Below are positions 1 to 64,000 of a stretch of 64,000 nt of DNA, in pieces; positions within the stretch are counted from its first letter, which is position 1, and every line of letters begins with the position of its first letter. The stretch comes from Adineta vaga. Its lineage: Eukaryota; Animalia; Rotifera. The notes under the pieces are model-generated. The model searched no databases, was not told the DNA's origin, and saw nothing but the letters and a program-made list of their open reading frames with translations. The translations under genes were made by a program, and so were the position numbers. The DNA lies in the NCBI GenBank assembly GCA_021613535.1, contig CP075493.1, positions 11,098,001 to 11,162,000 on the forward strand, written 5' to 3'.

Positions 1-23
1 TCGTTTAGTCAAGAACAAAGAAT

Positions 24-1454
24 ATGATACAACATCGTTTCTATTATTGCTTTTTAATTCTTTTTGTCAGGTAATTATATTGGTTGAAATTTACTGTTTG
101 ATCTTCAAAAAGAATTTTCGTTTTTAGTGTATCAGGTAATTAGTATTTTGACTACTATCGATTGATTTACATCTCTCATAGTTCAAACCGATCCTCAAAC
201 ATGTCATGGATTACCTCAATATGATACATGTTCAACAAATCATACGTGTGTTTGTTTTCATTCAATTGCTTCGAATGATAGTGGTATTTGTGCTTTTCGA
301 TGGGTAACTTGTTCTGAACTTGTTTCATGCGCATTAAATACGTATGCATGTTATGAACCTAATCATGTTTGTGTTCAACATCCTGACTGTCATAACCAAC
401 CATTGTGTTATCCATTATCAATGGCAACGAATCAACTATGTCCATCCAATCTTTCAACAGTAACTCCAAGTAAAGATAACCTTTCTCTAAATATACACCA
501 TATGAAATTTTTATTTTAGCTTCAACTTTATCATCAGGATCGGAAAGTGATATTTGTATAACAGCGACATGGTCTAAGCAAGGTATTACAGTTGCTGGTG
601 GAAAAGGTTTTGGACATAGTTTGGATCAATTAGCAGATCCTTATGGCATATTTCTTGATGATAATGATACAATTTATATTGCAGATCGTTCTAATCATCG
701 TATTGTGAAATGGGAATAAGGTGCTACAATTGGTCAATGGCTTGCTGGGGTAAAAACGGAAGATTCTACTCGTAATATACCTTTAAATATGCCACAAGAT
801 CTTGTTGTTGATAAAAATGGAACAATGTATATAAGTGATGGTGGAAACTATCGTGTTGTTCGGTGGCATCGAGATGCGCAAGAAGGAGAAGTTATTATTA
901 GTCATATTCAAGCTGTTGGTATAGGACATGATAATCAAGGATCGATTTATGTCTCAGAATATGCTGATGGTCGAATAACAAAGTGGAATCTGAATGATAA
1001 TGGTGATGAGTTAGTTGGACAAGTGATAATCACAAAATTACGACAATCAAATTTTATATACGTTGATCGAAATCAATCGATCTATTCAGTGGGTTATATG
1101 GCACATCGAATAGTTAAAATAACTGAAGGAATCGACGAACCTGTCATTGTTGCAGGCCAATCTGATCATTCAGGTAATGGTTTAGATCAACTCGCCTTTC
1201 CAACAGGAGTTTTTGTCGATCAACAAGGTACTATTTATGTAGCAGATACTGGCAATCACCGAATAATGCGTTGGTTAAAAGGAGCAACATCAGGTAGCTT
1301 AATTGTTGGCGGACATGGTTCTGGTTCTGGATCAGATCAACTAGCTCATCCTTCCGATTTATTTCTTGATCGATATGGAAATCTTTATGTTACTGATACG
1401 CTCAATAATCGTGTACAAAAATTTCTTATTGATAAAAGTTCTTGTTCGACTTAA
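24..1454 (+). CDS. Secreted NHL-repeat (beta-propeller) protein with N-terminal Cys-rich domain; exons 24-70, 128-135, 182-469, 520-1454
   Basis: Hand-spliced GT-AG joins give one open frame: signal peptide MIQHRFYYCFLILFVSVSV, a Cys-rich module (TCHGLPQYDTCSTNHTCVC...LCYPLSMATNQLCP), then NHL repeats (WSKQGITVAGG, LAFPTGVFVDQQGTIYVADTGNHRI, GNLYVTDTLNNRVQKF). Confidence 0.88.
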
Positions 1455-2492
1455 TTATATATCTATGCTTATTTAAAATCAAATCTTTTAATTATCACGA
1501 TAAATATATATATATATCATGATCAAACAATTTCATCAAATATTGTTATTCGATTTGTAATTCATACAGATTGAAATCAATCTGATCATATGATTATAAG
1601 AGTTTAATTCTAATATTTCTACGTTTAATGTTAATATTAATAACTGAAAAATCTGACTAAAACATGTACAACTTAAAATTGTTAACTGTTTTGAGGGAAG
1701 AATTCGATTGAATCTTGTGTAGTTAAATCTAATGCTTTGACACAATGAAAATAATGTTTGATGATTTATTTATACTAACGAAGATGACGATCATTAATTT
1801 TAATTGAAATGTGTTTTAAATATTCTAATGTCTCTTGAATTATATACACATAGTAAAATCCAACAAGACAATCCATGATTAATTAATATAATTCTGGAAG
1901 ACGAACAAATAAATCAGATAATGAAACGAGTAATAAAATGTGTGTGTTGATTAGTTAGGATTTAATTCAGTCAAATGAATTGGCCTTCGTTATTGAACAT
2001 AATTTTAATTTTGATAAACGAAAAATAATATATCAGACGAACAATCAGATGTGATCTGTAAGTCCATTATTTATTTTTATATATCGAAATAAAATACAAT
2101 GCTGTTAAAATATCTGAATCGATTCTCCAATTTTTTTTATCACCAATTATATCAAAAGGTTACAAATGACTCATATATTGTATGTTTTTGTCATTATGTT
2201 GTAAATAATAATATGTCAGTTGTTGGAAAGGAAAAACAACTGTTGAAATATAAAATTATTTTAAAACTAGATGTTTCCATTTTTTATATACGTAAATATA
2301 AATAAAGAATGCAATGCATAAATCTTTTAAAACTTTGGTGATTTGCACTGTAGTTTTCTTAAGATAAAAATGTCATTAATAACGTCTACAATGACCTATA
2401 TAGCCTACAGTTGCTTTTTGTATAATATATAAGTAGCTAAGAGAAGAAAAGCTCTTTTCTTCTTTTACTGACATTTATTCAAAAAGACATTC

Positions 2493-3602
2493 ATGAGTCT
2501 TGCGAATCAACTTGCATTATTACAGAATCAAATTATATCCTATTATTTACCATGCGTTTATACTCTAGGTATGATAGGCAATACTATCAATATCTTTGTT
2601 TTTAGTGAAAAACAACTTCGTACTAATATATGTTCTTGGTATTTCATTTGTACTTCGTTATCTCAATTACTTCTACTCAATTCGGCATGTTTGGCACGAA
2701 TTGTTGCTGTCATATCTGGCTATGATATATCTCGATATGTTCTCAGTTTGTGCAAGTTTCGTGCATATCTGTACATTATTAGCTTAATTCTTTCACGACA
2801 TTTTCTCTGCTTAATTTCATTTGATCGATGGTTAGTTACTTCAGCCAGTGTATGGCGACGTCGACTTAGTTCATCTCGTCCAGCTCGTTGGATTATCAGT
2901 TTCAGTATTTTATTTTGGACAATATTCAGTATTCATGCTCTCATCGGCTATCAAGGACAAGCAAATGGATGTTCACCAACTGCTGGCACATTCTATGATC
3001 TGTTCTATTCAATGTACAGTATTGTCACTGCGATCTCACCTATGGTAAGTATAATATTGATTTATGTCATTTCATAACGAATTCTTTTAAGGTAATCATG
3101 AGTGTTTTCAGTATCCTCACAATAATGAATGTTCGTATGAGTGTTCGGCAAGTTCAACCAATTATTCAAAATCAACTCGTTATACAACTAAATGAACTGT
3201 TATCATTACAGACTAATGACATAACAAAAGTTCGACGTCGACGTGATAGACAATTAATTCGATTGGCTTTTGTACAAGTTGTTTCATATATAATTTTAAA
3301 TATTACAACATCGATTTATCCTTTGTATTTTTATCTGAAAAGATCACAAATTAGCATTAATCAAGATGAACAAGCTATTAGTAATTTTATCAGTTCAATC
3401 GGTTTAATACTTCTCTATACATTTTCAGCTGTAAGTATCTATATTTGTACATAGAAGTACAGAAAATCGATGAAAATTTCTCCATTTTTAGGCCACTTTT
3501 TTTCTCTATACAATAGCGTCAACCGTATTCCGTCAAGAATGTGTCATTGCATTTAAACAACGATGGATGAAAATGAAAAGACTTTTTGAATATTTTACTT
3601 GA
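2493..3602 (+). CDS. Orphan class A (rhodopsin-like) GPCR; exons 2493-3044, 3092-3430, 3492-3602
   Basis: Seven hydrophobic segments, GN in TM1 (GMIGNTINIFVF), C-K-x-R at TM3 start, SFDRW (DRY-like), FFLYT...FR tail; splice joins keep frame. Confidence 0.88.
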
Positions 3603-4283
3603 TAACTTTTCATATATTTAATCTTCTATTTTGTTTTTAAGTCTAATTTTAAATAAATATTCTATACGTATTCGCGAACGTTTTATGATTTAAATTGCTT
3701 ATATCAGTCAAGTCTTCTCGAGCAAAATTTCCGGTACCCGTTAACACTAAATAAATGAATGAAGTCGAGTAATGTTGACAGTAGATTAATAAAAGAACAT
3801 TGACGTATACGTTGAAAAATTATAAAGACATGGTTTTATTAAATTCTTGAGTGCAGTAAAAACGGCGACTGCTTTTGCGTACGCTTCAAGATACATAGTC
3901 TCTATTCATTGTTTTATCAGATATGGTAAAAATAAATGCAAAACAACTTTAATAAGTATATGCTTCGTTTTTACATTGGCTACACTATGTATTTACTGAT
4001 TAACTGAAGGATATAGACTTATAGGTTTGATCATAAATATAATTTCAAAGTGAATCAATTTCCAGAACATTCATTCGAGGTTCTTTCGTATCCTTCCATT
4101 ACGTATGGTATTCGATACATACTAGACTATATACTATTTAAGCACTCCAACTTACTTTAAAGTACTGAAATATCCTGTATATATCGTTTACATTTCTAAA
4201 CGTTTGAAAATTAACTTTAGTCCGCGGTTTCGCATTTATTTATGTGATTTTCAATATTAATTAAATTTTTGAAAAAATTATAT

Positions 4284-5780
4284 TTATCTATCAACAATAC
4301 GTATAGTTCGTAGTGATAGATCTTCCATACCGACAATAGAACTTCCTTTTTCAATCAAATGATGTATATAATCGAGATGACGTTGTTCCATTACCTCACC
4401 GGGAACCAATAGTGGAATACCTGGCGGATATGGAATAATATTCTCAGCCAATATATGTTCTACTGCATCACATAATGGTATCGTACGTGTTTTTGTTGCA
4501 AAATACGCATCACGTACACTGATTACTGACTTTGGTAGACCATTAGGTGGTTTAATAGAAGCATTATTAGAATCAGTGGTTTCAAACTTTTCTTTTGCTA
4601 GATTACGTAGAGCATCAAGTAGTTTATTTACTGTTGACTCTGTATCAGCCACTGTAATTGAACAAATGATATGTTTAAGATCAGCAAATTCGACTTCAAT
4701 GTCATATTGATTTCTAAGAAGAGAGCTAGCTTTGAATCCACTAAGACCTGTATTAGATACACGAATAATAAGTTTACTTGGATCGTAAGCAAAAATATTA
4801 TTGACACCAATTAATTCATCACCATAACACCAAAGATCATCCATTTGTCGAATCATAGTACGTGCATTTTGTGCAAGAACAATAACTGTAGAAAGACGCA
4901 TACGACCTTCGGTAGCCATTTGCATACGAGTGGCATCCAGTGAAGCCAATAAAATTGAACTAGGTGATGAACTCTGTAAAAGTGATAGTACTTGACCTAT
5001 ACGTGCTCGATTGACGAAACCATTGTCATTGACATGTAACATTGCTGATTGTGTAAGAGAACCCTGTGTTTTATGTGTACTCTGAACGATAATATCCGCT
5101 TTTAAAGCTACGGCTGATTGAGGTAAATCAGAATGAAAACCAAGATGTGAACCATGAGCTTCATCAACGAGAAGTGCAACACCATGTGTATGAGCCAGAT
5201 GACAGATAGCTGCTGTATCAGATAAAACACCATAGTAATTCGGAGAAGTTAAATGAATTGCAACGACATCCGAGTGTTGTTGTAGAAGATGTTTAATTGT
5301 TTCCACATTCACTGCCAACGGAAATTCAATATCAGGATGATACTCAGGTTCAATATAAACGGGTATGGCACCAGAAATCACCAGAGCACCATAGACAGAT
5401 CGATGGGAAGCACGCGACATGATGATCTTTTGATGAGGACCAGCTACACCCATTATTGCAGCCATATTACCGGCTGTTGAACCATTAATCAGAAAAAAAG
5501 TATGATCAGCACCATAAGCAGCAGCGGCAAGTTGTTGAGCTTCAAGTAATGCTCCTTTTAGTGAATGCAAATAATCAATTTTTGGATTCATTTCCACTAG
5601 ATCTGCTGGATGTAAATCAGCACCAAAAAATTCTTGCAATAATGGATGAGGTGATTTAGTTCCTTTATGACCAGGCATATGAAATGATGTTGGTTGACTT
5701 GTTTTTTCAATTATTAAAATTTCTAGAAATGGTATACGTGTCTGATCACATTGAACTGTAGAATTTGTCGTCATTTTCAT
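4284..5780 (-). CDS. PLP-dependent Orn/Lys/Arg decarboxylase, fold type I, wingless bacterial type (SpeA/YaaO-like); intronless; probable HGT
   Basis: Motifs FHMPGHKG, NGSTAGN, HRSVY, LVDEAHG, QSTHKT (PLP lysine), SSPS, PYPPGIPLLVPGE; first ATG at 5780 (alternative 5774). Confidence 0.92.
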   Translation of the reverse strand: MKMTTNSTVQCDQTRIPFLEILIIEKTSQPTSFHMPGHKGTKSPHPLLQEFFGADLHPADLVEMNPKIDYLHSLKGALLEAQQLAAAAYGADHTFFLINGSTAGNMAAIMGVAGPHQKIIMSRASHRSVYGALVISGAIPVYIEPEYHPDIEFPLAVNVETIKHLLQQHSDVVAIHLTSPNYYGVLSDTAAICHLAHTHGVALLVDEAHGSHLGFHSDLPQSAVALKADIIVQSTHKTQGSLTQSAMLHVNDNGFVNRARIGQVLSLLQSSSPSSILLASLDATRMQMATEGRMRLSTVIVLAQNARTMIRQMDDLWCYGDELIGVNNIFAYDPSKLIIRVSNTGLSGFKASSLLRNQYDIEVEFADLKHIICSITVADTESTVNKLLDALRNLAKEKFETTDSNNASIKPPNGLPKSVISVRDAYFATKTRTIPLCDAVEHILAENIIPYPPGIPLLVPGEVMEQRHLDYIHHLIEKGSSIVGMEDLSLRTIRIVDR

Positions 5781-6575
5781 ACAAGAATGCAAACGATAGT
5801 CAAACGACGCACGATATTTCAAATTCTGTCTTTTTTATCTTTCCTTTTTTATCTTATTTTACTCATTCTTTTGGAGTATAATTGTTGATAAATTCACAAT
5901 CAGAGAAAGCCATTTTTGCAGATATAAATTGTTCTTTATTCTCTCAATTACATTTCTGTATATCACTCGCACTATATGAAATACTGAGAGTGCAAATTTT
6001 TTTCTGTTTATACATCGTTTTTTCTACTTTTGTTTTTGATGTGAAGTTCTTTTTTTCTTTCTCTCGTTCCTTTCCATAAAAGTCCATATTTTGCTCTAAC
6101 ATACTATGTGTATATTACTGCTCTTTCTCTTCTTGTTTATCGTTACTATGGCCGACTTTTTTCTCCTCTGTTCGAATAAGTTTTATTAGTATACAGCCGA
6201 AAATAAAATAGCATGTTTAGTTCTTTGGTCATGTACATGTATTTATTTGATTTAGATAAAACTCAGAGTATAAAGTATCGCTTAATATATAGTAACTGTA
6301 TAGAATAGAATCAAATACCTGTAACTACCAGTAGCACTTTGTTCCAATCAAAACGAAAACTTTATTTATATGCATACGGTATAAAAAAAGGTATAGAGGT
6401 CGTCTTTGCTCAATATTTTTTTTATTGGTTGTTCTTTCTTTTTTTTATAACGTATATAAGCTTTTTATAGTTATTTTCTTCTTTGAGATATATCCTTAAC
6501 ATCAGTTTCCTGTGCATAAAAACACTCGAAGAAAACATAAAGAATTTGTATTGATTCTATTCTAGATTGTTAATC

Positions 6576-7457
6576 ATGAACAAAGTAGAAACGTGGGATT
6601 TTTGTGCACCAGAGTACGAAATTCTTGCTCAACCAGTGACAGGTCCATGTATCGTCAAATTGCTTGAACAAGTTTCTATTTTACCTGTTACTACGGATAC
6701 TGTTCAAACAATTAAAGTGATTGACGTTGCTGCTGGACCTGGAATTTTAAGTACATTGCTTGGGGAAGCCTACTCTCAAGCAGCACTTTTGGAGAAAGTG
6801 ACAATTCTATCAACTGATTTTTCACCGAATATGGTAGAACTTGCTGAGCGTTGCTTTGCTTTTCGCAATTGGCCCTTATCACAATTCTCTGCTCGTACTC
6901 TCGATGCTATGAATCTTGTTGATATTCCATCCGACCATTATACACACGCCTTCTGCACATTTGGTATTATGATGGTACCGAACGCTTCGAAAGCTCTTAG
7001 CGAGATGTTTCGTGTTCTTCAACCGTCCGGAACAATCGGTATAACGACATGGGAAAAAGTTGGTTGGATGCCTATTGTAACAGAATGTCTCGCACGAGCA
7101 AAAATGTCATCGAATAAAGAAGAGAATCCTGCTTTACCTCCTTCGGTTCTTCGTAATTGGTCTGACACATCTTATGTTCGAAAAATGCTTGAAGATGCTG
7201 GTTTTGTGAATGTACAAGTAAATATCTTTGAATCTCGATGGTCATTTGTGAATCATGATGAATGTGTTAAACAAATTACAGAAGCTCGCTGGATTACTCC
7301 ATTTCTCAAAGATGCCAATATGACAGATGAGCAAAGAGATAAATATAACAAAGTGGCATATGAAGTATTATTAGATATGGTTAACAAGAAACCCAACGAA
7401 GCATTCGACATACCAATGATTGCTATCATTGCTCATGGACAAAAACCGATGAATTGA
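6576..7457 (+). CDS. Class I SAM-dependent methyltransferase (UbiE/Methyltransf_11/25-like, small-molecule type)
   Basis: Motif I VIDVAAGPG, TDFSPNMV, LDAMNL, FGIMMVP..KALSEMFRVLQPSGTIGITTW; ATG at 6576 preceded by a 3' splice acceptor ending at 6565. Confidence 0.88.
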   Translation: MNKVETWDFCAPEYEILAQPVTGPCIVKLLEQVSILPVTTDTVQTIKVIDVAAGPGILSTLLGEAYSQAALLEKVTILSTDFSPNMVELAERCFAFRNWPLSQFSARTLDAMNLVDIPSDHYTHAFCTFGIMMVPNASKALSEMFRVLQPSGTIGITTWEKVGWMPIVTECLARAKMSSNKEENPALPPSVLRNWSDTSYVRKMLEDAGFVNVQVNIFESRWSFVNHDECVKQITEARWITPFLKDANMTDEQRDKYNKVAYEVLLDMVNKKPNEAFDIPMIAIIAHGQKPMN

Positions 7458-7867
7458 CATTTTTGTATATGGAAAAATTGATGTAGCGATAGATATTTAC
7501 TTTAGAAACTTGTAATAAGTTGAGTGAAATAATTAGACAATAAATAATTTAAATACAATTTAGTTTTCCATTTATCAGTGTACTAGAAACTAAGCTTAAA
7601 TATAAATTCATAGAGGTGAATATGAAATTTAAACAGAGCAACTGAATCACCCAAATCATCTGGGATCAATCGAAATTTAACTATCCACATGTATCCATGA
7701 CATGTTTGTTCAAAGATTTATAATTTTTGTTTTATATAATGATCTATTCAGAATATTTATCAATATGTATTTTCTTTATTGTACAACAACTAAAGCTTAT
7801 TCACAAGTAAGATTACATGAAGCTAACTTTACAAGATTGAATTGTGTGATGCGATATTTTATCTATA

Positions 7868-10130
7868 CTAGGCTGTTGTGTCAGTTGTCTTCGATAGTTC
7901 TGATGGTTTATTCACATAAACAAATCGTTGAATAACAGGATGTTTGCGATTTTGTGTTCGTTTCTCTCGTCGATATCGTTCTAAATCATCACGCACTGGA
8001 TCAATACCAAAACAATATTTCAATATATCCATTATTATGATAAATAGGATAAAACTTATGATGATAAGAATTGAAACATAAGACAATGATTTGGAAAGAA
8101 TTTTAATGATACGAATTTTCGCTGTAACGATCTCACAATCGCGACCCGAATAACTCGTACCAAAACATTCACATTTATAACCAAGTAACAATGGTCGACA
8201 AACACCATTTTTCGAACATGTAATTTTATCTCTCTCACAATAATTTATCATTGATTCACAATGAACACCTTGCCATCCATTTGAACATATGCAACTTAAT
8301 GGAGCGTCTCGTGAATCATTACACATACCTATTAAAAAAAAGAAAAGAGCAGAATTTATAGGACATCTTATTTCTATGGAGTGCAACACAAAATTATTTA
8401 CCATTATTTAGACAAATATAGGATGCACAACGTCGAAGATTTACTTCACAATGAACACCACTGCAACCACGTGGACATACACAAATATACCCATCAGGTA
8501 TAGTGTTATTGTTAGTACAACTACTATTGTTTTCACATGGATTCTTCGTTCTACATGGTTCGTTCGAAATATTACAATAAGTACCAATGTATGATGAATT
8601 GTCGCAGTTTTTAGGAACGAAAGGTACTTTCGAGTCTTTTTCTTAAGTAAATAATAGGTAAACAATTCAAAAAAAAGATATCATCAATGAACTAACTTGG
8701 AATAGTGGTAGTTGATAATGTTGTTGAGATGAATAAGCTAATCATTGAAGTTAGTTCTAATTGGAAAAAGGACTGTTTTCTTATCATTTATGCAGCAAAG
8801 TCAGCAGTCAGTTACTTCATACATATCGAGAACAAACAAAATTTGAATGGTTTATTTTCAATACTTCCTCATTACGGTTTAATCATAATCGGCTGATCCT
8901 ATCAACTCTACTACAGAATAGCGCTCTATCTATTATTTGTATTAGGGAAACAGAATTATTGTAATCCAAATACGAACCTTTTACAGATGGTATATTTGTA
9001 CTGGTAATGTGAGAGATATATGTCGACAGAGCAGTTGTTGAATCCTGTTCTACAAAAAATGAAAAATTGAGTTTTAGATGTTAATAATAAAAAATGAGAA
9101 TGGAGGAAAATCTGTTAATACTCGTAGTTGTTGTTACTATTTTCGATATTGTATGCATTGTCGTAGGAAATACTCGTTCGTCCGTTGTTGAAGATATTGA
9201 TGATGATACTGTTGTCGATGTGAGCTGTACTGTGGTTGTTAACGTTGGTTCTGCTGTTGTTATTTGCCCTGCTATCGTAGATATACGTTTTTGTGCAGTT
9301 GTAGTTTGACCTTTAGATTTCGAATAAGATTTATGTGAACATGAATGCATGTGCATGAATATGAGTTTATAAGCTGCTTCGCCGGTTTATACTGCTCTGT
9401 CAATAGCTGTTTGATTCAAGTCAAAATGATTGTTGTCTGTGCCTTAATTCTCATTGCTTATGTTTTTTTATATGCGAAAGCTAAGATAATCACTAACCTG
9501 ATGGACAAAATCCAGATGAAAAAATGGAACAGACGCGCAATTCAATATTATCAATGGCTAAATCTCTTCCATGAACACCATGATCTTCGGGAACTATTGA
9601 CAAAACCACTGAACTAGTTGATGCTACAAACGAAAGTATATGTTTCGACCAAGTCATCCAGGTCTTTTCGCACAGATCACCTGTATTCAATTGATTCAGT
9701 ATCTTATTTCTGCCTGCAGCTTCACGAACTTCAAAACGAATATTTGGTTTTGGCGCATTTACTTCTTTCTTCACAATGTTTGCCAAATATGCAGAAAATT
9801 CATATCGTTCTCCAATACAAAGACTATCAACAGTCGACTTGAATAATACACTGTCATCTGTTGTAGCCACATCGATTATCATCATGTATCCATTCCAGTC
9901 AAATAGAGTATAATCTTCTGCATTTATATGCCACATTGAATGGAGATTTGGCACTTTATTTGCCAAAACAAACTGTCCGGTAACTATATTACAATCGAAA
10001 TTCTGTTGATAAGTAGTAGTAAAATTGAAATAAGCGGGTGTTTGTTGAGAGCAATCGGGACTACCGGTACCAAATGTGATCAATCAAACTGAGTTACTAG
10101 TAAGCATAGTAGAGCAGAAATCAGCACATC
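7868..10130 (-). CDS. Multi-exon type I membrane protein: bacterial-like lectin/jelly-roll-type ectodomain, Thr/Ser-rich stalk, about 3 EGF repeats, TM helix, short tail; in-frame TGA at 10084-10086; first exon not located
   Basis: Exon 9497-10130 (ITFGTG...GYMMIIDVA...LCIGERYEFSAYLANI...GRDLAIDNIELRVC); Thr-rich exons about 8700-9350; EGF exons (CRTKNPCENNSSC...YICVCPRGCSGVHCE; CICSNGWQGVHCE; YKCECFGTSYSGRDCE); TM SLSYVSILIIISFILFIIIMDIL. Confidence 0.65.
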
Positions 10131-11686
10131 CTACGAAAAATTATAATCAGAATTAATTATTATCTGAACCGTAAATGTCATATCTGCTAAATCCTTTCAC
10201 ACACACCTGAAAATCTGAGTCTATGAGAGTCACCCTTACTACTTAGATCATATTAATTCGAATTCCTGGTCGCACATCTGGCAGGCAGAATCGCGAGCAA
10301 CAACACTTACATTACATTTTTCATTTGCCCTTCTTTTGTTCTTTATTACACACTCTCGTTTCACAGACGCATTCTGAAGATTTCATGTAATACAATCAAC
10401 TACACACATTTAACTATCGATAATATAAGTGAATATCATATTTGAATGGAAATAGTCATTCTTAGGCAAAAGAGAAATATCACATAAAGTAAAGGTATAA
10501 GCAGAATATGTTCTATTTACCTTTATTGGTAGTAATAGTCAATGTAATGATTGATTCATTCAGAGAGTATCTGGAAGAAGGTGTTGTATATATTTATCTA
10601 GTTGAATTCATGACAATGTGAAAAAATAAAGTTGAACATGTATAGAGACACGTTTCTCCCTATATGTTTTTTTTGTGTACTTAGACATTAGAGAGAAAAA
10701 AGTCGGAAATAAAACATTGATCTCTCTCCTATTAAAAAAACAAGATATATTCTTTATTTGAATATAAATGTTGATGTCAGAGATTTTTATTCATGAATTA
10801 TATATATTGATTTATTTTAAAGTGATTACTGCATATTAGAATGTTAGCTTCAGATTCAATCAAAATCAATATCTTGTCATGATTGGTTGTACCTCTGATT
10901 TTTATAAAACCATACATATATAAAAGTTATTATTGTAGTTAGAGAATACAGTGTGTTCCCGATTAGGAAACAATGTTGTCAAAACTATGTAGGGAAAATG
11001 ATTATAGATTACAGTTACGGTTCAGAATGTATCATAAAACGAATCATGTCGATCTCAGTTTTATTTGTATATAATAAGGACAAGAGATCAATGGACAAGA
11101 TTGTGATGATAACTAAAAATTCGTTTTAAATGTATCAGCATATAATGGATGAGATCTGATGATATAATAAACTAAAAATTATATATTGAAACATTTTTAG
11201 ATGTGACAAAATCGACATTCGATGATTTTCTAAATATACAGAAAACAAATGAGTTTCAATTCATTTCCATACAGTTTTATGAATGATTTCTTCACTTAAC
11301 TATTGTCACTGACCATGGAGATTCATTGAATATCAGAATTAAAAATTTTAATGCTATGTAATCAGATGAATCAGCAAACATTTACTATTCAAGTTTTACC
11401 AAGTATGAGCTAGTTGAAAATCGTAAATGGACTCTTCTGAAGAGGATGACATAACCTTACTGAGTTCTGAAGTAAGTCAATAGGATTGTATATGATCATC
11501 ACTTTATAGTCTTTTTTCGTTTATTATGTCTCACATGTATTTTCCTTTCCCATTTGCTCTTTTATAGGATGAATGAGTCATGCCTTCACACAATATGAGT
11601 TTTATCAGTTTAACTTTCGATAAAAATGAGAGAAAAAAACACATGAAGAAAAGGAGAAAATGGATCTATGTTAGGCATTTGTTTTC

Positions 11687-12685
11687 ATGAGTATGATCGA
11701 CGATAGTGAATATGTGGATTGTGACATACAACGATGGCAAAATATGATGAAAGAAACGTATGCAAATCTTTCTCCGTTTGATCCAACATCAATTGATGAT
11801 CTTCGACGGGTAACTGCAATTGTTCGTGCACCATGGACTGAAGGTGGGCCATCAATGACACGTATCGAAGAAAAATTTGTTGGTGATTTTAAAACTCGTA
11901 TTCGTATATATTATCCTATCGATGGTAAGATTTGTCCAGCACTCCTCTATATTCATGGAGGTGGTTACACTATCTTCAGTCTTGATACACACGATCGATT
12001 AATGCGAGAATATGCGGGTCGAGCCAAAGTAGTCGTCATTGGTGTAGATTATAGTCTATCACCAGAAGTAAAATATCCACGAGCGATCAACGAAATTGTA
12101 TCCATTGTTCAATGGTTGAGAAAACAGAATTCATTAGAATTAGGTATTGATTTGAATCGAATAGCTATTGGTGGTGATTCTGCTGGTGCAAATCTTACTA
12201 TTGCAACAAATCTACAGTTACGCATATTGAATCAACCAGTTGTAAACGCCCAATTACTTAATTATGGAGTTTATGATCGTGTTAGACCTCAATCGAATTC
12301 ATATATCCGTTATGAGGGTCCTAAATATCGATTAAATGCTGATGAGATGAAATTTTTTCAAAATAATTATATTCGAAATGAGGAAGATTTCGATGATCCG
12401 CTTGTGTGTCCTCTTCATGCTGATCTCCATGGTCTACCGCCAAGCTTTCTTACTATTGCAGAATGTGATATACTGGCTGATGAAAATCGAGCTATGGCCG
12501 AAGCATTACGTAAAGCCGATGTTGAAGTTGAAGAACATGTGTATCATGGAGTTACGCATAGTTTTCTTGAAGCTGTCCGTATTGCAAAAATCAGTAATAG
12601 AGCTTTGGATGATGCTTCTGCTTGGCTCATGAAGCAACTGTATCAATCAAACGAACGATATAGTTCAAAAATTGAAAAAGATTGA
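11687..12685 (+). CDS. Alpha/beta hydrolase, hormone-sensitive lipase (HSL) family, acetyl esterase Aes-like; intronless; probable HGT
   Basis: HGGG oxyanion motif, VDYSLSPE, GDSAG nucleophile elbow, AECDIL (Asp), GVTHSF (His). Confidence 0.92.
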   Translation: MSMIDDSEYVDCDIQRWQNMMKETYANLSPFDPTSIDDLRRVTAIVRAPWTEGGPSMTRIEEKFVGDFKTRIRIYYPIDGKICPALLYIHGGGYTIFSLDTHDRLMREYAGRAKVVVIGVDYSLSPEVKYPRAINEIVSIVQWLRKQNSLELGIDLNRIAIGGDSAGANLTIATNLQLRILNQPVVNAQLLNYGVYDRVRPQSNSYIRYEGPKYRLNADEMKFFQNNYIRNEEDFDDPLVCPLHADLHGLPPSFLTIAECDILADENRAMAEALRKADVEVEEHVYHGVTHSFLEAVRIAKISNRALDDASAWLMKQLYQSNERYSSKIEKD

Positions 12686-13279
12686 TTAAGTATTTCTTTT
12701 GTATTCGATTAGTAATAAAAATAAAAACAAAAATAGTTCTATACCAATATGATAGATAGTGAAGTAAATATACTCAAATTGACATTGCTTTATAGTTACA
12801 GGGATAGATGCAGTTTGTATTTGATCTCTAATACTGTTCTTTCTTTTTCCATGTAATTACTAACATTGTCAAAGCACAAGTAATTGTAAATGTTAAAAAG
12901 AATCTATACGCTAATTGTTTTTGGTCAACAAAACGTTCTAAGGAAGGTCAGATAAAAAACAAAAGACGAGAAAAATATAAAGATGCTTTTTACAGAAAAT
13001 TTAACATTTATAACATAAATACTAAGAGATTATTATTGAAGTCAGGATATATTCTTATAGTCACCATCACCCACGTTGTATTGATCTTCTTTTCTTTTAC
13101 CATCTATGAAAACTCGCTGATCTCAGCTTCGATGATTGTAAATGATGATAGTTGTAACATGAAGGGACATCTTCTGATTATCCGCATTATTGGTCATTCT
13201 GATTTTCTTTCTTTTTTTATCAACTGTTATAGATTGCGTCTTTTCATTTCTTTCCAAAAAAATGTACAATAATCTCCAA

Positions 13280-13771
13280 ATGTCGTTCGTAAAATCGATT
13301 GTCTTATTGTTTTTTATATATCCAACATTAATTAGTACTAATGATGAAACAATAATAAAATATCGTAATCGATACTTTCATGATATTCACACATGGCATA
13401 CGATCACTAGTTTAAATGGTACTTGGTATGGTGCATTACATGTTCTGACTGAAAACGAACAAGGCGTTTATTTCGTCGATGGTACTACAAATCATTCTCG
13501 TATTCAAAATCCATTTATTGTTTCCGAAAGTCAATCATTCGATTATGGATTAGTTATTAGTCAACAGGATGATTTTAATATGTTATATTCATTAACATTA
13601 ACTCAACAATTAGTACCAGATCCATCTCGATCGAATAGTCGAATTTGTGTATTTCTTATTGCTGCCGAACGTGCAGCTTGTCCATATATTGTACCTGTTA
13701 GCTTTCACGGACAGACAACGTGTCTTTGGGAAAGTGTTGAAGGTCGAGGAGAAAATTTTTCAATTCAATAA
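13280..13771 (+). CDS. Small secreted protein of unknown function (163 aa), intronless
   Basis: Signal peptide MSFVKSIVLLFFIYPTLIST followed by a beta-strand-rich mature region with 3 Cys near the C-terminus. Confidence 0.65.
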   Translation: MSFVKSIVLLFFIYPTLISTNDETIIKYRNRYFHDIHTWHTITSLNGTWYGALHVLTENEQGVYFVDGTTNHSRIQNPFIVSESQSFDYGLVISQQDDFNMLYSLTLTQQLVPDPSRSNSRICVFLIAAERAACPYIVPVSFHGQTTCLWESVEGRGENFSIQ

Positions 13772-14138
13772 ACTTTTCTTTCTTTCTCAGTTTAAAATTA
13801 ATATAATGTACTACACATTTTCTCGTCTATGTTTGTATATTTTGATACTCTGATGTTAATTCGATTAGATCAATAAAAACTTAAATAATAAAAATAGATT
13901 TCAACACAACAAAATTTAAATGGGAAGGTATGGGTTTAGGTGTACATAACATGTAATGGAACAAATAAAAGTATACTATAGAATAAGATGTTAAGTTTAA
14001 AAGCATTTAAGTGAACATGAATATATCGAGTGTGGTAAACTCCATGAGAAAAAGAATTTTAATCAACAGCAAACCATAGGTAATGTTCATATAAAACGTT
14101 GTAGAACTTCAGTTTGATTGATGATTATTTATTTAAAT

Positions 14139-16799
14139 TTATACTAAAGATAATTCTAAACCATATGTTGGTTTTCGCAACTGAAGGAAAAGGAAGCAGG
14201 ATAACGACTGAACCTTCACGCGCATTTTTCGAGCTACTAACTGCCATAGAAGTATTGCAATGTCTTTCAGACAAATAGACAAATCAGGATGCTGTTTTAC
14301 TAGTGTTTTCTTCCATATCTGATAAGCCTCTCGATACTTGCATAGAGCTTCTTGATAATTGCCTCTCTTATGATGTACTCGGCCAAGTAAATGAATACAT
14401 TTACCTTCGTCACGATGTTGAGTATTGGAAAAAATACGTCCATAGATTTCAACTAAATAAGCATGTTATTATTAAACAAAAGTTCATTTTGACATTTACT
14501 TACTTGCACGATAGAAGCATTTGATAGACTGATCATAATCTTCTAATACCAAACAAACTTCACCTTTATTTTTCCATGTATAAGCTGCATTAATATGATC
14601 ATACTTTAGTGACTGTAAAATAGCGAATGCTTTACTATATTGTTCGCTGGCTTCACTATATTTCTTTAAGCGATAATACACTTTACCAATATTATTATAA
14701 CGAACAGCAAAATATGGACTTTTCTCTTCAGGATAAAAGTATTGATAAATTTCTTGACTTTTAAGATGTTTAGTCAAAGCTTGTTCATAGTCACCCTTTT
14801 TGTATAAATACTTGCCGATATAATTAAGAATAAGACCAATCTGAAGACTTTTACTTGGTAGAACGTGTGTGGCAATATTGAACGCTGACTCAACGAATTC
14901 GAGTGCTTTATCATATTGACCCATGTGATATAGTGGTAGTGACATATTCATATGGGCACTACTTAAAGCTGGATTATCGAATGGCTGTTCTTCCTGAATG
15001 ATATAAAGTGCTTGCTGGAAGTCTTGAAAAGCTAGCTCATCCGCACCTAGCTGATATTGTACAAATCCACGGGCACTCAACATCTCTGCATAGCAAACAT
15101 GATTCGACATACTAACTTGTTTATATTGATCGGACGCCTTGGCAAGAACGTGTAATGCTTCTGCGTATTTACATTGATGACGGTAGGTGCGACCAATATA
15201 GTTATTGATCTGAGCGGAAATGCCAATATCTGGAGGATTTTGACTAGTACAAATACGAAGAGCCATGTTGAAGTGCTCTAAAGCACGGTCATACTCAGTA
15301 TGAAGCGCAAAACAAGCTCGACCAAGACCGAAAAGAACGTTGGCATTGTGTGGTATTCGATTGTTAAGATTTTCGAAATATAGCTTCGATTTAGTGAATT
15401 CTCCCATATCAAAAAACAGATCTCCAAGCAAAATAAGTATATTATCATCATTTATCGACGCGCGTTTTTTTTCAATATATTCTTTTGCTATAGTAGCACC
15501 TTCGTTTGATGCTGTCATACGACATATCCATACTTTGGTGTCGTTATCGAATGTCATTGATTCTATTTTGAACACACTTGCTAAGTCAAACAAAACTTCT
15601 TCTTCGTCTTCAAAGTGGCTCTGTGATTCTATATCTGCCAATACAATATCCGATTGTCTGAGATCCACTAGAATCTCATAAATTACAGCTTCACAATCCA
15701 GGATTGCTAGTGGATGAGTTTCAATACCAGCAAACATCTCGGCCACTTCTCGATTCCAACTTGTAGATAAAAATCCCTTTGCCGAGATCAATTGACCAAT
15801 GTTATCCTTCAAGCGTTGAATTTCTGCATGAGATTGTTTCTTTCCACGGTATACTTCGAAAAAAGTGCGATCGCTTTTTTCTCGCAAGCGTTTGCTCTGC
15901 TCTGCTATGCATGTACATAGATCAGCAATATAGAAACCATAAGTATTAAGTGCGTCAATATCATCCGTTAGAAGAGCTTTGTTAACCAATCGTGAAAGAA
16001 AACAATCCCTGGTATACCACCATATTGCTTCATTATGCGTATAGCACTGATCAAAATTGTCGATAGCCTTCATGTGTGTTTCATTATCTCGATAGTATTC
16101 TCGACATTGTTGTAACATTTCCCGTTTACTAATAAACTCTTCTGAATCATTATTTCTGGGTATCTTCTTTATAACTTCTTTTAATAATTGTCGCCAGACA
16201 AAAGATCCACATTCGCGATCCAGACTATGAATTGATTTTAATTTTCTTCGGTCGTAAAGTGCAAAAACAGCTATATGCTTTTCTATCTCTCGTATTGTTT
16301 TAACAGTATATTGTTTCAAACTATCTTGATTAGTAAAAATGCCTTTTACTTTGGTATTTTTTATATCGCGTATTGATGATTCGTATTTGCTTGCGTTCAT
16401 GCAGAAAATGAGAATGGTATCAACATGTCGAAGCGAGTGTGCTTTTTCAAGCAGAGTTTCTGTTGCACATGTACCAGAGGTAATCAAAAGAACTCGTTCG
16501 TTTTTCGAATTTTCCATCTGAGCAATGCAATCTATTTCGTTAGAGCAAAGATGAACAGTGTAATTGAGACGATGAAGCATTGTTTGTGTTTGCTTTATGG
16601 CATCAGTATATGTACATTCATGTTTATTCACTTGATTATCATACCAGATAATTGTGATGGTTTCTCGATAAATACGCGTGTTAAGTCCACAAGATCCTTT
16701 ATCGTTATTTTTCTCTCTAAATAATGAACGTTTTTTCGAAGATAGCAATTTTTCTATTTCTTCATTGGCACCTAAATTGAGATCATGTTTGTTTGCCAT
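14139..16799 (-). CDS. Receiver-like domain + R-S-E type ADP-ribosyltransferase + TPR array; one intron (about 14453-14503)
   Basis: N-terminal IIWYD...LLITSG...ILIFCMN module; ART motifs WWYTRD, VYRG, FLSTS, FEDEEEVLF; about 42-aa TPR repeats; the spliced last exon IEIYGRIFSNTQHRDEGKCIHLLGRVHHKRGNYQEAL ends at TAA 14139-14141. Confidence 0.88.
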
Positions 16800-17599
16800 C
16801 AATTTGAATGAACGATCAATATTTAGCTAAAAAATAAATATCGAAATTTTTTTATTATCATTCTGAATAACTACTTTGTAGCAAAAATCTATATAAAATC
16901 TATTTTATTTGTTACATTATCATTTTGATTTTTCTTTCTGGTATCTTTTAAAAATACATTAGATAACGAATTATTTTTTGGTACAAATGAGTCTATGATA
17001 ATAGCGCGACAAAAGCCAATTTTTAAAACATGATATGGTAAGGTACCTATGTACAATTGACTTACCCTGTAATGTGAAAGGTAAACAGATGCATCTTTTG
17101 CTGTTTTATAAGACAGGAATATCCAGAAAAAATTTCAGAACTTGTTTCTGCGTTTCACAACGAGAATAAACAACGTGTATTACTATGGATAAAATGGAGA
17201 TTTGACAATTTCTTGATTGAAGAGTGATTGTTTTTATTTACAGAATGACAGGTTGTTTTTATTCTGTTCTTGACGGCAGAAAATAAAGAAAAAAATATAT
17301 TTGTTTTTCGTCCATATAAATCGATTGTGAATATATACATATATGTAACTGTTCTTAGAACGATTCTAGTGTTATATTTCTTCAATATGAGTAATAAATT
17401 AAAGATTTACATTTGTTTAGCAGCACAAAACTGATGTTCTTTTTTTTTCTTCTGTCTCGGATAAGTTTGGACAAATGGACTGTAGCATCTTCGCGCATTA
17501 CTCGTTTTCTATACGATTACAATTTCCAATAAAAACAAGTTGTTCTTTTTTAATTTCAATACCCGACTAAATAACGACACATCCAGCGTGTTGTCACAG

Positions 17600-18973
17600 A
17601 AGCAATAATAAAGAATAAACAATGTCATAACAGAAGGTAGCAAACGATCATTTGTGTTTCCGTATGAAATGACCAAACTGCATCAAGAAAAGCTTCAGTC
17701 ATATTCAGATCGATTAATTTTGCCTGATATTCCATCAAATGACAAGGCTCAACATAACTTGTTCTTGAAAACAAAAGGATTTGATTTTTTACCAACATTT
17801 TTCGCTGTCTTACCAAATGGACAATTGACCGATAGTTATGATCGATATATTGAACTACTTGAAACTATAGATCCAAAAACTTTGGAAAAAAATGTGCACA
17901 ATATTAAGGTAATTTATAACATTCGCCGAGTAATATTGGTCTATTTTGTATACAATCTGGAAATCTATTCAATTCATCATTATTTTTCTTTATTCACATT
18001 TTTACATAGAATCGAAAAAAGAATTCATATCTACTTTTTATGTCATCTTTTCAAGAATATTCAAAAATAATATATAACATTTCTCCCTTTATAGACATTT
18101 GCCCGAACTATCATACAAACAATCGATCAGCTATATTTTGAACATAATATGATGGCTTTTGTCAAACTCGATGCAAGTGGTACTAGTGGTTGGTCAAATC
18201 TGAGTCCCAACCTACATTCTATAATATATGATTGTGAAGAAACTCTCGAAAAACGCATTGAATATTTGTCTGATTATATTGAAAATAAAGTTATTGGCAC
18301 ACGACTACCTACCACGGCTATCGTCGAAGAATACATTCAACCCCAAAAACGTTCTGGTAGTATTGATGCCGATTATACTGTATGCGGTTTTGTTCTCGAT
18401 GGTATGTTTTATCCCACATCGATTAGTCTCTGTCAATCAAGTGATGCAAAATATATTGCAATGGTAGGGATAAATTTTATAGTTGTTGCAAAGAAATCAA
18501 ACAAAATTTTTAATAGAAAAAAAGGACCATAGTATTTAAATTTTTCATTATTATTACATAACTAATTGTTGAGAAAAACACAATATGTACTTCTATATTT
18601 TCTAGTGGAATGCATCTTCACCTGTCGATCTGATTGATAAAGTTGAGGAGTGGAAACAAAAGTTCTTCTTCTCATGTCAGAATTTGAACAGAATGCAAAA
18701 CTGAATAACATCGAATTGTTTCAAGTATACATAAAAATGTGTCAACGCTTAACTCAAGCCTATGGAATGTATGTATTTTCTACCGGTTTCGGTTATTTTG
18801 GTAAAAGTATTGAAGGTGATGATTTTCTCAAGTTTAATATTCTTGTTCATCCAAGATCACTGACAACTATAAGCAATGAAACAAAACAACAAGTTTTACC
18901 TAGAGATAAACATCAAGATAAAGTCATAGAGATCATTCGTAGCGTGGCTACTGAAGTTCTTCAATATAAATAA
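17600..18973 (+). pseudogene. Degraded multi-exon gene with ATP-grasp-like motifs
   Basis: Exons about 17600-17908, 18094-18463 and from 18606; AFVKLDASGTSGW and IVEEYI resemble ATP-grasp signature segments; stops or frameshifts upstream of 17654 and in the last exon. Confidence 0.4.
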
Positions 18974-19380
18974 TAACACTACATGAAAACGTATAAATAG
19001 TAGATAATTCTATAATTACCTAGTATCAAACTATTCAATACTAACATACATGAGGTGCAAGTGGTCCAAAACTCAGATGAAAATCATCCGGTCGAATATT
19101 TTTTTCTAATCTTGTGAAATAAAAATTGATAAAGAATGAAATTCGTTTCCAAAATCTCGAAGTATGTTAAAGATGACATAACGTTTAGATCGATTTTGAA
19201 TGTAATATTTCTATTTGATAAAAAAAATCTAAAAGTACACGTGAGCTTCTCTTGATTATTCATATTTGAAAAGGATTTACCTGTATGATTCAGAATAAGG
19301 GAAGAAAAATATTTTTCCCGTTTTGACTCGTAGTTGTTTTTTCATTGCAATTTACGTACATACATTGTTTTGTAAAAAGC

Positions 19381-20256
19381 ATGTCAGTTGATCAAACTCG
19401 TCTAAAAAATAAATTCTCAGCAACAACATCATGTTTCCTTCTACCATCATTTCGTCGTCCAAGTTACTTAGACATTATTCGAATGAATAATGATACGTCA
19501 ACGATAAATACATCCGATATATTTCGTCAATGGACTTTAGAACATGAATCATCAGTTTATAAAAAAATCAATGATAGTCTTCTATTTGATAATTATGATA
19601 TTTTAAAAGAAAATGCTGTTTATATCAATAGTTTACGTCGTGCTATTACAGAAAATCTTCTTCAAGATTCAATAAAAGTCTATCGAAATATTGAACTTCG
19701 TCCGGATTTTGTTCAAAATGAATACAAAGAAAATCAAACATTTTTATGGCCAACATTCACGAGTACATCACGTAATAAAGATGTTGCATCAACATTTGGA
19801 AATTATACATTTGAAATCGATGCATCCTTAAATGATTATACCTATCGTACAGATATTGGTTCATATTCTCAATATCCATATGAACAAGAAATTTTATTTT
19901 ATCCTTATAGTGGATTTCGTATAAAAAGAATTTATACCGATGCTCGAATAATTCAATTGGAATGCGTTGACACATTAGATATTGAATCATCTTCAAAAAC
20001 ATCAATTCCATCACAAATCAAACTTTATGATAAAGATAGACAGATGTTTGTTTATTTGTCTAAAGATGATGAAAACTTATATTGGTGCACTGTTGAAGAA
20101 CCAGAGAAATTATATATTATTGCAGATAATACCAATGGATATTGGGATTCACCTCATCGATATCATCATGAAAATGGATATTTTCTTTATAGAGGAGATT
20201 CTCTATGGGAAGAATATAAAAATCATCATTATTTTGCGTCATTTCAACAAATATAG
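19381..20256 (+). CDS. Stand-alone R-S-E type ADP-ribosyltransferase with a short C-terminal beta-rich domain; intronless
   Basis: KVYRNI (R), FTSTS (S-T-S), YEQEILFYPYSGFRI (E-x-E); C-terminal extension LYDKDRQMFVYL...LWEEYKNHHYFASF. Confidence 0.88.
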   Translation: MSVDQTRLKNKFSATTSCFLLPSFRRPSYLDIIRMNNDTSTINTSDIFRQWTLEHESSVYKKINDSLLFDNYDILKENAVYINSLRRAITENLLQDSIKVYRNIELRPDFVQNEYKENQTFLWPTFTSTSRNKDVASTFGNYTFEIDASLNDYTYRTDIGSYSQYPYEQEILFYPYSGFRIKRIYTDARIIQLECVDTLDIESSSKTSIPSQIKLYDKDRQMFVYLSKDDENLYWCTVEEPEKLYIIADNTNGYWDSPHRYHHENGYFLYRGDSLWEEYKNHHYFASFQQI

Positions 20257-21141
20257 GATCAAATTGTGTAACATATAAAAGATCGACTTCACTTATATCT
20301 GCTGTTGAGAAATGTTTTATGATTAGTTTTCATTTTGTATTCCTAAACCGTATAAGAAGACGCATAGTTATTATTGTTTGTTGGACAAGCATCGATATTA
20401 ATGAAAGAACAAATTTCGACGAGATATTGGATATATATATTGCTGATCACATAAACAATCGATTTCAAACATATGAATTGGTATTACTGGAAAATAAATT
20501 TGTCAATTACTTATTCAAATTGATGCCAAGTGATTGCTTTTAGAACTAAGTACGTTTGCTGTTCTTTCCAATGTATATAATTAGTTAATAAACTATAAAC
20601 GAAACTATATAATTTGTACCAAAGTTGAAAGCGTCAATGTAAATAGATACTAAATATATAACAGTTTTCAGCGTATTTGATCGATTTTGAATTTTAAAGA
20701 TCCGTTTGAATACCATACTCCTTTTTAATTACGGATAACGTTTTCATCTAATATTTCGTAGTAAGCATGATGCAGGTATGGGTTACTTTAAACTATCTAG
20801 ATGGCTGTTATTTGTGATTCATTGGACTTTATTTACACTCGTGAATACAATTATTTAGATTTTTTTCTTCGTTGGAAGAAAGAAATGCGACTTCCTTTCT
20901 TTACTCTTAAAATGTATGAATTGTAAAGTACGCAGCCATCATGCAAAGCGTGAGTTATTCTTTTTCTTTCTTGGAAAATTCCAAAAGAATTTCTATATAA
21001 TTACCATTACTCACAGCAGTATAGATGCTACATAGATACTACCGTGTGTATACATAGCAACTACGAATTTTAACAAAATAATATTAAAATCGCTATTCTA
21101 AAATATTGACTTTTAATAGTTTGTTTTATTACTATTTTCGT

Positions 21142-23716
21142 ATGGATAAGTACACTGGATACCGCTTCATCATGATCTACGGAGTTGGCTTACTAATCTA
21201 TTACATCATTCAGCGATTTTTCACTGTCAAAAAACAGGTGAGAGTCTATTTTTTCTTATAAAATATTAGTAGATATACCTCGTTTTCTATTTCATTCGAT
21301 ATATTAGAACCATGTAACTATAGTGTGGCTAGATAAAACACATGATGATTCGACTATGATGATGATAAAATATATAAACAAAGATCGTTTAATTACGTTC
21401 ACATCTTCGGACGAATGTATAAATTATATAATATCATTAAAAACTACAAATGAAGCAATTTGTTTGATAACATCAGGTTCATTGGGTGTCACTGTTATTC
21501 CATCAATCCATAATATTGATCAAATTGAATCAATAATTGTTTTCTGCATGGAGAAAACAAAATATGAATTCATGCAAAAACGTTACAATAAAATTCGACA
21601 TGTTTTGAATACTTACAATGAATTAATTATTCAATTACAAATCTATCTGAAATCAATCGATCGAGATGGAACGACAGTTAATATATTTAATATAGAAAAT
21701 CTAAAGAAATTACGTAATTGCAATTCAGTATCTAAAAATTCTCATCTACCTTATACAATATTTAATGATGACAAACAATGTTCAATGCGTGATATATCCA
21801 AATCAGATACTTTCTTTCTATGGCTTAAATTACTTACAAGTGTTCTACAGAAAGTTCATCATACACAAGATACTATGAATGAAATGCTGGATAAATGTCG
21901 AGAGTATCATAAAGATAATATTGAAGAATTGAATAAAATAGACGAATTCAAAAGAACCTATAGAAAAGAAGACGCCATCTATTGGTATACAACACCAACA
22001 TTTGTTTCAAAGTTAATTAATAAAGCATTATGTACAGAAGATTTTCGTGCACTCTATATTTGTCGAGCGTACATTGCAGATCTATCGGAGCAATTGCATT
22101 TAGAATACGAACAATACAAACAATTATTGATTGATTTTGAACAACCATTAAATCAATGGACAGTTTACCATGGTCGAGCAATGTCCAAAGATGAATTAGA
22201 CATATTGTGTAATAAAAAAGGTCAATTGATTTCATTAAATGGATTTTTATCAACAAGTCGAAAAGAAGAAGTTGCTGATTGTTATTCAAAAGAAGTTATG
22301 TTTATTATTCAAACAACGTTTGATTTAACTCATGGATGTTTTGCTCATGTAGCACCTATGAGCCAATTTCCATCTGAAGACGAAGTTTTATTTGATTTGG
22401 CATCAGTTTTCAAAATTCTTGATATAAAATATGATCGAACTACTAACAAATGGAATGTTTATCTTATAACAACGGATGAAGGAACAAGTGTCGTACAAGC
22501 ATACATTGATTCGGCTGAGATTGAAGCTAATGAAACAAATGTTGATTTTATATTTGCACGATTATTAATACAAATGGGTGAATACAGCCTTGCACATGAT
22601 TATTTAGATAAACTTTTTGCGATGTTATCGAGCGAACACGATAATCGTGATATAGCGCTTGTATACTACTATAGAGGCTTGATTTTCTATCGCGAAGGAA
22701 ATTATGCTCAGTCTATGATCGAATATGAAAGAGCACTTACCATTCAACGAAAAATATTTCCGGAAGGACATTCTGATTTGGGTGAAAGTTTAGGTGGAAT
22801 CGGCTTACTATATGATAATATGGGACAATATAATCTAGCTTTAGAAAAACATCTTGAAGGTTTAGCAGTAAGTGAAAAAACACTTCCCAAAGATCATGTA
22901 CATATTGCTGAAGCATTAAATAACATTGGTTTGTGTTACGATCGTATGGGCAAATTCGAATTAGCATTAGAATATGATATTCGCGCATTAGAAATGAAAC
23001 GACGCCTTTTCTCACATGATCATCCAGATATAGCCACAAGTTTGAATAACATAGGCTTAGCATATTATAATCATTATGATTTTGAAAAAGCGCTTGACTA
23101 TCATCAACAATCATTGGCAATGAAGGAGCAATGTTTGCCATCTGATCATTCGGAATTAGCTGTATCTTATTGTAATCTTGGTCTTGTTCATCTAGCTCTA
23201 AGTCATTTCGATGAAGCACTTATGTACTATATGCGCGATTTAACAATAAGTGAAAAAACATTGCCTGATAATCATGCTGAAATTGGTATTACACATCATA
23301 ATTTAGGTCAAGTATATCGAGCAAAAGATAGAGGCAGTGATTTAGCAGTAAAACATTATCAGACAGCTATAGATATCTATATGAAAACTTTACCACGACA
23401 ACATCCATACATCGGATTTTCATTAATGTATATAGCGGAAGTGTTATCCGAACAAAATAATCTAGAAGCTGCATTTCGGTATGCAACTGAAGCGGTAAGC
23501 ATTGTTGAAGCAACACTTTCTGATGATCATCGTCGACGAGCAGAAGCAACATATATTTTAGCTATTATCTATAAGAAAATGCATCAAATCGATAAATCAT
23601 TAGAATACGCATATAAAGCGCGAGATATTCAACTAAGAACATTGGATGGCAGTCACAAAGAAGTACAAAAAACATTAGAATTAATTCAAAGTATTGAACA
23701 GACAGATCATAATTAG
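21142..23716 (+). CDS. Membrane-anchored receiver-like + ART-like + TPR protein; exons 21142-21237 and 21308-23716
   Basis: Exon 1 encodes MDKYTGYRFIMIYGVGLLIYYIIQRFFTVKKQ (one TM helix) and splices in phase 0 to NHVTIVWLD; ART motifs VYHG (R to H), FLSTS, SEDEVLF; 42-aa TPRs LPxDHxxIAxxLNNIG. Confidence 0.88.
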
Positions 23717-24313
23717 ACATTTTCCTTCATAAATAAACTCGAACTAATAAATAAATACTAACAAAAATTCGTAAATGTATAAGTATGAATATGTGATTGT
23801 GATTATCATATGAAAAGGTCTGAATTATTTACGAAACAGAATGTTTTAATAATCGATGAATTTCCATCCATGCTTTGAATTGTAAAAAAAAAGATCTGAA
23901 TATATCCTCAAAAATCTCGAAATTAATTTTTAAAGATCTAATAACAGACTGAATGTGATTGATGATAAGTTTTTGATTAAAACTATCGAAGGTGTATCAC
24001 CTATAATTTGACAAAAAAATCAAAAAGCATAATGAAACCGAAGGTTAAGAAGTCACATCTCTTGTACATATTGCGTATAGTTATACCACTTATACGAAAT
24101 AAAGAAAAAGAAAGATCAATATATCTGAGTCACACCATCGCGGATATATAAACACTTAGCATAAGAAAGTAAGTTAAGTTAACATGTATGTATTAACTGC
24201 ATTTACATATGCAAATAATATACTTCGTATTCTTCTTTTCTCCAGGCAGAAATTTGATCGCCTTCAGTCAAGTAGTTTGTTTTTCAAAAAAACAACGAAA
24301 ATATCGAAATAAT

Positions 24314-25363
24314 ATGAATGTTGAGCAGTCGAATAGAAGCGATATCGTCAATACAGTTGACTTTGTTTGAATTTATATCTTTTTACGTTCTATCTATCTT
24401 ATCGTGTTTGGAGTTGGTTTAATTGGAAATACATTTAACTTGATTGTTTTTTCTCGTAAAAAATTTCGTTCAAATTCATGTTCGATTTATTTTATGGCAT
24501 ACTCTTTCAATAACTATTTGGTACTCATTATTGGTCTGTTTGTTCGATCACTTACGGATGGATTTCTTCTACCATTAGAAAATCATATACTTATGTGGTG
24601 TAAGATTCGTCGATATTTGACTCATGTTAATTATCTTCTTTCGTCATTTTTACTTACGATGGCCTGTATGAATCGATATGCTCGTGTTCGTCGAGCTGAA
24701 CTCAATAGGAATAATCAGTTTTATGTACTTCTATGTGAACGTCGAACAACATGTCAAATAATTCTTTTACTGATTATTTCGTGTCTTCTAATTAATTTAC
24801 ATATTCCATTTCTATTCGAAATTAATCAAGGTAAATGCTATACACGATCTGGTCTGTATCGTTATGTTTTTGCGATATTCTTTTTGATTTTCTATGGTCT
24901 CTGTCCAATTCTAATTATGATTATTATTAATGTGAATACTGTTATTTCTATACGGCATATTCGACGTCTTGTACATCCGATGATTTCTCGTGGAGAATTC
25001 TATTTTATAGGTCTTGTTATTATTCATTGTATCTTCAATGCTATTCTCACACTTCCTTACGTTATCAACAAATTTATCGAGGATTATGCATTTCCGTCTA
25101 CTGTACCAATAGGAACACGGAAATTAATAGGTACTATTGTTCATCTGGCCTTTTTCATGAATCATAGTATTTCATTTTTTCTCTACACACTTACAACAAC
25201 GGCCTTTCGTCATGAACTTATTTGTGCTTTGAAAGATTTTAGGAGTAGTATCTGCAGAGTTCGACAACAATCAAATGTAGATAGAACTAAACGACGTGAC
25301 ACATTGATTTCCATTCTTTCTTTCTCATTCTCTTCAGTTATTCGAATAAATGACAATAATTAG
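24314..25363 (+). CDS. Orphan class A GPCR with in-frame TGA at codon 19 (24368-24370); possible pseudogene
   Basis: MNVEQSNRSDIVNTVDFV*IYIFLRSIYLIVFGVGLIGNTFN...; CKIRRY, MNRY, FFLYTL...FR; remainder open. Confidence 0.75.
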
Positions 25364-26733
25364 CAACAATATCAAAATAAATATCCACTGTTTCAGACAT
25401 CGAAGAAATTGATACCCATTCGTCGACTCCATGAACATTTCCTCCAATAGGTCCAAATCCACAAATTGTTGGAATACCACTATCAATTAACATATATCCT
25501 TCATTAGCTGGACCACATCCATTTGTTGTTGGAGTTATTTTTAGTATTTTTTCAACAGCATTAACACAGGAATGGACGAGCGGATGATTTGTATCAATGG
25601 TCGCAGCTGGTAACTGATTTTTAATTGTAATAAAAGCTGATAGTCGAGTAGATGAAGATAATTCATTTCGCCCATTGATTGTCATTGTGACAATATCTTC
25701 AATTTTATGTAAAATATCATCAACAGATGTCGATGGCATTAGACGAATGTCAACCATAGCTGAAGCATGTGACGGTACGACAGATACGAAACCACCACCA
25801 TTGAAGATCGTACCTGGTGTTACAGTTAATGTTAGATTAGGAAATGATGGATTTTGATCAGCATTCCATGGATAATCTTCTAAGGCAACTAATATTCGAG
25901 CTAAAGCAGTGGTCTATCGAAAAGAACAAGAACATCATGTTTCGAATAGTTTATAAGAATTCACAAACCGCATTTGCTCCTTTCTTTTTTGTATTCCATT
26001 CTACACTTCCCGTGTGTGCATTCTCACCTTTTACATCAATTGATAATCTTAATAAACCTCGATGTCCAATAGTCACATTCACACCTGGATAAACATAGAT
26101 AGCACCTTCACCTGAAATCAATTTCTTATCTAATAAATAACGAACACCAATTGTTGAACAAGCTCCACTTTCTTCATCAACAACACATGCTAATTGAATA
26201 CTAATATTTAGTTTCTGTTCTAAAAGTTGTCATTTTTCTCGAAAAGATATTAATCAATCAATCAAATTATCTATATTCCTACCATTAATTCGTTGTTGCA
26301 GTAAATATAATGTATATAAAGCACATACGATTCCACCTTTATTATCACATGCACCACGTCCAATCATTCGTTGAGTTTTCTCGTCAATCATACCAGCAAA
26401 TGGTGGAAATGACCATTGAGTTTCATCTTCAACATTCACCGTGTCCATATGACCAACAAATAAAAATTTCGAAGGACCCTTTCCTTACATAATTCCATAG
26501 AATGATATATTTTTTCTTATCAAATAATGCAACATACCAGCAGTTACAATTACATTTGGTCGATGTTCTTGATCGGGTGCTGATATCAAATCATATTTTA
26601 ATTTTAAACGTTCACATTCAAGACAAATTCGTTCAGCAACTAAACGTTCAGCGTCAATTCCACAGACTGATCGTATCCGTATCAAATCAGATAAAAACGA
26701 AATCATCGATGGTGTGAAACTAGTAGTCATCAT
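25338..26733 (-). CDS. M20 family metallo-amidohydrolase (ArgE/DapE-like), bacterial type, with three spliceosomal introns
   Basis: Spliced product has GHMDTV, GRGACDNKGG, VVDEESG, GHRG, GENAHTG, VVPSHASAMVDIR, GFGP..GNVHGVDEWV; introns at about 26485-26537, 26220-26282 and 25914-25968 restore a full frame. Confidence 0.88.
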
Positions 26734-27190
26734 TGAATTAATTGAAAATCGTATGTGAATGAATGATCAAAAAGGACGAGAATGGTCATTTATTTTGACT
26801 AATGATAAGAAATAAAATATCGTACCGTCAGTTAGCGACAAGATTTTTTATTATAGTTCTACAACCAAATATCAATAACAAAGATTGTGTTCAATATTTG
26901 TTTCCTTTATGACTAACATGAAATATAAGGCTAATGAATTGTTGTGATAATGAAGTGTAATATACATAAGTAGTTCCTCGCTGGAGACTGGTATAAGCAT
27001 AGAGTATATGTTCAGATATATTGCTACACATAAGTTTTGTTATAGTCATATTATAAATTCAAACTTTTCTTTGATACTCGATCTATTCACCATTTATAAT
27101 TGCACTTTTCGATAGCCACATGTTCTCATCTTATCAACTAAATATATAAGACAAAAGCAATCCCAAGCGTATTGAATTTACGAAAAACAA

Positions 27191-27790
27191 ATGACAATGA
27201 ATGTAGACTATAAAGAAACTTCTCGTATTCAACTTTCAGCAATTGATTCTGCAAATGAATATATTTATCAAGCAATAAAAGTACTTAAAAGCCAACCAAA
27301 ATCTTCTCTTTCAATTATTGCCGATTTTGGTTTAGTTCAAGGATCGAATTGGATGCATGTTATGAAAACAATTATTCAATATTTAAAAGAAAGAAATAAA
27401 ATCAAAGATGAAAATGAAATTCTTATTATTCATAGTGATCGACTGACAAATGAATGAATAATACGTTTTTAATCTTCTTAATATGCGATCATCAAATCTA
27501 TACTACGGTATATGACTAATGGTCGATCTTTCTTTCTACAAATCATGTTTATACCTTCAAATTCTCTTTCAATCGCTTGTTCATTGAAAGTAATTAAAGC
27601 AGATTTGAAATCTCTTCAGTTTTATTTTATTCAACAGCGGAAAAATCAACAAATAACACACGATGAATTGATTCAATCGATCAAGTTTCATGTTCGAATA
27701 CATAGTAATAAGCTAAGAGAAAATGTCTATAAACTATATCTGTTCAATTCCGAAAAAGAAATGATCTTCTTGCACTAAATCATTGGCTGC
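27191..27790 (+). pseudogene. SABATH-family (Methyltransf_7, carboxyl methyltransferase) pseudogene
   Basis: Y...S..Q, IIADFGLVQGSN (IAD.G.S.G.N motif), IIHSDRLTNE* with TGA at the usual Trp, then GRSFF and PSNSL in a shifted frame; internal deletion. Confidence 0.7.
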
Positions 27791-28153
27791 TTAGTCAAAC
27801 GTACTTTTGTTGAAATAAACAATAATTGTTACATGATTTGTACTATTAAGAACTTCAAGAAGGATATGAAATCTATAAAATACTATGATTCGCATGCATT
27901 GATTCATTTATGGAAATATCTCTCTATGTCTTATTATGGAAAATTACCCATGACGCATAAAATTACGAGTAGATATGGTCAAATAAACGTGCTCAAAGTG
28001 AGAGAAAAGTCAATCGTCGATAGCGTTCAATTTCTTCGTTATATTATTTTACTTTATAGTTACGTTTATATATCCGGATTAATTTTATTTAAATAAAGAG
28101 AAAATCATGATTAGATATAGAATGATGCAAAAATGTAAAGAAAAAAGTGAGTG

Positions 28154-28817
28154 TTAGTCATGAATATTAAGAGCCACGAATTCATGATTATCGTTTCTTT
28201 CAGTACGTTGAAATTGTCGGTGGTTTTTCCATAGGATTGTACCATGCGTACACAGTAAGAAGAAGGGTATCAATAGTAAGAACACAAACAAGGCACCCGT
28301 AGCTTCAGGTAATAATTTGAATAGTGCTTTGTAATTAGGACGATCAAACACTATTAATGTATCATCGTTTTCATGATAGAAACACGTATATTGTTACCAA
28401 TCTAAGCACAAGAGAAATGTATGTAATAAAAACCAGTTTTATATAAATACGATAGTATTTACCTGCGTTTCTAGTGGATATCTTGCTTCCATATTCGATT
28501 TTACAAGAATAGAAGCTTTACCTGTTTTGTTGTTAATACGATACGTTACAAATATTTGTTCATCGAAACATCGTACTTTCTTACAGAAAAGTAGAGTGCA
28601 ACTCGAACATAATGTACTTGTTACCGTGTAATTCGATAATTGACAGCTTGTATTCTTGTAAACAGCACGTTCGACTTCACCGTGAATATATGTAATTGTT
28701 ATACTTCCACTATAAATTACAAAAGACAGTCCACGTTACAACCAAGAAACAGCACAACTCATGAAAGATTGCTCGATTAGGGACACTGTATGGTGTGTCT
28801 GATTGTAATCGATTCAT
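28154..28817 (-). pseudogene. Two-TM protein with Cys-containing extracellular loop (KCNMB/TipE-like topology), frameshifted paralog of 31679-32322
   Basis: YKNTSCQLSNYTV...C..C.L.FC...RCFDEQIFV aligns with the paralog; frameshifts near 28735 and 28390; one intron. Confidence 0.7.
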
Positions 28818-29710
28818 TTTTATCAGCTGTGTGAATAGGTTATTATCATCAAAATCAAGATTTTATATAAAATGATGGTTGGGACATTTCTTACCTGTTA
28901 AAGTGATGTAAGAAAAATTTTCCAACACTGAATAATAATGAGGGAAAAAATATTAGTCAATGATTACAGATATCTATTGAAATTATTTTTGTTTCTCCTT
29001 ATATAAAAATCATATATGCCTTAGTTGACGTTACGAAGAAAGACGGAGGACTTCAAGCATAACAAAATGATTAAGCTTTGCTTTTTTTAATTAAATGAAA
29101 CAGGAAAACCACATTCTTTCTTTTGTGCATAAAAAAGCATGACTAAAGAGTTAATAATAGTCTACCGATATTATTGATAATGCATCGACGTATGACGCGA
29201 GTACTCGTTTGCAGAAACGCAATAAGTAATCCACAAACCGCATATCAAAATTTGTTTCGTAAGCAGTCTCCCACGGAAAAAGTTTTTAACAAATACCACT
29301 ATCTATTTTTTATTTATTTTCGTCTGATTAGATTCGAATATCTTACCAAGTGATTGCAATCCAGTAATTCCATTGAATCATCCGGTGATGTTCATACTGA
29401 TATTAAATATGATATTCTATCTAATTAGTGATAAAAAAATCTTCTCATTTTGACTGATTTGTTTCATTTATTAGTAGATTTATAAGAATCTTATAATTCC
29501 TAATAATTTATAGCTGATATATAATTTTATTAAATTTTCTGAGATATTCATGTTGATGATGTTCTATATGGGATATATAAAATCTTATTTATTACTCATA
29601 GTTATGATTATTTAAGGTCTGTACGTCAAAACACATGAGAATCCTACTCAATACATTTATCTTGATTTCATCAGTCGATAAAACAGATTTGTGTCTATTT
29701 TTTTTATCTC

Positions 29711-29776
29711 TAGACATGCGCCAAACTCAAACCCAGACTTACCAATCCCTAACAGTTTGGGTTTGATGCATGTCTA
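29711..29776. mobile_element. Tiny MITE-like inverted-repeat element (66 bp including terminal TA)
   Basis: TAGACATGCGCCAAACTCAAAC matches the reverse complement of the right end (TAGACATGCATCAAACCCAAAC) at 19 of 22 positions; TA at both ends. Confidence 0.6.
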
Positions 29777-30228
29777 TTTTATCTTTGAAATTTTACCATC
29801 TCATGGACATATTGTTACAAATGATCATCCCATTGAAATCTGACTAATACCCAGACACATAGCTTTCGTTTAGTTTTGCTTGGGGGGGATTAAGGGAGAA
29901 AGTCTCCCAATTTCAAAGAGAAAGCAATCCAAACTCAAGGAGAAAGTAGTACACATCGGAAGAGAAACAGGACATAGGGAAGAAGCAAATATTGCATTTC
30001 TCAGAAATCATTCGTATGCGATATAGCAAGCAATTCTTCCTAGGTTAATGTAGAGAAAACTGTTTTGTAATAGAAAGTACAACAAGTTTGTTTACGTACG
30101 ACTACTCGTGCTTATTAAAAGATAAAAAGAGTTATGTTACTGAAATTCTCAGAGAGAAAACCAGTATATAGAAAAAAAAACTTAGGGAGAGAAAATACCC
30201 CCTCATCCCTCTCTAATCGTAGGGTCTG

Positions 30229-30497
30229 CCCAGACAGACAAAATCGATAAAGAACGACGTTCTTTTGTTGTTTTTTTCCAATAAAATGTATATTTACTAC
30301 GTAAAAAAATATACTTTTGTAGGCCTAAAAACGATTTTTTTTCTCTCTCGACAGAAAATAGCCAATCACGACGTTTGTACATGCACAAAATTGTGTTTTT
30401 TCACGTGATAAATATATGTATTGTTGAAAAACACCAACATAATAACGTCGTTTTTTTTCTCTTGAAGCGCATTTTTTATCGATTTTGTCGGCCTGAG
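30229..30497. mobile_element. MITE-like element with imperfect terminal inverted repeats
   Basis: CCCAGACAGACAAAATCGATAAAGAA versus reverse complement of right end CTCAGGCCGACAAAATCGATAAAAAA (22 of 26); further inverted ACGACGTT/AACGTCGT inside. Confidence 0.5.
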
Positions 30498-30999
30498 TAT
30501 CTTGAAGATGTATTCGTGTCTATTTTAAGTCAATACAATATTAGATTAATCTATAACGTCTATTTGAATTTAGTTTAATAATTTCTCCGCAATTTGACTG
30601 TTAGAATAAGTCTTTTGATCTCAACTCATTTCATCTGTCAATAATAAATATACTAAATCTAATTTCAAACAAAAATATCTTTTTTTAAATTTAACTACAA
30701 TTACATAGATCGAGATTGTTCTAATATATCATTCTGACAAGAGTCATTAAAAAAATCTGACCATATTATTAACACAAAATTATTTAAAACAATGATATCT
30801 TCGTACATAATATAATACCTATACGTGCTTATTTTCAAGACGAAAATTTTTCATAGTTATATGCGGGTTTAACTTCTAGTAGAATTGACTTATTGAAAAA
30901 TAGTTTTATAAGGTACATTAAAAATTACATCGATAGACAGATAAAGATGATTTTAATATTCTTGGAGAACTTCTCTATCAATTTGCACAATCTTATCTC

Positions 31000-31330
31000 A
31001 TTTCGCAAGAATTAGTCAAATATACGTTCCCAATTCATGTTCGTTCATATGTAGAATGTCTAGATCATCAACGTTTTGTTCGTTGTTGATTGGCAGTAAT
31101 TAAAGCAGATTTGAAAGCTCTTCAGTTTTCTTTTATTCAACAATGACCAAATCTAGAAATAATAGAAGATGAATTGATTGAATCAATGATATTCTGTTCG
31201 AAGTCGGCCGAGATCAATTCTGGTCTTTATATACAGCAGAAAATTACAAGAAATTTTCGATGAACTATAAATAAACAAATATGACATCTACACCATTCAG
31301 ACGGTCATTCAATATATGAGGACATATACG
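31000..31330 (+). pseudogene. Second remnant of the SABATH methyltransferase (3' part)
   Basis: 31096-31190 GTAATTAAAGCAGATTTGAAAGCTCTTCAGTTTT...GATGAATTGATT is a clear diverged copy of 27590-27680. Confidence 0.6.
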
Positions 31331-31678
31331 AAATGAACAACATGCAATGATTCACATCAATAATCTTTGAATATTGTTAGATATTCATACAGTTATTCAA
31401 ATATCTCGATCCGTTGCACTCGTGAAAAGCACTTAAGAGCAAACAACATGTACAAGGTTAGCAAAAAAAAGTACAAAAAAATCAACCATTCATATCTTTT
31501 CATAACAGTATTCGTAGATATATTACTCATCAGACACTTGCTTTTCATTTTATAATAACAAAAAGTATCGTATTGATTTGTTTTTTATATTTCTAGTTTT
31601 CGTTTATTTAGATAATGAAAAAGTATAAATGTTTGTTTAGTTTACGAAAGAAAAAAAAAGTTATATGAGATGTAAGCA

Positions 31679-32322
31679 TTATTCAAGATCATTGATGGGT
31701 ATAAAATTGTAATTTTTGTTGCTAGTTTTACGTAAAACCAAATATTGGCAACAGTTGTATATGTTCGAAAAATAAAGACAAATCGAGGTTATTATAATAA
31801 ATGCTACGCCTAAACAAATCAGTAAAATACTAATATACAATGAATTGGAGAGTAAACTAAGATGAGGCGTATCAAAGACAACTAATTCAACATCTTGTTT
31901 ATGATGAAAACATGTGTAATTGTTACTAATCTAAATATATAAATAAATAAATAAATCATATGATAAAACCAACCTATGATATATACCTGCAGATGTTTGT
32001 ATTTTTCGTATGTATTAGATTTTGAAAGAATAGAGCTGTCGATTGTTTTATTATTAGCACGATAGGCTACAAATACTTGTTCATCAAAACATCGTTCCAT
32101 TGTACAATGAAACAGAATGCAATTAGAGCTGAAATATTTTGAAACTGTGTAATTCAACACTTGACAACTTGTATTTGTATAAGATGCTTGTTCATGTTCA
32201 ACATGAAAATATACAAATACAATACTTCCACTACAGATTAAACATGAAATCAATATGAGAAACAAGTAGAAATGTAAATGCCCGGGTTTTTTTTCACGTA
32301 TGTTGGTGCGAACTGGATCCAT
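31679..32322 (-). CDS. Two-TM protein with Cys-rich extracellular loop (BK-channel beta subunit/TipE-like topology); one intron about 31931-31986
   Basis: TM1 FYLFLILISCLICSGSIVFVYF, loop with NTSC/NYT glycosylation sites and several Cys, spliced exon 2 ISNNYTCFHHKQDVELVVFD then TM2 LYISILLICLGVAFIIITSICLYF. Confidence 0.72.
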
Positions 32323-33448
32323 ATCTACTAGTTGAACAAATGAAGAAACTCGGTCGATTACAGAGTATATTTATACAATTGATTGTTGGAAGAAAAATTA
32401 TCTGATTACTATCGTATAGGTCGACAAGTTTTCATCGGCATGATGGTATTTTCCATCAATTATCGCTAAAAATAGTAAAAGAAAAACGTCATTTTTGTTT
32501 TTTGCTTATATTTGTCCTTGATTTAACGTTTTCATAAATATGATTAAGCTCGTCGATAATATAGTTCGATGTTTCTAGAAAATATGTATTCAATTTCTAT
32601 TGAGAAGGGAGTGAATCATAGTAGCTTAAAATGAAAGAGATATTGTCATATATCGCAAAATAAATTAACTTCTTCTTCCTTTTTCTAATTATAAAGATAT
32701 AATTACATTTGTTTACCTTTACGTATCATCGACATACATAAAAGCTTATTCAAATGTATGTCCTATAGTGATAAGAGAGATGCATGAAGCGAGCGTATGT
32801 CCAAAAAATAATTTGATCGATAAACAAAACATTTCTTAGCATGTATTTTGAAAGTATTCTAAACGAAAATTATTTACTCAGTACTTTCACCTTTACTAAC
32901 TTCAGTCAGAATTCAATTCAATGTCATTCGATGAGATATCGTATGTATAGAAAAACAGTTTGTCATATAATAAAAATAGTCATATGACTAATTATTCAAT
33001 CACTCGTATTTCTCTCTTTAATGAAGAGAAGGTCAGTCGCAATGATGACGTATGAAAATCAACAGAATTTGTATAAATTATAATTACAGCGATTTTCATT
33101 CTTATGAATGATTATGTTCAGAAATTCAATTTTTCATCAGTATTCAATCATACTGATCGAATTATTCGAAGAGATCAATACAATATCTAATTGTTATGAT
33201 ACAAAACTATCATTTCAATTTAGTGAAACATCATTTCTTATTAAAAATTGACAAAAACCAGTTGTACGAAGTTCGAAAATTATTTTCAGTAGATCAACGA
33301 GGAAAAAATCCATTGCTTTAAAAAAAATGAGACACAAGAATAAATGTTTTATTTAGAAAACAAATGGACGTTTTTAACAGGATGAGATATGTTCATTTTT
33401 ATTTAACATCAGAGATGTTATACCGCCAACAGAAGTAACAAAAAAAGA

Positions 33449-33650
33449 TTGTTCTTGATGTCGGCGATGGACAATTTTCGACTATAATTTAAATATTAAC
33501 AATCAATGAAGAAAATTCGTATTTTTATTGATCGTAATGATGATCTCTTTTATGAGATTTTGGAATACATGAGAAATGTGAAGAGCTACTATATAGTTGA
33601 TGATAAACGCTTGCGACGAAACTTACTGAACGAAGCTGATTTTTTCTAGC
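33449..33650 (+). pseudogene. BTB/POZ (potassium channel tetramerisation, KCTD-type) domain relic
   Basis: IVLDVGDGQFST ... YFIDRNDDLFYEILEYMRN ... LLNEADFF* read across frameshifts, with an internal deletion. Confidence 0.65.
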
Positions 33651-33762
33651 TACATACAGTATATATATAAAACATAAAGAAAGAATTAACATCAGGTTTA
33701 GTTGAACTGATTGAACAAGAAAAGCGTTTATATTTTATTACGCATTTGAATTTCTATCTGAT

Positions 33763-33806
33763 TAAGTCAGTAGATATAATCATGAGTAAGTCAGTAGATA
33801 TAATCA
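33763..33806 (+). repeat. 20-bp direct repeat with 4-nt spacer
   Basis: TAAGTCAGTAGATATAATCA at 33763-33782 and 33787-33806. Confidence 0.8.
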
Positions 33807-34050
33807 AAATTACTTTTGATTTTTCATGCATTGTTTGACACGAACCGGAAATATAGATACATCAGTTTCTAGTTGTCGCTGTAAATTTAATTAATTTTAA
33901 TTATATAAAACTCACATATACGCACGTTGTCTATTCTACTATTCTTAATCATTTCCGTCTTTCGTATCTTCTTCTTTTTGGATATAAATTTATAACAGTA
34001 CAAACGCATCATTTCATTTCAAACACACGCCTAGACTAGTCGAGAACACT

Positions 34051-35108
34051 ATGGGTAACGCATCATCGATTGACTTTATCGCATTAAATCGAGCAATTAA
34101 TCGTTATGTTCCAATGCCTCTTCTCTTCTTTGGTATCATTGGAAATATTTTAAATCTATTCATATTCACACGAAAAACTTTTCATAATAATATTTGTGTT
34201 ATATACTTTTTGGGATCAACTATATTTGATTCTTTTGTTATTATCGTTGGACTTCTTCCTCGTTTATTCAATGGATATGGCATAGATCTATCACAAAATT
34301 TTGCAATACTGTGTAAGTTGAGATTCTTTTTCACCTATTATGCAGGATATGTAGCAGCTTGGTTTATTGGTTTTGCTTGTATTGAACGATATCTTTCTTC
34401 ATCAATAAGTGTTTACAAACGGCAATGGTTTACAAAGAAACGTACCTATGCATCAATGATTATTATTCTCATATTTGGATTTATTGCTTTTGGAGAACAT
34501 TTCTATTGTATTGATATTAATCAAAATCTGTTTGGTGCACCACAATCCTGCTATCAATTAAAACTAAATACTGAATGTCAAATTATGGATAGTTTATTAC
34601 AACTTATCTTTGAAATTTTAATACCAGTATTGATGATGATCATTTTTGGTTTCTTAACAGTTCAAAATATTCATAATCAACGTTCGCGTATTAATGCGGT
34701 ACAAATTGTTGATACATCAGTAACAACTACAGTTGAAATGATAAGAACGAATCATCTTTCTACATTTGAAGGAAAACGAAATATACAAAAACGCGATGCA
34801 CAATTACTAACCATGTTACTCGTACAAGTAAGTAATAGAAGATGAAATGATTTAAATTCTTTTATTATTTTGTGATAATATAGGTTGGTGTTTTTGCCAT
34901 TTCAACATTTCCTATCGGTGTCTATAAACTCTATTCTATTGCAACTATTCATGAGATCAAATCGACATTACAGCGATCAATTGAAAATACAATATTTAAT
35001 ATCTCCGTGATTAGTTTGTTTTTCAATAATTGCATTACATTTTATATTTATACACTATTTGGATCTGTATTTCGGAGAGAATTAGTCAAATTGTTTCGCT
35101 CCGTGTAA
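34051..35108 (+). CDS. Orphan class A GPCR; exons 34051-34827 and 34884-35108
   Basis: GIIGNILN, LCKLRFF, CIERY, QLLTMLLVQ|VGVFAISTFP, FYIYTL.G.VFRREL; frame kept across the intron. Confidence 0.9.
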
Positions 35109-35186
35109 CTTTAACAAGAGTATAGATGCAGAATAAAATAGTTAATAGTTTATTTTCTAAGTTTTTCAACTATACAATTACTTGAT

Positions 35187-36827
35187 TTAGTTCAAATATT
35201 CTTCTAATACCAATGTGGATAGAGGAGGAATAGCCAATCGAAATAAAGTTGCCCGTCCATGATGATACATTACTTTAACATTTTCATTTTGATACAATCC
35301 TGATCCACCATAAATAGGATTATCGGAGTTAAAAATTTCAATAACTTTCTGAAGTTGTGTCACATGTGAATCCCACATTGGCAATGGTATATCGTAGGAT
35401 CAATAAGCACGATTAGAAAAGTTATGAATACCTCGATGATAGGCCACAATAAGATTAGATTTGTATTCATAAATCATTGAAAAATCTTGTTCACCATTTT
35501 GCTAGAATTCTTGCTGATGGAGATAGAGTTTATTTAAATCAGCGATATATTCTTGCATTTTTCCATGTAGTGTTGAAGAATCGCTCAATGACCAATCGAC
35601 ACTGGATTGACCCTGATGAAATCGATGAAACCATGAGATTGGTTGAGCAAGTTCATCACCCATATGTATCATCATGTCCTTGTGCTGAATAGAGAATATT
35701 TAAAACTTTTTGTTGCCAATGATTAGGTCTTTCATGATAATGTGTACGTAAAAGATTCATTGCATCATAACATCAACCAATATTCCATTTTAAATCAAAA
35801 CCCATTGTTTTACATAAACGTGGATAACCTTCAGTTTTGTTCGGCAATCGATAGAACACCAGGATAATATCGATGAATTGTATCATTGAGTTCACGAAGA
35901 AATGTAATAGCTCGAGAAATATCATTCGAATTACGTAGTATCATTTGACTAACAGCATCAAAACGAATTTCATCAAGAAAATATAGAGCACTATAGCAAA
36001 TAACAAACGATATGTTTCTTCTTTATTATGATCTAAATAAAGTGTTCCCCATCGTGATGAATCACTTGCATACAAATCAGTACCATCGAATTCATGAAGA
36101 GAAACAGAAAACGAATGTGATGCATGATAGTGATGAAAATGTGTAGGAATCCAATCGATTATAACACCAATATCATGTTGATGTAAATAGTCGACAAAAT
36201 ATTTAAAAACATCACATTGACCATTATCATGGTAAGGCGCAAAAAAGTTAGATATTTGATAGCCACGTTCAGTTTTTCGAGAATGTTCAAGCAAACCATA
36301 TACTTCAACATGAGTAAATCCCATTCGTTGACAATATGTAGCCAATTCAGGTACTAATTTTCGATAATTTATTGGTTGAAAGACACCATATTTCCATGAT
36401 TTCGGTTGCATTTCATAGATTGATAATGGCGATGAAAGAGGATCGATTAACGTACGTTTCATCATCCAATTCTGATCCTTCGATTGATAAGCTGTTCGAT
36501 CATAAACAATTGATTGTACTTGACCAACTTCTGATATATCAATAACAGAGAAACTTACCGGATCTATTCGTAACATTCGGTGACCATTATAACCATTAAC
36601 AAGATAGCGATAAGTACGATCGGTGGTGCTTGATTACTAATGACTTGCCAAAGATTTGTATTCTTTTTTTGCATTGGTAATCTCATTTCTCCATGACCAT
36701 ATGCAGTTAAAATAACCCATACCATTTTAGCATTTGGTGCATATACAGAAAAAGTTGTTAATTTCGTCTCTTTACAATACTGTGCACCGCGAATTTCATA
36801 AAGTTTAGGATGTGTATTCGACGCCAT
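35187..36827 (-). pseudogene. glgB: Bacterial-type 1,4-alpha-glucan branching enzyme (GH13) pseudogene, intronless
   Basis: FSVYAPNA, SIYEM..SWK, MGFTHVE, GYQISNFFAP, IGVIIDWIPTHF (bacterial DWVP.HF type), RFDAVSQM, GFDLKWNIG, EIFNSD...YGGSG, IPPLS; several frameshifts and a short deletion before the nucleophile. Confidence 0.85.
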
Positions 36828-37925
36828 TATGTTATAATCGGTGAGTAAAAAGCGAAATGATGGTAGTAAACACAAGATGTCTTTATTGAATTTTTCGTTC
36901 TTATCGTAAGAATGACTCATTTCTCAGTAACTATGACCAAAAAATCCAAATTTTCATGATTAATATTTGTTTTGCGAGGAAAAACCCTAATAATGCAATT
37001 CTAGAAATTAAAAATTTCAATAATTAGAAATATCCAAAAGAAGAGTCTTTATAATGAACTAATATTTTCCTGAAATATCTCGATTAATTGATGCAAGAAT
37101 AAGCATCTTTTTGCAAAATAATTGATGAAAAGCTGAAAAATTTTTGTGATGAAGTGGAATTCCATGTCTGAAACAGATGGGAGAGATTAACATACTCTTT
37201 TCACGTTTATTATAGTTCATTTTCGAAGAAACGGAGAAAGTATGTTAAGCTTTTTTAAACTCATGAATAAAAAACAAGTTTATCGATTAAGAAGATTCCA
37301 TCAACAGCATATCATTCGCATATAAAAGCAGAGCGCTGAAACATCCAAATCAGTCTTCTTACATACATCAATCGTCAATACACTACTTGATTCTGATTGC
37401 TAAAGCATATTTAGGTAAACTCGCATTGAATGCCATTCGATCATCTATTATAAATGGATGGCGTAAACTTCCGAACTGGATTAAAGTATATGATAAATAT
37501 TATAAATATATGGATTATCGTGAAGAAGCAATTGAGGATGCATTGTACGAATTAAGTTGTATGACACCAAGTCTTGGCTATAGTTCAAATGCTGCTACCA
37601 TCATCATGAGGCTTTTACCCGTTTAATAAGAAATTCTCTACTTCTATTCATTTTCCTTTCAATTTTAGCAGGAAAATTATATGAAATAAGAGAGTGATGA
37701 TAAAAAACATTTGGTTCATATTTTGAATATATTCATGTGCATATATGAGAAAATGCAGACGATTGTTTTTTTGTTTATTACAGTTTATGAAACAACAATG
37801 AAAACAACAGAAATAGAATAAATGTTGATTATATTTAAATTGATATGAAACAAACAAACAAAGGATGAAAGGGTGCATGAAAGATTAAAGTAATAATTGT
37901 AAGTGTTCTTTAAAAAAATGTATTT

Positions 37926-38324
37926 TTAGCCAATTGGATGAATAATCCTCTTCTGTTGATGAACGTTAAGAAATAAAATCCTCGAAATTACATATATGAA
38001 TTGACGATAAAATCGTTCCGATGTGCAAACATATATATAGAAAGGACACTAAGAATACAAAAATTAATTTGAAATGAATTATTTTCTTATCATTTTTCAT
38101 TTTTATACATACAGCAAAGGTCATATAATATAAACTGAGAGTTATTGTACTGGCAAACTGTAAATTGTCGGCAATAACAGGATTTTTGATGATATCTGCA
38201 CTACGTTGAAGTAGGATCACTATAATATATGGTGTCGTACAGAAAAAATTATAAACAATCTGTACAAGCACAATTCTAGTCAATTGCTTATCCAATTCAC
38301 GTCGAACTAATGGTTTAGTTCGAT
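37926..38324 (-). pseudogene. 3' half (ICL3, TM6, TM7, tail) of an orphan GPCR, abutting a MITE
   Basis: RTKPLVRRELDKQLTRIVLVQ...LYYMTFA, intron, CPFYIYVCTSERF; no continuation found beyond the MITE. Confidence 0.8.
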
Positions 38325-38754
38325 CACTGTTGAGTCCGAAATGATTTTGTCAAAAAGTTTAAATTTAATAGAAATTGTTAAAAATTGATAAACGTTTATA
38401 AATCAGTTTCGGATTTATAAATAGTCCCGGTGTTCGTAAATTGCCTATTAGATGTTCAAAATCTAACGCTAAAATTGAAAAATCTGTGTAACAAAACTTT
38501 TGCGAGAATTCCCCGCTATAAATTTACTTAGCATATCAGTTTTGTTTTTACGCTATCTATGCGAGTATAGAAGTCAACTCACACTATAAATTGATTTCAA
38601 GTTTATAAATCAAAAACTGATTTATAAATAGGCCAGCCTTATGGATTTCTAAAACGTTTATAAATATTTGAAATTTTCAATTCTAAAATTTACAATTTAT
38701 AAATTGATATAAATAAATCGATTTATAAATCACCCTATTTCGGACTCAATAGTG
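38325..38754. mobile_element. Non-autonomous CACTA(EnSpm)-like MITE, 430 bp
   Basis: TIR CACTGTTGAGTCCGAAAT / CACTATTGAGTCCGAAAT (17 of 18); AT on both flanks (possible 2-bp TSD); many internal TTTATAAAT repeats. Confidence 0.82.
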
Positions 38755-39496
38755 ATAAAGATTGAAATCAAAAATTCATTTAGACGTTTATATATTATTA
38801 TACAATCGGTCATTGATCATTGTCCTTCCATTGTGCTTCATGTCGTCGACCGTTTTTCCAACACATAGTTTTTTATTATATGCTTCTCTTTGCATATTAA
38901 TTTCTCCAACATATTTGTCATCATTCTTATAATGTATCGTATCTATCAAATGCAGTGGGATGTAATTGATCTTAGTAATTTGATATGGATGATGAATAAA
39001 AAAGAAGAATTACAAGAAAAATTAATAGATATACTTATGACTGTAGGTGATGATTCAATTGCATGATTAGATACATGAAATGAATTTATTAATAAAGAAT
39101 ATTCTCTTAAAAATACTAACTAAAAAATTAATTTTAATAAATATCAATTAAAACAAAAAGACAAAAAACTCTTTCTTAGTTTTGGATTTTTTTTACGATC
39201 TTTAGTTTTCTTTGTTATATAACAATATGAGAGAGAGAGAGAAAATATAAACGAAAAAAAAAATAATTGAAATTTTTCTATTGTTAAAATTAATGGTTTG
39301 ATCTTCGAAATATATTTTTCTTTATTTCATTCGTCCGATGCGATCGACGAAAAAAAATAAATTCCATTTCTTTCTTTAAATTAGTAAAGAACAATATAAA
39401 CTGTTTGTTTTCAAACAAGTGTATGTTTACGGTTATTTCTCTTTTGGATATTATACGTACTAGAAGTATCATCACATGTATGTGAAGCAAAAGAGC

Positions 39497-39497
39497 T

Positions 39498-39523
<26 letters not shown>
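39497..39523. repeat. (GA)n microsatellite
   Basis: About 13 GA units; a shorter GA run at about 39228-39243. Confidence 0.9.
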
Positions 39524-39528
<5 letters not shown>

Positions 39529-40028
39529 AACACACATATACATCCACTGCTATCCTTTTCGTCTCTCTCTACTATTTGACTCTTCTTTAAGTTATAATTG
39601 AAAGAAAGAAAGAATTTTGTCTAACATCATCATTATAACACATGCAATAAATCATCTATTGAAACTATTAAATACAATTTATTTATTCATCAAAAGAAAA
39701 CAAGGAAAACAACTATTACAGGCATTGTCTTTGAATCTTTTCTTCTTTCTCATCCCTCGATATATCTTTCTTTCTTGTTACATGATGTCATACAATCATT
39801 GTTGTCTTTCATTTTTCTTTTCTCTATCCTAAGTTTATTCTACATATACGTATATATATATGTGTGTATTTTCTCTCGAACGAAGAATATGGTCTGTGTT
39901 GGTTATATGTAGTTATCCGTCGTTTTATCTATGTATTTCTTTTTGAAATAAAGATTCAGAAGATTTCGAAGGAATTGATTCTTTAATAACAATTATTTTA
40001 TTAATTTATTTTTAGATATTAAATAAAA

Positions 40029-41546
40029 ATGGATCTATCAAATGAAGTAATTCGATCATATTATATGGATTTTTTTCGTTGTGCTGGATGTTCACAAGGT
40101 TTTGAATATGAAATTTTATCAAATCGTCCAATAACATTACCTATATGTGGTCATACAATGTGTAAAGGATGTATTGATATAATACATAGTCATGATCAAA
40201 GAAAATGTCCACAAGATGAAATTTTATTTGGAATAAATCATACAACAATTACTGAATTACCAATAAATTATTCATTATTGATGATTCTTTATCATTCATC
40301 AAAAAGTAAATATTTAAATTAATTATTAAATACTAAAAAAAATTTTCTTTTTATTTAAATATAGTTACCTAAACATCATGAAGAACGTTATAAAGATTTT
40401 CCATCTTATATACAACTTGATAATGATGAAAAATCATTTTTTAAACAAATTGAAGAACATTTAGGTGAACTAATACTTATAATTAAACGAATAAGTAAGA
40501 AGAAAAAAAGAAAAAAATTCATGTCATTTTTTTATGTGATTATTTTTTAGTAAATGATAATAAATGTTTATCAAAATTCAGTCATTCAACAATACGAAAA
40601 ATATTTAGTTTATTAAATAGTCAATATATTAATCATGAAGGTCGTTTAGAATTTATTAAACGAGCACGTTCTCTTGGTGAACATATATGTATTGATTTTA
40701 TTCTTCTTTATCAAAATCTTCAAGTATTAAAAACTAATCTTGCGTTATTTCTTGGTTTACAAGATGGTCAATTTCTTGAACCAGGTTTGAATTTTTTTTC
40801 AAATTATTCTTTTTTAATCTTAATCATTGTTTATTCATTTAGATATGCAAGAAAAAGTCTTAAAATTAATTTTATTATATCTTAGATGCGATGGAATACC
40901 ATCTGAAAAACATCTTATACATTCTATAGTACAAAAAATACAAGGAAATAATCCAGGAAGTATTAAGCCAAGTATTGAACTTATTGTTCATTTACTTATT
41001 GGTGTACCTTGTTTTCAAGTAAATATATAACAATAATAATAAAAAAAAATGATTCTATCAAAAGATTTTCTTTTTATATCAGATAATTCAAGTTGGTAAC
41101 TCTCCATCGATACAACTTATACCAGAATTTGGAAATTATGCACGTATTCGTCATGCATATAATTCAAGTATTATTCAAATGACTATGAATAATGGTAAAT
41201 AGAATTTTTGTTTTTGTTCATATTTAATAAATATTTTTTATATATTAAAGGTTTTTCTATATCATCTGAAAAATGGTCAACATTATTATATGGAAATATA
41301 CAACATGATTCAATGATTCGTTCGATTATGGATGAATTCTCAACATTAACATCATTTAATCGAACAATTGAACAATTTCAATATATTATACAATGTAATG
41401 GAAATCCATCTGAACATTTATTAACTGCAGAAGCATGTTTTATATATTTATCACAAATTAATTCATGCGATGCTACTTCTTCCAGTTGGTCTGCAGTAAT
41501 TGCAACATTAAAGTATGTTAAAAGATACTTTAACATCTTTAATTGA
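40029..41546 (+). CDS. Divergent, C-terminally truncated Roquin-like protein (RING + HEPN-N + ROQ + HEPN-C), 6 coding exons
   Basis: RING CAGC...PITLPICGHTMCKGC...CPQD, [48 protein letters not shown]...H.SMIRSIMD parallel Roquin [53 protein letters not shown]. Confidence 0.85.
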
Positions 41547-42332
41547 ATTGTGATTTTTTTATTTTATTGGTCTATCTTATCATATTTATATATTGAAAAA
41601 AAAGAATAAAATTATATTTGCTTTTTATTTTATTTACATTATATTGATTGAAATTGGAAGAAATATCTCAATGTCATTTGAAATATTTATATAAAAGAAA
41701 GAAAATTACAAAAAAGAAGAAGCTAATTTTCATAAAAATTTATCCAATATACATGTATATATAAATGAACAGATAATCTTGCTTTTTTTCCTACATTATA
41801 TATGATAAGTTAAATAAAAAACAAAAAGTTTACATTAATAATTGGCAAGATTTATTTGTTCGAGTATTATTAGAAAATCTATTCAAAATTTATCTAGATA
41901 TTAAAAGATTTCTTTGATCATCATTCATCATATTTAAATAAATATTCAAATAGTTGATAAATGTCGTTGAATTAAAAATGAAATAAACAAAAATAATCTT
42001 AATTAAGAATTTGTTCAATTAATAGGTCTCATTTATTAAATAATTTATGATGATTATATTGATTAATTAGTTTTATTATTCATAGAAATTAAAAGATGAT
42101 TTAATTAATAATAGACATATTCGAGATTTATTACATTGAATTTATTTATTATAGAATATAAATTTGAAAAGATATTTCATTATTTAAAAGTTTATTAACA
42201 TTTATATATTATATAAATCAATATAATCTTTATTATTTTCTACCGAAGAAGAAAATCTTAGTTTTATCTCTTTTTTTTTAGTCAACAATTCGTTGACATG
42301 TATGAACTATTCATAATTGATACTATTTTAAC

Positions 42333-42956
42333 ATGTACGATATCTTGGACACGGATTCGAGTTTTTCCTGAACCGATTCGCACACATGCTGATTCCAAAT
42401 CTGGTCTCACTGATTCCAAATAGAACTCGATGAGCTCTATCGATTCCAATCATAAAAAATTTTACCCCCACCCACTTCGCCCCAATCTCACCCAACACCC
42501 ATACACACCCAGCACCCATACACACCCAATACCCAAATCCATCCAAAAGCGCGGTAAAATTCATGCTGGTTTCTCTGGAGGCATAATTGATGTCTGCGTG
42601 CATAAAAAACTGCGATTTTCGGTTGTTTTGGCTGTTGGGTGAGACTGGGGGTAAAATTTTTTATGATTGGAATCGATAGAGCTCGTCGAGCTGGATCTCG
42701 AACCACACTTGGAACGATTTGAAATTTTAAAGAAGTGAATCGGGACAGGTTTTTACGAAAATTTCGTGTTTTTTTATGTTTTTTAGCAGTTTTCTGGATT
42801 TTTGGGGGGTAAGGAAGGAAATTTTTGGAAATATTATTTTTGGAATCGATAGAGCTCGTCGAGTTCTACTTGGAACCAGTGAGACCAATAGTGGAACGCA
42901 CATGTGAGCGAATCGGGGCAGAAAAAGATCGAATCCGTGTCCAGGATATCCTACAT
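42333..42956. mobile_element. Mutator-like non-autonomous element (MITE), 624 bp, about 120-bp TIRs, 9-bp TSD
   Basis: Ends ATGTACGATATCTTGGACACGGATTCGA / rc ATGTAGGATATCCTGGACACGGATTCGA; perfect TSD TATTTTAAC at 42324-42332 and 42957-42965. Confidence 0.9.
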
Positions 42957-43385
42957 TATTTTAACATATAAAGTATGATTTTATTCTAATTTCTATTAAA
43001 ATATTTACAAGAAAACTAATTATCTTTATCTATGAACTGAAATAGAAAGAATTAATGTCAATAATTTGAAAAATGATAAGAGAACTTTTTCAACTAAAAT
43101 GAATTATCGAATAGACTCAAAGATGACCGAACAAATCTATTGAACAATATTTTTTTAGGTTTTACATATATTCTTTTCTAATAAATCTTATTTAACGAAA
43201 AAGATAAATAAGATAAAATCAAACATTTTTTATATAGAATATTAGAAAGAAAATAATTGAAGATATTATCCTTTTCTATTTTATGAATACTTTTCATTGA
43301 TAGATACAAAAATTTAATCTAAAAAAGAATGCAATTATTAGTAATTTATATATATTGATGAAAGATTTCAAGTTCAAATAGTTAA

Positions 43386-43766
43386 GAGATGTTCCATGAC
43401 TCAATCGAGCATCGTTTAATATAAGCGTCACACAAAAATTTTGACCTACTCATTTAAATAGCGCAAATGAAAGAGCATATTAAAAAACCTACGAATCAAA
43501 AGTTTTAACGTTCTCTGACTAATATTCGAAGAGTGCTGAAAGAAACTTAAGAAATTTCTATAGGGAATTTTGGGTTTAATTTTCATTTTTTTACACGTCA
43601 TTTGATGTATTTTTCACGGGGAGCATTATAAACGTTCGGGCCGACCAGAATTTTTTATAGATTCGATTTCGCGCAAAGAATTACACGAGATTTAGATTAA
43701 AAAGTATGCGCGTAATGAAAATCATTTTGTGTGACGGCAATGCTCAAGTCAGTCATAGAACGTCTC
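43386..43766. mobile_element. TTAA-flanked non-autonomous DNA transposon (Kolobok-like MITE), 381 bp
   Basis: TTAA at 43382-43385 and 43767-43770; TIR GAGATGTTCCATGACTCAATCGAGCAT / rc GAGACGTTCTATGACTGACTTGAGCAT; purine-purine start rather than the piggyBac CC start. Confidence 0.8.
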
Positions 43767-43867
43767 TTAATATCTATTGTAAATATTCTCGCTCATTTCT
43801 CAGTTTATCTTTAAAATTCTTATCTAATGTTCTTTTGAATAATTTTATTTAATATGAAATCGATTTA

Positions 43868-45590
43868 TTATTTTGATAATAGAAATATAGAAGTAGAATA
43901 TATCGATGTATGAGGAAAATAATTTTTGATAAGTTCTTTGTTTTGATCAATTGATTGAGAATATAGTGCAGCAAGTTTTGTTGAATGATTTTGTGTTAGA
44001 AATCTTGTAAAATTGTATGTTACTCTTTTCAATGATTGATAATTTACACAAAGATGAAGATTATTTGGTAAAAATATATTGGTATTAAATAAAAATAAAT
44101 CAAGATAATCATCATGACTAATTGTAAGATCAAGTCGATTAAGATTAGGATATTGAATAATTTTATTTAATTGTTTATTAATTTGTCTTTTTTTATTATT
44201 TATTGTTAATGGTTTCATGTATGGAAATGATTGAGAAATTTGAATAAATAAATCATATTCAAATGGATATTCATCATATAATGATATTTGAGTAACAGTT
44301 GGAAATAATCCACCTGGAAAATGATTTGAAATATTATCATAAATTTGAAATTTATATGGATATGAATAAATATGACATTGGCTATATTGCCCTTCTTGAA
44401 AATGATCAATATAAGTTATTATTTGATTATTAGAAAAATCTTTAAATGTTTTTTCAATTTGTTCATTTAATTGAAAATTCATTTGATCATTGTGATTAAT
44501 TATTGAATAAATATTAAATATAAATTTATATAATTGTGGCATAAAAATAAGAATATTTTTATTCAATATATCACCATCAAGAAATTTCTCATAACATTTA
44601 ATTCGAATATTTAAATAAAGTTCTTCTAAATTTAACATTCGACGTAAAAGTGAACCAATTGATTTATCAAAATTTTCTATTTTATTCTTACAATATAAAG
44701 AAAAAATTTTTAAGTTTGGTAAGAGATTTTCCTAAAAAATACAAATAAATAATTTGTTAATTTAAACAAACAAAAATAATCTACTTTATATTCATTATTG
44801 ATTAAACAAGATAAATTATTATAAATAGTAACGTAAAATATTCTAAGTTGTTTAAAACGTCCATCAAGTATATAAAGACAATCATTCATATGTGATACAC
44901 TGATATGTAATTCTAATATAGTTGAACAAATAATAGTTGAATCAGCCATATGTAAATATGCAGCATCAAGATAAGATGACGATGGATTAAATTTTAAACA
45001 TTGTAAATTAGAAAACATTGTGAAAATTTTTCTAAATATAATTGAAGAAACAGTTGCCATTGGAAATGATATATTTCCTTTATTAAAATTGATAAAGAGT
45101 GATGAAATTTGATTTTTGAATATAACGAGTAAAGGATTATTCTCTAAATTAAAATTTCAAAGATTTCTTTCTATTTATTCAATTAAAATAAATAAAACAT
45201 CTTACCATTAAACAGAGACATAGCTGCATCATAGTGAATATCATATAAACCAAGATGATTTAAATTAGGATAATTTGTAACATGAAGAATACGTTCTATT
45301 GATGTTCGTTCAAGATAAAGACTTTCAATTTGATATCCAATTTGAGGTAAAATATTTGAACAAAATCGATTAAGTATTGAATCTGATAATGGACAAATGA
45401 TCGAATTATCAATTGGACAATATTTTAATAAATATAAATGATGAATAAAACATTTATCATTTACAATTCTATTTAATCGTTGATTAACATTCATTAAAGA
45501 ATAAAGTATTTGATCATTGAATAAGTTTTTAAATATATATAGAAGAATTTCATCAGGTAAATCATCAAATTGAATTAACATATCTTTCAT
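43868..45590 (-). CDS. F-box / LRR-like protein, three exons
   Basis: FDDLPDEILLYIFKNL F-box; LxxLxL repeats; CHIYSYPY motif; introns at about 45144-45205 and 44732-44783 keep the frame. Confidence 0.85.
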
Positions 45591-45712
45591 ATTTCTCTGT
45601 TGATTGACTCTTTTCTAAGATTACATATATATATATATATATATGTATATGTATATGATTGATTTTAATTGACCTCAATCGTCAATGAAAACAATGATAT
45701 TCTCTTTTTTAT

Positions 45713-45893
45713 TAGAGCTCAAACAGACCAAAACAACTTAAAACTGAATTAATCAGTAGAATTGATAGAATCGTTAAAACAGAATTAAATCATCTTTTTT
45801 AGATGAATTAAATTAAAGCAAGAAGATAATGCGCCAATCAGACGTCTTATTTCAGCTTTAAGTTAATTCTCTTTTCTGTCTGTTTGACCCCTT
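45713..45893. mobile_element. Short degenerate MITE-like inverted repeat upstream of the F-box gene
   Basis: TAGAGCTCAAACAGAC...AACTTAAAACTGAATTAA versus rc of right end AAGGGGTCAAACAGAC...AACTTAAAGCTGAAATAA. Confidence 0.5.
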
Positions 45894-46681
45894 AGACGAT
45901 AAATGAAAGTGATGTCTTTTTTCTTTTCTTCTTTATTATTGTTAAATATCCTTTCGAATGTTAAATGATTTTAATAAATATTGTTTCTCTTATTATTTTA
46001 GAATTTTGTTCATAATCATTTCAATGAAAAATAAATATAGATAAAACTATTCGACGAACAAGTCGAATGATATTGTGAAAAATATGTTCTACGATTGATT
46101 TTAGGATTATCTTGCAGTTTTTTTAGAAAAAAAATATTTCTTTTCTATAAAATCAAAATAAAAAAAGAAAAAAGTCGTTTTTTAAATATCGACGCTTTCA
46201 TAGAAAATTTGTTTCTCTGATCTCTTATATTTTAATATCTGATCGAATAAATTATTTAAGTAAATTAAATGGAATTTTTCTTTTAATTTATTATTCGAAT
46301 ATAAATGAATGAAATGCAAGTTTTGAGAAAAATAAATGATGTAATCAATATTTGATATGAAAACTGATAATTTATGTTTTGAGTTCTACTATATGAGAAG
46401 AGAAAAACAATTCATTTTTCCCATTACTATTTTAATTATGGATGCAATCTACGAAAATCATTGAAAAATCTATGAAAAATGTTCAAATAAATAACAATTA
46501 AATATATTGAATCAATCGGGACAAAGAATTTCGCCTTCCCAAATGAGCTATTTTTTATTTTTGTTTAACAAAATATTTCGATCAAAACTCATGTTATAGA
46601 GTTGAAGTTTGATCATAATTTTCATCTTAAATTGTCTGCTTAATACAATCTTGTTTATTCAATTTCTACCATCTTATATAT

Positions 46682-47638
46682 TTATTTGATATCATTCTTT
46701 ACAATATGTATTGGATGTATTCGTTTAATACCATTGAATCGTAAAATATTTTTTCCAATTTGTCTTGATTCTTTTCGATAAATTTGAGATGAAAGAATAT
46801 ATAAGAAAAATGGTGTTACATATGACATATGAAATAAAAGAAGAGAAATTATTGATAGAAAATAAAATAAAGATGTAAATTTTATATCATTTGGTAATAC
46901 AAATATTAAATATGTAATTGATGATGGTAAAGTAAGAATAATATGAATAGTTATTTGAAGAATAAGCATACGAATAAGTTGATTTCCTGTTCGACGAATA
47001 GATGAAATCATAACAGGTTGAATTCGTATTGTTTTTATATTATAAATTGTTAATAAACCAAATATACTCATTAAGATTGGTCCAATAAAAGAAATAAGAG
47101 AAACTTGAATAAAAACATAAATTTGTTTGTATTCTGTATTAGCTCGAATACGACATTCAATAAAATCATTCTTTTCTAAATCAACTAATATTGATGAATT
47201 AATAAATAAGATTAAAAATAGAATTGTTGTTGTTGAAAATATTATTATTTGTGCAATTGATATTCGATTAAATTGACGAAATTGAATATTTATTGAACTT
47301 GAACACCAACGATCAAATGAAGCAAATACAAGAAAATTTGGTGATAAAAATATTCCAATATGAATTATATAAATTATTATTTTACAAGAAATTATTGAAC
47401 TTTTACTTGGATCAATATGATATTGATCAATTAATATTCGATAGATTAAAATAATAATACAATAAAATAAATTATCAATAGAATTTGAAAGAAAATAACG
47501 AGAACATGATTGTTTATAGATTGTAGATCGAGTTAATACAAATATATTTAATAAATTACCTATTATACCAATAATTATTATTATTGGAGTAAGAATAACA
47601 CTGATTTGATTGATAAGTTCTTCAAGTGTTATATTCAT
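46682..47638 (-). CDS. Orphan class A GPCR, intronless
   Basis: GIIGNLLN, SCK, SFDRW, QLIRMLILQ, PFFLYILSSQIYR; seven hydrophobic segments. Confidence 0.9.
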   Translation of the reverse strand: MNITLEELINQISVILTPIIIIIGIIGNLLNIFVLTRSTIYKQSCSRYFLSNSIDNLFYCIIILIYRILIDQYHIDPSKSSIISCKIIIYIIHIGIFLSPNFLVFASFDRWCSSSINIQFRQFNRISIAQIIIFSTTTILFLILFINSSILVDLEKNDFIECRIRANTEYKQIYVFIQVSLISFIGPILMSIFGLLTIYNIKTIRIQPVMISSIRRTGNQLIRMLILQITIHIILTLPSSITYLIFVLPNDIKFTSLFYFLSIISLLLFHMSYVTPFFLYILSSQIYRKESRQIGKNILRFNGIKRIHPIHIVKNDIK

Positions 47639-47821
47639 TTTTATTATTTTGTAAGAAATACTAAAAGTTAATTGTGGGAGAGTATTCTTTTATATTGAGA
47701 AGAAAGATCGAGTCATCAAGTATAACATCTAATTAATTATTTATTTCAATACTTACTCTTATATAATTAAATATTCTTTTATTTCTTAATTCATTTTAAA
47801 ATAAGAATAAATAAACAAATA

Positions 47822-48169
47822 TTAAACATGTTTTGAATCACAAATAAAATATTCTAAAAATCCATTTGATTTAAAAAAACAAAATTTTGTTCGTTTACCA
47901 ATTGAATTCTTTGTAAGTGTACGAAGATCTTGAGCAGCAAATGAACGACTTCGTGCAATTTGACGAAGATCAAAAAGAAGAAGTGCAAGATCATCAGCAA
48001 GAGAAATAGCACGAATTGGATCATTTAAACGAACATCAATAAAAGCATGACGAGCTGCACGTGTTGCACGATTAATACAAAGATATTCTTTCCATTTACA
48101 GACACGATTATCATTATTACAACGAGGACAACAAGGTATAGATTGTATCGATATTTTTGAATTTGTCAT
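47822..48169 (-). CDS. Small basic protein of unknown function with CCPRC motif
   Basis: 115-aa ORF with coding-like composition in an AT-rich background; possible upstream exon. Confidence 0.5.
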   Translation of the reverse strand: MTNSKISIQSIPCCPRCNNDNRVCKWKEYLCINRATRAARHAFIDVRLNDPIRAISLADDLALLLFDLRQIARSRSFAAQDLRTLTKNSIGKRTKFCFFKSNGFLEYFICDSKHV

Positions 48170-48599
48170 AATTATTTACCTTATTTCTACAAGAAAAAAA
48201 ACAGTTTAATCAATTAGGATTTGTCAATCCGAAATAAACGTATTTGTAAGGATACCAAAGTAGAAAAAAAAATTGATTTTTTTCTATCATTTCTACCTGT
48301 AATAATAAAATAACTCTTATTTAAATCGGCATTCTTCAAAATAGAAGAAAATAAAATATATTTCTATTAACAATATATGCAAATGAAAATATTTTACATT
48401 CATCTGATTGAAAAGAAAAACAATCGACATTTTAAATAAACTATTAAATTTTGTTTTTGTCTTTTGTAGAGAAAAAAATTCATCGAGAAACAATAAAAAT
48501 AAATGACATTACGAATAATTCAATAAAGATGAATACCAGGGTTGCCAGATAGAAAAATCAAAAATCACATTGATATCCTTATCTCCACACCTTCAGGAA

Positions 48600-50660
48600 T
48601 TTGAGTTATGATACATTACCGAGAAGATGCACAGGCGTACCAAGAGTTACTAGACCATGTGCGACGTGAACTTAACAATTGCAGTAATATCGTAATTGGA
48701 AGTGATGGAGCTAAAGCAATAAAAAAAGCAGTTGACACTGTTTTTCCTGATTCTACTCACCTTTTTTGCACACGACATGTGCGTCAGAATGTTGAACGTC
48801 AATTGATGAAGTATCGTACAACACTAGACGAACGTCGAGATTTGTTGGAGCTTATTTTTGATTCTGAGGAATCCCTTATTCAGGCAGAAACAGAACATGA
48901 TTTTCAAGACAAGCTGGATGAGTTAAGCGAATGCTGTAGATCCATTCGGAGACGTGATGAGACACGTTTTAATAATGTACCAGATTTTTTTGACTGGTTC
49001 GATCAATATCAGACAAATATTTTCCGTCATCATTTGATTGCGGCGGTCCGTATTTCTGTTAATTATGTTGACAGGAATGGTACTCCTCGACTCTTCTACA
49101 ATAATGATGTTGAATCAATGAATCATGTTTTCAAGAATCAAGCAAATTGGGAGCGCCGATCCTTGTCTGAAGTAATTGATATGCTAGAGAAACTAATAAC
49201 GACCCAAAAGAATGAAACTATTCGGGCTCTCTACGACTCTGGCGAATTAGAACTTGTTCCTCCTTATTCAAGGTAAGCATTTTTTATTATAATCACCTTT
49301 TCTTGAATGACTATTTGTAGATTCGTCTGCCATCCACATATATGGTGTGGTAAATCCGTATCAGAACGCAATGATATCATTGATAGTTATTATAATTATA
49401 AACCACCAGCTTCTACGCCACAACATTCATTAAATATTCCTTAGAAAGCCAGGCAGATCAAACGTTCGTGGGTCATCTACAACCACAAAAAAGAAAAAAT
49501 AACTGTAATAAACGGTTTACATTTATCATAAACTTTCTACTTATGCTTAGCACGATAGTATCTGCTTTTTGTTCCTCACAGCATGCTCACTTAATTTTAA
49601 TCATTTTTCCCACAGACCCACTTTTAAAATATAGAAGATAACCAATACAATATAAGCTTTATGTAGCACATGATTTAAATTACTTGTTAGCAAATATTTA
49701 CAGCTTTTGATTAAGTTCAGTAATGAATGTAATGTGCATAAACTATATATTACCAATGCAATAATTTGATTATTTGACATATTTTGAAGGAATTTGTTGA
49801 TTTAGATCATTCTTTTGAGATAACTGCATATGTTGGCAGCTTCAATTCCATATTTATAAGCATTAGAAAATCTATACATGGTTTTTATCAATATTGGTGA
49901 ATATTAATTTGATGATATTTTGATATTAATATCATTTACATCGTCTTGTGGTAGTTATTTCTATGTGTGTGTCGTGATTTCAAAACAAAAAGATAGGAAA
50001 AGATTATAAACCACATTTCGGTAATTGAATCTTACTTTATTTGTAATCCCAACGTTGATTTATATTACATATATTTTATTATTTTAACTTATCCTAATAT
50101 TACTAGATGTTTTTTTTTTCATTTTCCTTGTTTTTTCATATTTTAGCTTGTTTCTGCGGGGTTGTTTTTTTTTTTATATATTCGTATGTTTTTCACATAA
50201 TTTCATTTATTTTACTATGAGAATGATATATCAATGATGAGATCAAACGTTTTTGTGGGTGTTCGTAAGCGCACAATGGAAGGTATTAATATGTTACTAT
50301 GACCCTTTTGGGTGTTCGTATATATCTACAGACGTCTATTAGACGATTTTGAATGTTTTCAGTGGGTTTTTCTGGAAATATATTTTTTGAAGATAACATA
50401 TATTTATATCAGAATGTCGATTATGAAATTCTGTGGGTGTTCGTAGGACCGAGTTGGAGTATTTACATAGACAATAAGAAAAATTCTGGGTGTTCGTATC
50501 AATGGGGTCATTTTTCTACATTTGTCCCTGCTTTTTTTTCACTATTTATTATGGAAACTGGGTGTTCGTGAGCATAACTGCCCAAGCTGTGGGTGTTCGT
50601 AGGAGTGACCTATATGCTATCTCAAAAAGTTGGGTGTTCATGCTGTTCGCGTTTTTTACT
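48600..50660 (+). mobile_element. 5'-truncated Mutator-like (MULE) DNA transposon: C-terminal transposase exons plus right end with subterminal repeats
   Basis: IVIGSDG (second D), FCTRHV (CxxH), NNDVESMNHVFK (E) in 48608-49272, intron to 49320; seven TGGGTGTTCRT repeats at 50256-50641. Confidence 0.82.
50256..50641 (+). repeat. Seven dispersed copies of TGGGTGTTCRT (transposon subterminal repeats)
   Basis: GGGTGTTC starts at 50257, 50310, 50435, 50488, 50560, 50591 and 50632. Confidence 0.85.
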
Positions 50661-51099
50661 AATACCCAAGCCAAAGACAATTAAAAATGAAGACAAGACG
50701 ATGTGCCATTTTGCTACAACTCCATTGTCGCCAACGAAGATTGCCACTTGTTGCTAGAAATTGATCGATGATTGCCAAACAAACACATGTAAAAGATAAA
50801 AGTGTACATTGTTGAATACAAAAGATTCTGAATTTACAATAAAATATTGAAGACGATGTCCAATCAATTTCGAAACCATAGTTCATAATTCGCCAAAATA
50901 AACCAGTTAATAAACTACCAATATTTGCCAAAGACATCACAATTAAATAGAATGCACAAGAATTTTCTCGAAAAGTTCGTAAACTGAGAAAAACAAGAAG
51001 ATTGAAACAACCTCCAAATATGCCACATATAAGTATAGGAATAAATAAATATTGAGTTAGCAATTTGGAAACAAAAGCGAAAGACATAATTGTCGACAT
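50659..51099 (-). pseudogene. 5' half (TM1 to start of TM4) of an orphan GPCR, cut at the MULE end
   Basis: VFLSLRTFRENSCAFYL, IDWTSSSIFYCKFR, IDQFLAT, AHRL, then a stop at the transposon junction. Confidence 0.8.
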
Positions 51100-51445
51100 T
51101 TCTCAAATAAAATCTGCTGTCTAGAATAGGAAGTCAATTCATAAAATAACTCTACTATCCTGTAAATATCTAAATCTAAAAAATGTTCTTTTCCAGTACT
51201 CATTTCAATATTAAAATCTTGTTTCGTTACAAATTCTATTATGTGCATGGTTCTCAGCACGATTAAAATTCAGCATCCTGTCAAACAAATATTCCAGTAA
51301 CATTTTTTTCTACGTCATTTTAACCTTGCAAATGATGATTGACAACACCAATTTTTATTCTATAGTTCAGCAAAACGGACTGAAGCATTTTGACATGCGA
51401 CTTTTATTATTTATACCAAATAAATTTGAAGAAAAATTGAAAAAA

Positions 51446-53242
51446 TCAATGATTTAATTTTATTCGTTTGTGTACATTGATTTTTTGCATAGGCTTTGAA
51501 ATCCAAACAGCTAAGTAATGCATATCGCATATGTATGTGGAATTAATTTTCTTCTTCGTAAACCAATCAAGAATATTTTGAATAAAGATAAATTTATCAA
51601 ATGAAAATTTAAATTTCAAACTTGATAGATATGAAAGTTGTTCAATAAATATCGGAATTTCATTCATATTTGCTATATCAACATTGAAATGTCTGATTGT
51701 TTTTGGAAATATTGAACAAAAATATTTGAGAGGAATAAAAGAAGATATACCATACCATCGATTAAAGATTTCTAATGTTGTAACAGTTGGTAAATCATTT
51801 AAAAAGATAAGAAACTGCTTTAATAATAGATCAAGTTGATAACTACGAGAAGATATAATTAAACTTAATTCGTCTAACTTTTCTAAATAAATTGTTTGGA
51901 AAAGATATTCAAAACATGACAATGAACAATGATCGGTAATAGTTAATTTTAAATTTCTAAGATTTGGAAATAATCGTTGATCTTGACTAATATTCTAAAA
52001 AGAATATAGACAAAATGTACAATTTGATCGATTCTTTTTCGAAAAGAAAAATTCATTTCTAACCTTTGTTTGTGTTGATATAACTGGTAGATCTTTAAGA
52101 TTCAAATCTAATTGATAAACTGAATTAAATCTTTCACTGAGATAATTGAATTCAGATTGAGTAGAAATCGATGTAAGAGTAGAGAGATTGACATATTTGA
52201 AACAATGACATGGAGATGGAATGGAATAAAAATGTAATTCATTTGTGTCTTGAATAAAATCACATATAGTTGAACAGTGTAGTTTCATCATCCAAAATGA
52301 TCTTTTAAATTGTTCGATTAATGATGTAATTAGACAAGTTGTTAATTTGAATTCTACCGGTAAAAATCGAATAAAAAATTCGAAAGTTTTTAAATCGGAT
52401 AGATTAGTTCGAATGAATTCTTCGAGTTGATTGTTTTCAAAGATTTTATCAAATTTTGAAGTAAAACCTTCGAACTTTAAATGAAGAAGTTTTGACATAA
52501 ATGATAATAAACATTGAATTTTATCGAATAATAATTCACTTTCTTCAATTTCAAATGATTTGAGTTCTTTGCAATAGAGTACTTTTACAGAATGAACATC
52601 ATAATCTTTCATAGAGAATTGCCGCAGACGAATCGATTGAAATTGATTTGGTTGACTAAAGATTTGAATGAATTGTTTAATGCTTAAATGAACTAAAGTT
52701 AAATGTTCAATTGATAATGTTTGTGGCCATTGTAGTGAAACTGTTTCATAAGCTCTCATATCTAAATTTAGTTTTTTCAAAGTTTTCAACGATAATATTC
52801 GATGGAGAAGATCAAATGCAGAAGAACTCAACATGCCGAAATATTGTCGATATTCAATATGCAGAGATGTTATTGAACTCTTTTGGAAATGTTTCAAGAG
52901 ATTTTCTAAATGATTTTCATTAATTTGAAGTAATTGTAAACATTTCAATCGTGTTAATCGATTGATGATATCGGATTTAAGGAAGGTTTGAATTTGACCT
53001 GGCGTTTTATTATCGTCATCACTGAGTTTCAATGAAATAATATGTGATGGATTAATAACTCGACAAACTAAATCAAAATTTGATTTTAATATTGATTGAA
53101 AATCTATTCGATATTGGTTATAACGATGACGACACTGGAAATATCTTGTACATGTATAAGTAAATAATACAATTGAATAAATATCAAGATTATCAAAGAT
53201 ACGATAGATAATTTCATTTGGTAAATCTTCTAAACAAACCAT
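51446..53242 (-). CDS. F-box / LRR-like protein, two exons (intron about 51995-52063)
   Basis: LEDLPNEIIYRIFDNL F-box; SLKLSDDDNKTPGQIQTF; LxxLxL repeats; exon 2 NISQDQRLFPNLRNLKL joins ORF 51446-51922. Confidence 0.85.
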
Positions 53243-53948
53243 AATATTTTCTAGATAAATACGATGTTTTTGTTTTATTATATTGAAATAATTTCAAATG
53301 AACATTTCTTTGTACATTGAAAAGCCAATTAAATCTATTCATGAACATAGATGGAGTTTTAGTCGAAATGTTTTTTGTTTCAAAGTTTAACTGAACGAAA
53401 TGGATAATCGTATAGGGAATACAAAGAACGTTCTTTCTGTCCTATCTACTTTTCTTGAAATTTGATCATATTGAGTGTCAGCGTGATCCATTGCTATCAT
53501 CATTGTTGACATTTCGAATAGATTTCTCCAGTATCGAACAAAACTTTTTTTTCCCGAAATTCAATGAAAAAGATGCAAACGAACAGAATCAAAATCAACA
53601 TTTTCTATCTATCGTAAATAATGTTATGAAATAGATCCACGAACAAACACAACATTTCTAAAAGAAAATATTTTGTCATTTAATTTATTGAATTTTTTTC
53701 AAGAATCATATTAGTTGAGTGTATATAGTTAACTAAATCAAAGAGTTTTTTTATTAAATAAATAAGAGAAAAATATATGATTTCATTTCATCAGACAGAT
53801 GCTATCAATATATTTTATACAAGTGAAAAATGAAAATTTTTCGTATCTGACAGATTCTATTGAATAAAACAGATAGTATTTGATTTTTTAGCGCTTTTAT
53901 TTATTTAACTATTAAAATCGTCGATTTTTGTTAGTATTTGTTTTTATT

Positions 53949-55290
53949 ATGATTTATGTCCTTATTCTTATTTTTACTCTTGTTCCTCATGTTCTAACTA
54001 TGAATCCGATCAGTGCATTAGGTTATTCAGCTTTATGGAAAAATCACAGACGAAATCAACCGTCATCAGCGATATCAATTCAAAAAGAAACGCCACTTCC
54101 ATCGGTGGCAGCAATTCAAAAAGAAACACCACTTTCATCACCAATTCAAGTTATTGATAATAATCAACTAATCTGTTCGCCACCACAATCCTGTATCAAC
54201 AATTTTCACTCACCAACAAACGATGTCCGCGAAGATACTCCGAAATCTATTGAGAACGAATCAATAGAAGAACACGATGAAACATCAACATCACCACCAC
54301 CAGCGATGACTCGTAAGTATTTCAAACATCTGACGATCAATTATTTCTCTATAAAACATCCTATCAAATGAATTTTAGTCGAAGAGTGTCTTGAAGAAAA
54401 AGCAAGAATTGATCATCTTCTAGGTCAGCGTGCCAAACTCGGTCCATTCTTAATCGAATCTACCGAACGACCAGTTATAAATAATATGACTGAATTTAAA
54501 GGTTCAATTTCCATCCATTCTTTGTTTCTTTGATTGAATCGTTTTAGCATCTGCCGAAGCTATTCGATCGGACAGCAAAATAAGGTCAAGATGTCATTTG
54601 TACGATGATGTTGATTCTCTTGTGCGAGATTTTCGCGCTTATGAATTAAATCGTCTCGATGTTCTTGCTATTCGTCTGTATACAACAGCCATATCTTACG
54701 TTGTTAATGAAGCATTACGTAATTATTCTTTTTTTGGCATACCTATACCGACTACTTACATACCATATATCTATGCTCTTTTAAATGCCTTGGCCAAACT
54801 CGATAGCAATAGATTGACAAATGAGGTTTATTTAATGATATTATAATTCTTAATGAACTATTTTTGTTAGGCTTATTGTGTATCTTCGATGGTCGCGATA
54901 TATTGAGCGTTCGACTCCCGAAAAGACAGAGGCATTAAAACCAATACTCGATCTTCATCAACCCGGAGCCCTTGTAATGTACCCAGCATTTACATCAACC
55001 TCAATGAATGACAGAGCTAAAGGTCTTTGGACAGGTAAAAAATTGTTATTACATAAATACAGCAGAATAGATAGTAAACGTCTGATTCAGATGGATTCGA
55101 ATGTCGTTTCGAAATTCAAGCAAGAACGACTATCACAATAGAAGAATTTGCAGTTCATCCTGATGAACATGAAGCTGTCTTTCCACCTGGAACTATATTT
55201 CATGTAACCGAACGTGATTATCCGTTTCTTGAAATGGAAGAAGTGATGCCAAAAACACTTGAAGCAAGACGAGCTGAATTACCATGTTAA
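53949..55290 (+). CDS. Secreted R-S-E type ADP-ribosyltransferase-like gene (5 exons), apparently frameshifted at the catalytic-Arg region
   Basis: Signal peptide MIYVLILIFTLVPHVLT, Pro/Ser-rich spacer, AIRLYT...VNEALR, PAFTSTS, DEHEAVFPPGTIFHV; the exon 3/4 join gives AYC and then goes out of frame. Confidence 0.68.
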
Positions 55291-55521
55291 ATGAATTCTA
55301 GTTTATTCTTATATTTATTATTTTGATTATCTTAAACTTCTTTTAAAAAAGGATTTTTCACGAATTTTCATGACAAGAGAATAGATAAAGTTAAATTTGT
55401 TGCGTATTGAATTAATATGCAAAGACTTACAACATCAATGTAATTGATAATGAGAAAAGAAATTGAGAGGTCTAAAACAATATTCAAAGCGAAATGACGT
55501 TGATCAAGAGTACGATAAAAC

Positions 55522-57086
55522 TTAAAATTCATATCTTTCTACAGAATTTAATACGACGTTTGAACTATTCTTACCACTAATAATCAATACACCATTGTTT
55601 GTTAAAACAGTTGCATGACCATCACGAAATAAATTTAATGAACGAGTGATATTCCATTGTCCACTGATAGGATCATATAATTCACATACAGATGGACTTA
55701 TATTTGTAATCTGATCAATTCCTCCGGCAGCTAAAACTTTACCTGATGGTAAAAGAGTTAAGGTATGACCAACACGTTTGTAAATCATTGGTTGAATAAG
55801 TGAAAAAGTACCCGTTGCTACATGATATAATTCTGCAGATGATGTTGTTAGAAAAGAAGACATATTGACGATACCACCTGTTATTAAGACATTTCCATCA
55901 GGAAGTGATATAGATCGATGATAAGAACGTGGTATTACCATAGTATTTGTATAGCTCCAAACGCTTGCTGCATAGATTTCCGCAGATGCAACACAAATTC
56001 CCTTATTATCTACGCCACCTGTAACAAGAACAGAAGATCCATCAGAAAGTAAAGTAGCTTCATGTCGAAGACGAGGTGTTTGTAGATTATTTTGACTAAG
56101 AAACGAGTTCGTCGATGCATCATAAAGATCAACAATCGATATGGAACTGATTGCAACAGATGAAATTTTTTTTCCACCTACGATTAAAACTTGACCATTT
56201 TTGAGAACTGTTGAACTGTGAAGTTGCCGGGCTAACGATAAACTATTGGATGTGTATGAACATTGATTTGTTTGACTATCATATATTTCACTTTGATTTG
56301 ACGACGAATAAACTATTGAGTTACCAGCAGCTAATGCCTTTGTTCCATTCACAATTGCATCAAGAGAATATGACACTCGACGTTGGTTCATCTGAGCACC
56401 CAATTCCCAACCCATGTTTGGCTTTGAATAAAACTCACAGGAAGAATAGGTTAGATCAATTCGGACAGGATCCGATCTACCACCACATACCATAACTTTT
56501 CCATTTCCCAGAAGTACTGCACCATGATTGATACGTGCCTGAGAGAGCGATGAATCCACATACCATTTCTATATTGGATCTACTGTTGTTGTTGTTTGCG
56601 TTTGACTAACTATAAAATAATATTACTAAATACTCTGTATCTGCAACTCGATGTCACTTTCATGATCTCTATGAGTTGTGAATCTTACATGTTTGATTTA
56701 ATGATATCTGTGTCGATACAATCAACATTATAGTAGCTGTTGTTGTTGTTGAATCTTAATTGAAAAATAAAAATTTGCTTCAAAATAGCAATATAGATTA
56801 TCTAAAGATCTCATACTTAGTCTGACCATCGTAGTTGTTGTTTTTTGCTCTATTGTGCTTATTGATGAATTCACATAGTTAGATTCAGATTGTTTATGCA
56901 TAATTACGAATTTAACTAGTAAAGCACAAATGATTATTAAACAAATGAAAATAATAAGAGCGACACAAATATAATAACGGTATTTCCAAATTCTATCGTT
57001 ACAAAAAATAATAAAAAAACAATTTTTATTTGATAATGATCATCCTACCTGCCATCTTTCAAACGTAATTGTCAACAAGTTGACAT
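55522..57086 (-). CDS. Type II membrane Kelch-repeat (galactose oxidase-like propeller) protein with Thr-rich stalk; in-frame TGA at codon 5
   Basis: Spliced N-terminus MSTC*QLRLKDGRIWKYRYYICVALIIFICLIIICALLVKFVIM, stalk exons, then repeats R..H.A.LL.NG.VL..GG...S.ELYD in ORF 55522-56559. Confidence 0.8.
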
Positions 57087-57199
57087 ATTGATTGAAGAAA
57101 AATTTCAGCAGCTTCTCGATTCTAAAACCAATTTCTCATTTTTCAAAGAGTTATCAAAGACAAGTTTTCGTTCAAAATTAGATTATAGACTTGAAACTA

Positions 57200-59060
57200 T
57201 CAATGAGAATGAAACACGTTAAAGTACTTTCGTAAATGACTTAATATGTAACTCAAACAAAATACAAATGAAAGTATGAACTAAATATACTTTAAATAAT
57301 AGGGAAACATGAATGTCTGACTTCGGTAAAAGCATGTACAAAATCATTCTCCAATTATGAAAATCAGACCTTTTTTTCCATATCCAATAAACAAAACGAG
57401 TAGTCAATTTCTATCAAATGCATTCATGCTCAAACTAGTTTTCAAGCAATCAACAGCGACTACAGATAACTGTTTATGTAATTCTTCAACCAACTATAAT
57501 CAGTACTTCCCATGTTTGCTTGACATACATTTAATTTATGACTTATGACTTTTGTGAGATAATTAAATATGAATGAGAAGCATTCTTGAAAAAAATCACA
57601 GGAAAATAGTAATAAGAAAAGTAAAGAAAATCGCTTTTCAAACAAATTTCGTTCATAGATTGTGTACATGAAACCGATGATATGGAAGAAAATTTGGATG
57701 GTAGTTTTTCTTTTCAATATAAAGTCTTTGTAAAACGTGTTTATTACTATAGACGAGATATACATGTGGACCATTGAAAGAATCTACAACGCCATTTTCG
57801 TATGAGTTTAATAAATTCAGATTTATATAATGTTGATGTAAACAAATAATATCCACAACCATTTTCGTGGAAATTTTCTAATCTAAATATCATATAAGAA
57901 AATCCAAAGATAAATATCAACATTATAATTCTAATACTAATTTAATGATCCATGGTTGATGATTAATGGATATATTTGGTTTAATATAATATCCAAGAAT
58001 AACATCTAATGATAAAATATAATCGTTGGTTGATAATTCACATTGTTGTCTATAATAATCTTGTTTACACAAACAAATAAATGCATCCAAATCAATTCGA
58101 TCATACTTTAGCAACAGAAGTACCATCATTCTCACATGGATTATTTTTTGTTTGATTATTTCGACTAAATCGAATGAGTATACCAGTATGGCAATATCAA
58201 GCAAGTTGCATGTCTATGTTGGATTGAATCTTATGTTTTTGAAGCTTTTTCAAAGGATTTTTAAGAGAGAATGAATAAGTGAACCGATTGATGGTTAAAT
58301 GAGTATGATTGCGATCGAGTTTATAAACATTACTTTGTCCTGAAACTGTCAACTGAAATTTTTTACTTGTTACACATGTTTCTTCTTCAAAACTACTTAA
58401 TTCCAAATACTTTTGACAAATATTTTCTTTATAAATACATTTTGAACGGTTAAATGGATAATCATCAGAATTCGTCTGATGATTGATTTCTACATGGAAA
58501 TTCATTTGATAAACAAATTGATTTTGAACAATTCAATTCATCGATATAGTTAAAGTAACCTAATGTTTTTATCGTTGTGTTGAACATTGAATCAAACTTT
58601 TGAGAAAATTACTATTACTCCTCCATTCATACAATCAGCAATTCCATTACATATTTGACACCAATCAAGACATAAAGACCATGTGGTTGATGATGACATG
58701 TTGAAGTGATAAATCGATAGCATGTTGTATTAGCAAATTGATCTACACTTCTAAAACGATTTTCTCCAAAGATTTGAACAATTGTAAAATAGTTCTGAAC
58801 TGTCATTATTCATTTCATAACGTTCAGCAATAGCAATAGATGCAAACCAATTCAGAAGTTCTTCACTAGCTATATCTTGTCTTTTCAATTTCTTGAAACT
58901 TATTTTATTCATCACATTCTTATCCAATATATCGATTATATTTTCTACTTGTCATTCTTCTTCTCATCCATTATCAGGTCGACTACAATAGGCAGTCAAT
59001 TGATCATTAACAACATAATCATTGTATTTATTTCGAATATTTACAAGTATGTATGCATAT
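57200..59060 (-). pseudogene. Heavily degraded large receptor-like gene (LDLa/EGF-type Cys modules, hydrophobic 3' part)
   Basis: Fragments LCLDWCQICNGIADCMNGG (about 58620-58680) and FICLCKQDYYRQQCE (about 58040-58085) amid many stops and frameshifts. Confidence 0.5.
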
Positions 59061-59463
59061 AAAACAATCATATGTTAGAAAAGAATTCGGACGAATATCA
59101 TAATAATACAGTAAAGATCTGCTATTCACTCTATTGTATAATAAAGCGACGAAAATCATTAAACGAATAAGCTTCGTTATTTAACGGTGGAAATGGATTA
59201 GACTTTGAAAAAATAGTATGACAGTTGTTATATTTCCTTTTATATGATTTTGAAAAAAAGATTTTTTTTTTAAATTAATTTGCAATATAACACCCAGTAT
59301 GATCATGAGGATGATGGAGTAGCTGTTAGATAAATAAGATATACTCTTCGCTTTCACACCAATTGATGAACAATAGAAAAGGAACGTTTATTACGTTATT
59401 AAAGACATTTATTTTTGAAGAAAAAATAACTTGTAGTCAGTTTTATGTTGAAGACGTTCTCTT

Positions 59464-59907
59464 TCACATATTACGATTGCAATAATTACCAGTACAACAA
59501 CAAGTATAAACTTGACCACCATTAGCATCAAATATCCATCGACATCCCGTAACAACGCATTGAGGCGATCCAGACGCACCTCGACTATTCGGGGCAGATG
59601 GACTCTTCGAATAACTTTGTTTCTATAGAAAGCAAAATACGCAAAATAATTTATCATATTCCTATTATGAATGACAAATTTTTACCAACTTACAGCACAT
59701 AATCCTGTCTTTGATTGAACGATTGAGACATGCGGCGAGAGTGGCGTAAAGGGATTAGGACAATTTGTGCAGTAATAGCAATACTTGGAAGCATTACTAC
59801 AACCTATCGATATCAAGAAATTGTATAGTATAATTTCTACCTAAAGAAAACGTTGTCTTACCAAGAAAGAGTACCAGCAACATAAAAAATATAACGGAAT
59901 TATTCAT
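59464..59907 (-). CDS. Small secreted Ly6/uPAR three-finger-like protein, three exons (absent from the ORF track)
   Basis: Spliced: MNNSVIFFMLLVLFLGCSNASKYCYYCTNCPNPF...GLCA|KQSYSKSPSAPNSRGASGSPQCVVTGCRWIFDANGGQVYTCCCTGNYCNRNM*; ends in CCxxxxCN. Confidence 0.8.
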
Positions 59908-60481
59908 TGTATTTATGATCGATATTGATATGAATTTATTCAGTTGATAAATGAGAATGATCGAAACAACATATGAATACCTTTATTGTTGTATTTATAT
60001 GAAAAATATCAAACTATTACAGAGGTTTATCTTCTATTTGCATATAAATTCGAAAGTATGATATTGATGATTATGATAGTCAATAAGAGTATATGTACAT
60101 AATGTGGGATCATATTAGATTTTCTTCTCTTCTGGATTTAATTCTTTAATTCACTATTGATATAGGATTTAAAACTATTGCGATAATTTCATAACTCAAG
60201 TGTATGTATACTTTTCTATATCTTATCTTAACTTTTCATATCTCGATAATAAATCCATGAATATGCCAGTGACGTTTGAATGTATGTGTTGTTTTTTGGC
60301 CTGTTCGTTTTACTATCAGAAAAAACTGATAAATGAACAATTTCATTACAAAAATATAGATATAATAAACACGGGAGAGAGTCCTCTCTTAATGTTTATA
60401 AATAAGAACGTATTCATTGATATATGATATTTCTGATACATCATTCTATTTCAATTTTTTTTAAATATGGAATAGTATGAG

Positions 60482-61610
60482 ATGTTCATCTCAATGATGT
60501 CCTTTGGTCGCGTTGTAAAAGCAAGACTTTTATCTGGACAAAAAAATCACACTCTATGGCTGTATAATCAAACAACTCCTGAAAAGTGTGTTTGTGCTGC
60601 ATTACAATATTATTCATTCTCTGATATTGCCGGTTTGAATAGTTTCTCGTTGAATTCAAGTCGTCATACAGATAATTCTATCACCACCAGTTCTATCGCC
60701 CTCGATTACTTATAATGTCACATCAAATGTTCTGCTCCTTCAACCACTCACTGATTCTCCTTGTTGTTCGGATCTGTCATGGCTATTAGAACGTATACAA
60801 AAGTCAAAAAGATCTTCGAGCGATACTGTTCCAGAACCAACACTAATTTTATCGATTTCATCGGAATAATCTTTGTTTGGAAGGCATACATTCACATTAC
60901 CTAGTGGCTACACATGTGCTAATGTAATCTATCGGCAAGGTCATATATTTGTTGGTAAGTTCTCTTGATATTACCATTGTAAATATACATTGAAAGATCT
61001 TGCTCTGATTTATTCATTTATAGGATGTGATACACCTCCGGCACTGATGATTTTCAATGAAACAAATTTATCCACACCAGTTGCTCGAATAAATATGAGG
61101 AAGTGGATGCGAGTAATATCCTTTGCATGTAATGATACCTTGATGTTTGTTGCTGTTCAAGAAGGATCTGACGGTGTTTATATTTATAATATTAATTGGA
61201 CATCAAAGATATCAACATTACTTGTTACAAGATTTTCACTTATTGTCGATCAAATGTGAACCATTCATACAGTAAATGATAGCTGTACATTAACAACAGG
61301 AGTGGCAAATATGTTATTACTTGATAATTATGAACTCTTTGTAACAGATTGTGATCAAAATTTTGTTTATCGTTTTGAACCAAACTTTCATCATACATTA
61401 TAGATACAAACAATATCTCTTTCACCGCACAGGTACATTTAAATTGCGCAGTTTTGTTTGATGAAAGATTCTTAACAGTCTATATGTCTGATAAGATTGT
61501 CATCATGCTATTGAACACTCGTCAGATGTCATTGATAAAAGATGTACTCACTCTCACCCAGATCTAGACCGACAACTATATCCTCAAGAAAGTGATGGAG
61601 TCTGAATAAA
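60482..61610 (+). pseudogene. Degraded secreted protein gene (PAN/apple-like Cys module followed by propeller-like repeats)
   Basis: EKCVCAAL..., PCCSDLSWL, and later VARINM...LMFVA fragments separated by frameshifts and stops. Confidence 0.4.
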
Positions 61611-61727
61611 AAAGTCACGGAATAAGTAATATTGAAAAGATACTTTTGTTCGCTATAAATTTGAATCAAAAATAAAAATATTCACCAAAGTCAGTGGCAT
61701 TTGTGAAAAAGAGTTATAAAAGTTCCG

Positions 61728-62903
61728 TCATCGTCGTCGACGGTATCGTCGATATCGATGATAATTGAAAGCATATGGTGGAGGAGAATAACGAGATCTC
61801 CTGTAATCATTGGCATCGTTTGTCGCAGTCGTTGAATGAGCAGCTAAATTAAGAAAACCGCTCGTCGTATAGAAAGCCCTAGCAGATGTAGGCTCATCGT
61901 TTGTTGCTGTTTTCCATTCAATACGACAAAATGGACAAGTAACTGGTTCACCCACTAATGCTTTAGCTCGACGCCATTGCTCGAAACAAGTCACATGTAT
62001 GTTATTGCCGCATGATGTAGCACAAAATAGAATAGTACTGGCATCGTTTGTTTCACCATCCATTGATTCACAACAAATTGGACAATCATCCTCGGATGTA
62101 ACTGGTTTTTGTTTCACTATCACTACTGTCTTAATCATATCAACACCAGTATCGAGAATTGTATTTGAATCGCCAGTTGTTGTTCGATAGGCTTCACGTA
62201 CCTATATGGAAGAAATAAAACAATGCGAGTTATACAAGTGCGCAGTATACTATTTTCGTTTTACACTATACGGAAGAAAATATGGACATAGATCGTTATG
62301 TCTGTGATAATATCATAGTTTACCTGTCGTTCCGCAAGTATATTTGAATTATTGAACATTTCATTTTGTTGTGCATCAGCACTGGTAAAAATCTCATTCA
62401 ATTCAGTAGTTAACAATGCTTTCTGATAAAGGAATCGTGAACGACGATCAACTTTAAGGACACGATGTAAAATGAAGATAATATGTTTACATACATTACC
62501 ATTCATATAATCAGGACCTATATGAGAATAAATAGAGATTTTTTGATTTAGCTAAGTAAATAAATTCTCTGCACCTACAAGTACATGATAATAAATGAGT
62601 GATAATAACAGTATAAACATTGCCCGTTTGTCCAAATACTCGATATTCTCGACGAGTAGGTTCTTCTGGTATCGAACTAGTAGCCAATAGATAGAGTCTT
62701 TCATTTACAGCACGTTGAATGCGATGACGAATAGCATTTGTAGGTGTCGAACGGTAACCACGGAGACGTTTTTCGATTGGAATTGATTCTACATGAGCTT
62801 CTATTGTTAGTCTTTTCGTCTTCTTTCGATTTTTGGACATTGTTTGATTCGTTGAATCTTTAGCTTCTTTTTTGATAGCTAAACTTTGTGAACGTGTCCG
62901 CAT
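61728..62903 (-). CDS. SWIM zinc finger + RING finger protein (MAP3K1-N/ZSWIM2-like architecture), three coding exons
   Basis: VFGQTGNVYTVII...SCTC|PDYMNGNVCKHIIFIL (CxCxnCxH), YQKALLTTEL; RING DDCPICCESM...CATSCGNNIHVTCFEQW...CPFCR. Confidence 0.88.
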
Positions 62904-63396
62904 TATGCACTGAGATAAGACTATCTAAGAAATATAAAAGAGAAATCCAATCCAATGACAGGAGTAATTCTTTCAAACCTCCCTTTATATAGCATAAGAA
63001 TACAAGCACATGTGTGATAAAAATGAATTCTGAAATTCATCTTCTCTTGTATGATAAAAAAAAAGAAGATATTGCACAACTACGATGAAAGTACTTCAAC
63101 ATTTCTCGTTTGTTTCTATCACGCACTTACATCATGCATTGTGACATCGAGAAAAAAGAAATCTAGTTTGAAATATTCGTAGCAAAGCAATAAAAACTGT
63201 TCCGTTAATCAATATATTCTATCTAATTGCCAACTTGTATATGTATGTTTGGAATATTTGCAATGAGTTTCTAAGTAATATCTGATGTCATTCTTGAATT
63301 GAACGTGTGAATAGTTTACGTATATTGAATACATGGAAAAAAGTAGTAGTTTTAAAGAATCTTGTTTATTGTCAAAAGAAAAGGGAAAAAATAAAG

Positions 63397-64000
63397 TTAT
63401 ACTCGAAGCTTCGATTTAGTGTCTTTGTTTTTAGCAGCGGTCACTTTGGTAGCTGTTGTTGATTTCGTTGTTGCATCGAACCAAGTTTGAATTTTCTGTG
63501 TTTGTCCTTGAGCACTTTGAATCTCGGTTGTTTTTTTCTGTTGTGATGATCGGTTGTTTGTTTCTTGCTTCTTTTCTAAACCTCGTAGAATAACATATGT
63601 ATGTTGAAGAAGAATATCATCATCGACAGTGAAAGTATCAAGATCAGTGACACTGATTCGATCACTCCAAAGATCTGTACGTTCCAAATAGTATTGAAGT
63701 GGTGTTTCAAGACTAACATTAGCATTTAATACACGAATCATCAATCGTTTGAGCATTGATATCCAATTATCAATACTTTTCAAGGGATCTGCAATGTTAT
63801 CTTTTTCAAATGTCATACGAGAAAAACCGGTAAGTACACGATGACGTTCTTCATCTGTAAAAGTTTCTTCAACAAGTTCTTTCTTTATATAAGCACGTAG
63901 GACTTGATCAAATGCAGTTTCTTCAATCATTTCATATAAATCAATAATATATCGTAATTGAATAGCAGAAAATGGTGGTCGACGAAGAATATTTTCATTT
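63397..64000 (-). CDS. C-terminal end of a large protein, probably RNF213-like; runs off the window
   Basis: Frame open to the window edge: IQLRYIIDLYEMIEE...LKRLMIRVL...PLQYYL...LW...ILLQHTYVIL resembles RNF213-like C-termini (from memory). Confidence 0.55.
   Translation of the reverse strand, partial: NENILRRPPFSAIQLRYIIDLYEMIEETAFDQVLRAYIKKELVEETFTDEERHRVLTGFSRMTFEKDNIADPLKSIDNWISMLKRLMIRVLNANVSLETPLQYYLERTDLWSDRISVTDLDTFTVDDDILLQHTYVILRGLEKKQETNNRSSQQKKTTEIQSAQGQTQKIQTWFDATTKSTTATKVTAAKNKDTKSKLRV

What the first reader, a model, noticed from the sequence alone, without database searches (positions are those of the whole stretch)
14139..23716. Head-to-head pair of receiver-like/ART/TPR proteins flanking a solo ART: candidate paired sensor-executor immune locus
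Seen: two divergently transcribed genes share the architecture (beta/alpha receiver-like module)-(R-S-E ART)-(42-aa TPR array), and an intact stand-alone ART lies between them. Known: R-S-E ARTs are toxin-type NAD-consuming enzymes, TPR arrays act as ligand sensors in fungal and bacterial NLR-like receptors, and plant NLRs often work as divergent sensor/helper pairs. Inference: this is an NTPase-free animal immune module in which TPR binding gates ADP-ribosylation, with the two paralogs taking different roles.
Basis: partly seen in the sequence, partly recalled or inferred. Interest (0 to 1): 0.78.

Follow-up and report, generated by a model that had tools for sequence, protein, structure and literature searches.

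The report
Rotifer ADP-ribosyltransferase cluster, not a pair
Three distantly related genes for toxin-like ADP-ribosylating enzymes sit close together in a bdelloid rotifer that has hundreds of such genes; they are likely independent enzymes rather than a sensor-executor pair, although the family's blend of a bacterial-type receiver fold, enzyme and repeat array appears unstudied.

Summary
The window is bdelloid rotifer DNA; genes A and B match Adineta vaga I4U23_003595 and _003598. The architecture is real. Both have a receiver-fold domain (Z 13.3, no phospho-Asp), an ART domain (Z 15.4 to HopU1) and TPRs, and an intact solo ART lies between them. Corrections: B has His in place of the canonical Arg, a second gene lies between, and the start codons are 4.3 kb apart. 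The pair reading is not supported. A and B are 27% identical and not sisters. Outside A. vaga, orthologues of A, B and the solo ART shared no contig in my look-ups (an indirect test). A. vaga has 431 gene models with this activity term, and ART genes cluster generally (12 of 44 have another within three genes; a fourth ART lies in this window). After fungal infection the term is enriched only among down-regulated genes. Best reading: a local cluster of independent members of a huge rotifer family, each likely a self-contained, TPR- or receiver-gated arginine mono-ADP-ribosyltransferase. The family design, and B's conserved membrane-anchored His variant, are what deserve study.

The parts
14139..16799 (-). 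Gene A, 869 aa: pseudo-receiver (about aa 46-185), helical linker plus ART (R318, STS345-347, E399-x-E401), TPR array (about aa 452-830). Coding intron 14453-14503.
   Evidence: identical over aa 40-450 to I4U23_003595 of Adineta vaga, same length; intron join seen in contigs
16827..17065 (-). 5' UTR intron of gene A (GT..AG); places A's transcription start beyond 17066
   Evidence: joint 16826/17066 in one run; ends checked
17620..18973 (+). Intervening spliced gene, ATP-grasp-like by recalled motifs only. The window copy lacks about 590 nt of 5' sequence and about 190 internal nt that transcript-type contigs carry.
   Evidence: GT..AG joints at 17906/18093 and 18462/18605, loose 5' end at 17620; loose letters absent from the window; no informative Pfam, NCBIfam or PDB hit
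19381..20256 (+). Solo ART, 291 aa, single exon: R102, STS128-130, E168-x-E170, plus a C-terminal beta domain (aa 209-291) of no assigned family
   Evidence: Vis E 1e-7, HopU1 E 9e-5; Z 14.6 to Vis; C-terminal domain best Z 7.7
21142..21237 (+).
   Evidence: hydropathy 1.68; joint to exon 2 in 3 of the 8 runs laid; similar leaders in orthologues P0009 and P0011
21308..23716 (+). Exon 2 of gene B (whole protein 834 aa): pseudo-receiver, helical linker, ART with His320 for Arg, STS347-349, E389-x-E391, and 42-aa TPR array
   Evidence: (98% to I4U23_003598)

Best explanation
The locus is a cluster of three distantly related genes of a very large bdelloid rotifer ADP-ribosyltransferase family, and the three likely work independently rather than as a sensor-executor pair. 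Shown: the architecture, the folds, the motifs, spliced transcripts of A and B, separate ancestry of A and B, family size and general clustering. Inferred mechanism: each receiver-ART-TPR protein is a self-contained, intracellular, NTPase-free switch. The 42-aa TPR array would bind a protein ligand or substrate. The non-phosphorylatable receiver would act as an allosteric or docking module. The ART would then transfer one ADP-ribose from NAD+ to an arginine (E-x-E motif; established ARTC knowledge). A is an ordinary, faster-evolving, presumably active member. B is a conserved, probably membrane-anchored member whose Arg-to-His change likely alters or weakens NAD binding. The solo ART is a separate lineage that likely uses its beta domain for targeting. 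The genes are probably neighbours because they collect in the same gene-family-rich, foreign-gene-rich regions. Whether the family serves defence or endogenous signalling is open; I put defence at about 50%.
For: A vs B is 27% identical. In a tree of 225 of 237 family members each has its own supported clade, and B ranks 112 of 224 by distance from A. Two genes and 4.3 kb separate the starts (locus tags 3595 and 3598). Contig lengths listed for orthologues of B (29 values, 13 of them 40 kb or more outside A. vaga), of A (15 values) and of the solo ART (31 values) share only the A. vaga chromosome. NCBI accessions of B and solo-ART relatives in the same Rotaria and Didymodactylos species are thousands apart. 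Family size is 431 of about 66,000 gene models in A. vaga and 366 in A. ricciae (PMC11258130), and 3,799 clusters at E<=0.001. For clustering, 12 of 44 PF01129 genes have a neighbour within 3 genes, including the adjacent ART-TPR genes FUN_004086/004087 (PMC12220480 Table S2), and a fourth ART lies at 54.5-55.3 kb of this window. Catalytic motifs are kept family-wide: R, S and E in 207 of 229 sequences that cover all three. Folds: HopU1 Z 15.4 (rmsd 3.6, 188 aligned), ART2.2 Z 15.1, receiver Z 13.3 (rmsd 3.6, 120 aligned). Asp occurs at only 0 and 2 of 191 sequences at the two beta-3 end positions.
Against: A trio within four genes is rare under uniform placement (about 0.03 per haploid genome), so some local cause is needed and functional linkage is not excluded. 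The synteny test is indirect. Only the longest contig per sequence is shown, 10 proteins per gene were looked up, the homologue search is word-limited, and only one A-clade protein came from a named Rotaria assembly. No activity, ligand or target is shown, and TPR gating is an analogy. For the defence role: GO:0003956 appears only in down-regulated sets after fungal infection (19 of 431 at 24 h, FDR 1e-12). B's TPR array is 65-77% identical across genera, and the arrays show no high internal repeat identity, unlike fast-shuffling immune sensors.
Confidence: 0.62

Rival explanations
1. One reading: A and B are a linked sensor/executor immune pair (B with the degenerate motif as sensor, A as executor), with the solo ART as a third component.
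For: Divergent orientation and shared architecture. B has a non-canonical His and a membrane anchor while A is canonical. A trio is rare under uniform placement. Transcript-type contigs cover parts of all three genes in the same runs.
Against: Not adjacent and no shared promoter region. Not sister paralogues. No shared contig among orthologues outside A. vaga. ART genes cluster generally. B-clade proteins were found in several named Rotaria and Didymodactylos assemblies, A-clade in one.
Confidence: 0.08
2. The family, and B in particular, does endogenous signalling rather than defence: domesticated arginine mono-ADP-ribosylation of rotifer proteins (stress, metabolism, membrane traffic), with TPRs as substrate selectors.
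For: B is 74-82% identical in its ART region across Adineta, Rotaria and Didymodactylos. The activity term is down-regulated in infection and protein ADP-ribosylation is down in spaceflight (PMC12220480, passage). An ART fused to an ADP-ribosylglycohydrolase exists in A. vaga (FUN_001375).
Against: Hundreds of divergent paralogues, mostly 27-45% identical, and concentration near the start of the gene table (29 of 44 in the first 1,400 genes) fit conflict-driven families better than housekeeping ones. TPR family expansions in A. vaga were already suggested to serve defence (PMC3846280, passage).
Confidence: 0.22
3. The ART domains are mainly NAD+ glycohydrolases or nucleic-acid-directed enzymes rather than protein-arginine transferases; ligand binding would deplete NAD+, as TIR and Sir2 immune effectors do.
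For: The R-S-E fold also supports NAD hydrolysis (recalled). A receiver-like N-terminal module with a repeat sensor resembles effector-sensor conflict proteins (PMC8195603, passages).
Against: E-x-E is kept in 227 of 237 family members and is the arginine-acceptor motif of ART2.2, ExoS and HopU1 (recalled). The closest structures are protein transferases.
Confidence: 0.08

Closest known systems
ARTC / R-S-E mono-ADP-ribosyltransferases (HopU1, Vis, Tre1, C3, VIP2, vertebrate ART2.2)
   Same: Same fold (Z 12-15), STS and E-x-E motifs, Arg in A and in the solo ART.
   Different: Intracellular multi-domain animal proteins with a receiver-fold domain and TPRs; no signal peptide seen; B has His for Arg; hundreds of paralogues.
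Bdelloid 'TPR repeat containing protein-like' / TPRA / VIP2 / NAD(P)+-arginine ART-like GenBank entries and UniRef 'NAD(P)(+)--arginine ADP-ribosyltransferase' of Adineta, Rotaria, Didymodactylos
   Same: Database names for rotifer ART and ART-TPR proteins; the UniRef entries are direct homologues.
   Different: Names only. I found no paper that describes the receiver-ART-TPR architecture.
CheY-like receiver and pseudo-receiver domains; kinase-independent receivers of bacterial conflict systems (PMC8195603)
   Same: (beta-alpha)5 fold, Z up to 13.3; Asp at the end of beta-1 in 140 of 159.
   Different: No phospho-acceptor Asp (Ser-Gly instead), Cys at the end of beta-4; Atlas look-alikes are eukaryotic, mostly Rotifera; fused to an ART.
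Paired plant NLRs (RRS1/RPS4, RGA4/RGA5, Pik-1/Pik-2) and fungal NLR-TPR receptors (recalled)
   Same: Effector plus repeat-sensor logic; opposite orientation of two related genes.
   Different: No NB-ARC or NACHT domain, no shared promoter, no conserved linkage found, no high internal repeat conservation.
AACRNL / NEURL4-type ART expansions in free-living eukaryotes (PMC12957317)
   Same: Toxin-derived ART amplified in animals, including Rotifera (passage).
   Different: H-Y-Y diphtheria-like class with a ubiquitin-like N-terminus, not R-S-E with receiver and TPR.

Membership tests
ARTC / R-S-E mono-ART | ART fold | tested here: met
   B model Z 15.4 to HopU1; solo ART Z 14.6 to Vis; A by PF01129
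ARTC / R-S-E mono-ART | Arg on the first strand: gene A and solo ART | tested here: met
   R318 and R102
ARTC / R-S-E mono-ART | Arg on the first strand: gene B | tested here: not met
   His320; His in 13 of 14 orthologues covering the site; 21 of 237 family members have His
ARTC / R-S-E mono-ART | STS motif and catalytic Glu (E-x-E) | tested here: met
   all three proteins
ARTC / R-S-E mono-ART | NAD+-dependent transfer to an acceptor | not testable with these tools
   needs an enzyme assay
CheY-like receiver domain | (beta-alpha)5 fold | tested here: met
   (Z 13.3, rmsd 2.4-3.6, about 120 aligned)
CheY-like receiver domain | Phospho-acceptor Asp at the end of beta-3 | tested here: not met
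   I-T-S-G in A and B; Asp in 0 and 2 of 191 at the two positions
CheY-like receiver domain | Cognate histidine kinase in the genome | not tested
   no genome held
NLR (STAND) receptor | Central NACHT or NB-ARC NTPase | tested here: not met
   no such Pfam family in A or B, and no room for one between ART and TPR
Paired sensor/helper receptors | Immediately adjacent, head-to-head, shared promoter | tested here: not met
   two genes and 4,343 nt between the starts; separate 5' ends
Paired sensor/helper receptors | Linkage conserved in related species | tested here: inconclusive
   no shared contig or neighbouring accession outside A. vaga, which points against; indirect, no flanking DNA read
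Paired sensor/helper receptors | Physical and functional dependence of the two proteins | not testable with these tools
   needs co-immunoprecipitation and co-expression
Fungal NLR-type TPR sensor arrays | High internal repeat conservation allowing repeat shuffling | tested here: not met
   23% (B) and 10% (A) identity at lag 42; no 126-nt tandem array

The most novel reading that the evidence does not exclude
Bdelloid rotifers built, from bacterial-type parts (a response-regulator receiver fold and a toxin ART), a family of hundreds of NTPase-free intracellular immune receptors in which TPR binding switches on ADP-ribosylation. The conserved, membrane-anchored His variant B is a shared helper or decoy for many fast-evolving sensors, acting in trans rather than as a linked pair.
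Probability: 0.2. Interest if true: 0.78.

Novelty: new variant of a known kind. Interest (0 to 1): 0.4.

Why it matters
The pair itself is probably not special. The family may be. Animals generally lack two-component receivers and keep only a few R-S-E ARTs (recalled), whereas these rotifers have hundreds, many fused to a receiver fold and TPRs. If they are ligand-gated, they would be an NTPase-free receptor class in an animal and a lead on how asexual bdelloids cope with pathogens. Gene B gives a tractable entry point: conserved across genera, spliced, predicted membrane-anchored, with a fixed active-site change.

Tried and rejected
No whole genome was held, so family counts come from published tables, not from my own scan. 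The direct synteny scan of metagenome contigs with the B alignment gave 1 locus of 1,446 nt from 245 pattern matches, too short to show neighbours. Prokaryote genomes and viral contigs gave no confirmed relative (0 of 15, 0 of 10, 0 of 131 pattern matches); these pattern scans are insensitive, so the origin is untested. Co-folding of the receiver+ART parts of A and B returned 'no answer' (score 0.00, alignments not used); this is no evidence either way. No listed run was on record as RNA; I rely only on GT..AG joins in contigs, and contig depth cannot rank or compare expression. The Atlas gave no usable hit for the solo ART's C-terminal domain, and its structural matches (Z up to 7.7) are only generic beta barrels. 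PADLOC gave only a generic TPR model. The FUN_ gene numbers of PMC12220480 do not correspond to I4U23_ numbers, so I could not read expression values for these three genes. That table is cut when stored, and Supplementary Data 1 of PMC11258130 was too large to read; both may bear on gene-level expression. The PMC10809525 supplement held nothing. Earlier-finding look-ups gave nothing on this family. Rejected: A and B as a recent inverted duplication (27% identity, not sisters); a phosphorylated two-component receiver (no Asp); a bacterial contaminant (spliceosomal introns, rotifer hits).
Full report
Identity. The window is bdelloid rotifer DNA. Gene A is identical over the searched region to Adineta vaga I4U23_003595 (869 aa) and gene B is 98% identical to I4U23_003598. 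All named close hits are bdelloids (Adineta, Rotaria, Didymodactylos). No whole genome was held.

Anatomy. Gene A runs 16799 to 14139 on the minus strand with a 51-nt intron; gene B runs 21142 to 23716 with a 70-nt intron. Both introns, a 5' UTR intron of A (16827-17065) and two introns of a gene at 17620-18973 appear as GT..AG joins in public contigs. Those runs are not on record as RNA, but the joins show spliced molecules. A and B both score PF01129 above cut-off followed by TPR families, with no NTPase family. A model of B's first 401 exon-2 residues (pLDDT 86.8) has an N-terminal (beta-alpha)5 domain that matches receivers (Z 13.3, rmsd 3.6, 120 aligned) and an ART domain that matches HopU1 (Z 15.4, rmsd 3.6, 188 aligned) and ART2.2 (Z 15.1). 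The receiver lacks the phospho-acceptor: Asp occurs in 0 and 2 of 191 sequences at the two positions ending beta-3, where Ser-Gly is the rule. Atlas look-alikes of this domain are eukaryotic, mostly Rotifera, with no Pfam family. The solo ART (19381-20256) has R102, STS and E-x-E, matches Vis (Z 14.6, rmsd 3.8, 165 aligned) and ends in a beta domain of no assigned family. It is homologous to the family ART (hhalign 99.2%) but forms its own orthologue set of 23 hits.

B has His320 where R-S-E enzymes have Arg; 13 of 14 orthologues covering the site share it, against 209 Arg among 237 family members. B's first exon encodes a hydrophobic segment. Of 137 family members with a leader of 17 aa or more, 4 have such a segment and 3 of these are B and two orthologues. 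The two start codons are 4,343 nt apart with two genes between. A's divergent neighbour is really the middle gene, whose window copy lacks about 590 nt of 5' sequence and about 190 internal nt present in transcript-type contigs.

Is it a pair? A and B are 27% identical. In a FastTree tree of 225 of 237 family members (12 dropped for low coverage), A and B each sit in their own supported clade (0.994, 0.995), and each ranks 112 of 224 by distance from the other. I compared contig lengths listed for orthologues: 29 values for B, 15 for A, 31 for the solo ART. Only the A. vaga chromosome is shared, although 13 B-bearing contigs outside A. vaga are 40 kb or longer. Accessions of B and solo-ART relatives in the same species are thousands apart. 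This test is indirect: only longest contigs are shown, 10 proteins per gene were looked up, and A-clade proteins came mostly from unnamed assemblies.

Is it chance? Supplementary Data 3 of PMC11258130 (rows seen; method passage) counts 431 gene models with arginine-ART activity in A. vaga against a whole-genome background of about 66,000 models, and 366 in A. ricciae; the A. vaga set likely counts both alleles (recalled). A full HMMER search found 3,799 clusters at 50% identity. Under uniform placement a trio within four genes would be expected about 0.03 times per haploid genome, so uniform chance does not explain it. But placement is not uniform. In the stored part of Table S2 of PMC12220480 (44 PF01129 rows), 12 of 44 have another ART within three genes, against 1.4-2.2 expected, and 29 of 44 lie in the first 1,400 genes. 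One directly adjacent ART-TPR couple is listed there. A fourth ART lies at about 54.5-55.3 kb of this window. The trio fits general ART clustering.

Mechanism. Shown: folds, motifs, splicing, family size. Inferred: each protein is a self-contained NTPase-free switch. The TPR array would bind a ligand or substrate, the pseudo-receiver would serve as an allosteric or docking module, and the ART would modify an arginine (E-x-E in 227 of 237; motif meaning recalled). Defence is plausible from the size and divergence of the family and was suggested for A. vaga TPR expansions in general (PMC3846280, passage). Against it, the activity term is listed only among genes down-regulated after fungal infection (6 and 19 of 431 at 7 and 24 h; 8 of 366 in A. 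ricciae; test sets were foreign-gene candidates). B's TPRs are 65-77% identical across genera, and the arrays lack high internal repeat identity. These data concern the class, not these three genes.

Literature. Nine of my ten searches addressed ART or TPR families in rotifers or animals; none returned a paper describing a receiver-ART-TPR family. The library lacks most subscription papers. I saw passages of PMC3417536, PMC3482391, PMC3846280, PMC8195603, PMC12957317, PMC12220480 and PMC11258130, supplement rows of the last two, and an empty supplement search of PMC10809525. The proteins are named in GenBank and UniRef as TPR-like or arginine ARTs.

Verdict. Observation partly confirmed; paired sensor-executor locus unlikely (about 0.08). 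The family is a new variant of a known kind and looks unstudied; gene B is its most distinctive member here. Interest 0.40.

Noticed in passing
window 54538-55290 (+): A fourth ART-like gene in several pieces (helical 'VVNEALR' part, TSTS, E-H-E motif); NCBIfam XopAI E 5e-6 for the last piece.
   Followed up: partly
window 17620-18973 (+): The ATP-grasp-like gene is incomplete in this sequence compared with transcript-type contigs (5' part and an internal piece missing), and DNA contigs break between 17351 and 17634. It may be a deleted allele or an assembly gap.
   Followed up: partly
window 21142-21237 (+): B's membrane-anchor exon is absent from the public A. vaga model (701 aa) and from most Rotaria models, which start at an internal Met.
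   Followed up: yes
window 20008-20253 (+): C-terminal beta domain of the solo ART with conserved Trp, Tyr and His residues; some relatives replace it with a WWE domain or low-complexity tails.
   Followed up: partly
window 17066-17094 joined to 16826 (-): A short upstream reading frame of about 10 codons in A's spliced 5' UTR.
   Followed up: no
window 4284-7457, 11675-12685, 25338-26229, 35941-36633: Several bacterial-looking, mostly intron-poor genes (amino-acid decarboxylase-like, methyltransferase-like, alpha/beta hydrolase, M20 peptidase, glycogen-branching-like) amid GPCR-, F-box-, NHL- and Kelch-like genes. Only the hydrolase and peptidase were checked by Pfam.
   Followed up: no
homologues P0068, P0071, P0087, P0088, P0092: The same N-terminal/ART region occurs with other C-terminal parts by precomputed Pfam (NHL repeats, Kringle, PF00280 ribosome-inactivating domain, PF05978), so the module is shuffled beyond TPRs.
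   Followed up: no
PMC12220480 Table S2, FUN_005112 and FUN_001375: A. vaga also has an ART fused to a NACHT domain and one fused to an ADP-ribosylglycohydrolase.
   Followed up: no
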